64,000 nucleotides of DNA from an uncultured Gemmatimonadales bacterium (lineage in GTDB: Bacteria > Gemmatimonadota > Gemmatimonadetes > Gemmatimonadales > Gemmatimonadaceae), in contig OY969695.1 of assembly GCA_963701965.1 (NCBI GenBank), positions 1,760,001 through 1,824,000 of the forward strand, written 5' to 3'. The notes below the pieces were generated by a model. It was not told where the DNA came from and ran no database searches. It saw only the letters and a list, made by a program, of their open reading frames with translations. Each line of letters begins with the position of its first letter. Within the stretch, counting starts at the first letter, position 1. The position numbers and the translations under genes were made by a program. Positions 1 to 64,000 of the stretch are shown here, in pieces.

Positions 1-1688
1 GCCTCGGTGAGCACGTCCCGCATCTTGGCGACGTCGTACGTTCGCGTCACCGTGCGTACCCATTTGACGCCGACGCCGCGCACCGCGTCGGCGATGGACA
101 GCCGCGTGCGGCGGATGGGATTCTCGGCCTGCGACGACAGGATGTCCTGGCCGCCCGTCGCCGCGGTATAGCTGTTGTCGACGACGATGAGGACGCTGTC
201 GCTCTGATTGAACACGGCGTTCCCCACACCGCTGGTCAGACCGTTATGCCAGAATCCGCCGTCGCCCATGATGCTGATCGTGCGTTTGGCGGTCTCCTTG
301 GTGTTGAACGCCGCGGCGCCCGCCCAGCCCAGACCGTAGCCCATGGTGGTGGCGCCAATGTTGAATGGCGGCAAGATCGAGAAGAGATGGCAGCCAATGT
401 CCGCGCTCACGTGGTGCGCGCCGAGGTCGCGCTCGACGAGCTTCATGGCGCTGAAGATCGGACGCTCCGGACATCCCGTGCAGAACGACGGGGGCCGCGG
501 ATGCACGGGCAGATCTGCCGCGACCGGAAGCGGCTGGCGCGCCTTCGGCGCGACCAGTCCCGGCGCATAGCGCTCCACGAAAGTGCGGAGACCATTCGTC
601 ACCGTGGCGGCGGTGTATTCGCCGGCCATCGGCAACATGCCCTTCCCGGCGATGTGCGTCGCGATGCCCGCCCGGCGCAGCATCGTATTCAGGTGCTGCT
701 CGATGAAGTCCGGCTGACCTTCCTCTATGACCAGCACCGCGCGCTTGTTGGCGCAGAAGCGGTGCACCTCGTCATCGATCAGCGGATACGTCACGTTCAG
801 CACGTAGAGCGGGACCCTGCCGTCGCCAAAGGCATCGGAGAGGCCGAGCAACTCCAGTGACCGGACCGTCGTGTTGTACATCCCGCCTTGCAGGATGATG
901 CCGATATCCTGACCGGTGTCGCCGAAGACTTCGTTCAGCCTCTGCTCGACGATGAAGCGCTGGGCCGCGGGCCAGCGGTGCTGGATTTTCTCCTGCTCGT
1001 GCAGGAAGCTCGAGGGCGGCAGCACGATGCGACTGGTGTCGCGCACCGGCCGCTCCATGGCGTCCTTGAGCGTAAACGTGGGCCGCACGTTGTCCTTGGC
1101 CATGAACCGGCCGTGGACATGGCAGGCGCGGATCCGGAGCTCGAGCATGACCGGCGTATGGCTCGCTTCGGACAGCGCGAACCCCTGCTCGACGGCGCGC
1201 ACGATCGACGGCAGGTTGGGCCGCGGATCGAGGAGCCACATCTGCGATTTCATGGCGAACGCGTGCGAGCGCTCCTGCATGATGCTGGAGCCATCGCCGT
1301 AGTCCTCGCCGACGATGATCAGCGCGCCGCCGCAGACGCCGCCCGACGCCAGATTGGCCAGCGCGTCGGAGGCCACGTTGGTGCCGACCGTGGACTTGAA
1401 CGTCACGGCGCCGCGGAGCGGATAGTTCACCGACGCGGCCAGCGTGGCCGCGGCCGTGGCCTCGGACGCGCTGTGCTCGAAGTGGACGCCCAGCTCTTCG
1501 AGGATGCTATTGGCATCCGTGAGCACGTCCATCAGATGCGAGATGGGCGCGCCCTGGTAGCCGGCCACGTAGGACACGCCCGACTGCAGCAGCGCCTTGG
1601 TCACGGCGAGGATGCCCTCGCCGTGAAACTCCTCACCGGCGCCCAGATAGAGCTTCCGAACTTCCTTGGTGAAAGTTCGCTCAGCCAT
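1..1688 (-). CDS. iorA: Indolepyruvate ferredoxin oxidoreductase alpha subunit (runs off left edge; absent from the ORF track)
   Basis: Manual translation from ATG 1688: MAERTFTKEVRKLYLGAGEEFHGEGILAVTKALLQSGVSYVAGYQGAPISHLMDV; later PPSFCTGCPERP and TPP motif MGDGGFWHNG. Confidence 0.9.
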   Translation of the reverse strand, partial: MAERTFTKEVRKLYLGAGEEFHGEGILAVTKALLQSGVSYVAGYQGAPISHLMDVLTDANSILEELGVHFEHSASEATAAATLAASVNYPLRGAVTFKSTVGTNVASDALANLASGGVCGGALIIVGEDYGDGSSIMQERSHAFAMKSQMWLLDPRPNLPSIVRAVEQGFALSEASHTPVMLELRIRACHVHGRFMAKDNVRPTFTLKDAMERPVRDTSRIVLPPSSFLHEQEKIQHRWPAAQRFIVEQRLNEVFGDTGQDIGIILQGGMYNTTVRSLELLGLSDAFGDGRVPLYVLNVTYPLIDDEVHRFCANKRAVLVIEEGQPDFIEQHLNTMLRRAGIATHIAGKGMLPMAGEYTAATVTNGLRTFVERYAPGLVAPKARQPLPVAADLPVHPRPPSFCTGCPERPIFSAMKLVERDLGAHHVSADIGCHLFSILPPFNIGATTMGYGLGWAGAAAFNTKETAKRTISIMGDGGFWHNGLTSGVGNAVFNQSDSVLIVVDNSYTAATGGQDILSSQAENPIRRTRLSIADAVRGVGVKWVRTVTRTYDVAKMRDVLTE

Positions 1689-1696
1689 GGTTGGTC

Positions 1697-1725
1697 AATC
1701 TGGGTAGTGATACTTTAAATGTCAA
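1697..1725 (-). promoter_or_regulatory. Putative sigma70 promoter for iorA
   Basis: Minus strand TTGACA (1725-1720), 17 nt, CAGATT (1702-1697), then 8 nt to ATG. Confidence 0.5.
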
Positions 1726-2507
1726 GCATCTCCGATCAACGCCAGGACGCGGCAGGGACTGCCGGACCCGTTCACGATCTTGAGCGGCGGCGTGATCAGG
1801 ATCGCGCCCTTGGGCGGCAGCTGATCGAGATTGGTGAGGCTCGCCAGTCCGAACTTGTTGTTCCCATGCATGATGCTGTGGCAGGGGAACGGGGGGTCGA
1901 ACGTGAACGCCTGGCCGGCATCGGTCCCCACGCCTTCCGAGCCCCACCCGATCACGTTCCGTTCGCGGGCCAGGAAAGGCACGAGGTCGGGATGCGGACC
2001 GGGCACATGCGCGCCGTCCTCCTTCATATTGAGGAACGCCGACGGGTCGCGGCGCTTGGACCAGTCGGTGCGCATGAGAACCCAGCTCCCGGCTTCGACC
2101 CGGCCATGCGTTTTCTCCCACGTCTCGATATGGCCGGGCGTCAGGAGAAAATCGGAATCGGCCGCGGCCTCGCGCGACACATCGACGACGCACGCGGGCG
2201 CCAGGAACTGCTGCACCGGGATGCTGTCGGTCGCGTTGTGGGGGTAGTCCTTGCCGGTCACCCAATGGATCGGCGCATCGAAGTGCGTCCCGGTATGCTC
2301 GCCGCAGGAGAAGTTGTTCCAGTACCAGGCCGGCCCCCGGCTGTCGTACTTGGAAATTTCCTCCAGGCGGAATGGCCACGAGGGACCGAAGTCGGGCGGC
2401 AACTGAATGACGGCGGTCCGCGCATCCAATGGCTGGCTCAGATCGACCACCCGGACCGCGCCCGTGACGAGCGCCCGCGTGAGCCGACTGAGGAGATCAT
2501 CTGGCAT
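1722..2507 (-). CDS. Cyclase family metallo-amidohydrolase (isatin hydrolase/kynurenine formamidase-like)
   Basis: YWNNFSCGEHTGTHFDAP metal motif, DAGQA, GSGSPCR. Confidence 0.9.
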   Translation of the reverse strand: MPDDLLSRLTRALVTGAVRVVDLSQPLDARTAVIQLPPDFGPSWPFRLEEISKYDSRGPAWYWNNFSCGEHTGTHFDAPIHWVTGKDYPHNATDSIPVQQFLAPACVVDVSREAAADSDFLLTPGHIETWEKTHGRVEAGSWVLMRTDWSKRRDPSAFLNMKEDGAHVPGPHPDLVPFLARERNVIGWGSEGVGTDAGQAFTFDPPFPCHSIMHGNNKFGLASLTNLDQLPPKGAILITPPLKIVNGSGSPCRVLALIGDA

Positions 2508-2522
2508 GGAGCGTCCTCCTCT

Positions 2523-4265
2523 CTATTGAGTTCCGCGCAATCTACTCGCGGCAATGCGGCGCATTGCGTCCTCGTGGCGCCGGGGGTCGGTGAGATCGTA
2601 GGGCGACTCGTCCGGCGCGGCGTCAGATGAATCGAGCAGCATGGTCTCGAAATCGAGATCGCGTTGCACGCGCCGCAGGGCATCGTCGCCGATCGTCCCC
2701 CGGTCGCGCATCGTGATCACCGCTTCGCGCTCGGCGTCGATCATGTCGCAGCGCGCCCACCGGTAGGCATCGCTCCACGCGTGAGCCTCGGCTTCAGCGG
2801 CGCGATCTTCCTCGACGTCGGACCGGCGATTGTGCAACTGCCAGTGCTTCGCGCTCTTCTCGTACTGCGCCCGCAGCGCGGCGACGATCCCCGGGGGCAA
2901 GGCCTCGCGGGCCTCGAGATCGGCGAGCCGCACGAGCCCGGCTTCGGCGGCCGCCAATCGCGCCGAGTCCTCTTCCATGTTGTCCGGCTCCTCGCCCCGC
3001 AACCCCAGCCACCGGATCACGGGCGACAACGTCAACCCCTGCAGGACCAGCGTAGCGAAGATGACGCCGAAGGTGACGACCAGGATGAGATCGCGGGCCG
3101 GAAACGCGGCGCCCGATGCGGTCAGATACGGAAGCGCCAGCGCAATGATGAGCGAGTCGGCGCCGCGCAGGCCGGCCCATCCAATGAACGTGATGTGGCG
3201 GACTCCCCGCATGTAGGGCATCGCGTCGGTATCCTCGCGATGCTTGGAGCGGATGAACCGCCGCAGGAGCCGGGGCAAGTAGGCGCTGGGAAAGACGTAG
3301 AGCATCCGCACGCCGATCACCACCGCGCTCACCACCGCCGTGTACCACGCCAGCTGCTCGAACGAGTGCGTGCGCAATCCGGCGCGCACCACCGGCAGCT
3401 CGAATCCAATGAAGATGAACGTCAGGCTCTCCAGCACGAACACGAGCATCGACCACACCGCTTCCGACTGGATCCGCGTCGCCGCCGGTGTCGTGTTGAG
3501 GGTCGTGCGGCCCAGATAGAGTCCCACGGTGACTACGGCGAGGATGCCCAATGCGCCGAGGCGGTCGGCCGGGATGTAGGCGGCGAACGGCGTCAGGAGC
3601 GCGACGGCGTTCTCGACAATGGGGATCCGTCCGACGTAGCGCACGATCGCCGTGCGCAGGAAGGCGACACCCCGGCCCACGATCAGCCCGACCGCAATGC
3701 CGGTGATGGCGGCATACGAGAAGCGCCAGAAGACGTGTTCGGGGCGGAACGCTCCCGCGACGGCGGCGGCCACGGCGATCCGGTAGGCCACCAGCGCGGT
3801 CGCGTCATTGAGTAGCCCTTCGCCCTCCAGCACGCGGGTGATCGCGGACGATACGCCGAGCGGGCGCATCACCGCGATGGCGGCGACCGGGTCGGGCGCC
3901 GCGACAATGGCGCCCAGCGCGAACGCTGCCGGCCAGGTGAACTCTGGTGTCAGCTCGTGGGCGACGACCGCGACCGCGCCAATGGTCACCAGCACGAGCC
4001 CAACTGCCAGCCGCGCGATGGGTGCCCATTCGATCTGAAAATCCCGGAGGGAGCTCGTGATCGAGTCCCAATAGAGGAGCGGCGGGATGAACAGGACGAA
4101 GAGAACTTCCGGATTCAACTCGAGCTGCGGTACGCCCGGGACCAACGCCAGCAGCAGCCCACCAATGACCAGGAGCACCGGGTGCGGGACGCCGATCCGG
4201 CTCGCGACCGCGCGCAGCAACCCGGCGACCGCCAGCAGGATCAAGATCAGCTGGATCGCCGCCAT
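2523..4265 (-). CDS. CPA1 family Na+/H+ antiporter
   Basis: Multiple TM helices, FIPPLLY, PDPVA, LEGEGLLNDATAL, GLRG, cytoplasmic tail. Confidence 0.9.
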   Translation of the reverse strand: MAAIQLILILLAVAGLLRAVASRIGVPHPVLLVIGGLLLALVPGVPQLELNPEVLFVLFIPPLLYWDSITSSLRDFQIEWAPIARLAVGLVLVTIGAVAVVAHELTPEFTWPAAFALGAIVAAPDPVAAIAVMRPLGVSSAITRVLEGEGLLNDATALVAYRIAVAAAVAGAFRPEHVFWRFSYAAITGIAVGLIVGRGVAFLRTAIVRYVGRIPIVENAVALLTPFAAYIPADRLGALGILAVVTVGLYLGRTTLNTTPAATRIQSEAVWSMLVFVLESLTFIFIGFELPVVRAGLRTHSFEQLAWYTAVVSAVVIGVRMLYVFPSAYLPRLLRRFIRSKHREDTDAMPYMRGVRHITFIGWAGLRGADSLIIALALPYLTASGAAFPARDLILVVTFGVIFATLVLQGLTLSPVIRWLGLRGEEPDNMEEDSARLAAAEAGLVRLADLEAREALPPGIVAALRAQYEKSAKHWQLHNRRSDVEEDRAAEAEAHAWSDAYRWARCDMIDAEREAVITMRDRGTIGDDALRRVQRDLDFETMLLDSSDAAPDESPYDLTDPRRHEDAMRRIAASRLRGTQ

Positions 4266-4279
4266 GCCGTATCGTAATA

Positions 4280-6944
4280 CTATTCCGCGCGGAGGGCGTC
4301 GACGGGGTTGACGCGCGTCGCCTGGCGCGCCGGAACGTACGTCGCAATGAGCGCGACCAGGGCGAGGAGTGCGGCCACCGCAGCGTAAGTGAGCGGATCC
4401 GCGGGGGTGACTTGGAAGAGCACGGCGCGCATGCCGCGGGCGAGGATGAGCGCCGCCCCGACCCCCACCGCGAGCCCGAGCAGCGTCATCGTCATGCCTT
4501 GCCGCGACACGAGGGCCACGACATCGCGGGGCGCCGCGCCGAGTGCCACCCGCAGTCCGATCTCCGCCCGGCGCTGACTCACGGTATACGCGACGACGCC
4601 GTACAAGCCGAGCGCGCCGAGCAATAAGCCGAAGCCGCCGAAGATCCCTAAGAGCACCGAGAGAAGGCGCGGGCGGGCCACGGCCCGGCTCTGGACATCA
4701 TCGAGGGTCGTGATCTGACCGATCGCCTGATCCTTGTCGACCGACCAGATGGCCTGGCGCACGGCCGCCGCCATGGCGGCCGGCTCGCCACGCGTGTGGA
4801 CGACGAGGGTCACCGTCGAGCGGAAGTCTTGCAGAGCGGCGATGAAGATCGTCGGCACAGGAGGCGCATCGAGGCCTGCCTGGTGGACATCGCCGGCGAT
4901 GCCGACGATCCCAATGGCGCTCCCGCCCTCCCTGAACACCAGGCGCTGGGCCAACGCGGCTTCCGGAGACCGCGACAGATAGCGACGCGCGAACGCCTCG
5001 TTCACCACAATCACGTCCGGCGCGCCCAGCGTGTCTCGGGCCGAGAACTCCCGGCCGATGAGGATCGGGATACCGAGCGTTTGAAAGTAGTTCGCGCTGA
5101 CGTGAAAGACCGACGCCCTCGGCGCCCGGGTCGGCCTCGGAAACGGTTGCCCCGCGACCCCGAACGTCCATGACTCCTCGCCTCCGTCGAGCGGGAGCAC
5201 CTTCGTCGCGCCGGCGGCACGGACGCCGGGGATGGCGCGGACGCGATCGAGCACGGTGGCATAGTACCGCGCCGCGGTCGTGTCATCGTAGCGCCGGCTG
5301 GGGACGGCGAACCGCACCGCCAGGGTATGATCCACCCGGAACCCCGGATCGGTCGCCAGCAGGTGGCGGAAGCTCCGCACCATGAGTCCCGCGGCCGAGA
5401 TGAGCATCATGGCGATGGCGACCTGCGCCGTCACCAACACTTGGCGAAGCCGGTGTCCTTCGACCCCGCCGGTGACCCGCCGGCCGCGCCCGTCGGCGAG
5501 GGCGACGCGCACCGCCGGAATCGCGCCGAACACGAGACCCGACAGGACGGCGACCGCGAATGTGACGACCAGCACGGAGCCGTCGATGCGCGCCGTCGGC
5601 AGGCGCGGCAGTTCGCCGGCGGCCAAATGGACGAGCAGCAGCAGCGTGATGCGCGCCACGGCGAGACCGCCGACGGCGCCGAGGAGCGCCAACAGCAGAC
5701 TCTCGGTCAGCACCTGCCGGGCGACGCGGCGCCGGCGAGCGCCGAGCGCGATGCGCAGCGCGAACTCGCGGGAGCGGGCGTTGGCGCGCGCCAACACGAG
5801 GCCCGCGACGTTCACGCTCACAGTGAGCAGGACGCAGGCGACGGCGACGAGCATCACGAGCAACGCCGGCCGGACATCGCCCACGACGGAGTCGATCAGC
5901 GGCATGACCTGAGCGGCAGTCCAGCCCTCATCGGCGTCGGGATACGCCGCCGCAAGAATGTCGCTGGACGCTGGCGATGTCCGCGCGAGCCTGCGCCGGA
6001 GTCAGTCCGTCCCGGAGCCGCCCCACCACGTTGAGCCAGCGCATCGACCTCAACTTCCACGGGGTGGCGTCCTGAGATTCGTACAGCACCGATAACCAGA
6101 TGTCGGGTCCAACGCCGGTACCGGGGAATCGCATCGACGGCGGCATGACGCCGACGACGATGTGCGGAATGCCTTGCAGCACGATGGCTTTGCCCACGAT
6201 CGACGAGTCGCCGCCGAACCGGCGCTGCCACAAACCATCGCTCAGCACGACGACGCGCTGGCCCCCCTCCTGCATCTCGTCCGGACGCGCCGTGCGGCCG
6301 ACTTCGGCGGCGACGCCGAGGGTTCGGAAGAACGTGGGAGTCACGAACGCCGGGTCGAGGCTCTCGGGCGGTCCGCCCCCCGTGAGATCGACCGACGATT
6401 TGCCGGGGATGAACCAGAAGGCGGCCAGGTCGACGAACGCGTGTTGGCTTTGCCGCCAGTCCTCGAAGTCCGGCGTCGAGATCAGCGCAGCGTCGGTCGT
6501 CTGGCTGGGATCAACCGGCCACAGGCGCACCAACCGGTCCTGGCGGGGGAACGGCAGCGGCTCGAGCAGGACCTGGTAGACGATGCTGCTGATCGCCGCG
6601 GTCGCACCGATGCCGAGCGCGAGCGTCAGCGTCGTGGCGATCGTGAACAGGGGGTTGCGGCGCAACAACCGGACGGCGTAGCGCGCATCCTGTCCGATAC
6701 CGCGCCACCAGGCGGCGCGCCGGACGACCGTGACCTGCGACTGCTCGATGGCGACGATCGCCGCCCGCGTGCGCTCGACGTCGCCAAACCGGCGGGCGGC
6801 CTCGGCGCCCGCCTGCTCCCCGCTCATGCCTTGCGCCATGAGCTCTTCGCGCCGGAGCGCCAGATGGGCCGCGATCTCGGCGTCGACGTCATCGCCGACC
6901 CGCGGCTCCTGCCGCTCGATACGGAACAATCGCCGGCGCGCCAT
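4280..6944 (-). CDS. ADOP-type ABC transporter permease (MacB/FtsX domains), split by a +1 frameshift at ~5958
   Basis: Start MARRRLFR at 6944; TLALGIGATAAI, REFALRIALGA, EIGLRVALGA, PVDALRAE; removing one T gives continuous QRHLAAAYPDADEGWTAAQVMPL. Confidence 0.85.
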
Positions 6945-6949
6945 CGGCG

Positions 6950-7279
6950 CTACGCGGTTTCCAACACGCGGGACACGGCCGCGACGTAGCGTCGCCAGAG
7001 CGACGTGCGGGCCGAAAGTTGTTTCTTTCCGGCTGGTGTCAGCGCGTAGTACTTCGCGGGCCGATTGCTCTCGGAGCGGCCCCACTCGCTCGAGACCCAC
7101 CCGCGTTTCTGCAACCGGTGAAGCGCGGTATAGAGCGCGCCGTCCTCGACGACCAGCTCGTCCTGCGTGCGCTCGCCGATCCACCGGGCCACGGCGTATC
7201 CGTGGCGCGGCTCCCAGCTCAGGGCTTTGAGGATGAGGACATCGAGCGTGCCCTGCAGCAGGTCGAGATCAGACTCCAC
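6950..7279 (-). CDS. PadR family transcriptional regulator
   Basis: LLQGTLDVLILKAL, HGYAV, GALYTALHRL, YYALT. Confidence 0.92.
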   Translation of the reverse strand: MESDLDLLQGTLDVLILKALSWEPRHGYAVARWIGERTQDELVVEDGALYTALHRLQKRGWVSSEWGRSESNRPAKYYALTPAGKKQLSARTSLWRRYVAAVSRVLETA

Positions 7280-7286
7280 GGCGGCG

Positions 7287-7335
7287 ACCCATCAACATTT
7301 GAGGGTACTCTACGTACGCCCGCAGTCGACGTCAA
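7287..7335 (-). promoter_or_regulatory. Promoter and candidate PadR operator
   Basis: TTGACG (7335-7330), 17 nt, TAGAGT (7312-7307); imperfect inverted repeat ACCCATCAACATTTGAGGGT at 7287-7306 immediately downstream. Confidence 0.55.
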
Positions 7336-7344
7336 GCGAATTTT

Positions 7345-8322
7345 TTAGCGCCGGTGCAGCACCGACAGGGCGTAGACCGCTGACCGCAGGGGGACAAGCG
7401 GATCGTCGGACAGCTGGATCCCGTCGCTGAGATAGATGGGATTGAACGCCAACTTGCGTTGGAGACCGGCGTTGTCCGGGGCGACCGTCGTGAGGGTCAC
7501 GACACCCAGCTCGGCGAACTTCCGGTCGTCCGGCCACGGGATCGAGCCATCCTTCGTCTGATCGCCGGGGTTGGCGAGCTGCGCGAGAACCCGCAGCTTG
7601 ACCGGCTTCGACTTGAGACGCCGCGGCAGCTCCTCGAACAGATAGTTGGGGGAAATCTTGGCGGCCGCCGCGGAATCGAGATACTTGGTCCCGTCCACCG
7701 GCACGATCTTGTACCGCACCGCTTGCTTGGTGCCCGCGGCGTTCACGAAGATGAACGCGTTGTTCCCGAACCACTGTTCCGTGGCAAAGCTCACGGGGAC
7801 AGGCTTGGGATCCGTGGCGAACTTGAGCGCGCGGGGATGTCCCTGGAGAAACTTCTCGACGGGCGAGGGATGCGGTCCGCCCGGCTTGGTCGCGGCGACG
7901 GATTCCAGAAACGCAGCGAAATCCTCGCCGTTCGACACCACGAACCCATTGTGCGAGTTGGCGACGATATCGGTGTACGCCCCATTGGGGAGCGTGAACC
8001 GGACGGCGATCCCGCGCGGCGCGGAGTTGGGGTTGTTGTCGGGAATGTCGGGGACACCCGTCGCGTCCGAGTACCGCACGATGACCGGCGTGGGCGCCGC
8101 CAAGTGCGGCGCGCGACTCAGCGCCGACGCGCCCGGCGCCGGGGCGAACGTTCCAGTGACAATGATCCCCTTGGCGTGATTGATGCGAAATCCGGGATGG
8201 CTCCCGAACAGCGTCAGGAAATCGTCGGCGATGCGCTGCGGCAAACTCTTGGCCGGCGCCTGGGCGGTCAGCGCGGCCGGTGCGGCTGCCACGATGAGCC
8301 CCATCAACTTGAGAAAACGCAC
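7345..8322 (-). CDS. Secreted catalase-related peroxidase (SrpA-like)
   Basis: Signal peptide, RINHAKG distal His, C-terminal RSAVY proximal Tyr. Confidence 0.88.
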   Translation of the reverse strand: MRFLKLMGLIVAAAPAALTAQAPAKSLPQRIADDFLTLFGSHPGFRINHAKGIIVTGTFAPAPGASALSRAPHLAAPTPVIVRYSDATGVPDIPDNNPNSAPRGIAVRFTLPNGAYTDIVANSHNGFVVSNGEDFAAFLESVAATKPGGPHPSPVEKFLQGHPRALKFATDPKPVPVSFATEQWFGNNAFIFVNAAGTKQAVRYKIVPVDGTKYLDSAAAAKISPNYLFEELPRRLKSKPVKLRVLAQLANPGDQTKDGSIPWPDDRKFAELGVVTLTTVAPDNAGLQRKLAFNPIYLSDGIQLSDDPLVPLRSAVYALSVLHRR

Positions 8323-8346
8323 GAGGGTCCCTACCGTTGGCGATTA

Positions 8347-9504
8347 ATGCTGACGATCAATGAGGCCTTCGCCACTACGGTACTGCAAGACCTGGTGCGC
8401 ATCAACTCCGTCAACCCGTCGCTGAGCGCCGCGGGGGTGGGTGAGGCGGCGATCGCGACGTATACCGCGGGGACGCTGGCGGCGCTGGGCATGGAGGTGC
8501 ACCGGCACGAGCCTATGCCGGGGCGCGTGTCGGTTGTCGGGCGTTTGCCGGGCTCGGGCGGCGGGCGGTCCCTCATGCTGAATGCGCACTACGATACCGT
8601 CGCGGTCGACGAGATGCCGGATCCGTTTGGCGCGGTCGTACGCGAGGGCCGTTGCTACGGTCGCGGGGCGTACGATATGAAGGGCAGCCTGGCGGCGTGT
8701 GTCGCCGCCGTGAAGGCAATGCGTGAGGCGGGGGTGCGGCTCAAGGGCGACCTGCTGATCGCCGCCGTCGCCGATGAAGAACATGCGAGTCTCGGCACAA
8801 GCGACCTGATCGGCCGCTATCGCGTCAATGGGGCCATTGTTACCGAGCCGACGAGTCTGCAGGTGTGTCTCGCGCACAAGGGATTCGTCTGGCTTTCGGT
8901 CTCGGTCGAAGGGCGGGCGAGCCATGGCAGCCAGTGGACCCAGGGCATTGACGCGAACGTCCGCCTCGGCCGCGTCCTGGTGGGGCTCGAGGCGTTGGCG
9001 TCGACGCTCACCGCGCGCACGCCGCACCCGCTGGTGGGCCCGCCGTCGTTGCACGCGGCGCTGGTGTCGGGCGGCACCGGAATGAGCACGTACGCGGCGT
9101 CGGCCACCGTCCAGATCGAACGGCGCACGATTCCCGGCGAGACGACGGCGCAGGTGGTGGCCGAGGTCGAGCAGCTCGTTGGCGCGATCGCGGCGGAGGA
9201 TGCGACGTTCCGGGCGTCGGTGCGCGTCGATCTCGCTCGCGACCCGTTCGAGGTCCGGCCCGAGGCGGCGATCGTCCAGGCGATCGGGGGCGCGACCACG
9301 GACGTGCTGGCCGCGCCGCCGCGCTATGTCGGCGAGAACCCCTGGATGGACTCGGCGCTGCTCTCGGCCGCGGGCATCGAGACGGTGGTCATGGGACCGC
9401 ACGGGGCCGGCGCGCATTCCAAGGAAGAGTGGGTCGACCTCAAGTCGGTCGCGCAGTTCGCGGCGATCCTGTCCGGGGCCGCCCGGAGGTACTGCGGCGA
9501 ATGA
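8347..9504 (+). CDS. M20 family ArgE/DapE-like deacylase
   Basis: LNAHYDTV, YGRGAYDMKG, DEE, TEPT, GAHS..E; start placed at ATG 8347. Confidence 0.9.
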   Translation: MLTINEAFATTVLQDLVRINSVNPSLSAAGVGEAAIATYTAGTLAALGMEVHRHEPMPGRVSVVGRLPGSGGGRSLMLNAHYDTVAVDEMPDPFGAVVREGRCYGRGAYDMKGSLAACVAAVKAMREAGVRLKGDLLIAAVADEEHASLGTSDLIGRYRVNGAIVTEPTSLQVCLAHKGFVWLSVSVEGRASHGSQWTQGIDANVRLGRVLVGLEALASTLTARTPHPLVGPPSLHAALVSGGTGMSTYAASATVQIERRTIPGETTAQVVAEVEQLVGAIAAEDATFRASVRVDLARDPFEVRPEAAIVQAIGGATTDVLAAPPRYVGENPWMDSALLSAAGIETVVMGPHGAGAHSKEEWVDLKSVAQFAAILSGAARRYCGE

Positions 9505-10349
9505 GCGATCTGTCAGGGGTACGCGTCGTCAGCGTCGCCGTCTATGTCCCCGTGCCCGTCGCCGCGCGGCGTCTGACCGCGCTCGGCGCTTCGGTCACGG
9601 CGGTCGAGCCGCCCGGCGGCGATGCGTTCGCGGTCTGGTGCCCGCGCTGGTACGCCGAGCTGCGCGCCGGCCAGACCGTGCGGCGCATGGACCTCAAGGA
9701 CGCGACCGAACGCGCGCAGCTCGCCGTGCTGCTCGACGACGCCGACGTGTTGCTGACGAGCGCCCGGCGCGCGGCGCTTGGTCGGCTCGGGTTGGACTGG
9801 CCGACGCTGCACACGCGGCATCCCCGCCTCTGCCACGTCGCGTTGGTCGGCTGGGAATCGCCGGCCGACGACCATCCGGCACACGATCTCAATTTCCAGG
9901 CGACGCTGGGCCTCATCACGCCGCCGGCGCTCCCGATCACGCTGTTCGCCGATCTAGCGGGCGCGGAGCGAGTCGTGACGGCGGCGCTGTCGCTGCTGTT
10001 GGCGCGAGAGCGGGGGCGGGGCGCGGGCATGGCCGATGTGTCGCTCGAGGGCGCGGCGGCGCCGTTCGCGGATCCCATCCGGCACGGGCTTACGTCACCT
10101 GGCGCACTGTTGGGCGGCGCGCTGCCCGGATACGGCGTCTATCGAGCGCGCGAGGGATGGGTCGCGGTCGCGGCGCTGGAGCCGCATTTCTGGTCGGCGC
10201 TCGTGGCGGGATTGGCGCTCGATCCCAGCGCCGACCATGCGGCGCTCCAGGAGGCGTTCGCCCTGGACACCGCGGCGCACTGGGAAGCGTGGGCGCGCGA
10301 GCGGGGTTTGCCGCTAGTCGCCATCGCGCGGGACATCGTTCCGCATTAG
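9501..10349 (+). CDS. CaiB/BaiF family (class III) CoA transferase, short form
   Basis: VEPPGGD, MDLK, ADVLL, HDLNFQA, FADLAGA; ATGA overlap with upstream gene. Confidence 0.82.
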   Translation: MSDLSGVRVVSVAVYVPVPVAARRLTALGASVTAVEPPGGDAFAVWCPRWYAELRAGQTVRRMDLKDATERAQLAVLLDDADVLLTSARRAALGRLGLDWPTLHTRHPRLCHVALVGWESPADDHPAHDLNFQATLGLITPPALPITLFADLAGAERVVTAALSLLLARERGRGAGMADVSLEGAAAPFADPIRHGLTSPGALLGGALPGYGVYRAREGWVAVAALEPHFWSALVAGLALDPSADHAALQEAFALDTAAHWEAWARERGLPLVAIARDIVPH

Positions 10350-10359
10350 ATAGGGGGGC

Positions 10360-10719
10360 ATGAAACTCCGCTCTGCTCTCGGTCTCGCGTCACTGGTCGT
10401 GTTCGCGGGCGCCGCGCAACCCGGTCCGACCAAACGGATCCCGCAATTCGAGAATGACCAGGTCAAGGTCTGGAAGTCGGTCGTCATGCCGAACGCGCCC
10501 TTGGCGCTGCACCGGCATGACCACCCGCGCGTCATCATCGCGCTCACCGGCGGCACGATGAAGATCGTCGCGCAGTCGGGGACGACCGAAGTGCATCAGT
10601 GGGACACGGGCAAGGCCTATTGGCTCCCGGCGAACGCGCCGGGCGAGTTGCACACGGATGTCAATGCCGGGACGGCGCCGATCGAAGTAATGGTCGTCGA
10701 GCTCCTGAACGCGAAGTAG
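10360..10719 (+). CDS. Secreted cupin domain protein
   Basis: Signal peptide, FENDQVKV, HRHDHPRV, LHTDVN. Confidence 0.75.
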   Translation: MKLRSALGLASLVVFAGAAQPGPTKRIPQFENDQVKVWKSVVMPNAPLALHRHDHPRVIIALTGGTMKIVAQSGTTEVHQWDTGKAYWLPANAPGELHTDVNAGTAPIEVMVVELLNAK

Positions 10720-10724
10720 CCACC

Positions 10725-11834
10725 ATGACCACTGGAGAACGAATCGTGCACTCGCGCAGGGAATTCGTGACGCGGGCCCCGTTTGGCATCCTCGGCGCGG
10801 TCGCCGCCTGTCGCGGCGCGGCCGAGGGTGCGGCCGAGCACTCGCCGGACGCCGCGCCGGGAGCGCCGGCGGCGGCCGCCGCAGGTGGCGTGCTCACGTG
10901 GACGCCCAAGCACGAGGAGCTCGTGTACACGTTCGGCGGGGCCAAGCCGCTGCAGCGCATCGCGCCCGGCACGCGCATCGTCACTTGGACGGAGGATTGC
11001 TTCGACGGCACGGTGAAGACGTCGGCCGATCTCCCGTCCAAAGTCATGCCGGCCGGTCACGACAATCCGCAGACCGGTCCGTTCTTCGTCGAAGGCGCGG
11101 CGCCGGGCGACACGCTGGCGATCCACATCGTCAAGCTGACGCCGGCGCGCGCGTATGGCGTGTCGTCGTTCTCGCCGGGCTTCGGCGCGCTCGTCGCCAC
11201 GGATCAGACGGCCATGCTGGGGCCCAGCTTTCCCGAGTCGACGTGGCGCTACGACGTAGACGCCGCAAAGAACACGGCGCGCTCGACGTCGCACGACGGC
11301 AAGCACGTCTGGGACGTGCCGCTGGCGCCCTTCCTCGGCTGCCTCGGCGTGGCGCCCGCGGCCAATGAAGTCCGCTCCACGATCGTGCCGGGCACGTTCG
11401 GCGGCAACATGGACTGCCCGGAGGTGCGCGCCGGCAACACGGTCTACCTCGGGGTCAACATGCCCGGAGGATTGGTGTCATTCGGCGACGGGCATTACGC
11501 GATGGGCGACGGCGAGATCATGGGCGCCGCCATCGAGGGCGCGATGAACGTCGAAGTGATCGTCGATCTCGTCAAGGGAAAGTACACCCCAATTCCCCGC
11601 ATCGAGAACGACGACGAAGTGATGTTCGTCGGCTCGGGCCGTCCCCTCGAAGACGCGGCCCGCGTCGCGTTCAAGGCGATGGTCTCGTGGGTTCACGAAA
11701 CCGCGGGCCTCTCCGAGCTCGACGCCTACCAGTTCGTGTCCCAGAACGCGAAGGCACCGATCATCCAGATCGTCGACCCGGAGTACACCGTCCTCGTCAA
11801 GCTCTTGAAGAAGCGGCTTCCCGTGCACGCGTAG
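10725..11834 (+). CDS. Acetamidase/formamidase family protein with Tat-like signal
   Basis: SRREFV leader; NPQTGPFFVEGA, GGNMD, GDGHYAMGDGE. Confidence 0.88.
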   Translation: MTTGERIVHSRREFVTRAPFGILGAVAACRGAAEGAAEHSPDAAPGAPAAAAAGGVLTWTPKHEELVYTFGGAKPLQRIAPGTRIVTWTEDCFDGTVKTSADLPSKVMPAGHDNPQTGPFFVEGAAPGDTLAIHIVKLTPARAYGVSSFSPGFGALVATDQTAMLGPSFPESTWRYDVDAAKNTARSTSHDGKHVWDVPLAPFLGCLGVAPAANEVRSTIVPGTFGGNMDCPEVRAGNTVYLGVNMPGGLVSFGDGHYAMGDGEIMGAAIEGAMNVEVIVDLVKGKYTPIPRIENDDEVMFVGSGRPLEDAARVAFKAMVSWVHETAGLSELDAYQFVSQNAKAPIIQIVDPEYTVLVKLLKKRLPVHA

Positions 11835-11944
11835 CTTGCCGCGGGTCAGCGCGGCAGTACGGCTCAGGCTGCGATTGGCCGATACCGGCGCATCAATGCG
11901 ATACAATTCTAGGGAGACGCTTTACATCTCCCCGGAGTGGTATC

Positions 11945-12454
11945 ATGGCCGACCAGATTCTCTCCCAATCGGCGTACACCGCGATCATTAACGCGCCGAT
12001 CGACACGGTGGACATCGCGAACTGGCTGCTGCACCTCCCGGCCGCCGAGTACCAGCGATGCTGCGCACCCGACCATATCGCGTGCGGCGCGACGGCGACT
12101 GAGGACGGGCGCCCGATGTCGATCAACGTCGAACAGATCGGCGACGCGCTCATGATCCAGCAGTACGTCGGCGAGATCACCGACAGCCGCCACTGCCGCA
12201 TGGTCTCGCAGTCCAATGCCATCACGGCCGATGGCCGCACCAAAGTGCAGGTCGTGTGGGACCTGAGCGTGAAACCCATCGACAGCGAGCACTGCGAGTA
12301 CACCAACAGCGTGGTGGCCACCGCGCCGTCCGACGTCCTGACGTTGGGACAAGCCGCCGCGGACCACAACCGGCGCGAGACCCCAATGTTCGCCAAGAGC
12401 ATCGAGCGCAGCGCCCTCGCCGCGCACGGCGCCGCCCGCATGTTGGCCGACTAA
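11945..12454 (+). CDS. Hypothetical protein (possibly START/SRPBCC-like)
   Basis: GGAG RBS, protein-like composition (AEYQRCC, SINVEQIG, HNRRETP). Confidence 0.6.
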   Translation: MADQILSQSAYTAIINAPIDTVDIANWLLHLPAAEYQRCCAPDHIACGATATEDGRPMSINVEQIGDALMIQQYVGEITDSRHCRMVSQSNAITADGRTKVQVVWDLSVKPIDSEHCEYTNSVVATAPSDVLTLGQAAADHNRRETPMFAKSIERSALAAHGAARMLAD

Positions 12455-12486
12455 CGGAGCCCCTCTGCAACCCGGCGCCCGCCGGA

Positions 12487-13995
12487 TCAGACGAGGCCCG
12501 TCCGCGGCAGCCGGAGGGTGAACCGCGAACCGCCGCCGAGGACGCTCTCCACCGTCAGGTCCCCGTGCATGGCGCGAGACAACTCGCGGCTGATCGAGAG
12601 CCCGAGCCCGATGCCCTCTTGCGCGCGCGCCCGGCGCTGATCCACCTGGACGAACGGATCGAAGATCGCCTCCAGCTTGTCCGCCGGGATCCCCCGCCCC
12701 GTGTCGGCGACCGTCACGAACACATCGCGCCCGTCCGACGCGCAGGACAGCACGACCGCGCCGCCCGACGGCGTGAACTTGAACGCGTTGGACAGCAAGT
12801 TGAGCAAGATCTGCTGCACCTTGTCCGCGTCGGCGAGCGCCGTGAGCGCCGTGTCGCACGGATCGACGCGGAACGCCAGCCCGCGCTCGGTGGCCAGTCC
12901 CTCGACCATCTCGACGCACGCCGCGACCGCGCCAGCGACGTTGATGGCCTCGATATCGTACGTCACCATGCCCCGCTCCAGGCGCGCGAAGCTCAAGAGC
13001 GCGTTGATGAGCCCCGCCAACGTCACCTGACTGCGCCGGATCTTCTCCAGGTCCGCCAGCTGCGCATCGTTCATCGGCCCGCGAATGCCGAGCGCCAGCA
13101 ACTGCACGAACCCCGCGATGGCGTTGAGCGGCGTGCGGAGCTCGTGGCTCGCCACCGCCAGGAAGTCGCTCTTGGAGCGGTTCGCGGCCTCGGCGACCCG
13201 CCGCGCCGTATCGGCACGCTCCAGTAGCGTCTCCCGTTCGCGTTCACTCTGCCGGCGGGCCGTGATGTCGGTGAGCACGCACACGACCGGAGTGCCCGGG
13301 AGTCCCACGTCCCGCTCCAGGCGACTGGCGGTCACCGAGTACCACCGCCCGCCGATCGGGAGCTCCACGCGCCCGGGAGGAGCCGCCGCGATCAGCACCA
13401 TGAGGCCATCGCTCTCCGTGCCCGCGAGCCCGGCCGCCTCCCACGCCTCGCGGAGCGTGTGCCCGACGACATCGCGCGGCTCGCGTCCCAGGAGCCGACC
13501 CGCTGCCCGGTTGCAGCGGCGGATCGTTCCGTCGTCTTCCACGATCATGATCGCATCGCCGATCGTATCGAACGTCACCACCCACTCGCGCGCGGCGCGC
13601 CGAGTTTGCTGTTCGGCCTCGCCAGTCCGCAACAACGCCCGCGCCGTCGCCAGGAATACGATCGGCTCGACCGGATGTGTCATGTAGGCGTCGGCCCCCG
13701 ACTCGAGACCGTGGGTCTGATCGGAGGCCCCGGTCAGGGACGCCGACACGTGCATCATGGGGATCGACGCCGTCGTCACGTCACGCCGGAGCGTGCGTAC
13801 CACGTCGAACCCCAGCATGTCGGGGAGATTGACGTCGATCACGATCAGGTCCGGGTACTCCGCCGCGAGGCGCAGCGCGTCCTGACCAGCGTCGGCCTCC
13901 ACGACCTCCATGCCCGCATTGCGCAGCAGCCAGACGATGACATGGCGGCTGGCCTCGTCGTCTCCGACGACCAGGATATGCGGTACCCGGGCCAC
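12487..13995 (-). CDS. Hybrid sensor kinase REC-PAS-HisKA-HATPase
   Basis: DLIVIDVNLPD receiver; SHELRTPLNAI; NLLSNAFKFT; DTGRGI; GIGLGL; start uncertain. Confidence 0.88.
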   Translation of the reverse strand: MARVPHILVVGDDEASRHVIVWLLRNAGMEVVEADAGQDALRLAAEYPDLIVIDVNLPDMLGFDVVRTLRRDVTTASIPMMHVSASLTGASDQTHGLESGADAYMTHPVEPIVFLATARALLRTGEAEQQTRRAAREWVVTFDTIGDAIMIVEDDGTIRRCNRAAGRLLGREPRDVVGHTLREAWEAAGLAGTESDGLMVLIAAAPPGRVELPIGGRWYSVTASRLERDVGLPGTPVVCVLTDITARRQSERERETLLERADTARRVAEAANRSKSDFLAVASHELRTPLNAIAGFVQLLALGIRGPMNDAQLADLEKIRRSQVTLAGLINALLSFARLERGMVTYDIEAINVAGAVAACVEMVEGLATERGLAFRVDPCDTALTALADADKVQQILLNLLSNAFKFTPSGGAVVLSCASDGRDVFVTVADTGRGIPADKLEAIFDPFVQVDQRRARAQEGIGLGLSISRELSRAMHGDLTVESVLGGGSRFTLRLPRTGLV

Positions 13996-14221
13996 GGTCC
14001 CAACAGTCAGCAAGATGGGCGCCGCCTGATCGCAACCCGTCGCGCAACCGAACATCCCGTCCGGGAAACGAACACCCGTCACACTGCAATTGGTTGACAA
14101 TCAGCTACTTACGCCCGGAACGGCGCTGGCATGTTGGATTCCCGCGCGATGCGCGCCCAGTGAGGGTCCGGCGCGCTCCGCTGGACTGGGATTTGCGCGC
14201 ACTCGCCGTCATGTTGGTGCC

Positions 14222-14905
14222 ATGACCAGTCTGTTCGCGATCGTCGCGCTCGGCTTCATCCTGGGGCTTCGCCACGCGACGGACCCGGACCACGTGATCG
14301 CCGTGACGACGATCGTCGCCCGCCAGCGCACGCTGGCCGGGGCGGCGGCGATCGGGGCGGCGTGGGGCGTTGGCCACACGCTGACGATGCTCGTGGTCGG
14401 CGGCGGGATCATCATCTTCGGATGGGTGATCCCGCCCCGCATTGGGTTGTCGACCGAGCTGTCGGTTGGCGTGATGCTGATCGTGCTCGGGATCATGAAC
14501 CTGGCGGGGCGCCGGGACTCCGACCATGCGTTCGTGCATCGGCTGGATCACCGGTTCGGCGCGTTCGGTCCGTATCGCCTCGTGCGCCCGCTGTTCGTGG
14601 GCATCGTGCATGGCCTCGCCGGCTCGGCGGCCATCGCCTTGCTGGTGCTGGCGACGATCCAGAACCCGTACTGGGCCGTGGGCTACCTGATGATCTTCGG
14701 GCTGGGGACGATCGTGGGGATGATGGCGATGACGGCGGCGATCGTGGTGCCGTTCGCCTATACCGAATCCCGGCTCGACCGCCTCAACCGCGGGCTCCGC
14801 CTGACATCCGGCGTCATCAGCCTGACGTTTGGTTTGTTCGTGGCCTATCGCATTGGGATCGTCGACGGCCTGTTCACGGGCACGCCGCACTGGACGCCGC
14901 AGTAG
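14222..14905 (+). CDS. High-affinity nickel/cobalt transporter (NiCoT/UreH-like)
   Basis: [28 protein letters not shown]. Confidence 0.85.
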
Positions 14906-14934
14906 ATTTCAGTGGGACCTCGCAGGGGAGCGAC

Positions 14935-15447
14935 ATGACGGAACGGGCGATTCTGGCGGGCGGGTGTTTTTGGGGCGTACAGGATTTGATCCGCCGCTTG
15001 CCGGGCGTGATCTCCACGCGCGTGGGCTATTCGGGTGGCAATGTGCCGAACGCCACGTACCGGAACCACGGAACCCACGCCGAAGCCATCGAGATCATCT
15101 TCGATCCCGCCAAGATCAGCTATCGCCGGCTGCTGGAGTTCTTTTTCCAGATCCATGATCCGACCACCCGCAATCGTCAGGGCAACGATCTGGGTCTGAG
15201 CTACCGGTCCGCGATCTTCTATACGACGGACGAGCAAAAGGCGATCGCCGAAGACACCATCGCCGACGTCAACGCCTCGGGGTTGTGGCCGGGCAAGGTC
15301 GTCACCCAGGTCGCGCCGGCCGGCGCGTTCTGGGAGGCCGAGCCGGAGCATCAGGATTATTTGGAGCGCTACCCGGACGGGTACACCTGCCATTTCATCC
15401 GGCCGGACTGGGTGCTTCCCGCGCGCGCGACCGCGAGGCAAGCCTAG
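14935..15447 (+). CDS. msrA: Peptide methionine sulfoxide reductase A
   Basis: [33 protein letters not shown]. Confidence 0.96.
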
Positions 15448-15485
15448 CCACCCAGCCGGGCGGTAGGACTTTGGCACGCAATGCG

Positions 15486-15881
15486 TGCGAGGGACCGGAC
15501 CGCGCCATCTTCCTCGCCAGCACGTTGTACCTCGCGTTGGCGGAACCGGGCCACCCCATTGGTGACGCCATTCGCACTTACAACTACGCGCAGGATGGCC
15601 AGATCGTGGGCGAGCGGGCGCTGTTCGACCAGATCACGACACTCGACCCACAGCGACTCCAAGGCACGTTCAATGTGCCGGTCTTCGTGATCCAGGGCGC
15701 GCAAGATTGCACGACCCCCACCGACCTGGCCAAGCAGTGGGTGGCTTCGATATCGGCGCCACGCAAAGAGTTCTTGACCATTCCGGGCGAGGGGCATTTC
15801 GCGGCGTTCATCAAGTCGGATGAATTCCTCAAAGACCTCATCGAGCGCGTGCGTCCGCTGGCGGTCGCCAAGACACCATAA
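15486..15881 (+). pseudogene. C-terminal fragment of an alpha/beta hydrolase
   Basis: VPVFVIQGAQD..TP and GHF present; no start and no GxSxG nucleophile half. Confidence 0.65.
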
Positions 15882-15950
15882 CGCGCTCCGGAGCCCGGGC
15901 GTCGCCAAAACGTTGCTATCTTTGCAGCAGCTCACCATCTGATCGAGTCA

Positions 15951-16487
15951 ATGCACATCCCCCGGTTACCTGTATTTCGTGTCACCATCGCCGTTATAGT
16001 CGCCGCGGCACCCGCGCGTGGTCAGCAGATGACGGCGCCGGCCTGGGGCGCGCTCACTCGGCTGGTGGGCACTTGGGTCGCGGATAGCGGCAGCGGTGGG
16101 AAGCCCGGCGTTGCCATCCGCGGCGGCGAAGCATGGTCCCGCGATCTCGATGGACGGGTGCTCGTCCGGCGCGACTATTCGGAATATGCCGCGACGCCGG
16201 CCCGGGCGGCGTTCCGGCATGAAGGACTCACCGTGATCTCGCCGGCGCCCGATGGGGGGATGGTCGCTCACACGTACGATTCCGAGGGACACGTGATCGA
16301 CTACGTCGTCGCCGTGACCGATACCGTGATTGTCTTCACGTCACCGCCAACCGCTTCCACACCGCAGTTTCGTCTCACCTATAGGCCACGCGGTACTGGC
16401 TACGCCGTGACGTTCGAGATTGCGCCGCCGGGTCGCGCCGGGCAGTTCCAACGATACGTCGCGGGGAGCCTGCGCCGAGCACCGTAG
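15951..16487 (+). CDS. Secreted hypothetical protein (beta-barrel-like)
   Basis: Signal peptide, LVGTW, YDSEGHVI.Y, FRLTY, FEIAPPG. Confidence 0.7.
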   Translation: MHIPRLPVFRVTIAVIVAAAPARGQQMTAPAWGALTRLVGTWVADSGSGGKPGVAIRGGEAWSRDLDGRVLVRRDYSEYAATPARAAFRHEGLTVISPAPDGGMVAHTYDSEGHVIDYVVAVTDTVIVFTSPPTASTPQFRLTYRPRGTGYAVTFEIAPPGRAGQFQRYVAGSLRRAP

Positions 16488-16546
16488 TCGGCGAAGGAGT
16501 CACTCATGCAGTTCAGACACCGGTCGATCCGCGTCGCCGTAGGTGT

Positions 16547-17101
16547 CTACCGCACGATGAACGGAGTCAGGCCACCAACTGATTCGTCGATCAACGGGAT
16601 GCTCTTGATCACTTCCTTCACCGCCTCCTCGGGAAAGCCCGATTCGAGCGTGAACTGGTAGCCCGCGAATGCGTCCCGATTGTCGTCGAGCCCCCAGAAG
16701 AAGAAGTTGTGGTACGAGAACCGCAGCATCTGCTGCATCAACCCGTTCGGGTCGTGGACCCGGTTCAGATTGATGTGATGCCCATAGTACTGGGGGTACA
16801 CGCGCAACCAGATCGTCGCCTGACGCGTGACGGTAATGTAAATCTCCAAGCGCGACGACCAACGGAGCCCCTTGTCGTAGAAGCCGTCGAGGTCGAACGC
16901 ATTGCTCGCCCGATACCAGCGAATTGCCTGCGCTGGTTCGTAAGTGGCGATCACCGCCTTGAGTTTGTCCAACGTAGCGGCCTGCGCCGAATCCGCGGCG
17001 GACTGAGCAGCGACCGGCTGGAGCCCGCTCCCGGCGAGGGCAAGGGCGCATCCGTACCAGATCACGTTGGCTCGGGCCAGACCAACTATATCGGCCAGCA
17101 C
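16547..17101 (-). CDS. Secreted hypothetical protein, possibly YbjN-like fold
   Basis: Signal-like N-terminus; LMQQMLRFSYHNFFFWGLD, FTLESGFPEE. Confidence 0.6.
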   Translation of the reverse strand: MLADIVGLARANVIWYGCALALAGSGLQPVAAQSAADSAQAATLDKLKAVIATYEPAQAIRWYRASNAFDLDGFYDKGLRWSSRLEIYITVTRQATIWLRVYPQYYGHHINLNRVHDPNGLMQQMLRFSYHNFFFWGLDDNRDAFAGYQFTLESGFPEEAVKEVIKSIPLIDESVGGLTPFIVR

Positions 17102-17239
17102 TGTATGACCGTCGTCGCTAGGGTGAGCGTTTGATATCCCAGCCGTATGACGACCGTAAGACGTGAACCGCTACGGCACCCGACGTGCAGCCATGTCCGT
17201 GTCCTGCCTCTACACTCGTCGAGAATGCGAGAACCCACA

Positions 17240-18848
17240 ATGCCCCGACGCATCGCCGCCGCGATAGCTACCGCGTTGTTTATCACCGCTGCAGCCCCGA
17301 CTACACCCGTACCGCTCTACGACAACCTCGGCGATCACCACTACGCGATCACCACATCGTCGGACAGCGCACAACTGTACTTCGATCAGGGCCTGCGCCT
17401 GTACTACGCCTTCAATCACGCCGAGGCGATCCGGGCCTTCACCGAGGCGGCCCGTCGGGACCCCGACTGCGCGATGTGTTATTGGGGCACGGCGCTCGCC
17501 TACGGTCCCAACATCAACGCCATGATGGACTCGGCGAGTGGAGCCAAAGCATACGCCGCCCTGACGCGCGCCCGCGCCGCGCGCGGCGCCAACGCGCGCG
17601 AGCGCGCGCTCATTCGCGCACTGGGCGAGCGCTACGCCGCGGCGCCGACGACCGGTCGGGCCAGGCTCGATTCCGCGTACGCCAGAGCGATGAAGCAGGT
17701 GACGGAGCGCCACCCCACGGATGTGGAGGCCATGACGCTCTATGCGGAAGCGTTAATGGACCTGAGCCCCTGGAACTACTGGAGGCCGGACGGCTCCCCA
17801 CGCCCGCACACGCCCGATGTGCTCGAGCATCTCGATCGGGCGATCGCCATCGACCCTGTCCATCCCGGCGCCAACCATTTCTACATCCACGCCGTGGAAG
17901 CCGTCGACCCCGCACGCGCCCTGCCGATGGCCCAGCGGCTGGCGGGACTCATGCCCGGTGCCGGCCACCTCGTGCACATGCCGGGACACATCTACGTACG
18001 GGTCGGCCGATATCTCGATGCCGTCAAAGCCAACGAGCACGCCGTGCACGCCGACGAGACCTACATCCGCGACCAACAGCCGGGTGTCAGCACCTACACC
18101 GCCGGCTACTACCCGCACAATTACGACTTCCTCGCGTTCGCGGCGAGCATGCTCGGACGCAGCAGGCAATCGATCGAGGCCGCCGAGAAGATGGCGTCCC
18201 TCGCGTCACCGGAGATGCTGCGTGCGCCGGGCATGACGGTCCTGCAGTATCATCTCACGCGGCATCTCCAGCTCAAGGTCCGGTTCGCCCGCTGGGACGA
18301 CATCCTCGCGACCCGCCCGCCGCCCCGCGATCTGCCTCATGCCAGCGCCATGTGGGCCTACACGCGCGGGCGGGCGTTGATCGCCCGTGGCGATATCGCG
18401 AGCGCCGAGGCCGAACTGGCCCATCTCCGCGCCACGGCCCGCGATTCCACGGTCGGCCACCTGCGCCTCGAGTTCAACACATTGGGCGCCGTCTTGGCGA
18501 TCGCGGCCGAGGTGCTCGCGGGTCATTCTGGCGATGGCCAAGGGGGACCCCAAGCGCGCCATCAATCACCTGCGCGCGGCCGCCGGCCTCGAGGACGCAC
18601 TCGTGTACGGCGAGCCGCCCGAGTGGACGGTGCCAGTGCGACAGGACCTCGGGGTGCTCCTGCTCGCGGCCGGTCAATTCGCCGCCGCCGAGCAAGCGTT
18701 TCGCGAAGACTTGAGGCGCTTCCCCGAAAATGGCTGGTCGCTCTCGGGGCTCGCCAAGAGTCTCCGCGCGCAAGGGAAGGCCGCCGAGGCCCACGCGGTC
18801 GAGGAGCGTTTCCGGCAGGCGTGGGTCCACTCCGACACGCAAATCTGA
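17240..18848 (+). CDS. Secreted TPR-repeat protein, +1 frameshift at ~18527
   Basis: AQLYFDQGL, FNHAEA, GPNIN, HPGANHFYIH, GHLVHMPGHIY; C-terminus (YGEPPEW, PENGWSL) continues in ORF 18387-18848. Confidence 0.82.
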
Positions 18849-18854
18849 TACGTC

Positions 18855-19751
18855 TTATCCCACGGACGCCGGCTCGGCGGTGTCCGGCGTCGGGCTGGCG
18901 AGTCCCGCGATGACACGCACGTGGTCGGTCCGGCCCTTGATCGCCTGACGCCCGCCGTCCGGAAAGTCGATCCAGCCTTCGTTGAACCCATCGAGCATCC
19001 GCATACGAGGCTCGGGATTCTTCATGCCTTGCGAGCGAAACAGCGCGTTCCATGACTCGCGGGGCACCGGCACCGCCTGCACCGGTCGACCAAGGACGTT
19101 GGCGAATGCATTGGCCAGGTCGTTCGGCGAGACGCGACGCGGCCCCTCGAGCTCGACCACCCGTGTCCCCACCCACGTCTCCTGGATGAGCTCCGCGGCC
19201 ACCCGTCCGACGTCATCCGCGGCGACCATCGGAACCGCCCGGTTCGTTGGCATGAGGAAGCTGTAGATCACGCCGGTGTCGCGGGCCGATGCCACGTCCC
19301 ACGCGACGTTGTCGATGAACCAGGCGGGTCTCAATATCGTGAGCGGCAGCGGCAGCTTGCCCAAAGCGGCCTCGATCATCGTGCGCTGGGAGAGCAGGTT
19401 GTCGTGGACCGCGTCGGCGCCGATCGTCGACAGCAGGAGCACCTTCTTGGGACTGGTGGCCGTCAGCGCCTCGACGACGCTATCGATGACCGCCTGCGCC
19501 TCCGGATACCCCGGCGCGGGGTCGAACTCGGGCGGCGGCAGGATGAACACCGCCGTCGCGTCCGCGAACGCGGCGGTCAGCGCCGCTGCGTCGGCCATGT
19601 CGGCGACGGCGACCGCGCAGCCGCGCGCGGCCCAGACGTCGCCTTTCGGCCCGTCACGCACGATGGCGCGGACGGGCTGGCCCGCCGCCAGCAGCGTCCG
19701 CGCGAGCGCGCCGCCGACCTTGCCTGAGATTCCGGTGATGGCAAATGTCAT
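18855..19751 (-). CDS. NmrA family NAD(P)-binding protein
   Basis: ITGISGKVG Rossmann motif, LRPAWF, VAADDVG. Confidence 0.88.
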   Translation of the reverse strand: MTFAITGISGKVGGALARTLLAAGQPVRAIVRDGPKGDVWAARGCAVAVADMADAAALTAAFADATAVFILPPPEFDPAPGYPEAQAVIDSVVEALTATSPKKVLLLSTIGADAVHDNLLSQRTMIEAALGKLPLPLTILRPAWFIDNVAWDVASARDTGVIYSFLMPTNRAVPMVAADDVGRVAAELIQETWVGTRVVELEGPRRVSPNDLANAFANVLGRPVQAVPVPRESWNALFRSQGMKNPEPRMRMLDGFNEGWIDFPDGGRQAIKGRTDHVRVIAGLASPTPDTAEPASVG

Positions 19752-19805
19752 GACCGGCAGTCTAACCAGACTTGATGTATAAGCAAAATGCATTATTGCT
19801 ATACT

Positions 19806-20717
19806 ATGTATAACCTGAACGATATACGCCCATTATGTGTCTTACTCGAAGAGCGACACGTCTCGCGCGCCGCGGCGCGCTGCCACATGACCCAGCCCGC
19901 CATGAGCCGCGTCCTTGATCGCTTGCGCATCACCTTCGACGACGAGTTGCTCGTGCGCAGCGGTCGCACCTACGAGCGCACGCCGCGCGCCGAGCGGCTG
20001 CTGGCCGAGCTCCGCGACATTGTGGATCGGTTGGACGCTACGGTCGCCGGTGATCGGTTCGTCCCGGAGCAATGCGAGACCACGTTCCGCGTCTCGACCA
20101 CGGACTACGCGAGCGTCATCTTCCTGCCCCGCCTCCTGCGCGCCCTGGAACGACTCGCGCCCCGCACCGCGGTCGACGTGGCGATGTGGGACCAGCACAG
20201 CCTCGACGACGTCGCCGCGGGACGGATCGACGCGGCAATAACCAGCGTCACGAATCCCCAGTCGGCCCTGATCAGCGAACGCCTGTTCGACGACGATTAC
20301 GTGTGCATGGTCGCGGTCAATCATCCGCTCTCGGCGCGGCGCGTCGACCTCGGGTCGTATCTGGCATTCCGCCACGCCGTGGTGGACGTCATCCGCGGCG
20401 GACAACCGCCGGCGGACGAGCCCCTCGCCGCGCTCGGACGCCGCCGCCGCGTCGGATATCGCACGCCGTTCCTCGGCTCCGCCGTATTCGCGGTGGCCCG
20501 CACGTCGATGATCCTGACGGTGCCGCGCCGGTTGGCGGCGAGCTACGTCGGCAAGGTGCCCGTCCGGGTCGTCGCCGCCCCGCGCGAGCTGGCGACGTTC
20601 ACGTACTCGCTCGTCTGGCACAAACGCTTCGACGCATCGCTCCCCCACGTGTGGTTTCGGGAACGCATTCGATTGCTGGCTCGAGACGTGAGCCGCCCGC
20701 GAGCACGGCGCGCGTGA
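19806..20717 (+). CDS. LysR family regulator (NodD/LeuO-like)
   Basis: HVSRAAARCHMTQPAMSRVL HTH; divergent from NmrA gene. Confidence 0.92.
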   Translation: MYNLNDIRPLCVLLEERHVSRAAARCHMTQPAMSRVLDRLRITFDDELLVRSGRTYERTPRAERLLAELRDIVDRLDATVAGDRFVPEQCETTFRVSTTDYASVIFLPRLLRALERLAPRTAVDVAMWDQHSLDDVAAGRIDAAITSVTNPQSALISERLFDDDYVCMVAVNHPLSARRVDLGSYLAFRHAVVDVIRGGQPPADEPLAALGRRRRVGYRTPFLGSAVFAVARTSMILTVPRRLAASYVGKVPVRVVAAPRELATFTYSLVWHKRFDASLPHVWFRERIRLLARDVSRPRARRA

Positions 20718-20789
20718 GCTCCCTCACCCCATCAGGATGGCGGGTGATGGGATTCGCAGAGCGCCGCTCCCCACAAGGCGCAGTAGATC

Positions 20790-20900
20790 CCATAAGCCAC
20801 ACGCGACACTGTTGATGATGCGGTGCCAGTTCTCGGTGTAGCCGAACACCCACGGGGAGATCAGGATCCAGCAGCCGACAAACCCGAGGAGTAGTCGAGT
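20790..20900 (-). pseudogene. SPW-repeat membrane protein fragment
   Basis: Minus frame LLGFVGCWILISPWVFGYTENWHRIINSVACG with no start. Confidence 0.5.
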
Positions 20901-20904
20901 GCGC

Positions 20905-21081
20905 TTAGGCGCGGACGAGCTCGCCGTTGCTCTCGACCATACAGGTGTCGCAGCTCTGGATCGGGCCGAGCTGCGGATGGTAGCACACGTGGGGGACCGG
21001 AATCCCGACGCGGTTGATTAGATCGATGAGCCGCTCGCCTGCGACGGCGTCATGGACGATCCCGTCGATCGTGACGTTCAC
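20905..21081 (-). pseudogene. N-terminal stub of formate dehydrogenase alpha-like (YjgC/FdhF) molybdoenzyme
   Basis: VTIDG...VPHVCYHPQLGPIQSCDTCMVESNGELVRA then stop, just before the fourth 2Fe-2S Cys. Confidence 0.75.
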
Positions 21082-21210
21082 CGTATCCGTCTCTCCGGGA
21101 AATGGGGACGCGCGGGGGACCCGTCGCACAATTTGCGCCACGCCGCGCCCACGGGGCCCTCCCCCATTTGGCGAACTGGCATCCGCGATGCGCGCCCCCA
21201 TCTTGAACTC

Positions 21211-21681
21211 ATGACCGACGCACACGTGCCTTCGTTGTTCGAATGGGCGGGCGGCACACCCGCCATTGAGCAGTTGACCGCTCGCTTCTACGACAACGTC
21301 AAGCGCAATGCCATCCTGGCGCCCATCTTCGCGCACATGGACGCGCACCACCCGCATTTCGTGGCCCAGTTCATCGCCGAGGTGCTCGGTGGACCGGCCG
21401 CGTACAGCGCCGAGCGCGGTGGTCACCCGCACATGATCCGCCAACATCTCGATCGCCATCTGACCGAGGCCCAACGTCGCGCGTGGGTGAATCTCCTGCT
21501 GGACACCGCCGACGAAGTGGGTCTACCGGCCGACCCGGAGTTCCGGTCGGCGTTGGTGGCCTACCTGGAGTGGGGCTCGCGGTTGGCCGTGATCAATTCC
21601 CAGCCCGGAGCGTCGGCCGTGCCTGGCGCGCCCATGCCGAGCTGGAGTTGGGGTGTTCCGGGCGGCCCGTATCGCGGCTAG
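21211..21681 (+). CDS. Group II truncated hemoglobin
   Basis: LFEWAGG, FY, EVLGGP..YS, H, W..L, PEFRSAL..Y.EWGSR, WSWG tail. Confidence 0.88.
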   Translation: MTDAHVPSLFEWAGGTPAIEQLTARFYDNVKRNAILAPIFAHMDAHHPHFVAQFIAEVLGGPAAYSAERGGHPHMIRQHLDRHLTEAQRRAWVNLLLDTADEVGLPADPEFRSALVAYLEWGSRLAVINSQPGASAVPGAPMPSWSWGVPGGPYRG

Positions 21682-21727
21682 TGCGCGGCGACACGTGCCA
21701 GGCGTCGTTGTCGCGTAAGTTTGCACT

Positions 21728-22393
21728 ATGCGCGACGATCGCGACGCGTGGGTGCGCCGAGGGCTTCGGCTGAACTACGTCACCCTTGCGTACAACGCCG
21801 TAGAGGCAATCGTGGCGCTCATGACGGGGCTACTCTCCGGGAGCGTCGCGCTCGTCGGGTTCGGGTTCGATAGCGTCATCGAGTTAGCGGCCAGCGGAGT
21901 CGCCCAGTGGCGATTGCGCGTGGACATCGAGATTGCCCGACGCGCCCGGGTTGATCGCCTGGCCGCCCGACTCATTGCGTGGTCGTTCCTCGCCCTCGCC
22001 GCCTACGTGAGCTGGGATAGCGTCACCGCACTGCTGGCCCGGGAACGCCCCCAACGCAGCCCGGTCGGCATCGCCATCCTCGCGCTTTCCGTCATCGTGA
22101 TGCCGCTCCTGGCCAGGGCCAAACGCCGGGTCGCCGAGGCGATGGGGAGCAACGCGCTCAGGGGGGAGTCTCACCAAACCGCACTGTGCGCCTATCTATC
22201 GGCTATCGCGCTCGTCGGTGTTGCGCTGAACGCGGTCGCCGGATGGTGGTGGGTCGACCCCGTCGCCGCATGCGTCATGGTTCCGATCATTGCCAAGGAG
22301 GGATTTGATGGGCTTCGCGGCCGCGCATGCTGCGCCGTGGTCACTGCGCCGGCTCGATCGCCTTCCTCAACCCAGCGGGATCGAGAATCCTGA
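21728..22393 (+). CDS. Cation efflux (CDF-like) membrane transporter
   Basis: YNAVEA, SVALVGFGFDS.IE, QT.LCAYLS, GWWW.DP. Confidence 0.82.
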   Translation: MRDDRDAWVRRGLRLNYVTLAYNAVEAIVALMTGLLSGSVALVGFGFDSVIELAASGVAQWRLRVDIEIARRARVDRLAARLIAWSFLALAAYVSWDSVTALLARERPQRSPVGIAILALSVIVMPLLARAKRRVAEAMGSNALRGESHQTALCAYLSAIALVGVALNAVAGWWWVDPVAACVMVPIIAKEGFDGLRGRACCAVVTAPARSPSSTQRDRES

Positions 22394-22916
22394 TCCGCCG
22401 CGGGCCATCCGTGGCGATCAAGCCGCGCTGCCGCAACGATCGCAAAACACGCACGACGACCTCACGGACGGTCCCCAGTTCGGCGGCGAGCGCCGCTTGG
22501 GACATGCCGATGTCGACGATGCCCTCGGCGACCTGCGGCCTCGAGATCAGGAGTCCAACCAGCCGGACCTCAGCGGTTTGGACGGCCAGCCGGTCGACGC
22601 GTTCCACGAGGGTGCGTACTCTCCGCGCGAGTCGATCCAACAGCACCCACGCCGTCGCCGGATCCACCGCAATCGCGGCCTCGATCGCGTCCCGCCCGAG
22701 CATCAGGCATTGCGTCGGCACCGTCGCCATGGCCGTGGCGGGAGCGACACCTCCGCTGTAGAACGGCACTTCGCCGAGCGTGCCGCCTGCCCCCTCGGTG
22801 TGCAAGACGTGCCGGCGGCCGCCGCTCTCGCGAATGACGCGTACCTCGCCCGAGATGATGATGACGAGGTGTGCGATGGGGCTACCGGCCGTCCACAACA
22901 TCTCCGCCAGCACCAT
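22341..22916 (-). CDS. Crp/Fnr family regulator, probably N-terminally truncated
   Basis: GEVRV, GEVPF, C-terminal HTH SQAALAAELGTVREVVVRVL; native N-terminus appears missing. Confidence 0.75.
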   Translation of the reverse strand: MVLAEMLWTAGSPIAHLVIIISGEVRVIRESGGRRHVLHTEGAGGTLGEVPFYSGGVAPATAMATVPTQCLMLGRDAIEAAIAVDPATAWVLLDRLARRVRTLVERVDRLAVQTAEVRLVGLLISRPQVAEGIVDIGMSQAALAAELGTVREVVVRVLRSLRQRGLIATDGPRRIRILDPAGLRKAIEPAQ

Positions 22917-22934
22917 AGTCCCAGACGATGGCCC

Positions 22935-23163
22935 GCCCTTCTCCAACGGCGATTTCTCGACCCCGATGTTCGTGCACATGCGCGACGTCCCGGGCACCGC
23001 CACGATGGCCGCGAAACGCGCCGCCATCGCCTACACCGTCTCGGACTTGCCGCGCGGCGGTGTGGTCCGCATCACCACGCACGATCCCGACGCGCTGGCG
23101 GCGGTGCACCAGTTCCTGGCCTTTCAACGGAGCGACCACCACTCCGGGCAACGCCCGCAGTAA
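22935..23163 (+). pseudogene. C-terminal fragment of a conserved secreted hypothetical protein
   Basis: FSNGDFSTPMFVH..VPGT..M...IAY...PRGG.VRITT.D...AVHQFLAFQRSDH with no start. Confidence 0.6.
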
Positions 23164-23247
23164 GAGCCTCGCGGCGCCAGGGATACCTGTACGGTCAGCC
23201 CCCCCGTAACACACTGGCCCCTGCAGCACGGCGGTGTGACCCAACGC

Positions 23248-25644
23248 TCACGTCGACGTGAGGGCCACCACAGGACTCACGCGTGTCGTCCCGAGCGCCG
23301 GCACGCTGGCGGCCCCCAACGCCGCCAGCGCGAACGCGATCACAGCGCCGACGAAGATGTCGGGATCGTGGGGACTGACGCCGACGAAGAGTCCCGCCAG
23401 CACGCGCGCCAGCCACCACGCGGCAACCGACCCGAACATGATGCCCGTGAAGGTCAGGGCGAGGGCGCGCCGCAGGACCGCCCCCAGCACGTGCGATCGA
23501 CTGGCGCCGAGCGCAAGCCGGATACCAATCTCCCGCCGTCTCTGGCGGACGACGTACGTGAGCACGCTATAGATGCCGACCATCCCGAGAACCAGTGCGA
23601 CGATGGCGAACATCGACGCGAGAAAGCTCGAGAATCGTGTCGTCCCCACCGATCGGGCCATCCGCGCCGGCATCGTCTCGATGTCCGAGACCGGGACGGT
23701 ACGATCGAGGCGGAAGATGGCCTGCTTGAGCGCCGCGCCTTGCGCGGCCGGATCCCCTCCGGTGCGCAGGGTGACGGCAACGAAGGGGCTCGGGGACTGC
23801 GCAAACGGCAAATAGAGCTCTGGCTCATCTTGGTTGACGAGTAGCCCGCCCTGCTTGACGGATGCCACGACGCCGACCACTTCCACGGTGTCCGGGGCAT
23901 TCGTGAGCGCCAACCGCTGGCCGACGGGATCCCGGCCGTTGAAGAACCGTCGCGCCAACAGGTCGTCGACGACCGCCACCTTCACCGCTTTCGCATCATC
24001 GGTCGCGAGCACACCCCGTCCGTGGCCGACGACGATGCCCATGGTCCGGAAGTAGTCCGGCGTCACGACGATTTGGGTGGCGACGGGCAGGTGGCTGGGA
24101 TCGACCGCGGGATCACCGACGATGGTAAATCCATTCTTGGACCCGGCGCCGTTTGGCCCGGGCACCAGATCACTGGCACTGGCGACGCGGACTCCGGGGA
24201 GGGCCGCGAGTTGCTCGACCACGCTGCCGACAAACGCGGCCCGTCGCTCCGGTGTCGGATAGCGCTCCGCCGGCAGATTGATCCGCGCCGTCAGCACTCC
24301 TTCCGGCCGGAATCCCGGATCCGTCCGCGCGATCTGGTCGAAGCTCTTGACCAGCAGTCCGGCTCCCGTCAGCAGCACGAGGGCGAGCGCGAGTTGCAGG
24401 ACCACGAGGCCATCCTGCAGCCGTCGATGCTGGACCGAGCTGGTGCCGCCGCCTCCTTCTTTCAAGACGCCGGCCAGATTGCCGCGCGAGGCCCGCCACG
24501 CGGGCAGCACACCGAAGATGAGCACCGTCACCATCGAGGTGAGGGCACAGAAGGCGACGACCCGGCCGTCGATGCCGACGTCGCCGAGTCGCGGAAGCGT
24601 CGGCGGCGCCAGCGCGCGCAAGACTCTGACGCCGGCGCCGGCCACCACGACGCCGAGCGCGCCGGCGCACAGGCCCAGCGTGAGGGCTTCCGCCAACAGC
24701 TCGCGCACCAGTCGGCCGCGCGTTGCGCCCAGCGCCGTGCGGAGCGCGAGCTCGCGGTCGCGCGCGAGGTATCGGACGAGAAAGAGATTGGCCAGATTGG
24801 CGGCGCCGATCAGGAGCACGCAGGCGGCCGCCGAGAGCAGCATGGTGAGTGCGGGTCTGACGTCGCCGACCAGTTGGTCCAGCAGCGGCACTGCCACGAC
24901 GGACCAGCCCTTGTTCGTCTTGGGATACGTCTGGGCCAACCGCGCGGCGATCAGGTCCAGCTCGTGCTGCGCGCCTTTCGGCTCGATGCCCGGCTTCAAG
25001 CGACCCACCACGCGCAGATAGTGTCCCCAGCGGATGACCTCGTCGGCGCTCTTGAAGCTCAGCCGCGTCCACAGTTCCGCCGTCCCGGGAATGCCTGGGG
25101 GCAGTACGCCGACGATCGTATACGGCTGATCGTCGATCGTCAGCGTTTGACCGAGGACGGACGCGGCGCCGCCGAAATGGCGCTGCCAGTACCCGTAACT
25201 CACCACGACTTCCGCGGGGCCGGCGGAGTCCTGGGCCAGGACGCGTCCCAACACCGGCGTGATCCCCAAGGCAGCGAACAGGCTGGGCGTCGCGCCGATG
25301 CCGGACACGCGCTCCGGCTCGTGCGGCCCGGTCACGGTGAAGTCCGTTTGGTAGTTCGCGGCGAGGGTGCTGAATACGCTGTTCTGCGCCCGGTAGTCCA
25401 GGTAGTCCGCTGGCGACACCGAGAACCACGGGAGCCCCATTTCCGGGTTGCTCTCGTAGATCGTGAGGACGCGGTCCGGGCTTCGGAACGGGAATGCCTT
25501 GAGCAGCACGCCATCGACGACGCTGAACACCGACGCCGTCGCGCCGATGGCGATCGCCATCGTCAATGTGGCGGCGATCGTGAACCCCGGACTGCTTCTG
25601 AGCCTACGGAGCGCGTGCCGGAGCTCGCGGATAGCCGTCCTCAC
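23248..25644 (-). CDS. ADOP-type ABC transporter permease (intact)
   Basis: LRHALRRL..SPGFT, NLANL, RELALRTALGA, REIGIRLALGA. Confidence 0.92.
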   Translation of the reverse strand: MRTAIRELRHALRRLRSSPGFTIAATLTMAIAIGATASVFSVVDGVLLKAFPFRSPDRVLTIYESNPEMGLPWFSVSPADYLDYRAQNSVFSTLAANYQTDFTVTGPHEPERVSGIGATPSLFAALGITPVLGRVLAQDSAGPAEVVVSYGYWQRHFGGAASVLGQTLTIDDQPYTIVGVLPPGIPGTAELWTRLSFKSADEVIRWGHYLRVVGRLKPGIEPKGAQHELDLIAARLAQTYPKTNKGWSVVAVPLLDQLVGDVRPALTMLLSAAACVLLIGAANLANLFLVRYLARDRELALRTALGATRGRLVRELLAEALTLGLCAGALGVVVAGAGVRVLRALAPPTLPRLGDVGIDGRVVAFCALTSMVTVLIFGVLPAWRASRGNLAGVLKEGGGGTSSVQHRRLQDGLVVLQLALALVLLTGAGLLVKSFDQIARTDPGFRPEGVLTARINLPAERYPTPERRAAFVGSVVEQLAALPGVRVASASDLVPGPNGAGSKNGFTIVGDPAVDPSHLPVATQIVVTPDYFRTMGIVVGHGRGVLATDDAKAVKVAVVDDLLARRFFNGRDPVGQRLALTNAPDTVEVVGVVASVKQGGLLVNQDEPELYLPFAQSPSPFVAVTLRTGGDPAAQGAALKQAIFRLDRTVPVSDIETMPARMARSVGTTRFSSFLASMFAIVALVLGMVGIYSVLTYVVRQRRREIGIRLALGASRSHVLGAVLRRALALTFTGIMFGSVAAWWLARVLAGLFVGVSPHDPDIFVGAVIAFALAALGAASVPALGTTRVSPVVALTST

Positions 25645-25646
25645 GC

Positions 25647-26042
25647 TTAAGTGTCTCCCGACACCGGCTGCCAGAGTTCGATCTTGTTCCCATCCAGATC
25701 GTAGATCCAGGCAAAACGACCATAGGATTCGTCCATGCGCTTGGCGTCGATCTGTACTCCCTCGTGTTTCAAGCGGTCGAGCAACGCATCCAGATCATCC
25801 ACGATGTAGTTGATCATGAACGGGGCGTGGCCGGGATTGAAATAGTCCGTGGAGCTGGGAAAGACACTCCACACCGTCACGTGTTCCGTTTGCGGGTCGT
25901 CGTGGGCGCGCCACGGGAGCATTGCGCCGGAGCCGGTATCCGCGAGCCCCAGATGCTTCGCGTACCATTCGCGCGTCTGATCGCGATGGGCGGATTTGAA
26001 GAAGATCCCGCCAATGCCAAGAATGCGACCGCGCTGCTCCAT
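25647..26042 (-). CDS. VOC/glyoxalase family protein
   Basis: GIGGIFFK, WY..HLG, FMINY.VDDLD, YGRFAW..D.DGNKIELWQP. Confidence 0.9.
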   Translation of the reverse strand: MEQRGRILGIGGIFFKSAHRDQTREWYAKHLGLADTGSGAMLPWRAHDDPQTEHVTVWSVFPSSTDYFNPGHAPFMINYIVDDLDALLDRLKHEGVQIDAKRMDESYGRFAWIYDLDGNKIELWQPVSGDT

Positions 26043-26226
26043 TGTGTCCACCGGTTTCGACGTTTCGGGCCGGTATAGCCGAACATGCGCCAATATGCAG
26101 ACCGACGGTGTCGAGCGCGAGTCCTAGACGTGACGCGCGCGACACCCTGAGACTATGGACAAATGGTTGGCCCTGGCATGGCGCCTGCAGCTCGACGCGC
26201 TGTCCCCACCATCCGAGGATATCCGC

Positions 26227-27376
26227 GTGTCGTGTCGTGTTCTCGCTCTGGCGAGTGCCGGTTGCGCACTCGCGCTGTGTGCTTGTGCCTCTTCCACTGC
26301 TCCATCGGCGGCGGTTCTACCACGAGAGGAAGTGGCGGCGGCAGCGGCGACCGGCCTTCCGTACATCACGGCGCACACGGCGGCGCTGCCTGGGCTCGAC
26401 GATGCTGCGCTCAGTGTGATCGCGATCAACGACTTTGGGGAGATCGTGGGGACCTTCGCACAGGGTGGACATCAGGCGTTCAAATACCAAACCACGCGCG
26501 GCCTCACCCTATTGCCGCTGACGCCAACCTCGATGCAAACCGTCGCGGGCGCGGTGAACAATCAGGGTCAGATCGCGGTCTCGGGCGTGGGGGTCGAGGG
26601 TGTGGGGAGTAGTGCCGGCATTTGGGATTGGTTTGGCGGGATCACGGCCCTGCGGCCATTGTCGTCGTTCGCCGCCGGGGAGGACTTCTTGTGCGTGCCG
26701 ACCGCCATCAATAGTTCCGGCATCGTCGGTGGGTCGTGTCCCGCTGGCGCTGTGAACAATTACCTCGCCACGATCTGGACAAAGTTCGGCACGCCATGGG
26801 CTTTGCAGACGAAGGCCGGTGATCCAATCGTCATAGGCTCCATCCAGAACGTGCCGTTCATCGTCACCTATACGGACTCGGGCTTCGCGAGCGGACCGTT
26901 GATTGACGGCACAGGCTTCGTGCGCTCCCCGGCCGGCGATATGCGCGTGATCCCCAAGCCGTCGATCACCGGTGGTTCGTTCGTTGTCCAGTCGCTGGCC
27001 GTCAACAACGTCGGCCAGGCGGCGGGCATCGCCACCGCCCGCACGACGGGGGTGTGCACCCGCGCGATCGTGTCGTTGTCCGGGAGCTCGGTCGTCGACT
27101 TGGGTTGTGGCGGGGCGGTCGCCATCGACGACGACGGCATCGTGGTCGGCACGGTGAACAACCAACCCGTGATCTGGACCGCGGCCACCGGCCTTCGCCG
27201 GTTGCCCGGCCTCGAGGGCGGCGCGGCGCAGGATCAGGAGACCGGTCAGGCGGTCGCCATCAATGCGAAGCGGCAGATCATTGGGCAGATCACCATGACG
27301 ACCGGCGTGACGCACAAAGTGCATATGGACGTTGCCGAGCGGGCCGCTGACGGCGACGCTCGCGGTCGCGCATTGA
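26227..27376 (+). CDS. Lipoprotein with HAF-type extracellular repeats; probable +1 frameshift at ~27322
   Basis: Lipobox LCAC; repeated AIN..G.IVG units; corrected end HKVIWTLPSG... Confidence 0.7.
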
Positions 27377-27386
27377 GCCGGGGCGA

Positions 27387-27611
27387 TTGGCCCGCGACAT
27401 TGTGATCGTGGCGGTCCCTCCGGTCCGGATACTCAATGTGTTCGGGCCGGCGGAGGTTTTTGGCGATGCCAACGGTCAGCATGGCGGCGATCCGGCCTAT
27501 CAGGTCACGATCATCTCGGGTGGGCCGGACCGCGTGGTGGCGAGCGAGATTGTCTCGCCATTGCACGCGGATCACACGTACCGGGAGTATCGCGGCCAGC
27601 ATCATGGGTAG
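27387..27611 (+). pseudogene. N-terminal stub of GlxA-type (DJ-1/AraC) regulator
   Basis: IVIVAVPPVRILNVFGPAEVF..AN...Y.V; ends at the GH15 3' end, no HTH. Confidence 0.65.
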
Positions 27612-29447
27612 TCGACGCCTGCTGTAGCGAGCTGCGGGGACTCGGCGTCGCTGGTCCGGCGCCGCAGTTTCTCCGTTTCCAGAACGCGGGCGGTGGTCAC
27701 GAGGGCCAGATGCGAGAAGCCTTGCGGGAAGTTGCCGACCTGCCTCGCGAGCCGTGGTTCGTACATTTCCGCGAGCAGCCCGAGGTGGTTGCGCAGTCCG
27801 AGCAGACGATCGTAGAGCGCGACTGCCTCGTCGGTCCGACCGACGAAGGCATAGTTGTCGGCGAGCCAGAAACTGCAGGCGAGGAACGCGCCCTCGCTCC
27901 CGGGGAGCCCATCGACTTGCGCGTCGGTGTCGTACCGACGCACGAAGCCGTCGCGGAGGAGGTGTTGCTCGATCGCCGCCACCGTACCCCGCACGCGCGC
28001 ATCCTGCGCGGGCAGGAACCCGACGTGCGGCATGAGGAGCACGCTCGCGTCGAGGTGCTCGCTGCCGTACGATTGCGTGAACGCGCCGACCCGTGGGTTG
28101 AATCCGCGTTCGCACACCTCTTCGTGAATGCGCTCGCGCAGGACCTGCAGTTCCGGCACGATCTCCCGACCCTCCTCGGCACCGACGCCGAACTCCTCGA
28201 TCAGCCGCACCGCCCGGTCCACGGCCACCCAGGCCATGATCTTCGAATGGGTGAAATGGCGCCGCCCGCCGCGTACTTCCCAGACGCCATCGTCGGGCTG
28301 CTGCCACACGCGCTCCACGTGTCTAATGAGTGTTCGGGCCGGTCGCCACACGTTCGAGGCGGCTTCTTTGAGTCCTAACCGCCGGGCCAGATAGAGGGCG
28401 CTCAACACCTCACCATAGATGTCGAGCTGGAACTGCTCCGCCGCGGCGTTGCCAATGTGCACGGGGCGGGAGCCCTCGTACCCGGGCAACCACTCCAGGT
28501 CCATTCTCCGTGAGCCGGCGTCCCCCGTCAATGTCGTACATGATCTGCGTCTCGGTCGGATCCCCGGCCGTGGTCCGGATGAGCCAATCGCGGAACGCCG
28601 ATGCCTCATCGACGTACCCTCCGAACATGAAGGCGTGGAGCGTCAGCGCCGCGTCGCGCACCCAACAGAACCGGTAGTCCCAGTTGCGGACGCCGCCGAG
28701 CTCCTCGGGCAGCGACGCGGTCGGCGCCGCCACGATGGCGCCGGTCGGCGCGTACGTCAGCGCTTTGAGCGTAAGGAGCGAGCGGACTACGACGTCCCGG
28801 TATCGTCCGGTGTAGGTGCAGCGACTCGCCCACGAGCTCCAGAACGCCGCCGTACGCGCGCGTTCCTTGGCCGCGTCGAGGAGCGGCGGCCCGGGGCGGT
28901 GCAATGGGTACCAGGCGAGCTGAAAGGCGGCCCGTTCGCCCGCCCGCACCGTGAAGTAGGCCAATGCGCGATCACTGGAGACCTGAACGGGGATGGTCGA
29001 GTGCAAGCGTAGAGTGTCGCGTCCCACGGTGAAGGTCACGTCGACCGACCCGTTGCGAATAAAGGGGTGGTTCGCGCCGTAGCCGAACCGCGGCTCGAGT
29101 GTCATTTCCAATCGTACTTCACCCGAGATCCCTTCCACTTGGCGGATGATGTCGGAGCGTTCGTCGCTCGGCGGCATAAAGTCGACCAACCGGACCGTGC
29201 CGCTGTCACAGGTGAATTCCGTCACGAGGACCAGCGTGTCCCCATCGTAGGCTTGTCGGGTTGACCGCACTGTCGTCATCGGTCGCATCGCCCATCGACC
29301 GTGCTCGTCGTACCCGAGGAGCGCGGCAAAGCACGCGTCGGAGTCGAAGCGCGGCATGCACAGCCAGTCGATCGATCCGGTTTTGGAGACGATCGCCGCG
29401 GTCTGGGTATCCGCGATGATGCCGTAGTCTTCGATCTTCGATGCCAT
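27602..29447 (-). CDS. Glycoside hydrolase family 15 (trehalase/glucoamylase-like), +1 frameshift at ~28505
   Basis: IEDYG.I.D, IDWLC.PRFDS, PT.SLPE..GG.RNWDYR..W.RD, QLDIYGE, EGAFLACSFW, GNFPQ.FSH. Confidence 0.92.
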
Positions 29448-29875
29448 GATGCTCCTCCGCCGCGCCAAGTCTCAATTAGAAAAATCGGAGGCGCGGGCGC
29501 CACGACACCAAGGTCTACTAGTGCCTCAAGGCAGCTCGCACGGCCCGGGCGGTACGCGCGTCAGGTCGAGGTCCTCGCCGACCACGTCAGGAGCCTCGAC
29601 TGACCCGCCCGGCGCGCGGACTGCGTCGCTGCGACCCCGGCGGCGACCGTCGCCGAGGTTCTGGCGAAGCTCGGTACCCTGATCGGCCGTGCGCAAACGC
29701 CGCACCGGTGGGCCTCCAACACCGGGCCGAAACGCGGCGCCGCGGAGATATCCGTTTTCTGTCATCGCACTATTGAGGCAATCGGTGTGAATGCATCGAC
29801 ATTCGCCCCGATGGGCGGTATATGATGTCGGTGTCGAGGTCATCACCGATCCTGTCGCCCACGGAGACGAAAGTC

Positions 29876-30158
29876 ATGCGCCGAATGAAGGTTCCTGCGT
29901 GCTTCGGATGTGCACGCATCCTGTTCCTTCTGGCTTCGGCCACCTCCGCGGCTCCCGCTTCAGGACAGGGGACCTGGTATCAATGCAGGTCTTGGGGCGA
30001 GAACGGGACCCATACGACCATGTTGTACGTCACGCCGTATAACGTTTGCTCCGACGGCCGGAGGGCTCCAGGCCGCGCAAACCTTCAAACAATCATTGGA
30101 AGATAAAGCCAAGCAAGGCAAGAAGCAGATCGTCGAAACCGGCTGGAAAAACCAATAG
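29876..30158 (+). pseudogene. Degraded secreted protein gene
   Basis: Signal peptide (ILFLLASATSAAPASG) in one frame, plausible C-terminus KQIVETGWKNQ in another. Confidence 0.35.
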
Positions 30159-30216
30159 CGGTGGTGCGGCAGCCGGTCGCGGGGTTGAGAGACCGCCGCC
30201 GATTGATTGCACAAGC

Positions 30217-30256
30217 AACGAGGCCAATTCGAAAAGCGCTGGCCTCGTTTTCTTTT
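30217..30256 (+). terminator. Rho-independent terminator-like hairpin
   Basis: AACGAGGCCA-N13-TGGCCTCGTT followed by TTCTTTT. Confidence 0.6.
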
Positions 30257-30452
30257 GATGTAACGCCACGACGATCTGGCAGTTCACGGCACTCAATGGT
30301 GGCGATTATCAAGTGTAACACGCACACCTGGCTGCTCAACCGAACTACGTCGCAGCTTCGGCGTAACTGACTCGAGGCGTAGAGGAACGACAATGGCGTC
30401 ACCTCATACGAGCACCCCTAAGAACCGCCTTGAGTGCCAGCAGAAACGCCGC

Positions 30453-30831
30453 GACGCCGGCCGAATCGATCGGCGCGATCACGCTCTCGTTGGCGCGCTC
30501 GAGTTGTTCGACCTCACAGCGGTAGATCCGCGTTGGCGTGACCATCGCCGACGGGAGATTTTGAGGGCGCGCGAGTGCTTTTGCGGCGTGCTCTTCGCGG
30601 AACACCCCGACCCGGTCGATGCGGTGTTCCTCCGGAAGTGCTTTCTGCAGTTCGCGACAGCCGCGCGCCACGCACGCTTGACCGGTAGGCAGAGTCGGCC
30701 CACATAGTCACGGACACACGAAGGCCGGGAAGGCGAGGAAATCCACCAGCGCGGCCTGGGCTAACTACCTGCGGGTTTTGAGGTTGTACGAACGCGCCCG
30801 GAGAGACTCGAACTCACAACCTTTTGATCCG
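30453..30831 (+). repeat. 379-bp direct repeat, copy 1 (partner of 62888-63266)
   Basis: Manual alignment, ~15 substitutions, no gaps (~96%); contains 3' part of gene 62780-63142 plus a tRNA fragment. Confidence 0.95.
30793..30831 (-). mobile_element. att-like 3' half of tRNA-Arg(ACG), copy 1
   Basis: Minus strand CGGATCAAAAGGTTGTGAGTTCGAGTCTCTCCGGGCGCG: T-arm plus acceptor 3' strand, no 5' half. Confidence 0.85.
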
Positions 30832-30844
30832 AGCTGGCGGCCAA

Positions 30845-33076
30845 CTAGGGCGCTATCCGATGCACGAACTTGACGGTGAACGTCGCGACCAATGGACGAT
30901 TGATCGCGCGGCTGTCCGGAAACCGAAAGCGCGAGAGCGGATCGGTCGTGTAACCGGAGTTCCACACGACGTACAGATCGTCCCCGATGACCGGAATCCA
31001 ATGGAACCGGAGGTCGAAATCGGTCCGATCGAGCGCGTTATCGTATTGCACGAATCCCAGGAAGTCCACGCGAGTCGTGAACGCGTACTCCAGCCGCCCG
31101 GTCGACTGAATGGCCACGAAATGGCCGACCGGCAACCCCACTTCGGTTCGCGAGAGGCTTCCGCCGACCATGAGGTGCCCACCTGACCGCCACGTCAGGC
31201 CGCCGTCGGTCTCGGTGCTGTGTCCGTTATAGAACGTGCCGGTGGAAACCAAGGCGAACCCGCTGAGCGGGCGGCCGAGGGAGGTCTGGTACTGCGCCCC
31301 TCCCTGCGTCCACCAATACCGCCCCGCCTGAATCGTCACGCCGCGAGAAATCGTGAACGTATCCGGCGGCGCGTCCATGTTCCGCAGGATCATCACCTGG
31401 AACTGGTCCCCATTGTTGAACGTCCCGCCGACCGGGTGCCACTCGATCACTGCATTCTGCCAGTCGCGCGCGTTCAGCAGCGACCCGTCGTGGTTGGCGT
31501 AGATGTCCCACGACGGCAGCAGGAAGTCGAACTGCCGGATTCCCAAGACATGTGGCCGTGGCATGAAGTCGATGTGCCCGTACGTTTCCCACGCGTCGGT
31601 CCGGCGCACGAAGCCGAGCGTCGGTGCGAACCCGGAATCGTAGCGCGCGATGGCAATGTTGTTGTCGAACAGGTCGTTCGGGAAATCCGTCGCAACTCGC
31701 CACGCCATAGGGGTGCCAGCGGTATCTGGTGTCCGCGTTCCCGCCACCCACACCGTCGGCTCGATGTTCTGACCCCCAACCACGAGCGGAAAATCGGCGT
31801 CGATGCCCGCCGCCAGGTCGCTCCCGTGCACACTCGACCCGGTGCGGGCGGTAACGATCGCGCCAATGTACGAGCGATCGAACAGGTCGCGTTTGATCCG
31901 CACGACGGCGTCGTTGGCGTCATCGATCCCGCCCGTCCGCGCGTCGAGGACGCCCACGGACCACGCGCCCATTTTCCCGTACAACCGGGCGCCGCCCAAG
32001 ATCGGCACGACGACACCGCTGTCCGTCAGACCGATGCGCCGCGAGTAAAATAGCAATGCCTTCTGATTGAACCCAAAGTCGAACATCCCACTCGACTCGA
32101 GGAAGAAGTCGCGCTTTTCCGGGAAGAACGTGGGGAAGCGTGTCAGGTTGATCACCTGGCTGTCCACTTCGACCTGCGCGAAGTCCGTGTTCACCGTGAG
32201 ATCCGCGGTCATGGTCGGTGAGACCGCCAGCTTTGCGTCGGCCCCGACCTTCCCGGCGAGACCCGCACCGCCAATCCGGTGGCCCACGGAGTCGTGCGGC
32301 GCCTGGTACGCGTCGGCCAGCACGTACGGTTTGACCTCGATATCACGCGCTCGACTCACGCCGCCCAGTCCGACGAGCTCCCCCTCGGCCGCCAGCTGAT
32401 AGATGCCCTCGGTCCGCCGCCACCCGCTCCACAAATCTTCTTCGTTCCGCCGTCGGATGAATCGGCGGATGTTGAACCCGAACGCGGCGCCAGCGCCCGA
32501 CTCGAACCGTAGGGTCCGAAACGGGATCCGAAAGATCGCCGTCCACCCCGCGGAGTCGCGGCTCGTGGCGACGTCCCAGATCCCGTTCCAATCTTGGTTG
32601 ATGTTATCCTGGTTGGTGATCTGCGCGTCCCACCGCGCGCCGTTGGCGTTCGTCTGAAACAGAAATCCGCCACGTCGGTCGTGGAAGCTGTCGATCAAGA
32701 TCATGACGTTGTCGTCAGCCGACAGGTCGGCGTCACGCCGGAGCTGTGTCGCCCGAATCCTGCTCGCCGCGCGATCCCAGGCACGCACTGCCACATACAA
32801 CGCGTCCCGATCGTGCAGGACTTTGACGACCGTGCGTTCGCTCCCTTGCGCGCCCTCCACTGGGTCGCGCTGTCGCAGGTCGACGATCGAGTCCGCCCCC
32901 ATCCAGACTGACGCGGTGAGCTGCCCGCCCATCGGCACGGCCGTCTCGACGGTCGTCGCGCGCACAATGCGCCGTTGCGAGCGCTCCACCGTCGAGTCCT
33001 GGGCACGCGCTTCCACCGCGATCGGGAGCGCTCCTAGCGCACATACCACTATCAGGGCGACCCGGCTGTCTCCCAT
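30845..33076 (-). CDS. Secreted CBM9-like plus DUF5916 outer-membrane protein
   Basis: Signal peptide; IDSFHD.R, WNGIW, IPFRTLRF, TVNTDFAQVEVD, FFPEKRDFFLE, FYSRRIG. Confidence 0.85.
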   Translation of the reverse strand: MGDSRVALIVVCALGALPIAVEARAQDSTVERSQRRIVRATTVETAVPMGGQLTASVWMGADSIVDLRQRDPVEGAQGSERTVVKVLHDRDALYVAVRAWDRAASRIRATQLRRDADLSADDNVMILIDSFHDRRGGFLFQTNANGARWDAQITNQDNINQDWNGIWDVATSRDSAGWTAIFRIPFRTLRFESGAGAAFGFNIRRFIRRRNEEDLWSGWRRTEGIYQLAAEGELVGLGGVSRARDIEVKPYVLADAYQAPHDSVGHRIGGAGLAGKVGADAKLAVSPTMTADLTVNTDFAQVEVDSQVINLTRFPTFFPEKRDFFLESSGMFDFGFNQKALLFYSRRIGLTDSGVVVPILGGARLYGKMGAWSVGVLDARTGGIDDANDAVVRIKRDLFDRSYIGAIVTARTGSSVHGSDLAAGIDADFPLVVGGQNIEPTVWVAGTRTPDTAGTPMAWRVATDFPNDLFDNNIAIARYDSGFAPTLGFVRRTDAWETYGHIDFMPRPHVLGIRQFDFLLPSWDIYANHDGSLLNARDWQNAVIEWHPVGGTFNNGDQFQVMILRNMDAPPDTFTISRGVTIQAGRYWWTQGGAQYQTSLGRPLSGFALVSTGTFYNGHSTETDGGLTWRSGGHLMVGGSLSRTEVGLPVGHFVAIQSTGRLEYAFTTRVDFLGFVQYDNALDRTDFDLRFHWIPVIGDDLYVVWNSGYTTDPLSRFRFPDSRAINRPLVATFTVKFVHRIAP

Positions 33077-33093
33077 CGGACGGCGGCGCGCCG

Positions 33094-34299
33094 TTACTTG
33101 GTCGGCCCGGAGCGAGTGCCGCCAACACGTTGTCCGGGACTGGAGTCCGCCGCGACCCAGACCACGCTGCCCCGCGCCAATTCCTCAGTCGCGGGCACCA
33201 CGAGGGCGTCGCCGTCCTGCAGCTCGCCGATCACCCGCACCGTGTCTTTGGTCGCGTCCGCGCGCTGGATCGGCACCCATTCCGCGGAGTCGCGTCGCAC
33301 CCGTATCACGAACACGCCCTGGGTCGAGGCCGAGACCGCTTTGGTCGGCACATAGAACGCCGGCGCCGCCGGACTCACGTGCAGCGTCACGTCGGCGTAC
33401 ATGCCGGGCTTTAGCATGCCGTCGGCGTTGCGCACGTCGAATTCCAAGGCCTCGGTCCGCGTCTCGGCGTCGAGGCTGTGCGCTCGACGACTGAGCGCCG
33501 CCGAGAATACCCGCCCGGGGAATGCGCGCAGCTGAAACGTCGCCACCGCCGGGCCGGCGCCAGCGGCCAGCACGGCACCCGAGTTCGACTCTGGCAGCGC
33601 CACGACGAGTCGCAGTGTGCGGTCCTCGACGATCGCGAACAGCGGTTGGCTCGCCGCCCCGGTGCCAGGACCGACAAGCGCACCAGAGTCCGCGCCGCGC
33701 TGCGTCACGACTCCGTCGAACGGGGCCGAGATCGTCAGATACCCTTCGAGCGCGCTCGCCGACGTGAGCGTCGACCGCGCTGCGTCCGCCTGCCGTTGGA
33801 CCGAGATGAGCCGCGCGCTGTCCGCGGCTGCCGAGCTGCGCGCCCGTTCGAGTTCGTTCGGTGCAACGACCCCACTCGTCTGTGCCGCTTCTCGCAAACG
33901 CCGATACGTATCGATGTCCCCATCGTATCTGGCCTGTGCCTCGCGAAGCACGGCATCGGCGGCTTCGGCTCCCGCCGTGCCCCCGGTGCGCTGAGCGACG
34001 ATCTCTGGCGCCTCGAGTCGCGCCAGTACTTGACCCTTCCGCACGACGGACCCGCGGTCGGCATAGAGCGCGCGCACGAACCCGGTCACCTTCGGGTAGA
34101 GCCGCACTTCCTGGAATGCCCGCAACTCGCCCGGCAGCGTCACCGCCCGCGCCCGTCGTTCCGACGTCAGATGGATGACATGGACAGGAATCGCGTCGCG
34201 ATGTTCCGCGGCCGCCGCGCTCTTCGGCGCGGGATTCCCGCAGGCGCCGACCAGTGCGATCACAGCCGTTGCAATGACGACCCTCCAGCGATCATGCAT
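33094..34299 (-). CDS. RND efflux periplasmic adaptor (MFP), lipoprotein
   Basis: LVGAC lipobox, KVTGFV, V.KGQVLARL, ISAPFDGVV, LKPGMYA. Confidence 0.9.
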   Translation of the reverse strand: MHDRWRVVIATAVIALVGACGNPAPKSAAAAEHRDAIPVHVIHLTSERRARAVTLPGELRAFQEVRLYPKVTGFVRALYADRGSVVRKGQVLARLEAPEIVAQRTGGTAGAEAADAVLREAQARYDGDIDTYRRLREAAQTSGVVAPNELERARSSAAADSARLISVQRQADAARSTLTSASALEGYLTISAPFDGVVTQRGADSGALVGPGTGAASQPLFAIVEDRTLRLVVALPESNSGAVLAAGAGPAVATFQLRAFPGRVFSAALSRRAHSLDAETRTEALEFDVRNADGMLKPGMYADVTLHVSPAAPAFYVPTKAVSASTQGVFVIRVRRDSAEWVPIQRADATKDTVRVIGELQDGDALVVPATEELARGSVVWVAADSSPGQRVGGTRSGPTK

Positions 34300-37200
34300 G
34301 CGCATACACCCCCGCGGGATCGTCGGGATCGAGCGATCGCGATCGCGTGCCGGCGCGGCGCTGGACGATGCCATAGAGAAGCGGAAGCGCGACGAGCGCG
34401 GTAAGGGTTGACGCGAGCAGGCCCCCGATCACGGCGATGCCGAGCGGCGCGGTCTGCGCGCCACCTTCACCCAGGCCGACCGCCATCGGTGCCATCCCCA
34501 CCACCATCGCGCACGTGGTCATGAGGATCGGACGCAACCGCAGCTCGGCCGCATGCAACCCTGACGCGCGGGCATCGCCAAAGAGTGGTCCGGCCGACGT
34601 GCGCGCCGACTCCGCGGCGGTCACCAGCAGGATCGCGTTCGCCGCGGAGACGCCGAGCGCCATGATGAGCCCCATGAACGACTGAATGTTGAGCGTGGTT
34701 CCGGTCAGGACGAGCAGGAGGAGAGCGCCGGCGGCCACCGCCGGCGCCGTCGACAGCACCGTGAGCGCGAGGCGAAACGACTGGAACGTCGCCGCTAATA
34801 GCAGCAGGATGACGAACAGCGCCAGCACCAGCCCGCCGCGGAGCTCGCCGAATATCTGTGCCATGAGATCAATCTGCCCCCGCACCGTGACCTTGGTCCC
34901 GGTCGGAAGCGGTCCGGCCGACGCGATCGCGCGAGCCACCTCGTCGCGCGCCCGGCCCAGGTCGGACCCCTGCACGTTCGCCGTCAGCGTCAGCATTCGC
35001 TGTTGGTTCAACCGATCGTACTCGCCCACGGTCGTCACTTGCGAGAGGGTGGCCAGGTCCCCCACGAAGAGCGACGCATCGCGCACGCCTTCCTTGCCCG
35101 ACGCCGTCACCGTCCGCACCGGGATCCGCTCCACCGTGCCGATACTCGACATCAGCGCTTGCGGCACTTCCACCTGTACCTGGTACGCCGTGCCCGTGGT
35201 CGAGTCCAACCAGTAGTTGGGTTCCGTGAACCGACTGGACGATGTCGACGCCACGAGTGACTGCCCCACGTCCGCCACCGAGACACCCAGCAGTCCTGCC
35301 CGCGCCCGATCGACGGTGACCGCGATCGTGGGGTAGTCCAGTGGCTGCGCGTACGCGACATCCCGGAGATCCGAGATCGGCACGAGCGCTTGACGCAGCT
35401 TCTCGCCGTAGCGCCGACTCTGGCCGAGATCGCGCCCGGTGATGATCACCTCGACTGGGGTCGTAGCCCCCTCGCTCATGACCTGATCCACCAAATCGGC
35501 CGGCTCGAATGACAGGGTGAGATCGGGCATCCGCCGCGCAAACGCAGTGCGCAGCCGCTCGCGCAGTGCCGCCAGCGACACGTGGGCGTTCGGGGCCATC
35601 CGGACGAGCAGCACCGCCTCGTGTGGCCCGCTCGTCCACAGGTACACGGTGTTGATCGGATAGCTCGGCGGCTGGGTCCCCACGAACGCGGACGTGATCG
35701 CGATATTCCGGCGGCCGGCCGTTGCGTCGATCAACGTCAGCGCCGCCCGCACGCGCTCTTCCATGCGCTCGAGCCGGGTGCCCGTAGGCGCGCGGAGCCG
35801 CACCTGAAACTGCCCCGAATCAACCGGCGGGAGGATCGCCGAGCCGATAAACCGCGAGGTGACTGCGACAATGACCGCGGCCGCGACCGCGTACCCGACG
35901 AGCACTGTGCCGCGCCGGTCGGCGAGACGCGCCAGCCGTCCCCGGAACCATTCCTGGCCCTGCGCGAACCGCCGGCCGAACCATCCCGGGGGCGCCGGCT
36001 CGTGACGCAAAAGCCAGTTGGCGAACACCGGCACCACCGTTTGTGATAACAGGTAGGAGGCGATCATCGCGAATCCCACGGACAGGGACAGCGGCAGGAA
36101 CATCGCGCGTGGTGTGCCGGTCATGAACAGCGCCGGCGCAAACACCGCCAGAAGACTCAACAGGATCAGGAGCTTGGGGCGAACGATCTCGCGACAAGCG
36201 TCGTAGACCGCGCGACCCACCGGCTGGCCCGCCTCTTGGTGTCGGTGGATGTTCTCGATCGTTACCGTCGCCTCGTCGACGAGGATGCCGACCGCAAGCG
36301 CGAGCCCGCTCAGCGTCATGACGTTGATCGTCTGGCCCGCCAGCGACAGGCCCACCGCCGCGGCGAGGAGCGCCACCGGAATCGTGAATACGACGATGAG
36401 CGCACTTCGGCGGTCGCCAAGGAACAATAGCACGACGAGACCGGTCAGCACGGCGCCGAGCGCGCCTTCGGTGACGAGGTTCCGCAGGGCGTTGACGACA
36501 TACGCCGACTGATCGAACTCGAACGATACGTGAATGTCGCCCGGCAACGCCGCCTGCATCGATGGCAGTGCGGCCTTGAGCTCGTGCACGACATCCCACG
36601 TCGAGGCGTCGGCCCGTTTCGTGACGGGGATATAGACGGAGCGCTTGCCGTTGATGAGCGCGTAACCGGTTGGCACATCGGTCCCGTTTTCGACCGTGGC
36701 CACGTCGCCCACGTAGACGGCTGCCGTTCCGCCACCTCCGGTAACGCGCAGCGGCAGCTTGGCGAGCTCGCCAATGTCCGAGACGACCGCGTTCGACGTC
36801 GTGAGCATCGTCAGGCTGTCGTCGCGCACGTTGCCCGCCGGGGTGATCGTATTCCCCCGGGCGACGGCCTGGACGACGGCCTCCGGGGTCAGCCCATAGC
36901 TGCGGAGCCGGCTCGGATCGACGCGAACCAGGACCGTGCGCTGATTGCCGCCAAAGGGCGGTGGGGCCGACACACCGGGCAACGCCGCGAACATCGGACG
37001 GACGCGGAACAGCGCCAGATCCTGGATCTCACCCAGCGGCCGCGCTGGGCTCTGGAACACGAGTTGGCCGACCGGCGCGCTCCCGGCGTCGTAGCGGATG
37101 ATGAACGGTGGCACCGTACCAGGCGGCATGAACGCACGCGCGCGGTTGACGTACCCGACGACTTCCGCCATCGCCTGGTCCATGTTCGTGCCATCATGAA

Positions 37201-37477
37201 ACTGGAGCTTGATCAGCGTCACGCCCTGAATCGACTTCGACTCGACGAACTTGACGCCGGTCACGTACAGAAAGTGATACTCATAGTACGAGGTGACGTA
37301 CCCTTCCATCTGCGCCGGTGACAGTCCGCCGTAGGGCTGCGCGACATACACGGTCGGCGTCGCCAGCTTGGGCAGAATGTCGATCGGCAGACGGCGGATG
37401 GACAGCACGCCGAACGCGACAGCCGCAATGACAGCGACGGGCACGGTGATGGGATAGCGAAGCGCAGCCCGGATCAT
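34292..37477 (-). CDS. RND efflux permease (AcrB/CusA superfamily)
   Basis: ~1060 aa from ATG 37477; GLALAVGILVDEATV.IENIH, RLRPILMT, APLGIAVIGGL. Confidence 0.93.
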   Translation of the reverse strand: MIRAALRYPITVPVAVIAAVAFGVLSIRRLPIDILPKLATPTVYVAQPYGGLSPAQMEGYVTSYYEYHFLYVTGVKFVESKSIQGVTLIKLQFHDGTNMDQAMAEVVGYVNRARAFMPPGTVPPFIIRYDAGSAPVGQLVFQSPARPLGEIQDLALFRVRPMFAALPGVSAPPPFGGNQRTVLVRVDPSRLRSYGLTPEAVVQAVARGNTITPAGNVRDDSLTMLTTSNAVVSDIGELAKLPLRVTGGGGTAAVYVGDVATVENGTDVPTGYALINGKRSVYIPVTKRADASTWDVVHELKAALPSMQAALPGDIHVSFEFDQSAYVVNALRNLVTEGALGAVLTGLVVLLFLGDRRSALIVVFTIPVALLAAAVGLSLAGQTINVMTLSGLALAVGILVDEATVTIENIHRHQEAGQPVGRAVYDACREIVRPKLLILLSLLAVFAPALFMTGTPRAMFLPLSLSVGFAMIASYLLSQTVVPVFANWLLRHEPAPPGWFGRRFAQGQEWFRGRLARLADRRGTVLVGYAVAAAVIVAVTSRFIGSAILPPVDSGQFQVRLRAPTGTRLERMEERVRAALTLIDATAGRRNIAITSAFVGTQPPSYPINTVYLWTSGPHEAVLLVRMAPNAHVSLAALRERLRTAFARRMPDLTLSFEPADLVDQVMSEGATTPVEVIITGRDLGQSRRYGEKLRQALVPISDLRDVAYAQPLDYPTIAVTVDRARAGLLGVSVADVGQSLVASTSSSRFTEPNYWLDSTTGTAYQVQVEVPQALMSSIGTVERIPVRTVTASGKEGVRDASLFVGDLATLSQVTTVGEYDRLNQQRMLTLTANVQGSDLGRARDEVARAIASAGPLPTGTKVTVRGQIDLMAQIFGELRGGLVLALFVILLLLAATFQSFRLALTVLSTAPAVAAGALLLLVLTGTTLNIQSFMGLIMALGVSAANAILLVTAAESARTSAGPLFGDARASGLHAAELRLRPILMTTCAMVVGMAPMAVGLGEGGAQTAPLGIAVIGGLLASTLTALVALPLLYGIVQRRAGTRSRSLDPDDPAGVYAHA

Positions 37478-38865
37478 CGGAGGAGCGCCAGAAACGGCGT
37501 GAGGTCGCCGTTCGCGCCGGCGACGGCGAGCCGCGCGCGCCAGGCACCGAGTCGCGCCAGGATCTCGTCGGTGTCCGCGCGGGTGAGCGCGAGTTGCGCC
37601 TGCGCGACGTCGGCCAACGTCGCCAAACCCGCCGCATAGCGGACGTTCATCTGTTGCGCCGCGCCCGCGGCCGCGGCGCGCTGCACCGGCGCTTCGGCGG
37701 CTTGGCTCAGCGCCAGCGTGAAGTCCGCAACGGCCACATCTCGCTGGGCGGCCAGGTGCTGAAGCTCGCCGTCGTATTCGGCGGCCGCGGAACGCTCCTG
37801 GGCCGCCGCCTCGCCGATGCGCGGTCCTGCCGAGACGAGATTCCACACCGGCAGGCCGACCGAGACGCCGACGGCATAGTTGACGCGCGTGAGACTGAGC
37901 CCCGAGAAACTCGGATCGAATCGCCCGTCCGGCGTGGCGCCCGACCCCCGGCCGAACGCGGCGCCCAGGACGCTCAGGGTCGGAAAGAGCGAGCGCGTGA
38001 TCGCCGCCCGACGCGACGCGTCGGTCTCAACGCGGGCCCGGAACGGCGTCGACAGGGGATGCGCCTGGAGGTCGGACGCCTCCGGCAGGATCGAGTCTGG
38101 TAGCTGACCCACGAATGGCGCGCTCTCAAGACCCGCCGCGAGGGTGCGCTGTCCTGGCGCGCCACCGATCGCCTCAGCCAAGAACCGTCGCGCGGCAACC
38201 ACGTCCCGTTCCGCCGCGAGGAGCGTCAGTCTCGCGTGCGAGGCGTCCGCTTCCGCCAACAAACTATCGGCCCCGGCCCGGAGTCCGCTGCGCGCCAACG
38301 CCTCGACGGACCGGACCACGGCGGTCGCCCGATCCAGGTTGCCCTGCTGCACGCGCACCAATGCCTCCGCCGCCAACGCCGTCAGATACGCGCTGCCGAC
38401 GTCGATCTGATGTTGAAACCGCTGTCCGCTTGCGACGCCCGACGCGCGCGTCAACTCGGCGTGTGCCTCGTGCACTTCGGCTTCACGCCGGCCGAACGTG
38501 AACGGGGTCCATGTGACCGCTGCACCGACGGCACTGCCGTAGACCGAGTTGTTGACGTTGTCCGGCCGCACGGCCCCCGTGATCGGCTGGATCACGCTCT
38601 GACTGAAGAAGAGCCCGGTCGTGTTGTTATCGGTCGCGCGCGAGACCTGTCCACCCAGGTCGATCAATGGCAGGTACGTCTCCCTGGTCCGGGTCAGGGC
38701 CGCGGCGGCCGCGCGCGCGTCCTCGTCCCGCGCCCGTAGGGCGGGAAAGTTCGTGTCGGCCAATCGCATCGCCTCGAACAGCGTGAGGACGCTGTCCTGC
38801 GCGCGCGCCACGCTCCCGGCCAACAATGCGACCGCCACGACGCGGTAAATCCAACCGTGCAGCAC
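37474..38865 (-). CDS. TolC family outer-membrane efflux protein
   Basis: Signal peptide, YLP, Ala-rich helices, RY.AGL; ATGA overlap with RND gene. Confidence 0.85.
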   Translation of the reverse strand: MLHGWIYRVVAVALLAGSVARAQDSVLTLFEAMRLADTNFPALRARDEDARAAAAALTRTRETYLPLIDLGGQVSRATDNNTTGLFFSQSVIQPITGAVRPDNVNNSVYGSAVGAAVTWTPFTFGRREAEVHEAHAELTRASGVASGQRFQHQIDVGSAYLTALAAEALVRVQQGNLDRATAVVRSVEALARSGLRAGADSLLAEADASHARLTLLAAERDVVAARRFLAEAIGGAPGQRTLAAGLESAPFVGQLPDSILPEASDLQAHPLSTPFRARVETDASRRAAITRSLFPTLSVLGAAFGRGSGATPDGRFDPSFSGLSLTRVNYAVGVSVGLPVWNLVSAGPRIGEAAAQERSAAAEYDGELQHLAAQRDVAVADFTLALSQAAEAPVQRAAAAGAAQQMNVRYAAGLATLADVAQAQLALTRADTDEILARLGAWRARLAVAGANGDLTPFLALLR

Positions 38866-38877
38866 AGCAACACCTCG

Positions 38878-39927
38878 TCAGCGAGCGCCGGCCGGTGGGT
38901 CGCCCGCCATGATACGGAGCAACGGCTTGCCGTCCACATTTTCGAGCGGGAAGTACACGAGGTGGGTTCGTGGATCTGCAGATACCGTGTGCGCGTGTGG
39001 CATGGACACGTCGCCATCGTGATGCAACGTGACGCCGCCGGCCGTGACGTGCTCCGTGAAGACGGATACAGTCCCGGACTCGGCGGAGACGTAGAGGCGT
39101 CCCCACGCGGGATCGAACGCTAGCACGTCTGGATCCCGTCCGACCGCGAACGTCGCCAGGACCCGCATCGTCGTCAGATCGACGACCCCGAGCTTCGCGT
39201 TCTCTTGCCCAGCCACGAACGCGAGCTTGTGCGCCGGGTCGAGCGCGATGCCATGCGGCTCCTCGATCCCGGCAAGCGTGTACCGCGCCGTGATCGCAGC
39301 CGTTGCCGGATCCAGGGATACCATCTCGTTCGATTCGTGGACGGCGACAAGGATGCGCTTCGCCGTCGGATCGTAGACGGTGTTGCCCGCTGCACCGCCG
39401 AGCGGCACCGACTTGACGAACGCATTCGTCGCCGCATCAATGACGCCGTCCGCCTTCCCGTGTTCATCCGACACGAACACGCGGTTCGCATCGGGCGCAT
39501 AGGCGATGCCGTCGGGATACTCAACGCCTGGGACACGCGCCAGGACGGCCAGCGTCTTCGCATCGACGACGGTCACCTGATGCCGACCCGTGACGGACGC
39601 GTAGACGCGCCCGAGTTGCGGCACCGCCCACACGCCATGCACCCGGTCGAACCCGTCGAGGTTGGCGATGACCTTGCGCGCGGCTATGTCGAACACGACG
39701 AGCTGGTTCGCGTTCATGTGCGCGATGTACAGGCGGTTGCTGCCGGTATCGAGACTTTGGTAGTCGAACCGCACGGCCGGCCCGGGCATCGGGATATCCG
39801 CGACCGTCCGGAGCAGTGCCGGAGCGCGGTCGCCCCCGAACCTGGCGCCGGCGGCGAGAACACCGAGAACGGCGACGGGGACCAGGCCGGCGATCCGTCG
39901 CCATTTCAGCGCGTCATTCAGGGACAT
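38878..39927 (-). CDS. YncE-like beta-propeller protein
   Basis: RFDY, RLYIAH, VHGV, YPDGIAY, PHG.ALD, DPDVLAFD repeats. Confidence 0.85.
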   Translation of the reverse strand: MSLNDALKWRRIAGLVPVAVLGVLAAGARFGGDRAPALLRTVADIPMPGPAVRFDYQSLDTGSNRLYIAHMNANQLVVFDIAARKVIANLDGFDRVHGVWAVPQLGRVYASVTGRHQVTVVDAKTLAVLARVPGVEYPDGIAYAPDANRVFVSDEHGKADGVIDAATNAFVKSVPLGGAAGNTVYDPTAKRILVAVHESNEMVSLDPATAAITARYTLAGIEEPHGIALDPAHKLAFVAGQENAKLGVVDLTTMRVLATFAVGRDPDVLAFDPAWGRLYVSAESGTVSVFTEHVTAGGVTLHHDGDVSMPHAHTVSADPRTHLVYFPLENVDGKPLLRIMAGDPPAGAR

Positions 39928-39966
39928 GCGTGTCGTTCCTCGATAAGTGAGACCGTTCTGCACCGG

Positions 39967-40407
39967 TCAGTCATGCGTCGGACGCCGCTTGAGTGCGGCA
40001 TACAGCGCGTCATACAGAAACGCCGCCCGGTCGATTGTCTCCCGATCGTCGTGCGCGACCAACGGGAACCCTTCGGAGATTTGTCGTAGCCCGGCCGACT
40101 CCGGCGTTACACCAATGGCGTCGGCGAAGTCCGCTCCGTGAACAATCCGCGCCATGGCGGCCAGCGCGGGGTCGTGTGGCCGGTACGTTGCGACCATCGC
40201 CTCGAACGAGCACCGCCCGAGCGCATCGCGATGCGGATAGCGCGCGCCGGGCGCATCGAACCCCACAGCGCCCGTCATGCGCTCGATCCCAGCCACATCG
40301 TCGGGTTCCGCGAACAGGAAGTGCGGCCGCGGATCGACGAACCGTTGGATGAACCACGCGGTTGCCGTCCGATTCACGCGCACGGTACGGCGCGTCACCC
40401 ATTGCAT
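39967..40407 (-). CDS. Stand-alone ChrB C-terminal domain protein (ChrF-like)
   Basis: MQWVTR...VNR.ATAW.I.RFVDP, FD, H....RCSFE, IVHGAD, YDALY. Confidence 0.85.
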   Translation of the reverse strand: MQWVTRRTVRVNRTATAWFIQRFVDPRPHFLFAEPDDVAGIERMTGAVGFDAPGARYPHRDALGRCSFEAMVATYRPHDPALAAMARIVHGADFADAIGVTPESAGLRQISEGFPLVAHDDRETIDRAAFLYDALYAALKRRPTHD

Positions 40408-40417
40408 CGGTCCACCT

Positions 40418-41488
40418 TCACCGCGGCCGCCGGCGTCCCGTGGCGTCCACGGCTTTCGTCGGCGCCGCCGAGCGCCGCGCCCGCGGCCGATCGGACGCCG
40501 AGCGAAACGCCACGTAGAGTGCGTGGAACAGCGCCGCGCCGCGATCGAGACGCTCCACGTCGGTTGTACTCGCTGCCGCAACGCCGGCGAGCATCCGCTC
40601 GACCCCCGCCGCTTCGGCGCGAGCGAACTTTTTGTCCTTCACATCAATGTCGTGGACGATCTCGCCGACCGCCCGCAGTGCCGGATCCGCCTCGAGCCCA
40701 AACCGCGCAAGGAGCGTCTCGAACGTGCACCGGTCTCCTTCGTGCGTGAACTCCGCCTCGAACATATCGAACCGCAGCTCGCGGCCGGCCGGCACATACC
40801 CTTCGACCGCGACGAATTTGAACCGGGCGTCCGGATCGATGAACTGTCGGACCAGCCACGCGCTCGCGATCCGATCGACGAAGATCCCCTCGCGCGTCAC
40901 CCACGTCCGCCCGCGCACGTCGTGCGGATCGATCGGCGCACCAGGCAAGGCGCGGGGCGCGGCCGGCCCCTCGTCCTGCGCAGCCGCGGCCCGCAACCGC
41001 ACCTCGAGTAGCCCGATCGCTTCCTGCGCCGTCGCTCGGCTCGGCGCCTGGAAGAAATCGAGCGCCGCCACGTCGCTCATTCGCCGGTGGAGGCGCGCCA
41101 GCTCCGCGCGCGCCTGGGCTCGGCGCTCCGGGTCGACGGGCCTCTTGCCCGCGAGCGCTTTGAGCGCAACGCGAGCGTCCACGGCAATCGCGTCATAGTC
41201 CGCCGACCGTACCACCCGGAAGAGTTCCTGCACATCCGCATCGCTGAGCCCTTCAATGAACGAGGCGCGACACACTGACCCTTCCCCGCCCTCGGCGACG
41301 ATCTCACGCAACACCCACTGGAAGTCCTCGATCGTCGCGTCGCTGGCCGGCAGCACGTAGACCGAGTTCTTGATCGCCACCGCCCCGATCCGTTGGAGGC
41401 GGCGACTGATCTTGACCCGCAGATAGTCGGGCTTCGGTGGGATCTGATGGATGAGCAGCACCCACCGTCCCGGGGGGCTTGCGGTCAT
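40418..41488 (-). CDS. chrB: Chromate-responsive regulator ChrB
   Basis: WVLLIHQIPPKPDYLRVK..RRLQRIGAVAIKNSVY; WVTR....VDRIASAW..FID; FTHEGDRCTFE. Confidence 0.9.
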   Translation of the reverse strand: MTASPPGRWVLLIHQIPPKPDYLRVKISRRLQRIGAVAIKNSVYVLPASDATIEDFQWVLREIVAEGGEGSVCRASFIEGLSDADVQELFRVVRSADYDAIAVDARVALKALAGKRPVDPERRAQARAELARLHRRMSDVAALDFFQAPSRATAQEAIGLLEVRLRAAAAQDEGPAAPRALPGAPIDPHDVRGRTWVTREGIFVDRIASAWLVRQFIDPDARFKFVAVEGYVPAGRELRFDMFEAEFTHEGDRCTFETLLARFGLEADPALRAVGEIVHDIDVKDKKFARAEAAGVERMLAGVAAASTTDVERLDRGAALFHALYVAFRSASDRPRARRSAAPTKAVDATGRRRPR

Positions 41489-41505
41489 TCGGCTCCGTGG
41501 TTTCC

Positions 41506-41541
41506 TTGCCTATAGCGCATGAATCGTATTGCCTATAGCAA
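41506..41541. promoter_or_regulatory. Candidate ChrB operator
   Basis: TTGCCTATAGC twice (41506-41516, 41529-41539) in the divergent intergenic region; second copy is near-palindromic TTGCCTATAGCAA. Confidence 0.5.
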
Positions 41542-41580
41542 CTGTATCATATCGCCCATCGTCAATCAAGGGGAGTAACC

Positions 41581-42486
41581 ATGCACCGACTGGTCGCCGT
41601 AATGGTCCCGGTGATTTTTAGCCTCGCCTTCGCGACGCCCGGGGTGCGCACAACTGCGCCCATCGATTGGACGCAGGTCGATCGCGCCATGGGCAAGACG
41701 GGCGCAATACAACCGGGGGACGTCTACAAGTTCGCGTTCCCGCGCAGCGATCTCGCCGTCACTTTGGGCGGCGTGCCGATCAAGCCCGCGCTCGCTCTCG
41801 GCGGTTGGATCGCCTTCAGGCAGACCGGCGACAACGAGGCGATGGCCATGGGCGACCTCGTACTGCGCGAAGACGAAGTCGCGCCTGTTATTGCGAAGCT
41901 GCGTGAGGGCAATGTCGAACAGACAGCCCTCCACAACCACCTGCTGCGCGAGTCACCGCAGGTCATGTACCTCCACGTCCAAGCCCACGGCAGTCCCACG
42001 ACTATAGCCACTGCCATTCACGCCGCACTCGCGCTAACAAAGACGCCTTTCGCTGCGCCCGCAAGCCCGCCGGCGACGGCGCCGACCGGCGCCCCAACGC
42101 TCGACACCGCGGCCATCGCCGCCGCGCTGGGTCGCACCGGGAAGCTGAACGGCACCGTGTACCAGCTCAGCGTGCCCCGCGCCGAGACGATCCGCGACGA
42201 AGGCATGGACGTCCCACCCGCAATGGGTGTCGCCACCGGGATCAACATCCAGCCGACGGGCGAAGGCAAAGCCGCCACCACAGGCGATTTCGTGCTCATC
42301 GCCTCCGAGGTGAACCCAGTGATCCAGGCGTTGACGCAGAATGGCATCGCCGTGACAGCCGTCCACAGCCACATGCTCACCGAGGAGCCACGGCTCTTCT
42401 TCCTCCATTTCTGGGCGAACGAAGACATTCCGGCGCTCACCCGCGGACTCCGCGCGGCACTCGACAAGACGAACAGCCGTCACTAG
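41581..42486 (+). CDS. DUF1259 (LppY/LpqO-like) secreted protein, two repeats
   Basis: MGDLVL..E..PV...ALHNHLL..P...YLH and GDFVL..EV.PV...AVHSHML.EEP.LFFLHFW. Confidence 0.88.
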   Translation: MHRLVAVMVPVIFSLAFATPGVRTTAPIDWTQVDRAMGKTGAIQPGDVYKFAFPRSDLAVTLGGVPIKPALALGGWIAFRQTGDNEAMAMGDLVLREDEVAPVIAKLREGNVEQTALHNHLLRESPQVMYLHVQAHGSPTTIATAIHAALALTKTPFAAPASPPATAPTGAPTLDTAAIAAALGRTGKLNGTVYQLSVPRAETIRDEGMDVPPAMGVATGINIQPTGEGKAATTGDFVLIASEVNPVIQALTQNGIAVTAVHSHMLTEEPRLFFLHFWANEDIPALTRGLRAALDKTNSRH

Positions 42487-42533
42487 CCTCTCCCCAATGG
42501 GAGGACGCCATTCAGCATCGCGGTGCTTTGTAG

Positions 42534-43619
42534 GTGATTGACGATCGTTCGCGTCCCTACGCTCGCCGCGGTGTCGGCCTGGCGCTCGCCGCCGCGCTGC
42601 TGTTTGGCCTCAGCACGCCCTTCGCCAAGGGCCTCGTCGGCACGATCCGACCACAGCTCCTCGCGGGGCTCCTGTACATCGGTTCCGGCACGGGCCTGGG
42701 TCTCTTCTGGTTGGTACGCCGAGTGCAGGGTGCGCCGCCACCAGACGCGCCACTGACCCGGCACGATCTCCCGTGGCTCGCCGGCGCCGTGCTTGCCGGC
42801 GGCGTCGTCGCACCACTGCTCCTGCTCGCCGGGTTGATAGGCACACCCGCGTCGGGCGCTTCCCTACTCCTAAATCTCGAAGGGGTGTTCACCGCCCTGC
42901 TCGCCTGGTTCGTCTTTCACGAGAACTTCGACCGCCGCATCGCACTCGGCATGCTGGCCATCGTCGCCGGCGGTGCGCTCCTCTCAAGGCAGGGCGACGC
43001 GCGAGTAGCCTCGGCAGCCGGTCCGCTGCTGATCGCCGGCGCGTGTCTCTCCTGGGGCATCGACAACAACCTCACCCAGAAAGTGTCGGCCAGTGATCCT
43101 GTCGCCATCGCAGCCATAAAGGGTCTCGTCGCCGGCACCGTGAACGCCGGCATCGCGCTCTCCCTTGGCGCCGCCCTACCGACCGGGCCGCGCCTCGCCG
43201 GCGCGTTGGCGCTGGGTCTGGCGAGCTACGGCATCAGCTTGGTGCTCTACGTACGCGCACTCCGGGAATTGGGGACGGCCCGGACTGGCGCCTACTTTGC
43301 GCTGGCGCCGTTCGCCGGCGCCGCGCTGTCGCTGATTCTCTGGCGCGAGCCGCTCACGCTGCCGTTCCTTGCCGCCGCGGCGCTCATGGCCGTTGGCGTG
43401 TGGCTGCACGTCACGGAGCACCACGATCACACGCACGCCCATGATCCACTGGATCACGAACACGCCCACGTGCACGACGCGCACCATCGGCACGATCATA
43501 CGGCCGGCAATCCACCCGTCACCGATCCGGCACCCCACGTCCACGCCCATCACCACGATCCGTTAACGCACACCCATCCACACTACCCCGACATCCACCA
43601 CCGCCACGGTCACCCGTAG
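42534..43619 (+). CDS. EamA/DMT transporter with His-rich C-terminal tail
   Basis: LFG.STP.AK, LLLNLE, WGIDNNLT, ARTGAYF; ~26 His in the last ~70 aa, ending HYPDIHHRHGHP. Confidence 0.88.
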   Translation: MIDDRSRPYARRGVGLALAAALLFGLSTPFAKGLVGTIRPQLLAGLLYIGSGTGLGLFWLVRRVQGAPPPDAPLTRHDLPWLAGAVLAGGVVAPLLLLAGLIGTPASGASLLLNLEGVFTALLAWFVFHENFDRRIALGMLAIVAGGALLSRQGDARVASAAGPLLIAGACLSWGIDNNLTQKVSASDPVAIAAIKGLVAGTVNAGIALSLGAALPTGPRLAGALALGLASYGISLVLYVRALRELGTARTGAYFALAPFAGAALSLILWREPLTLPFLAAAALMAVGVWLHVTEHHDHTHAHDPLDHEHAHVHDAHHRHDHTAGNPPVTDPAPHVHAHHHDPLTHTHPHYPDIHHRHGHP

Positions 43620-43821
43620 GCGATCCCGAGACACACTCTCGCGAACATCATGGTGCGATGCCGCCGCCGGTTACCCCATGCAATGTCAACATTTGTCGGG
43701 TGTAACGCGCACACGCAGCTCTACGACCTGCCACGAGTCGACTTTCCCCCTAGACTCCGCGGGCAATTCCTGTCTCGCTTGGCGGCACCTTGCAACAGCA
43801 ATTCGCGACGATCTCGGCATA

Positions 43822-43858
43822 TACCGCGAGATCGCGTCGTCCGCTGCCGCCCTTCCCT
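43822..43858 (+). repeat. 37-bp repeat shared with 63324-63360
   Basis: TACCGCGAGATCGCGTCGTCC(G/C)CTGCCG(CC/TA)CTTCCCT, 3 mismatches. Confidence 0.8.
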
Positions 43859-43949
43859 GGATGCTATACCGTTATTTTGCCGGGTCAGGTACGCGGCCAT
43901 CGCCGCCACCATGACGAGGAGCGTGCGCCGTAACGCGGTCTGGCCGGCG

Positions 43950-45284
43950 TTATTGGCCAGACGAGCACCCCGAGACCGGATCGTGAACGCACCGCGTGGG
44001 CTCACCCGCGTATTCGGAGCAATGGTCCATTCCAATCCGCGCGATATAGCCGTCGGGCCGAATCAAGATTCTTGGCCCTTCGGCGGTCACGAATTCCGTT
44101 GCGTGACTGCCCCGTAGATGCTCGAACAACCTGCTCCCGTCGGGAAGCCGGACATCCGGCATGCGGTCTCCGGGATGGAGGCCCGCGAGCACCTGTCCCG
44201 AAGACAGGGAGCTGGTCCGGTAGTGCAACGCCAATTGGTTCGTCGCGTCGCCACGCTTGATCGACCGCGCTTGGTGCAAGCGCTTGCTCAAACCGAGTAC
44301 GGCGGCGGCGATGGGGAGGCGCTCGGCTTCGTACGTGTCGAGTAGCGAATCGGGACCTCCGCGTACAGCGTGCGCAAGTTTCCAGCCCAGATTATAGGCG
44401 TCCTGCACACCGGTGTTGAGCCCCTGTCCACCCGCTGGAGGGTGTACGTGCGCTGCATCCCCCGCCAGGAAGACGCGTCCCACGCGGAATCGATTGACCA
44501 TGCGCACCGTCGGTCGATACATCGAACTCCAGCTGACTCGTCCGACACGGTGGCCGGTGGCTCTCTGCACCCCCTTCTCGATGTCCGGTCCAACACTCTC
44601 CGCTTTGCCAATCAGTTGGAAGAGCGGCGTGCCCGGCAACGGGCAAAGGCCGATGGGCGAGCCTCTAGTCAAGGGCCAGATATGCCAGTCGCGACGGTCA
44701 AGTCCCTCCACCTCGACGTCGGCCACGAGCACGGGGTCTTCATCCATCGCCTCGCCTTCCAGTTTCAGGGCAAGCGCTTTTCGCACCGCACTGTGGCCTC
44801 CGTCGCAGCCGACCAGGAAGGCCACGCGCACGGTCTCGCCGGTGGCGAAGGTCGCGTCGACCCCGCTCTGATCTTGCCGGAATGTTGCGAGCGCTGTGCC
44901 GAATTCGACCTGGCCGCCCAACGCGCGCAAGCGTTCGCGCATGATAGCTTCCGTGCGCGATTGCGGTATCATCCAGATGTTGGGATAGGGCACGCGCTCG
45001 GTTGGCTGTCTGGCGCTACCCAGCGAGCCGGCGCGCAGAGAAAAGGGACCGATGTGAATCCGGAATTTCGGATAAGGCCCCCCGGCGGCAAGGATCGCAT
45101 CGACGACCCCAAGGTCTTCCAGGATCTCGAGGGTGCGCGGTTGGATGCCTTTGCCGCGCGAGCCGGCAAATGGTGTGTCCGCGGCGTCGATCAGACGAAA
45201 CGAGATTCCTCTTCGAGCGAGGTCCAGTGCGAGAGTCAAGCCAGTTGGTCCAGCGCCGGCAATCAGAATCGCGGTTTCGTACAT
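43950..45284 (-). CDS. FAD-dependent monooxygenase (PheA/TfdB family)
   Basis: GAGPTGL, LVGCDGG.S.VR, LAGDAAH.HPP.GGQGLNTG.QDA.NL.WKL. Confidence 0.92.
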   Translation of the reverse strand: MYETAILIAGAGPTGLTLALDLARRGISFRLIDAADTPFAGSRGKGIQPRTLEILEDLGVVDAILAAGGPYPKFRIHIGPFSLRAGSLGSARQPTERVPYPNIWMIPQSRTEAIMRERLRALGGQVEFGTALATFRQDQSGVDATFATGETVRVAFLVGCDGGHSAVRKALALKLEGEAMDEDPVLVADVEVEGLDRRDWHIWPLTRGSPIGLCPLPGTPLFQLIGKAESVGPDIEKGVQRATGHRVGRVSWSSMYRPTVRMVNRFRVGRVFLAGDAAHVHPPAGGQGLNTGVQDAYNLGWKLAHAVRGGPDSLLDTYEAERLPIAAAVLGLSKRLHQARSIKRGDATNQLALHYRTSSLSSGQVLAGLHPGDRMPDVRLPDGSRLFEHLRGSHATEFVTAEGPRILIRPDGYIARIGMDHCSEYAGEPTRCVHDPVSGCSSGQ

Positions 45285-45318
45285 TGTACGAATAGTTATA
45301 ATTAGTACGGTGTACGAA
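45276..45318. promoter_or_regulatory. TetR operator pair
   Basis: Perfect palindrome TTCGTACA-T-TGTACGAA (45276-45292) over the monooxygenase start codon; related GTACGGTGTACGAA before the tetR start. Confidence 0.7.
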
Positions 45319-45926
45319 TGTCAAGACGACGACTCCAACTGAGCCGGGAAAGGATCGCCGCGGCCGCGCTGGCGATTGCCGATGTGGAGGGATTTGAAGC
45401 GGTCTCGATGCGCCGCGTGGCCCAGGAACTCGGTGTCGGCACCATGAGCCTCTATTACTACGTGAAGACCAAGGACGATCTGGTCGCCGTAATGGATGAC
45501 GCGCTCATGGGCGAGATTCTTGTGCCCTCGCTTCCGAAGGGTTGGAAACGCGCCATGGCAGAAATCGCCGCCCGAACGCTCGCCGTCTTTCTTCGACACC
45601 CCTGGGCGCTAGTCTCAATGTCGTCGGCGCCACCAGGGGTGAACGCGATGCGCCACATGGAGCAGTGCCTGGAAGCGTTGGCCGAGACCTCAATGACGAC
45701 GGAGCAGAAACTCACACTGCTGGCGATCGTAGACGACTTCGTCTTTGGCCACGCGCTGCGCGAAGCGGCCAGCGATGCTACGATCGACCCGGATTTGGCG
45801 GTGGCCCAGATGGCCAGTGGCGCTTTTCCCCAGCTGGCAAAGGTGTTCGGGGGCGGCCGGATAGGTCCGAGGAAAGACCGCTTCAGGGCAGGCTTGCGGT
45901 TGCTGCTTCAGCAAGCGCGCAAGTAA
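45318..45926 (+). CDS. TetR/AcrR family regulator (TetR_C type)
   Basis: LSRERI..AA..IAD.EG...VSMRRVA..LGVGTMSLYYYV.TKDDL. Confidence 0.93.
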   Translation: MSRRRLQLSRERIAAAALAIADVEGFEAVSMRRVAQELGVGTMSLYYYVKTKDDLVAVMDDALMGEILVPSLPKGWKRAMAEIAARTLAVFLRHPWALVSMSSAPPGVNAMRHMEQCLEALAETSMTTEQKLTLLAIVDDFVFGHALREAASDATIDPDLAVAQMASGAFPQLAKVFGGGRIGPRKDRFRAGLRLLLQQARK

Positions 45927-46089
45927 GTCGGGCACGACGCAACTCGCTGGCGTCCTCAAGCGAGCCAGAACGCCACTGTGCTGCGCGACTGGGGTCGCCT
46001 GCCCTCGGTTGCCGAGGCGGGCGGTGATTGTCAGCGCGGTGGGAGATGAATGTGCCGAGCGCAATCGTCGTGCGGTCGAGACGGCACCA

Positions 46090-46180
46090 CAATTTCGAGT
46101 TCTCGCGGAGGGCACGGGGCCGGAGCTCGTGCTCGCCCATGGAGGCTTACAGACGGCGGAGTTGCTCTCGCCATTGGTCA
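46090..46180 (+). pseudogene. Possible N-terminal alpha/beta hydrolase stub
   Basis: FRVLAEGTGPELVLAHGG motif with nothing downstream. Confidence 0.35.
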
Positions 46181-46273
46181 TCGCGCCGCGTACACCATGG
46201 CGCTCGGCGCCACCGCGAAAAGCGATCGACAACCCCCGGTTGGATTCGCCGCGATCGGCCGGCCGGGATCCGA

Positions 46274-47179
46274 TCAACGCGCTCGTTTCGGAGCGGGGAT
46301 GACCGGCGCGAACTGCTCCGCCACCGCGCGCTGGAGAAACGTGGCGGCGGTGTCGAGCCGTCCGAGGTGACCGGCACGCACGAAGACGATCGCGACCGAG
46401 AGCGTCACTCCGGGACGAGTCAGCTGCTCGAGATGCCGGCGCCGCGGATGCGCCGCGAGGAGGCGGGCCGGAACGATCCCGAGCCCCAACCCACCAGCGA
46501 CCAGCGACAGCTGCATCTCAATGTTGTGGATCTCGGCGGCGATGCGGAACGCTGTTCCTATCTCGCGCAGTTTCACCTCGAGCACCTGCCGGATGAGACA
46601 CCCCGGTGGGTTGACCACCCACGGCGCATCGAGGTCGGGCGGAGCCGAACGGCCGTCCCCGTCGCGCGCGCGGATCAGCGCGAGCCGTTCGGTGGCCACG
46701 ACGGTGGCGTCGAGGTCGTGCGGCGTGCCGCCGGCGGCGGGCATGAGCGCCAGCGCCGCGTCGAGGGCGCCCGTCCGTACCTGCTCGAGAAGCGTCCGCG
46801 TGAGATCCGTCGTGATCACTGGCCGCAGTCGCCTGAACCGATTCGTCAATCGTTGAATCACGCCGACGAGACTGGCCTGCGCGAGCGCGTGGGCGACCCC
46901 CAAACGGAACGTGCCGGTCGGCTCCACCTCCGGCGACGCCGCGGCCTTGAGATCATCCATGACGCGCAAGAGGTGCCGTCCTCGATCGAGCACCTCGCGA
47001 CCCGCGCGGGTAATCCGCGCCGGCTTGACACGGCGATCGAGAAGCGGTGCCCCGAGCGCGTGCTCAAGGCGCTGGATCTGCCGCGTGACCGCCGACGGTG
47101 TCAGGAACAGGCGCTCGGACGCCCGCCGCAACGAGCCGGACTCCGCCAGCATGACGAACGATCGAATCTCATCGAGCAT
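46274..47179 (-). CDS. LysR family regulator
   Basis: GSLRRASERLFLTPSAVTRQIQRLE..LG..LLDR. Confidence 0.9.
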   Translation of the reverse strand: MLDEIRSFVMLAESGSLRRASERLFLTPSAVTRQIQRLEHALGAPLLDRRVKPARITRAGREVLDRGRHLLRVMDDLKAAASPEVEPTGTFRLGVAHALAQASLVGVIQRLTNRFRRLRPVITTDLTRTLLEQVRTGALDAALALMPAAGGTPHDLDATVVATERLALIRARDGDGRSAPPDLDAPWVVNPPGCLIRQVLEVKLREIGTAFRIAAEIHNIEMQLSLVAGGLGLGIVPARLLAAHPRRRHLEQLTRPGVTLSVAIVFVRAGHLGRLDTAATFLQRAVAEQFAPVIPAPKRAR

Positions 47180-47246
47180 TGTGGGCAACATGATAGTGCC
47201 GATATTGCATTTGACGCAACTCTTTACCGGGCCCAGATTGCGGCGC

Positions 47247-48218
47247 ATGACAGGCGCTATTCGCGTGTCCGCCACGGGCGGCCCCGAGGTGCTCCGCTGG
47301 GAGACGATCGAGCTCGGCGCACCAGGGCCGGGGCAGGTACGCCTCGCGCACACGGCGATCGGTATCAATTACATCGACGTGTACCACCGGAGCGGCCTGT
47401 ATCCGCAACCGCTGCCGTTCATCCCTGGTGTCGAAGGCGTGGGTGTGGTCGAAGCGACGGGACCGGACGTGACCGGCCTCACGGTAGGCGCGCGGGTCGC
47501 GTATGCGCTGCTACCGGGGAGCTACGCCGAGGCGCGGTTGGCGCCGGCCGATCGCTTGATCTCGTTACCGGACCACGTCGCCGACGATCTCGCGGCGGGC
47601 CTCATGCTCCGAGGGATGACGGTCGAGTTCCTGGTCGAGCGCTGCTACCGCGTGCAGCCCGGCGACTGGGTCTTGTGGCACGCGGCCGCCGGTGGCGTGG
47701 GCACGATCGCAATGGGTTGGCTCAAGGCGCTCAGCGCGGTGGTGATCGGCACCGCGGGATCCGACGAGAAGTGCGCAGCCGCCGCCGCCCTCGGCGCGGA
47801 CTTCGTCATCGACTATCGCGCCAAAGACTGGGTAGCCCAGGTGAAGGATCTGACCCGGGGCCGCGGCGTCGACGTCGTCTATGACGGCGTCGGCAAAGAC
47901 ACGTGCCTGGCGTCGCTCGACTGCCTCAAGCCGAGAGGGACTCTCGTCACGTTCGGCAACGCCTCGGGCGCAGTGCCGCCGATCGAGCCGCTGACCCTCA
48001 TGGCGAAAGGTTCGGTGCACTTCACGCGGCCGAGTCTCACCCACTACATCGCGAGCCGCGCCGACCTGGAGCACTCGGCGGCCTCGGTGTTTACCATGCT
48101 CGAGCGCGGCGCGATCGCGCCGGCCATCGGAGGGCGGTACGCGCTCGCCAATGCGGCGACGGCGCATCGCGATCTCGAGACGCGCCGCACGCGCGGCTCC
48201 GTCGTATTCACCCTGTGA
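47247..48218 (+). CDS. qor: NADPH:quinone oxidoreductase (zeta-crystallin/Qor)
   Basis: GINYID.Y.RSGLY, HAAAGGVG, VYDGVGK, FGNASG. Confidence 0.88.
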   Translation: MTGAIRVSATGGPEVLRWETIELGAPGPGQVRLAHTAIGINYIDVYHRSGLYPQPLPFIPGVEGVGVVEATGPDVTGLTVGARVAYALLPGSYAEARLAPADRLISLPDHVADDLAAGLMLRGMTVEFLVERCYRVQPGDWVLWHAAAGGVGTIAMGWLKALSAVVIGTAGSDEKCAAAAALGADFVIDYRAKDWVAQVKDLTRGRGVDVVYDGVGKDTCLASLDCLKPRGTLVTFGNASGAVPPIEPLTLMAKGSVHFTRPSLTHYIASRADLEHSAASVFTMLERGAIAPAIGGRYALANAATAHRDLETRRTRGSVVFTL

Positions 48219-48229
48219 TCGAGTGATTG

Positions 48230-48607
48230 ATGACCAGGCACGCCATTACCACGGACAAAATCGCCAAACCGGTCGGTCCATTCTCGCCGGCCGTTCGCGC
48301 CGGCGAGGCGCTGTACCTGAGCGGGCAGGTCGCTCAGGATCCCGCGACCGGCAAGCTCATCGCGGGCGACGTCGCCACGCAGACGGAGCGGATCTTTCGG
48401 AACATCGAGGCGGTGCTACAGGCGGCGCATCTCAGCCTGGAGCATGTCGTCAAGGTGACGGTCTACCTGACGGACATGAAAGAATTCGCCGCCATGAACG
48501 AAGTGTACGGGCGTCAGTTCGCCGCGCCGTACCCGGCGCGGACGACCATCGCGGTCGCGGCGCTCCCATTAGGCGCTGCCGTCGAGTTGGACGTCATCGC
48601 GCGGTGA
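48230..48607 (+). CDS. RidA/YjgF family deaminase
   Basis: GPFSPAV, LYLSGQ, MNEVY, PARTT, LP.GA.VE. Confidence 0.9.
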   Translation: MTRHAITTDKIAKPVGPFSPAVRAGEALYLSGQVAQDPATGKLIAGDVATQTERIFRNIEAVLQAAHLSLEHVVKVTVYLTDMKEFAAMNEVYGRQFAAPYPARTTIAVAALPLGAAVELDVIAR

Positions 48608-49469
48608 GCCACGTGCGCCGGCCGTATCGCTACCGCGTCGTCAATGTGTTCACGACCGAGCCGTTCGAGGGGAATCCGCTCGCCGTGTTCACGGACGCGT
48701 ACGGCCTCGACGACCGCGCAATGCAGCGCATCGCCCGGGAGCTCAACCTCTCGGAGACGACGTTTTGCTTTCCGGCCACGCGCGCCGATTGCGTGGCGAA
48801 CGTCAGGATTTTCACGCCATGCAACGAGATGATGTTCGCCGGCCACCCGACGATCGGCACCAGCTTCGTGCTGCTGGACGAAGCCCACGTCCCGCCGCAC
48901 ACGGCCCAATTCATGCTGGAGGAGAAGGTCGGCCCGGTGCCGATTCGGGTCGACCCCGGCGAGCGGCCGCTCATCTCGGTTGCGCACGCCGCCCATTGAG
49001 TATGGCCCGACGGGCGACCGCGCGACGTGCGCTGCCGCGCTAGGTCTTCGCGCCGACGACCTTCTCGACGTCGCGCCGCAATTCGTCAGTGCCGGCAATC
49101 CCACGCTGTTCATCCCGCTCAGAGACCCCAGCGTCGTCGACCGTGCCTGCCCTGAGCGGCTCGCAACGCTCAAGGGCGACCGGGTCGACCCGTTCTGCGT
49201 CTTTCTCTTCGCGCCGACGCCCTCGGGCGCATATTCGCGGATGTTCGCGCGCCGATTATGGCGTGCCAGAGGATCCCGCGACAGGGAGCGCCACGGGCCC
49301 GCTCGCCTCATTCATGCTGCGGCACGGTCTCGTCACCGGCTCTCGCATGACGAGCGAGCAGGGAACCAGAATGGGCCGGCGCAGCATTCTGCACGTCGCC
49401 ATCGACGGCGATGCCATCGACGTGGGCGGATACGTCACGTCCGTCGCCACCGGCCAGCTTACCCTCTGA
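48604..49469 (+). CDS. PhzF family isomerase, frameshifts at ~48977 and ~49250
   Basis: VNVFT..PF.GNPLAV, NLSET.F, FAGHPTIG, EDPATGSA.G, EQG..MGR.S across three frames. Confidence 0.82.
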
Positions 49470-49794
49470 CCGCCATTCTCGTGATGCTGCTCGTTCTCGC
49501 CATGGGCGGTACAAGGCTCGCACTTGTGATGTCCACGATGTCAACGTGGCGCTCTAACGGCGCCAGTTCCGCCAGTGTAGGCGATCCCTTTGAACATGTC
49601 TGGGTGCTTCACCGGCGGAGATCGCGCGCCGCGGCAATGCGCTCCTGACTCGATGACCATCTACGCCCGCGAGTCGATGTTGGTCGGCGACACGGGCACG
49701 GTCGTGCCGCCGCGCCGGCAATGCGCAGGCCGACGGCGATTCCTGCCAACCCGCCAATGGCGAGAGGGTTCACCTCCGCGATCACCCCCGCGGC

Positions 49795-50643
49795 TCACTG
49801 TATCCCTAATAGTTGACCGGAACAGTGTGTCGTTGCCTGTCCGCCAATCCAGACGGCTCCGCCCGCGTCTCGATCGATGTAGATACGGCCGGCGCGCCCC
49901 ACGCGTGTCCCTTGCGAGGCGATATAGGGCGCCGTGGCGCGCCCCGAGGAAATCAACCATTCCGCGACTGAAGCGTTGAGACTGCCGGTGACGGGGTCCT
50001 CGACCAGGCGGTGATGATGATCTGAAAAGATGGCGCGCACCTCGAACGCTACCGGACTGCCTACGGGATACGGACCGACGAGCCCGATATCGACGCGCTT
50101 GGGGTGTTCTTTCGCCGGCTCGACGGCGAGCACGCCATCCGCCGAGGCCAGCAGCACCGCGATCCAGCCCGGCCCATTGTCGGCCCACTGAGCATCGATG
50201 ATCGCCGAGCGATCGATGCGCAGTACGGCTGCGACCTCCCGGAGTTTCTCTTCCTCTACCGGGCCGCTACGAATGAGTCGCGGCGCAGCAAAGGCCAGGC
50301 GCCCTCCGTCCCTCCGAATCGGGACCAAGCCCGCGCCGCATTCTTGGACGATGGCCATACTGCCGCGCGGCGTGTTGCCTGCCTCGAGCCAGGCATGGCA
50401 CGTGCCAAGCGTCGGGTGACCAGCGAACGGCATCTCGCGATCCAGCGTGAAGATGCGCACACGGTAGTCCGCCTCGCGCGAGACAGGCGGAAGGAGAAAC
50501 GCGGTTTCGGAGAAATTCAGCCAGCGTGTGATCTGCTGCATCTCTTCAGTCGACAAGCCTTCCGCGTCAAAAACGACAGCGAGCGGATTGCCAGTCAGCG
50601 GCTGGGTATGGAAGACGTCGATGAGCTTAAAAGAGCGATGCAT
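49795..50643 (-). CDS. PhzF family isomerase (YddE-like)
   Basis: DVF....GNPLAVV, NFSETAF, FAGHPTLG, EDPVTGSLNAS, SQGT..GR.G. Confidence 0.92.
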   Translation of the reverse strand: MHRSFKLIDVFHTQPLTGNPLAVVFDAEGLSTEEMQQITRWLNFSETAFLLPPVSREADYRVRIFTLDREMPFAGHPTLGTCHAWLEAGNTPRGSMAIVQECGAGLVPIRRDGGRLAFAAPRLIRSGPVEEEKLREVAAVLRIDRSAIIDAQWADNGPGWIAVLLASADGVLAVEPAKEHPKRVDIGLVGPYPVGSPVAFEVRAIFSDHHHRLVEDPVTGSLNASVAEWLISSGRATAPYIASQGTRVGRAGRIYIDRDAGGAVWIGGQATTHCSGQLLGIQ

Positions 50644-50709
50644 GATGGAAATCCGGCGACTGGAAGTATGGGATTCAATGACGGAGAAGCTGGGAGTATC
50701 TGACCGCGT

Positions 50710-52305
50710 TCAGTGCGCGACCGCCGGACTCCGGGCCGACGCGATCCGCACGTTGATGCAGGCGGGCTCCCCGCAGGCCAGCGCGACCGCGAGCGCATCG
50801 GCCAGAGACGCCGGATCCGACGCCGCGAACCCCCGCGCACCCAGGCCGCGTGCCACGTGGTCATAGGGCGCGTCCAGCAAGTCGGTCGCGTAGGTGCGTT
50901 CGGGACCGTACTGCGCGGCCTGGAGATGCCACTCCGCCCCCCACCGTGCATCGTGGCCAACGATGACGACCAGGGGCAACCCACAACGCGCCGCCGTCTC
51001 CAGCTCGCTCGCGTGATACCCGAAGGCACCGTCACCAATGAACACGATGGTGCGACCACGCGAGCCCGCGGCAGCCACCCCCAATCCCATCGGTATGCTC
51101 CCGCCGATCGCCCCCAACTTCGCGTTCCATAACATTGGATTCGGCAGGTCGCTCAACCCCGCGCGAATCCATTGGCAATATTCCCCTCCATCGAGCACGA
51201 GGCAGTCGTCGGGTCGCAGCAGCCCGCGGACTGCCTGCGCGACGGTGAGCGGATGCAGCGCGGAGACTGACGTCTCGGGCACCAGCTCGGCCGGCCGGCT
51301 CGACCAGAGATCGGTCCACGGGCTCGATCGCGGACGGTGCCGCGCCGTGGCATCCGACAAGAATGCCAGCGCCGGCGTCACAGCAACTTGGAGATGCCAG
51401 TCCGGCCGACGTTCCGGCCGCGGATCACCGGGCGCGTCAATGTGCAGCAGCGATCCGGCCGCGGCGATGGCCGATCGCCGGAGAAAACCGACGGCGAAGT
51501 CACCGGGAGCGACGACCAGCGCGCAGTCGCTCTCCGGATACCGATGAGTCACCGCGCGATACTTGAGGTCACTCGTCCCTCGCGGGCACTCGGTCACGAC
51601 CGGCTCGACCCCGAGGTGGCGCGACAATCTCCCCAAGCTGGCTCCGGCCGCGTTGCGGTTAGCCGACGGTCGGACAATGATGAGGGGCCGCTCGGCGCGC
51701 ATGAGACGGTCGGCCATCGCGTGGAGTACGGCCTCGCTCTCCGTCGGCGCGACATCGGCAGCCGCGTGAGCGCTCGCCACCTGATCGGCAATGTCGTACC
51801 TCGCCGCGAGCACATCGCGCGGCAAGCTCACATGTACGACCCCAGGCACATCCGCACCAGCGAGCGACCAGGCACGGGACAACACGTTCGGCAACGCGGC
51901 ACCGTCGACCGCGGCGAGCGACGCCTTGGCGATCACACGGGCGATCGTACGCTGGTCCACATCCTGAAAGCCACCAGCGCCCGCTTCGCCGCTGGCACAC
52001 GCGCCGCTCAGAAACAGCAGCGGAAGCTCCGCGCTCGTCGCGCTGGCGACACCGGTGGCCGCTGCCAGAAACCCCGGACCTGCCGAAACGAGCACTACGC
52101 CCGGCCGGCCCGTCGATTCCGCGAACGCCTGTGCGGCGTACGCAGCGGCCGATTCGTGGCGCATATGAATGATCCGCAACCCGGCAGCCGGCGCCGCATC
52201 GAAGATCGGCAGAATCTGATTCCCGGAGACAGCGAATATTGTCGTCGCACCAAGGTCCCGAAGCGTGCGCGCGACAATCTCACCCCCGGTCAGGCTGGTA
52301 GACAT
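50710..52305 (-). CDS. Thiamine diphosphate-dependent enzyme (acetolactate synthase/2-hydroxyacyl-CoA lyase-like)
   Basis: RHE.AA, AGPGF, FQ, GDGAFGY..SELETA.R. Confidence 0.85.
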   Translation of the reverse strand: MSTSLTGGEIVARTLRDLGATTIFAVSGNQILPIFDAAPAAGLRIIHMRHESAAAYAAQAFAESTGRPGVVLVSAGPGFLAAATGVASATSAELPLLFLSGACASGEAGAGGFQDVDQRTIARVIAKASLAAVDGAALPNVLSRAWSLAGADVPGVVHVSLPRDVLAARYDIADQVASAHAAADVAPTESEAVLHAMADRLMRAERPLIIVRPSANRNAAGASLGRLSRHLGVEPVVTECPRGTSDLKYRAVTHRYPESDCALVVAPGDFAVGFLRRSAIAAAGSLLHIDAPGDPRPERRPDWHLQVAVTPALAFLSDATARHRPRSSPWTDLWSSRPAELVPETSVSALHPLTVAQAVRGLLRPDDCLVLDGGEYCQWIRAGLSDLPNPMLWNAKLGAIGGSIPMGLGVAAAGSRGRTIVFIGDGAFGYHASELETAARCGLPLVVIVGHDARWGAEWHLQAAQYGPERTYATDLLDAPYDHVARGLGARGFAASDPASLADALAVALACGEPACINVRIASARSPAVAH

Positions 52306-52386
52306 GCGCCTAATTACGGCTCCACAATCCACATCAGCAAGGCGCATTAACCGATATGAGATATCGCGTGTCGGCATATCGCTGAA

Positions 52387-53316
52387 TCAGTGCGTGAGCA
52401 ATTGTGCCGGCCACGCCCCGCTTTCGACCCGATCGGTCACAACGCTGGTGATCGTATCGCCCGCAAATCGCGCCAGCCGCGGCATGGGGCGCCCCGGGGC
52501 GAACGAAAGCACGACCTGCCGCGTGGGAACCGGATCGACCAAGGGCGCCGCGGTGAGTCGGCCGCCGAGGACGTCGTCGTGGACGGCCGCCAAGGGAAGG
52601 ATCGTGCGACCGTGGCCATGCCGGACGAGATCCTTGAGCGTCGCGTAGGAATCCGCTTCCACAGCAACGGACAAGGCGATCCCTGCCTGCTCGGCGAATC
52701 GTTCGACAATCTCCCGCAAACCGTGCCGCACACTCGGCAGCAACAGTCGCTCCTGCGCGAGGGCGCTGAACGGAACGGCCCGCACGGTCGAGAATCCGGC
52801 GTCGGCAGGACCGATGAGGAACAGGCTGTCGCGCAACAGGGGACGCGACCGGAGTGCTGCGGTGTCCTTTGTCGGAAAGTGCACGGCGACATCGATATCG
52901 CCCCGCCGCAGCCAGTCGAGGAGGTATCCCGTGTACGCGCTCACCAGCCGCAGGGCGGCCAGCGGGTGAGTCGCCTGGAATGCCGCGACGAGCGGAACCG
53001 CGACCACGTCCGCGACTGTCGGAGGCAGCCCGATAGCAACGCGCCCGGTGAGCGGCGCACTACCTTCGGCGGCGCTCGTCCGGATTTCGTCGACTTCCGC
53101 CAGCACGCGTTTCGCGTGGGCGAGCACCTCCTGCCCTTGGTCGGTGATCATCATGCCCCGGCCATGGCGCTCGAACAAGCGGGTGCCCAGCTCGGCCTCG
53201 AGCAGGCGAATCTGCCGGCTCAGTGCCGGTTGCGCGGTCCGTAGCCGCTCGGCGGCACGGCTCAAGCTGCCGAGCTCCGCCACCTGAATCAGCGTCCGCA
53301 ACTGCGTCAATTCCAT
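52387..53316 (-). CDS. LysR family regulator (Nac-like)
   Basis: GSLSRAAERL..AQPALSRQIRLLE.ELG. Confidence 0.92.
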   Translation of the reverse strand: MELTQLRTLIQVAELGSLSRAAERLRTAQPALSRQIRLLEAELGTRLFERHGRGMMITDQGQEVLAHAKRVLAEVDEIRTSAAEGSAPLTGRVAIGLPPTVADVVAVPLVAAFQATHPLAALRLVSAYTGYLLDWLRRGDIDVAVHFPTKDTAALRSRPLLRDSLFLIGPADAGFSTVRAVPFSALAQERLLLPSVRHGLREIVERFAEQAGIALSVAVEADSYATLKDLVRHGHGRTILPLAAVHDDVLGGRLTAAPLVDPVPTRQVVLSFAPGRPMPRLARFAGDTITSVVTDRVESGAWPAQLLTH

Positions 53317-53396
53317 GCAGACATATCTAATATAGTTATAGCTGTCCGCCAAGAAATATCCTATCATAATCGGACGCGTTGGTGTATGCTGGACCC

Positions 53397-54872
53397 GTGC
53401 GACCGGTATTCACGAATATCATCGACGGCGTCGCCCAATCAGCGGCGGCGACATTCGAGAGCTTTGATCCGTTCACGGGCGAGCCGTGGGCGGCGATCCC
53501 CCGAGGGACTCCCGACGACGTCGACCGCGCGGTCGGTTCTGCGAAACGCGCGTTCCAGTCGAAGGCTTGGCGAGGCCTGAGTGCGTCCGCGCGCGGCCGG
53601 TTGCTCGTTCGGCTCGCGGACTCGATCGCGGCCCAAGCGGATGAGCTCGCGGCCATTGAAACGCGCGACAACGGGAAGCTGATCGCCGAAATGACGGCGC
53701 AGCTCCAGTACGTTCCGGAATGGTACCGCTACTTCGGCGGGCTCGCGGATAAGATCGAGGGTACGGTACTGCCGTGCGACAAGCCCGGCTTCTTCGCCTA
53801 CACCCGACGTGAGCCGATCGGCGTCGTTGCTGCGATCGTGCCCTGGAATTCGCCGCTCATGCTGCTGTCATGGAAGCTCGCCCCGCTCCTCGCCGCCGGG
53901 AATACCGTCGTCATCAAACCGTCCGAGCACGCGTCGGCTTCGACCCTCGCTTTCGCGAAACTGTTCGCCGACGCAGGATTTCCGCCGGGTGTCGTGAATA
54001 CGGTGACGGGGATGCCCGACGAAGTCGGCACGGCGCTCGTCGCACATCCCGACATCGCCAAGGTAGCCTTCACTGGTGGTGAAGCAGGAGGCGCCGCCGT
54101 GTATGGAACGGCCAGCGCCGGCATCAAGCCCGTCACACTGGAGTTGGGCGGCAAGTCCGCCAACATCGTATTCGCGGACGCGGATATCGATAATGCGGTG
54201 AACGGCGCTGTCGCCGGCATTTTCGCAGCAAGCGGCCAGACCTGCATCGCGGGCTCGCGGCTCCTCGTCGAGCGAACGATTCACGATCGCGTTGTCAATG
54301 GTATCGTCGCATTGGCGCGCACCGCGCGCCTCGGCGACCCGTCGCGACTCGACACGCAAGTTGGTCCGATCGCGACCACCGCGCAACGCGCCAAAATCCT
54401 TGGATATATTGATCTCGCTCGTGACCAAGGTGCCGTCTGCGTCCACGGCGGCCGCGTCCCAACTGAACCCGGACTCGCGCGCGGTTGGTTCGTCGAACCG
54501 ACTATCTTCACGGGAGTGCACAACGGGATGCGTATCGCCCGCGAGGAGGTGTTTGGCCCAGTCCTGTCGGTGATCCCCTTCGACGAGGAAGAGGAGGCGT
54601 ACGCCATCGCGAACGACAGCCCCTACGGACTTGCCGCGGGCTTATGGACCTCTCACATGGGCCGCGCACTCCGCGGGGCGGCGGCGCTCGAGGCCGGAAC
54701 CATTTGGATCAACACGTATCGGGCGGTCAGCTACGTGGCGCCGTTCGGCGGATACAAGCGCAGTGGCTTCGGTCGCGACAATGGCCAGGAAGCGATCGAC
54801 GCCTACTTGCAGACCAAGACGGTGTGGGTCGACACGACCGGGCGGACGGCCAATCCGTTCATCATTCGGTAA
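53397..54872 (+). CDS. Aldehyde dehydrogenase
   Basis: PWN, KPSE, FTGG, LELGGKS, GQTCIAGSR, EEVFGPV. Confidence 0.95.
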   Translation: MRPVFTNIIDGVAQSAAATFESFDPFTGEPWAAIPRGTPDDVDRAVGSAKRAFQSKAWRGLSASARGRLLVRLADSIAAQADELAAIETRDNGKLIAEMTAQLQYVPEWYRYFGGLADKIEGTVLPCDKPGFFAYTRREPIGVVAAIVPWNSPLMLLSWKLAPLLAAGNTVVIKPSEHASASTLAFAKLFADAGFPPGVVNTVTGMPDEVGTALVAHPDIAKVAFTGGEAGGAAVYGTASAGIKPVTLELGGKSANIVFADADIDNAVNGAVAGIFAASGQTCIAGSRLLVERTIHDRVVNGIVALARTARLGDPSRLDTQVGPIATTAQRAKILGYIDLARDQGAVCVHGGRVPTEPGLARGWFVEPTIFTGVHNGMRIAREEVFGPVLSVIPFDEEEEAYAIANDSPYGLAAGLWTSHMGRALRGAAALEAGTIWINTYRAVSYVAPFGGYKRSGFGRDNGQEAIDAYLQTKTVWVDTTGRTANPFIIR

Positions 54873-54887
54873 CGACGGGGTTCGTGC

Positions 54888-56063
54888 GTGACGGACGATA
54901 TCAATCCGAACGCCGTGCAGCACGCGGAGTATCGGAGAGCAGTCCGCGAGCTCTGCGCGCGCTTCGATAGCGCGTACTGGCAGCGCGTCGACGCGATACC
55001 CGAATACCCCGAAGCATTCGTCACGGCGCTGACCGAAGCCGGATGGCTGTCGGCGTTGATTCCCGGCGAATATGGCGGCGGCGGCCTGTCGCTCACGGAG
55101 GCGTCCGTGATTCTCGAGGAAGTCAATCGGTCCGGAGCCAACTCCGGAGCCTGCCATGCGCAGATGTACATCATGGGAACCCTGCTGCGCCACGGATCGG
55201 TCGCGCAACAACGACGCTACTTGCCACGCATCGCGTCAGGCGAGCTGCGGCTGCAGTCGTTCGCCGTGACCGAACCCACGACCGGCACGGACACCACGAG
55301 CCTCAAGACGCGCGCCGAACGGCGCGGCGACCAATATGTGGTCAACGGGCAGAAGGTATGGATCTCGCGCGTCCAACACTCTGATCTCATGCTGCTGCTC
55401 GCGCGCACCACGCCGCTCGGCGAGGTCGCAAAGAAATCCGACGGACTGTCCGTGTTCCTCGTCGAGCTCGCGGATGCTGAGCGCCGTGGCATGACGGTGC
55501 GCCCGATTCGGAACATGGTGAACCACGAGACGAACGAGGTATTCTTCGACAACTTCGAGATCCCCACCGAGAACCTGATCGGGGAAGAAGGACAAGGGTT
55601 TCGCTACGTGCTCGACGGAATGAACGCCGAACGCATCCTCATCGCCGCCGAGTGCATCGGCGATGGCTATTGGTTCATCGACCGCGCGCGACGGTACGCC
55701 AGCGAGCGTGTCGTGTTTGGCCAACCGATCGGGCGGAACCAGGGCGTACAGTTTCCCATCGCGCGCGCCTATGCGAACGTGCGAGCCGCCGATCTCATGC
55801 GGTACGAGGCGGCGCGGCGATTCGATGCCGGCGAGCCCTGTGGCGCCGAGGCGAACCTCGCCAAGCTCTTGGCGGCGGATGCATCCTGGGAGACAGCGAA
55901 CGTGTGCCTCCAAACGTACGGCGGATACGGCTTCGCCGCGGAGTATGACGTCGAGCGCAAGTTTCGCGAGACGCGCCTCTATCAAGTCGCGCCGATTTCG
56001 ACGAATTTGATTCTGTCGTACCTGGGCGAGCATGTGCTGGGACTGCCGCGGTCGTTCTCATGA
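54888..56063 (+). CDS. Acyl-CoA dehydrogenase
   Basis: TEPTTGTDT, NGQKVWIS, R..FG.PIG.NQ, GGYGF..EY.VER.FRE. Confidence 0.95.
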   Translation: MTDDINPNAVQHAEYRRAVRELCARFDSAYWQRVDAIPEYPEAFVTALTEAGWLSALIPGEYGGGGLSLTEASVILEEVNRSGANSGACHAQMYIMGTLLRHGSVAQQRRYLPRIASGELRLQSFAVTEPTTGTDTTSLKTRAERRGDQYVVNGQKVWISRVQHSDLMLLLARTTPLGEVAKKSDGLSVFLVELADAERRGMTVRPIRNMVNHETNEVFFDNFEIPTENLIGEEGQGFRYVLDGMNAERILIAAECIGDGYWFIDRARRYASERVVFGQPIGRNQGVQFPIARAYANVRAADLMRYEAARRFDAGEPCGAEANLAKLLAADASWETANVCLQTYGGYGFAAEYDVERKFRETRLYQVAPISTNLILSYLGEHVLGLPRSFS

Positions 56064-56080
56064 CGCGGTCGTTCTCATGA
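56047..56080 (+). repeat. Perfect 17-bp tandem duplication at a gene junction
   Basis: CGCGGTCGTTCTCATGA twice (56047-56063, 56064-56080). Confidence 0.95.
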
Positions 56081-57216
56081 TGCTGCCGTTGGACGGCCTC
56101 CGCGTGGTCGCGCTCGAGCAGGCGGTCGCGGCGCCGTTTTGCTCGCGCCAGCTCGCCGATCTCGGCGCGGAGGTGGTAAAGGTCGAGCGGCCGGATGGTG
56201 GTGATACGGCGCGCGGCTACGACACCGTGATCAACGGACAGTCGGCCTACTTTGCGTGGTTGAACCGCGGCAAGAAGAGCGTTGTCCTCGATCTCAAGAG
56301 TGCACGCGACCACGATGCCTGCCGGCGTTTGATCGCGACGGCCGACGTCCTCGTGCATAACCTGGCGCCTGGGGCAATTGAGCGACTCGGCTTCGGCTAC
56401 GAGCCTGCGTCCGCGCTCAACCGGCGTCTCGTGTGGTGCGGCATCTCAGGCTACGGCCCCGATGGCCCGATGCATGAGCGAAAGGCCTACGATATGCTCG
56501 TCCAGGCGGAGGCCGGCGTCGTGTCCGTCACGGGACGTGCCGACAGTCCCGCCAAAGTCGGCATCTCGATCGCCGACATTGCGGCGGGGATGTACGGCTA
56601 TGCGTCGATTCTCGCTGCGCTGCGCCTGCGGGACCAAACGGCCGCTGGCACGCGCATCGACATTTCGATGCTCGAATGCCTCACCGAATGGATGATGCCG
56701 GCGCTGTATGTGTGGCTCGGTGCAGAACAGGTACCGGGACGCGCCGGCATACGACACAATATGATCGTGCCGTACGGCGCGTATGCCTGCGCCGATGGAC
56801 TCGTGATGCTCGCCATCCACACCGACCGGGAATGGCGGCGTTTCTGTGCAGACGTGATGGGCGACGCCGCGCTCGCTGACGATCCGCGCTACGCGACGAA
56901 CCCTCTGCGCGTCGAGCACCGGACGTCACTCGAGTCGATGATCGAGGCACGGTTCGCCCGCTGCCAGTCGCTCGACGTCACGCGCGACCTCGAGCGCGCG
57001 GACATCCCGACCGCATCGCTGAACGATATCCCATCCGTCGTTGCCCACCCGCAACTGACAGCCCGCCACCGATGGACCGAGGTCGCCTCCCCGGGTGGCG
57101 AGATCCCGGCGCTTGTACCGCCGCACAATCTCGCGGGCATCGCGCCACGCATGGGCCGCGTGCCCGCACTCGGCGAGCACACGGACGCAGTGCTCGCGAC
57201 GTTGGACACACGCTGA
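56077..57216 (+). CDS. CaiB/BaiF CoA transferase (itaconate CoA-transferase-like)
   Basis: EQAVAAPF..RQLADLGA.V.KVERP..GD, LNRGKKS, KAYD, ADIAAGMY. Confidence 0.92.
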   Translation: MMLPLDGLRVVALEQAVAAPFCSRQLADLGAEVVKVERPDGGDTARGYDTVINGQSAYFAWLNRGKKSVVLDLKSARDHDACRRLIATADVLVHNLAPGAIERLGFGYEPASALNRRLVWCGISGYGPDGPMHERKAYDMLVQAEAGVVSVTGRADSPAKVGISIADIAAGMYGYASILAALRLRDQTAAGTRIDISMLECLTEWMMPALYVWLGAEQVPGRAGIRHNMIVPYGAYACADGLVMLAIHTDREWRRFCADVMGDAALADDPRYATNPLRVEHRTSLESMIEARFARCQSLDVTRDLERADIPTASLNDIPSVVAHPQLTARHRWTEVASPGGEIPALVPPHNLAGIAPRMGRVPALGEHTDAVLATLDTR

Positions 57217-57692
57217 TGTCACGTCACTTCGAGGACTTCCGAGTCGGCGATGTGATTCGCCATGGCATCGGGCGGACCGTGACCGCGACGGACAACGCGT
57301 GGTCGGCGCTCTTGGCCCTGAACACGAATCCGATCCATTTCGACGGGCACTATGCAGCGCAAACCGAGTTCCACAAAACCCTGGTGAACTCGCCGCTGGT
57401 CCTGGCGATCGTGACCGGTCTCTCGGTCACCGATATCTCTCGACACGCGGTCAACCTCGGCTGGGACGAGGTACGGATGCCGGCGCCGGTATTCGAGGGC
57501 GATACACTCTACGCGGAGACCCGAGTGATCAGTGCCCGCGAATCCGGCTCGCGCCCGCACATGGGCATCGTCGAGGTGCAGACCACGGGATTCAAGCAGG
57601 ACGGTACCGTGGTGATGACCTTTCGGCGGTCGATTCTCGTGTATAAGCGGGACCACGGACCGACAATGCCAGATTACGTGCCGGACGACTGA
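57216..57692 (+). CDS. MaoC family (R)-hydratase/dehydratase
   Basis: FEDF.VG, GRTVT..DN, N.NPIHFD, NLGW, PVF.GDT. Confidence 0.9.
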   Translation: MSRHFEDFRVGDVIRHGIGRTVTATDNAWSALLALNTNPIHFDGHYAAQTEFHKTLVNSPLVLAIVTGLSVTDISRHAVNLGWDEVRMPAPVFEGDTLYAETRVISARESGSRPHMGIVEVQTTGFKQDGTVVMTFRRSILVYKRDHGPTMPDYVPDD

Positions 57693-57699
57693 TGCAGGC

Positions 57700-58230
57700 G
57701 ACGACACGACGGAGCAGTACAGTCGCCGCCGCATAGCCCAACGCCATGACACCGAGCCATGGAACGACAGGGAACAGCACGAAAAAGTGCGTGCCCGGCA
57801 GGTCGCCGCGACGGTGCAGCAGCACCCAGAGCCAGTCGAGCGAGCCGAGTTGTGCGGCTTGAACCCGATCGAACAGATCGTGCAGGCCGACGAGCGCCAG
57901 ACCGAATGTCAGGATCGCCCATTCGGGCAACCATACGAGGGCGGCGAGAACGACCATACTGCTGCCCAGTGACCAGATCACCCCGCCAAATTGCCACGGG
58001 ACGAACGTCCAGGCGAAATCAATGATCGTCCATTCCAGAATGACGAGCCAGACGCCGCGCGTCCAGAGAAAACGGGCGATCGCTCCGACGGATCCCGCCC
58101 GGTTGCGATAGAGGAACGCTCCGGTTCCGGCGAGAAAAAAGAACATGGGAGCGCAGAAGTGCGTGATCCAGCGCGTGTAGAAGAGGGCCGGCCAGGTGTG
58201 ATTGATTTCCTCCGATTCGAACCCGACCCG
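57700..58230 (-). pseudogene. Internal fragment of DUF1624 (HGSNAT-like) membrane protein
   Basis: PALFYTRWITHFCAP.FFFLAG, RFLWTRG.WL, VIW.LG, P..PW.GVM.LGY; both termini missing. Confidence 0.75.
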
Positions 58231-58370
58231 TCAATTGAAGGTGGCCCCCGGTGGCGTTCTGAAACGGACCGTAGACCGACGCTCCGTTCTCGATCTGCTG
58301 GCGTTCACGATTGCCCCTGCACCGAGGAGTGAGGAACGCCAATCCATGCGCCCACGGCGCCGTTTCCGTA

Positions 58371-59654
58371 CTACGGCGCGATCTTCTGTGCGGCCTCCCG
58401 CTCCGAATGCTCGAACGCGTCGGCGAATTGGTCGAGTTCCTGGTCGGTCATGCCTATGTCGCGACCGACGTCGCGCCAGCGGGCCACGGCGGCATCCACG
58501 TCTGCGATTATCTCCCGTGCCCGCATTAGCGGAACCGCGAAGTACTCCGTCGCCGACAGGAGAGCAGCGATCGTCGCTTCTGGCCCGGTATCCTCGGTGA
58601 TCCAGGTCTTGAGTTCCCGCTCACGCTCCGGGAAGGGGTTTACGTCGAACGCTGGCGAGAGCCGCCACTTCCCAGCTTCCACATGCAGGAAGCCGTGATT
58701 GTGCAGGTGATCGTCGACGTTGTTGATCAGAATCGAGAACGCGATGCGACGAAATAACTCGTCAATGTCGACCTGCGTTGCAGCCCCGTGCTGCCTAAGC
58801 GCATCAACGATCTCGGCGTAGGAGTGGTCTTCAGCCGTGCCCCTGTCGACGCCGAGCAGCGTGGCCGCCGAGACGTACATCAAGCGCCCTCCACCCGGTC
58901 CTCGGTCGAACCGTCGAATGACGGCAACAGGTGTATCCTGACTCATCACCACCCTAGCTTCGGCTGCGTGTATTCCGGCGACCGCCGCTAAGCGGAGCGC
59001 GAGTACTTCAGCCTTCGTCACCGCACGTTCGTCTCTTACACTCGGAAACTTCCCAATTGAGAGCCGGCCCCCGCTGTCGACGATTGTGGCTTTCGGTCTG
59101 AGGCCACCGAGTGAGGTACCGCGGCCGCGCAGGTAGGCGAGATCAGCCGCCGTCTCGCTGTGCATCTCCACGGCACGGCTCGCGGCGATGAGGTGGTCAA
59201 GCTCGACCAGGGGCGGGGTCGTCCGTCGCCCTTCCTCGATCGCGCGGCGAAACACGCCATCTTCATCGCGGAATCGGAGGGCGCCAATGCGACTTGGATC
59301 ATCCACCGCGAGTAGGAAGTCGAGCCCGCCTTCCATCGACGGGAGTGCCTCACCCGCTTGCCGGGCTGCGGCGCGGCGCTTCGCCTGGTCCCGACGAATT
59401 ACGGTCTGACCCCAGCCGTCGGGTTCAGTGTCAGCGAGAGCTGGATGAAACACCGAGCCCTCTTTCGGTTTCTGATGGAACTGTAATCCCGGTTGGAGCG
59501 GAAGCGTCGGATCTATCGCGAAGCGGTCCTCAGCGCTCAGCCACGACGGATCGTACTCGAACATCGCGCTCTCGCGCTCTCCTTGCTTGTTATAGTGGAG
59601 GAGGCCAACGCGTCGCGGTGTCTCGCCGATATGCACCTGGATTGAGCGCTTCAT
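58371..59654 (-). CDS. hipA: HipA family kinase toxin
   Basis: GTSLGGLRPKA, KFP, DDHLHNHGFL, LSPAFD; HipA N-terminal subdomain present. Confidence 0.92.
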   Translation of the reverse strand: MKRSIQVHIGETPRRVGLLHYNKQGERESAMFEYDPSWLSAEDRFAIDPTLPLQPGLQFHQKPKEGSVFHPALADTEPDGWGQTVIRRDQAKRRAAARQAGEALPSMEGGLDFLLAVDDPSRIGALRFRDEDGVFRRAIEEGRRTTPPLVELDHLIAASRAVEMHSETAADLAYLRGRGTSLGGLRPKATIVDSGGRLSIGKFPSVRDERAVTKAEVLALRLAAVAGIHAAEARVVMSQDTPVAVIRRFDRGPGGGRLMYVSAATLLGVDRGTAEDHSYAEIVDALRQHGAATQVDIDELFRRIAFSILINNVDDHLHNHGFLHVEAGKWRLSPAFDVNPFPERERELKTWITEDTGPEATIAALLSATEYFAVPLMRAREIIADVDAAVARWRDVGRDIGMTDQELDQFADAFEHSEREAAQKIAP

Positions 59655-59983
59655 AGTTCGGTTGGCTCAGTCTTGGTGCGCACGCGCTCAGGGAGACGCT
59701 CGACGTCTAGCACCAGGGCCTGGTCATCGCGGCTGGCATCGACGAGATCGCCGAACGGAGTACCGAGGCCGAGGACGAACAGTGCCATGGCGTAGACGCC
59801 CATCCCAACGGTCGGGTCGCCCCGCTCGACGCGGAAATAGGTGGGCTTCGACACGCTGAGGCGCCCGGCCATCATGGTCGCAGTGAGGCGACGTTTTCGT
59901 CGGGCAACGCTAATGTCCCGCCCCAGCTTGATCAGGGAGCGGCGAACCTGGGGAGGCAGACGATCAAAAAGAGGAGATTTCAT
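59651..59983 (-). CDS. XRE/HipB-like antitoxin
   Basis: ARRKRRL....MA.RL.VS..T..RVERGDP HTH; ATGA overlap with hipA. Confidence 0.88.
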   Translation of the reverse strand: MKSPLFDRLPPQVRRSLIKLGRDISVARRKRRLTATMMAGRLSVSKPTYFRVERGDPTVGMGVYAMALFVLGLGTPFGDLVDASRDDQALVLDVERLPERVRTKTEPTEL

Positions 59984-59992
59984 TATTACGGC

Positions 59993-60033
59993 CACATATA
60001 TGTTATCCTAACCAGATTTATAGTCACATATAT
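59993..60033. promoter_or_regulatory. Candidate antitoxin operator
   Basis: CACATATAT twice (59993, 60025); palindrome ACATATATGT at 59994-60003 in an AT-rich patch. Confidence 0.45.
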
Positions 60034-60159
60034 ATTACCGTATTCTCTATAGCAACGCCAGCGCAGCGCCCAAGAGACCGGTTGAGCCGGGGCCGCCTCG
60101 ATTCCAAATGACTAATCATGCTGACTTCCTGCTCCAACGTTCGAGCGCGCCGCCTGACG

Positions 60160-60380
60160 GGCTGGAGCGTCCACGAATGCCCGGGCCGCGCGTGGATCAG
60201 GTTCAACAGGCGGCCAACGACTGCATCGCGGCGGCCGGCGAACCACCCCGAGTGCTCCGGCGGCAACTCATCCACGTATCGACGCAGCGCTTCAATGAAC
60301 ATCGCCTCCGCGAGCCGCGGTCAGCATGCTGTCGGACCCGGCCCGGGCGTGTCGCGATTCTTCAGTGAGCTGGCGCGCGA
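60160..60380 (-). pseudogene. Internal fragment of AraC family (RclR-like) regulator
   Basis: FIEALRRY......SGWFAG.RD..VGR.L.LIH.RP...WTL; stops before the HTH. Confidence 0.7.
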
Positions 60381-60384
60381 AGCT

Positions 60385-60842
60385 TTTGAACAAGAAATGC
60401 GCGTTGATCTGATACCGCAGCGCGCGCAGCTCGGCGTCGCGCGCCAGCGCGTGCGCCGCCTCGGGACGCGCGCGACTGTTGGATGCCGAAATAGGCAGCA
60501 CTCCACGCCGACAACGCGAACCACGCGGCCAGGGCGCCCCCGAGCGCGCCTTGCCAGCGGAATGAGCTGCTCGCGCCCGTAGCCGCGACCGAGCAGCAGA
60601 AACCCAGCACGTACGCCGTGATCAGGGTGATCACGGCAATGCGACCCCACGACGGGCGGCGGCGCCAGAGCCTACGATAGACGAGCGACATCACAATGCT
60701 CGCCGCGCACAGCGTGATCGCGAATATCGATACCCAGATCCGCTCCGTTCGGAGACGGAGGAACGGCAACGTGCCGAGCGTCACCGCCGAGGCGAGAATG
60801 CTCCAGCCGAGCGCCAGAAGACGCCAATCCGCAGCGGCCATG
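60385..60842 (-). pseudogene. N-terminal part of LytS/YesM-type sensor kinase
   Basis: TM helices then AELRALRYQINAHFLF (QINPHFLFN box), truncated there. Confidence 0.7.
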
Positions 60843-60924
60843 GAATCACCGGTTGATCGCATGGAATGCACGACTCGACGCGTCGCCGGCGCGGGCCGGC
60901 GACTGTGTGATGTATGCTACTGTC

Positions 60925-61692
60925 ATGAACATAACGATCAGACAATTCTGGGTGGCCGCGGCCTTGCTGTCGACCCGGACTCTCGCCCAGCCCGACTGCC
61001 GCTCCGGCGCCACCGCGTTGATCCCGCAGCTGCACCGGGGTGACACGCTGGCGACCGTGCTCTCCTACAACGTCTCCTTCAAGGTCAAGGGCTACGATGA
61101 CATCGCCACCCACGCGAGCGGGGCGGCCGCCTACATCGTGACGAACCCCGCGCCCGACAGCATTGCATTTTACGTCGTGGGCACCGACAACTTCACCGCG
61201 CGCGTCGCATACAAACCCGGTCGCCATGTGCGCTGCATCGACGGCACGTGCATCGACTACACCAATGCCAGCGGTGTGCTATACAACCCGGTCATGTGGG
61301 GTGACGCCCCATCATCGCTGTGCAACGGTGCGACCTGGACCGTCCAGCTCAAAATGCCGTGGGGCGTCGGACCGGTAGGCTCACAGAAGGTCACCGTGCT
61401 CCGTGTCGATACCGCCGCCCACCTCGCGTGGCTCCGGCGCGACGGCAGCGGCAACGGCGCATTCGCGCACGACGACGACACCCTGACCATACACCAGCAT
61501 GGCAAGGCGTATACGGTGCGCATCGTTCCCGGAACCGCGAAGTGGACCGGTTACACGATTTTCCGGGATGGTGCGGTCATTGCCGACGAGCTGGTGGTCG
61601 ACCGGCAGGACGTGCTGGTCTCGCCAACACTCGGCCGGATCCCAGCCAACGAGCGTCAGACCATGCTGTTCGACGCCACGCCGCATTACTAA
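60925..61692 (+). CDS. Secreted hypothetical protein
   Basis: Signal peptide, coherent beta-rich ORF, TATGCT 6 nt before ATG. Confidence 0.7.
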   Translation: MNITIRQFWVAAALLSTRTLAQPDCRSGATALIPQLHRGDTLATVLSYNVSFKVKGYDDIATHASGAAAYIVTNPAPDSIAFYVVGTDNFTARVAYKPGRHVRCIDGTCIDYTNASGVLYNPVMWGDAPSSLCNGATWTVQLKMPWGVGPVGSQKVTVLRVDTAAHLAWLRRDGSGNGAFAHDDDTLTIHQHGKAYTVRIVPGTAKWTGYTIFRDGAVIADELVVDRQDVLVSPTLGRIPANERQTMLFDATPHY

Positions 61693-61744
61693 AACGGCAG
61701 GTCGTCGCCGCTCCTCGCGAGACGCGATCTCCAGGGGCAACGTG

Positions 61745-62211
61745 GTGAAGTACCCCGGCCGACGCGTGAGCAGCTGTCTCGGCACCCGGCAAACCCGACG
61801 TCGACTTCGAGCTCGACCACATTCGTTGGCCCGCCGAGGTCGACAAGAAACGCAAGACCTGGGTCTCGCCGCTTCCAACGGCGCTCAAGCCGGTGCTCCC
61901 CGATTACCACGACCAGTTTGTCGACGATGATTCACCCTACTACTTCCCACACCCAGCCGACCCCTCACGACCCCTCGATAAGGATCGTGCGGATGGACTC
62001 CTCGAGAAGGCATACGAACTGGCCAAGGTCGAGCGAGCGAAAGGCGGGCTGTGGCACCCATTCCGCCGACGCTGGGCGACGCTGCGGAAGAAGCTACCCC
62101 TGTCGGACGTCGCACAGGCGGGGGGGGTGGGATGATGTTCGTACATTGCTGACATGCTACCAACTCGCGGATCCCGAGACACTCCGTCACGTCGCTGATT
62201 ACGACGGCTAG
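61745..62211 (+). pseudogene. Tyrosine recombinase/integrase catalytic-domain remnant
   Basis: GRRVSS, DVDF..IRWPAE.DK..W..PL, LWHPFRRRWAT (H-x-x-R), AGGW, LLTCYQ; N-terminus missing; frameshifts near 61793 and in the G-run near 62120-62128. Confidence 0.85.
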
Positions 62212-62320
62212 GTCAGTGGATCGCGAGGGTAACTCACACAAAAGGCCGCGACGATGAGAACTCCACCGTTCGCGGCCCGCTAACTGCTTGTCAGTTCTAC
62301 AACTACGTATCAGTCGAAAA

Positions 62321-62362
62321 CGCGCCCGGAGAGACTCGAACTCCCAACCTTTTGATCCGTAG
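62321..62362 (-). mobile_element. att-like 3' half of tRNA-Arg(ACG), copy 2
   Basis: Minus strand CT-ACG-GA TCAAA AGGTT GGGAG TTCGAGT CTCTC CGGGCGC G: anticodon loop to discriminator, no D-arm or 5' acceptor strand. Confidence 0.9.
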
Positions 62363-62423
62363 GCAGAATCCACCGACATCGCGATTCCCTCTACTACGAT
62401 CGTCGCTATCTTAGTCGATCGCC

Positions 62424-62780
62424 ATGCCACCCAACGACGTGCGGATATTGCTCGAGCCAGTGTCCCGATCCGAGCTTGCGGACATGGCGGCGCAGGGATT
62501 CGGCGACATGATCAAGGCGGTGGTGGATGTGAGCCAAGCTATCATGGCCGTGGGCGGCGACCTCCATTCCGACGAGGAGGCGGCGCTGCTGGATGCCGGA
62601 TCGCGCCAGAGTGACATCTGGGGAATCAACCTCTATCCGTCGGAACAGACGGACGATTGGATCGAGTTCGACTCCATGATCAACGTGCGACCGGCACAAG
62701 GGAATCGATCACGCTCCGTTGACAATGTCGCATTGCGGACCGAGATCGTACGCATTGTGCGCACGCTCGTCATCGATTGA
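62424..62780 (+). CDS. DUF5674-like protein
   Basis: FGDMIKAVVD...MA..G.LH.DEE..LL..GS.Q.D.WG.N.YP...IEFDSMIN.RP.QGNRSR.V. Confidence 0.8.
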   Translation: MPPNDVRILLEPVSRSELADMAAQGFGDMIKAVVDVSQAIMAVGGDLHSDEEAALLDAGSRQSDIWGINLYPSEQTDDWIEFDSMINVRPAQGNRSRSVDNVALRTEIVRIVRTLVID

Positions 62781-63142
62781 TGTCGCCACTGCACGCATTG
62801 CTCGCCGGGGGCCGCTGGGCAGAATTGTCCCTCATCGAGCAGCTCGCCAACGTCGGCAGCGAGGTCGAACGCACGTTACTGGCGCATGACGCCGGCCGAA
62901 TCGATCGGCGCGATCACGCTCTCGCTCGCGCGCTCGAGTTGTTCGACCTCACAGCGGTAGATCCGCGTTGGCGTGGCCATCGCCGTCGGGAGATTTTGAG
63001 GGCGCGCGAGTGCTTTTGCGGCGTACTCTTCGCCGAACGCCCCGACCCGGTCAATGCGGTGTTCCTCCGGAAGTACTTTCTGCAGTTCGCGACAGCCGCG
63101 CGCCACGCACGCTTGACCGGTATGCAGAGTCGGCCCACATAG
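62780..63142 (+). CDS. Helical hypothetical protein, partner of DUF5674
   Basis: GRW..LSL.EQLANVGSEVER, RALEL.DLT..D, EI.RARE, KYF..FA; start overlaps upstream stop. Confidence 0.8.
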   Translation: MSPLHALLAGGRWAELSLIEQLANVGSEVERTLLAHDAGRIDRRDHALARALELFDLTAVDPRWRGHRRREILRARECFCGVLFAERPDPVNAVFLRKYFLQFATAARHARLTGMQSRPT

Positions 63143-63266
63143 TCACAGACACACGAAGGCCGCGAAGGTGAGGAAATCCACCAGCGCGGCCTGGGCTAAC
63201 TACCTGCGGGTTTTGAGGTTGTACGAAGGCGCCCGGAGAGACTCGAACTCCCAACCTTTTGATCCG
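62888..63266 (+). repeat. 379-bp direct repeat, copy 2
   Basis: ~96% identical to 30453-30831 by manual alignment. Confidence 0.95.
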
Positions 63267-63269
63267 CAG
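63228..63269 (-). mobile_element. att-like 3' half of tRNA-Arg, copy 3
   Basis: GCGCCCGGAGAGACTCGAACTCCCAACCTTTTGATCCG identical to the copy 2 core; anticodon-loop base differs. Confidence 0.88.
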
Positions 63270-63422
63270 GCAAGCTCCACCGAGGCTGCGTTTCACTCGA
63301 CGACCACCCGTAAGTACCGACATTACCGCGAGATCGCGTCGTCCCCTGCCGTACTTCCCTCGCGGAGATGACGAGCTTCACCGGCTGTAAGACGCACAGA
63401 TACCGAGCGACGTTCGCCCGTC

Positions 63423-63980
63423 TCACCTCGTGGGCTGGCGCGCTCGAGCGCGGCGCACCCGGTCACGGTTGCCGCAGCGCGTATCATTACACCATCGGCG
63501 CGTGTTGCCCTTCGTCGCGTCGACGAACACCCATCGGCAACCAGAGTTGGGACAGATCTTGACGCGGCTCGGCCGGTCCCGCGCGCTGGCGACCAGGGAC
63601 GCGGCGAGCTGCGAGCGCATCCAGGCCCAGTCCGCGCGCACGGGTGCTAGCTCCAGTGACAACGCGCCGCCGCGACGCACCACCTGGTGATACACCGGCG
63701 CACCGAGCACCGCGTTCAGTACCGGAAAGTCACGCGCGCTGAGCGAACCGGTTCGCGCGACTCGCTCCGTGATCCCGCGGAGCATCATCCGGTAGTCGTT
63801 CAGCTCGGCAAATGCCGTGGTGGTTGCGTTCGGCGGGCGGACACGCCAATACGCGAGAAACCGCCGAACCCACGCTGGATCCCGGAGATAATCGGTCAGC
63901 CGGCCGAATCCATCCCACGACTGGCTGTTGACCAGATCGAGCCACGGGGACTGTCGGGTAAACTCCGGGGTCGGTGCCAT
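63423..63980 (-). CDS. CGNR zinc finger (ABATE) protein
   Basis: LDLVNS; CPNSGCRWVFVD.TK...RRWC....CGNR. Confidence 0.92.
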   Translation of the reverse strand: MAPTPEFTRQSPWLDLVNSQSWDGFGRLTDYLRDPAWVRRFLAYWRVRPPNATTTAFAELNDYRMMLRGITERVARTGSLSARDFPVLNAVLGAPVYHQVVRRGGALSLELAPVRADWAWMRSQLAASLVASARDRPSRVKICPNSGCRWVFVDATKGNTRRWCNDTRCGNRDRVRRARARQPTR

Positions 63981-64000
63981 GCGTCGCGCTGAAACATAGC

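Follow-up and report, generated by a model that had tools for sequence, protein, structure and literature searches.

A 0.9-kb integrase-less unit carrying a DUF5674 gene pair in a tRNA-Arg(ACG) array of a Gemmatimonadales genome: a probable CIME-like relic

Introduction

The window analyzed here is a 64-kb stretch (positions 1760001–1824000) of the single-contig 5.12-Mb genome of an uncultured Gemmatimonadales bacterium, hereafter G000. Near its right-hand end, two partial copies of a tRNA-Arg gene enclose only two coupled genes, which raises the question of whether so small a block is a complete element moved by an integrase encoded elsewhere or what is left of a larger one. We argue that the unit is probably a decayed CIME-like relic within a tRNA-Arg(ACG) array, in which internal deletion spared a P' arm, the DUF5674 gene pair and just 35 bp of the P arm.

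The unit and its ends

Alignment confirms the arrangement described in an earlier note on this DNA, namely two tRNA-Arg 3' copies lying 907 bp apart around two coupled genes: direct repeats of 79 nt (62319–62397 and 63226–63304), whose starts are separated by 907 bp, are 84% identical and share an identical run of 38 bases (62322–62359), and a 38-nt probe gave three matches in the 64-kb window versus none in 100 shuffles. Both copies correspond to the 3' part (nt ~30–76) of the genome's tRNA-Arg(ACG), with 96–98% identity, and begin at its anticodon loop. The similarity beyond the tRNA part, which had also been pointed out, is real and extends in addition over ~90 bp on the opposite side, a stretch previously missed. 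The description of the unit as att-bounded and integrase-free holds as well, since it encloses two ORFs only and no match to the family Int or Xis was found within 62365–63226. The GC content is 0.615, versus 0.671 for the genome.

The names P and P', and the view of arm repeats as integrase arm sites, follow the analogy to lambda-type systems. With these names, the features of the unit and of its right-hand border are:

62319..62365 (−): att core on the left, repeating the 3' part of tRNA-Arg(ACG), attR side of the unit; 97.9% identical to tRNA-Arg over 47 nt
62363..62397 (+): P arm of the unit, cut short; matches positions 1–35 of 137 in an nhmmer profile made from 15 further P arms
62395..62423 (+): DUF5674 module leader; a −10-like hexamer (TATCTT) stands 11 nt ahead of the ATG; the arm is probably fused on at 62395–62397
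62424..62780 (+): DUF5674 gene, 118 aa; PF18924, E 1.4e-34
62780..63142 (+): partner gene (120 aa, helical bundle by prediction); TGATG overlap with the DUF5674 gene
63137..63223 (+): P' arm of the unit, including a single arm-type repeat; GGCCGC hairpin at 63157–63192 (z −4.5); profile positions 24–116 of 118, E 1.6e-21
63226..63273 (−): right att core, junction to the next unit on the tRNA side; 93.8–95.6% identical to tRNA-Arg
63271..63403 (+): full-length P arm of the tRNA-side neighbor unit; profile positions 2–134, E 1.7e-27

A sigma-70 promoter and terminator scan of the unit detected no full promoter and no terminator.

An array behind tRNA-Arg(ACG)

The intact tRNA-Arg(ACG) gene (genome c1834740–1834815) lies outside the window, 11.4 kb from the unit. 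Partial copies are found at genome positions 1826560 (degenerate), 1823226, 1822319 and 1790791; three att copies fall in the window and two outside it and, together with the intact tRNA gene, all lie within 44 kb. These copies split the region into units of ~8.1, 3.3, 0.9 and 31.5 kb with unrelated cargo, which in the three larger units consists of:

~8.1-kb unit: AAA_14-DUF4143 ATPase, protease, EamA, M1 peptidase
3.3-kb unit: arginase, FAD oxidase, CGNR
31.5-kb left neighbor: mixed block with HipA

Several remains of related elements are found in the left neighbor or at its far end:

61770..62211 (+): frameshifted C-terminal tyrosine-integrase stub belonging to the left neighbor; 75% (aa 267–385) and 67% (aa 373–411) identical to an intact 412-aa integrase of the related genome G001
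62227..62301 (+): P' arm of the left neighboring unit; profile positions 33–110, E 2.6e-11
43661..43885 (+): two orphan distal P-arm pieces, coreless, inside the 31.5-kb unit; E 3.3e-06 and 1.7e-09
30453..30831 (+): second copy, decayed, of the partner gene end (3' part) together with P' arm and att core (core 30791–30831); 379 bp at 96.0% identity
30284..30330 (+): perhaps a relic of a distal P arm, beside the second copy; weak match (profile positions 87–133, E 0.04–0.8)

The integrase stub (61770–62205), which the earlier note had missed together with the third att copy at 30791–30831 and the two outside the window, stops ~20 bp from the arm of the left junction. In the second copy, seven non-synonymous changes stand against three synonymous ones in the coding part, so that the partner gene there is a pseudogene; the presence of the gene end and P' arm twice in one array (96% identity) implies that they were copied or integrated twice. 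The weak distal P-arm relic next to this copy would fit a larger ancestor. Note that the orphan P-arm pieces at 43661–43885 stand in swapped order, a sign of a further buried junction, and that ARAGORN calls a 70-nt tRNA-Val(GAC), perhaps spuriously, inside the island (window 49504–49573).

Mis-joining of repeats during assembly could in principle produce such an array, and the joins of the related draft genome G005 are indeed inconsistent at these repeats between two assemblies. However, G000 is one 5.12-Mb contig, all copies differ by substitutions, and the succession of gene, arm and core recurs in independent soil contigs; an artefact is hardly credible.

Arms, integrase and relatives of the family

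The junction sequence occurs at least twice in four of the five other genomes of the genus and also in 16 metagenome stretches, some of which duplicate the genus genomes; a viral sequence scan for the junction gave no match. Alignments show that family arms flank the core on both sides, with a P' arm of ~100 bp and a P arm of ~135 bp. In the P' arm, short direct repeats are accompanied by a GGCCGC hairpin (z −3.6 to −4.5), and the end of the P arm is a copy of the P'-arm repeat. The idea that the extended similarity marks the ends of related elements is borne out by this conservation of arms on both core sides across the genus relatives.

A relative with an intact recombination module occupies the same tRNA gene in G001: the 65-kb element at G001:C9:99648–164951 (L018–L021), inserted at tRNA-Arg(ACG), has an intact xis-like gene and a 412-aa integrase, and also encodes TrbC, VirB3, TrbE and T2SSE. 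Its recombinase matches the phrog_1 integrase and is preceded by the Xis-like gene. The arms of the 0.9-kb unit are homologous to those of this xis-int/trb element, which likely represents the parent type of the unit's family.

Elsewhere in the family the integrase is mostly decayed. Of seven copies of the cognate integrase in the regions examined (with G005 entered once), six are C-terminal stubs beside the P' arm, one of them (L037) near a contig end, and this is the gradient expected from internal decay. In the complete G000 genome, no intact integrase more than 50% identical to the family catalytic domain was found; the other G000 integrases are at most 50% identical in this domain and are located elsewhere. 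No helper for mobilization in trans was thus identified in G000. Units with near-complete arms at both ends and no integrase exist nevertheless in G003 (2.7 kb), G002 (2.0 kb) and G005 (1.55 and 3.3 kb), among them:

G003:C10:51217–53909 (L015): 2.7-kb integrase-less full-arm unit in the tRNA-proximal (youngest) slot
G002:C135:14806–16767 (L022): 2.0-kb integrase-less full-arm unit in the tRNA-proximal (youngest) slot
G005:C307:10369–11921 (L017): 1.55-kb integrase-less unit with near-complete arms

The units of G003, G002 and G005 may be live miniature elements, and the 2.7-, 2.0- and 1.55-kb ones are better candidates for trans-mobilization than the 0.9-kb unit, the weakest among them.

A truncated P arm and its fusion point

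The P arm of the unit covers 35 of 137 profile positions (~135 bp elsewhere) and lacks the distal conserved repeat, whereas the 15 other junction P arms reach ~135 bp, up to that repeat. A second short P arm is present in G000, at the junction at genome position 1826595, which keeps ~30–37 bp. Contigs from two soil runs, X1 and X2, which contain relatives of the window's strain, bear on the place of the truncation: (i) a 285-bp X1 contig reproduces the left junction, with 7 differences over 153 bases, and continues into a full P arm; (ii) an X2 contig matches 62395–62868 at 92% (36 differences), its upstream 812 bases being unrelated; (iii) another X2 contig displays the partner end, P' arm, core and P arm in that order. 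Taken together, these contigs place the fusion of the arm stub with the module leader likely at 62395–62397, the X2 contigs being possibly from different organisms. A joint in X1 that skips 912 positions was considered as an empty site and rejected: the first 30 arm bases fit the unit's own arm and not that of the right neighbor, and the joint is therefore a relative's full-arm junction.

A stranded remnant or a live miniature

In the scenario that we regard as probable, elements of the family would integrate at the tRNA anticodon loop, pushing older ones outward, and internal deletions would then strip them of integrase and cargo. A deletion at ~62395 would have joined the P-arm stub to a self-contained DUF5674 module, which, having its own −10-like box, would remain expressed. 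By analogy with lambda-type integrases, the distal arm repeat would be needed for excision; with this repeat gone, excision of the unit alone would be poor, and any movement would have to occur in cis together with its neighbors or through recombination between repeats. A TA-like action of the gene pair would explain why it survives in shrinking units.

The earlier note had proposed an intact minimal unit moved in trans. This finds no support in a P arm of 35 out of ~135 bp and a complete genome in which no intact cognate integrase was found; because the arm is cut short at 35 bp, the unit is likely a stranded remnant and not a working mini-cassette. The same note had named, as an outcome that would refute it, that the unit be the deletion remnant of an integrase-bearing island, and the likely 65-kb parent and the integrase stubs in relatives come near to just that.

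The alternative nonetheless deserves attention: the unit could be a live miniature element, excised as a 907-bp circle by an arriving family Int/Xis and reinserted at an att site, so that the region would be an integron-like array based on tRNA att sites. Three observations speak for it and at the same time against a mere remnant: the sister integrase-less units of 1.6–3.3 kb with near-complete arms, two of which hold the youngest slot; the second occurrence of the partner end, P' arm (96%) and core at the att 31.5 kb away; and the second P arm of ~30–37 bp in G000, of similar length to that of the unit, which makes a short functional arm type possible. A DUF5674 unit between ettA repeats, described below, points the same way. 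On the other hand, of the ~135 bp of a P arm only 35 are kept, the break falling where module homology starts, no cognate integrase was found in the genome, and the same unit was not found in the 80 GTDB loci, the 35 loci from relatives and the phylum, and the 16 metagenome junction loci. Neither a 907-bp circle nor a true empty site was present among the contigs of X1 and X2, which sample relatives only. We consider a live element unlikely. As for the TA step of the relic scenario, it has against it that PADLOC gave no match, that no DNA-binding domain was detected, and that a single viral locus was found.

The DUF5674 pair in other genomes

The DUF5674 protein is a full-length match to PF18924 (model positions 2–108 of 109) at 118.8 bits, above the curated cut-off of 27, and the partner, which has no Pfam match, has 1175 homologues. 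The two genes are tightly associated: the partner comes directly after DUF5674 in every one of the 80 best loci out of 538 in GTDB and in 34 of 35 loci from relatives and a phylum sample, two sets that partly overlap. DUF5674 is present in 47 of 301 genomes of the phylum, the neighbors of the pair are varied, and a viral scan returned one locus only. No paper naming DUF5674 or PF18924 was found in a literature search of main texts. The TATCTT hexamer of the unit leader also occurs in the L043 and L044 leaders, and a TAnnnT hexamer stands shortly before the ATG in many of 31 leaders inspected by eye, so that the module looks self-contained.

The tRNA-Arg att is found in none of the 80 GTDB loci, and no tRNA fragments bracket the pair within 1.5 kb in the 35 loci from relatives and the phylum. 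Other repeats do so in places: 5'-half repeats of tRNA-Thr in two of the 80 loci (L066 and L070, units of 1.6–1.7 kb) and 3'-end repeats of ettA, identified through its G000 homologue, in two loci (L074 and L110). The ettA-flanked unit (1.06–1.08 kb) is 83.6% identical over 1213 bp, end to end, in two genomes; L110 is labeled Chloroflexota, perhaps through faulty binning. More generally, in 11 of 66 loci (14 others were left out for short flanks) the pair lies between direct repeats of at least 30 bp no more than 1.5 kb away, a 15-fold excess over the 1.1% of control windows from 62 loci, these controls being windows and not TA pairs. The repeats are of mixed kinds, including gene ends and intergenic repeats. 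The other refuting outcome named in the earlier note, that homologous pairs are never att-flanked, does not apply either: most are unflanked, but some occur in repeat-bracketed units (tRNA-Thr, ettA). The pair was also considered as its own recombinase and rejected: the bracketing repeats are mixed in kind, and retroviral-integrase rows in VIA (Z 2.2–2.5) are at background.

In a quick tree with 79 rows (the window, G003 and 77 of the 80 loci, three loci being dropped for stops or a short partner), the window's pair falls with two non-att pairs (G003C15 and L043, SH-aLRT 100) and outside both the tRNA-Thr and the ettA groups, which suggests separate captures. The closest homologous pairs occupy a non-att site near a MoxR-type/DUF58-like operon (gene names read from sequence). 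This location, like the mixed short direct repeats around 11 of 66 pairs, would suit another explanation, in which the two repeats would not delimit an element built around the pair and the pair was inserted or recombined at a hotspot, illegitimately or with the help of homology, onto the P arm of an existing junction, the second copy arising by host repeat recombination. But a relative in X2 has the partner beside the P' arm and core, and the second copy in G000 keeps the same gene–arm join; hence the gene and its arm move as one element end. We judge this insertion improbable and keep to the decayed relic as the preferred reading.

Other arrangements were seen around the pair. In L074 (5731–6935) and L110 (20–4592), arrays of 1–2 kb units are split by three and four copies of the ettA 3' end and share a junction; no match to the family integrase was found in these two loci. 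Units are stacked upstream of tRNA-Thr(CGT) in L066 (5767–7571), L070 (1848–7494), L099 (2109–5344) and L006, each marked by a copy of the tRNA 5' half and promoter, with the DUF5674 pair as recurring cargo. In Nitrospirota (L097:5737–6865, L114:5562–7794, L088:5802–6766), the pair lies behind duplicated 3' ends belonging to a 2'-5' RNA ligase-like or M50 peptidase gene. Finally, L023 (G003:C15) has two copies of the partner gene (7–330 and 2402–3084) that are 88% identical and 2.75 kb apart, with no tRNA att.

Possible functions of the pair

The model of the DUF5674 protein is an alpha/beta fold (pLDDT 83.6). Its family has many invariant charged residues (the invariant positions being D, K, E, N and R), which suggests an active site and an enzyme-like protein. 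Foldseek found no match for it in PDB or BFVD. A search of G000 with PF05005, the phosphohistidine phosphatase family, gave no match. The best VIA match is weak and is to the phosphohistidine phosphatase 2nmm (Z 4.1, rmsd 3.3, 79 aligned); residues K31, H48 and S84 of the DUF5674 protein come in the same order as Lys21, His53 and Ser94, the phosphatase residues named in the pertinent passage of PMC4817053, a likeness of order only and not of a residue alignment. We treat this model-based resemblance as a lead only. The partner is modeled as a helical bundle (pLDDT 91.6) with no Foldseek match at E ≤ 0.001, and its best VIA match, to FliS (Z 9.4, rmsd 3.0, 99 aligned, 6% identity), is ordinary for a helical bundle.

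Searches with the sequences of the pair were no more telling: PDB sequence profiles gave nothing below E 0.1, ESM Atlas matches were solely to the proteins' own families, and PADLOC, NCBIfam and PHROG returned no match of note; neither a Pfam TA domain nor a DNA-binding domain was detected. Among 152 flanking ORFs, a TA-type Pfam domain (Polbeta, PemK, ParD, RES, Gp49, HEPN, MqsA-like HTH or PIN) lies adjacent in eight loci, a count without a control set; Uma2 and DUF2442 also occur among the flanking ORFs. One database protein (P0315) has the partner domain fused to DUF3024 (PADLOC candidate PDC-S43), possibly a read-through artefact.

The pair has TA-like traits, being small, coupled (80/80), patchy (47/301) and position-independent. 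A small TA-like module, made of a DUF5674 enzyme and a helical partner as its inhibitor, is a tentative reading on the doubtful side of even, and roughly as probable is a small accessory enzyme acting with a helper. The wider proposal, that integrase-less 0.9–3.3 kb tRNA-Arg units are shuffled by passing xis-int conjugative elements and that the DUF5674 pair, with its captures at tRNA-Arg, tRNA-Thr and ettA, is an undescribed TA or defense system whose enzyme has an unassigned fold, appears quite unlikely. The window has a HipA-family kinase with an upstream HTH gene (58371–59995), within the 31.5-kb neighbor unit. Its closeness had been offered as a hint to the function of the pair, but it lies 2.8 kb off, past the left att, and belonging to another unit it says little in this respect.

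Comparison with known systems

The pair is widespread, strictly coupled and repeatedly the last cargo of shrinking elements, and its repeated survival in that position makes it a fair candidate for toxicity and phage screens. What may be new here are the sister units of 1.6–3.3 kb, which have near-complete arms and no integrase. The genus provides a test set for whether integrase-less att-bounded units are dead relics or trans-moved cassettes: an intact Int/Xis in G001, full-arm units in G003 (2.7 kb) and G002 (2.0 kb), and the truncated-arm unit as a natural negative control.

The integron gene cassette is characterized by attC and IntI. The unit resembles it in being small, integrase-less and part of an array, with a self-contained two-gene cargo, but its boundaries are tRNA cores with arms and not attC hairpins, the cognate recombinase is a phage-type integrase with Xis, and there is no attI. 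The likeness to an integron cassette drawn in the earlier note is thus apt for the behavior of a cargo cassette in an array and fails for the boundaries and the recombinase. Compared with an IME or ICE, the unit has no integrase, relaxase or transfer genes of its own.

The definition of CIMEs and the three-step accretion model are given in PMC5704250, and against the passages that present them the architecture of the unit, judged from sequence, fits an already known type of element, so that the architecture alone is no surprise. As in those passages, the unit is att-bounded, has no int, xis or transfer genes, stands in tandem with decayed relatives at a tRNA 3' end, and has an intact integrase-bearing relative using the same site. 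Unlike the elements described there, it measures only 0.9 kb, is hosted by a Gemmatimonadota bacterium and has one truncated arm: both cores and the P' arm are kept, with 35 of ~135 bp of the P arm, and the unit is maybe past the stage of functional att sites. No active neighbor for mobilization in cis was found in G000.

Tandem units parted by RNA-gene-end repeats, many without integrase, are also known from the ssrA islands of Dehalococcoides, 15 of which lack an integration module according to the relevant part of PMC3146451; those rely on a serine recombinase and a 20-bp repeat, whereas here the enzyme is a tyrosine integrase, the core measures 46 bp and the arms are long. Cassettes behind tRNA genes, with partial tRNA repeats and integrase fragments, are likewise reported in the corresponding sections on the additive flexible islands of Alteromonas (PMC4898812) and the tycheposon-fed islands of Prochlorococcus (bioRxiv 10.1101/2020.12.28.424599). 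Tycheposons, as portrayed in the latter, encode their own integrase; the likely parent here has conjugation genes; and, relative to what these sections report for both kinds of island, conserved arms can be made out to the left and right of every core in the present family.
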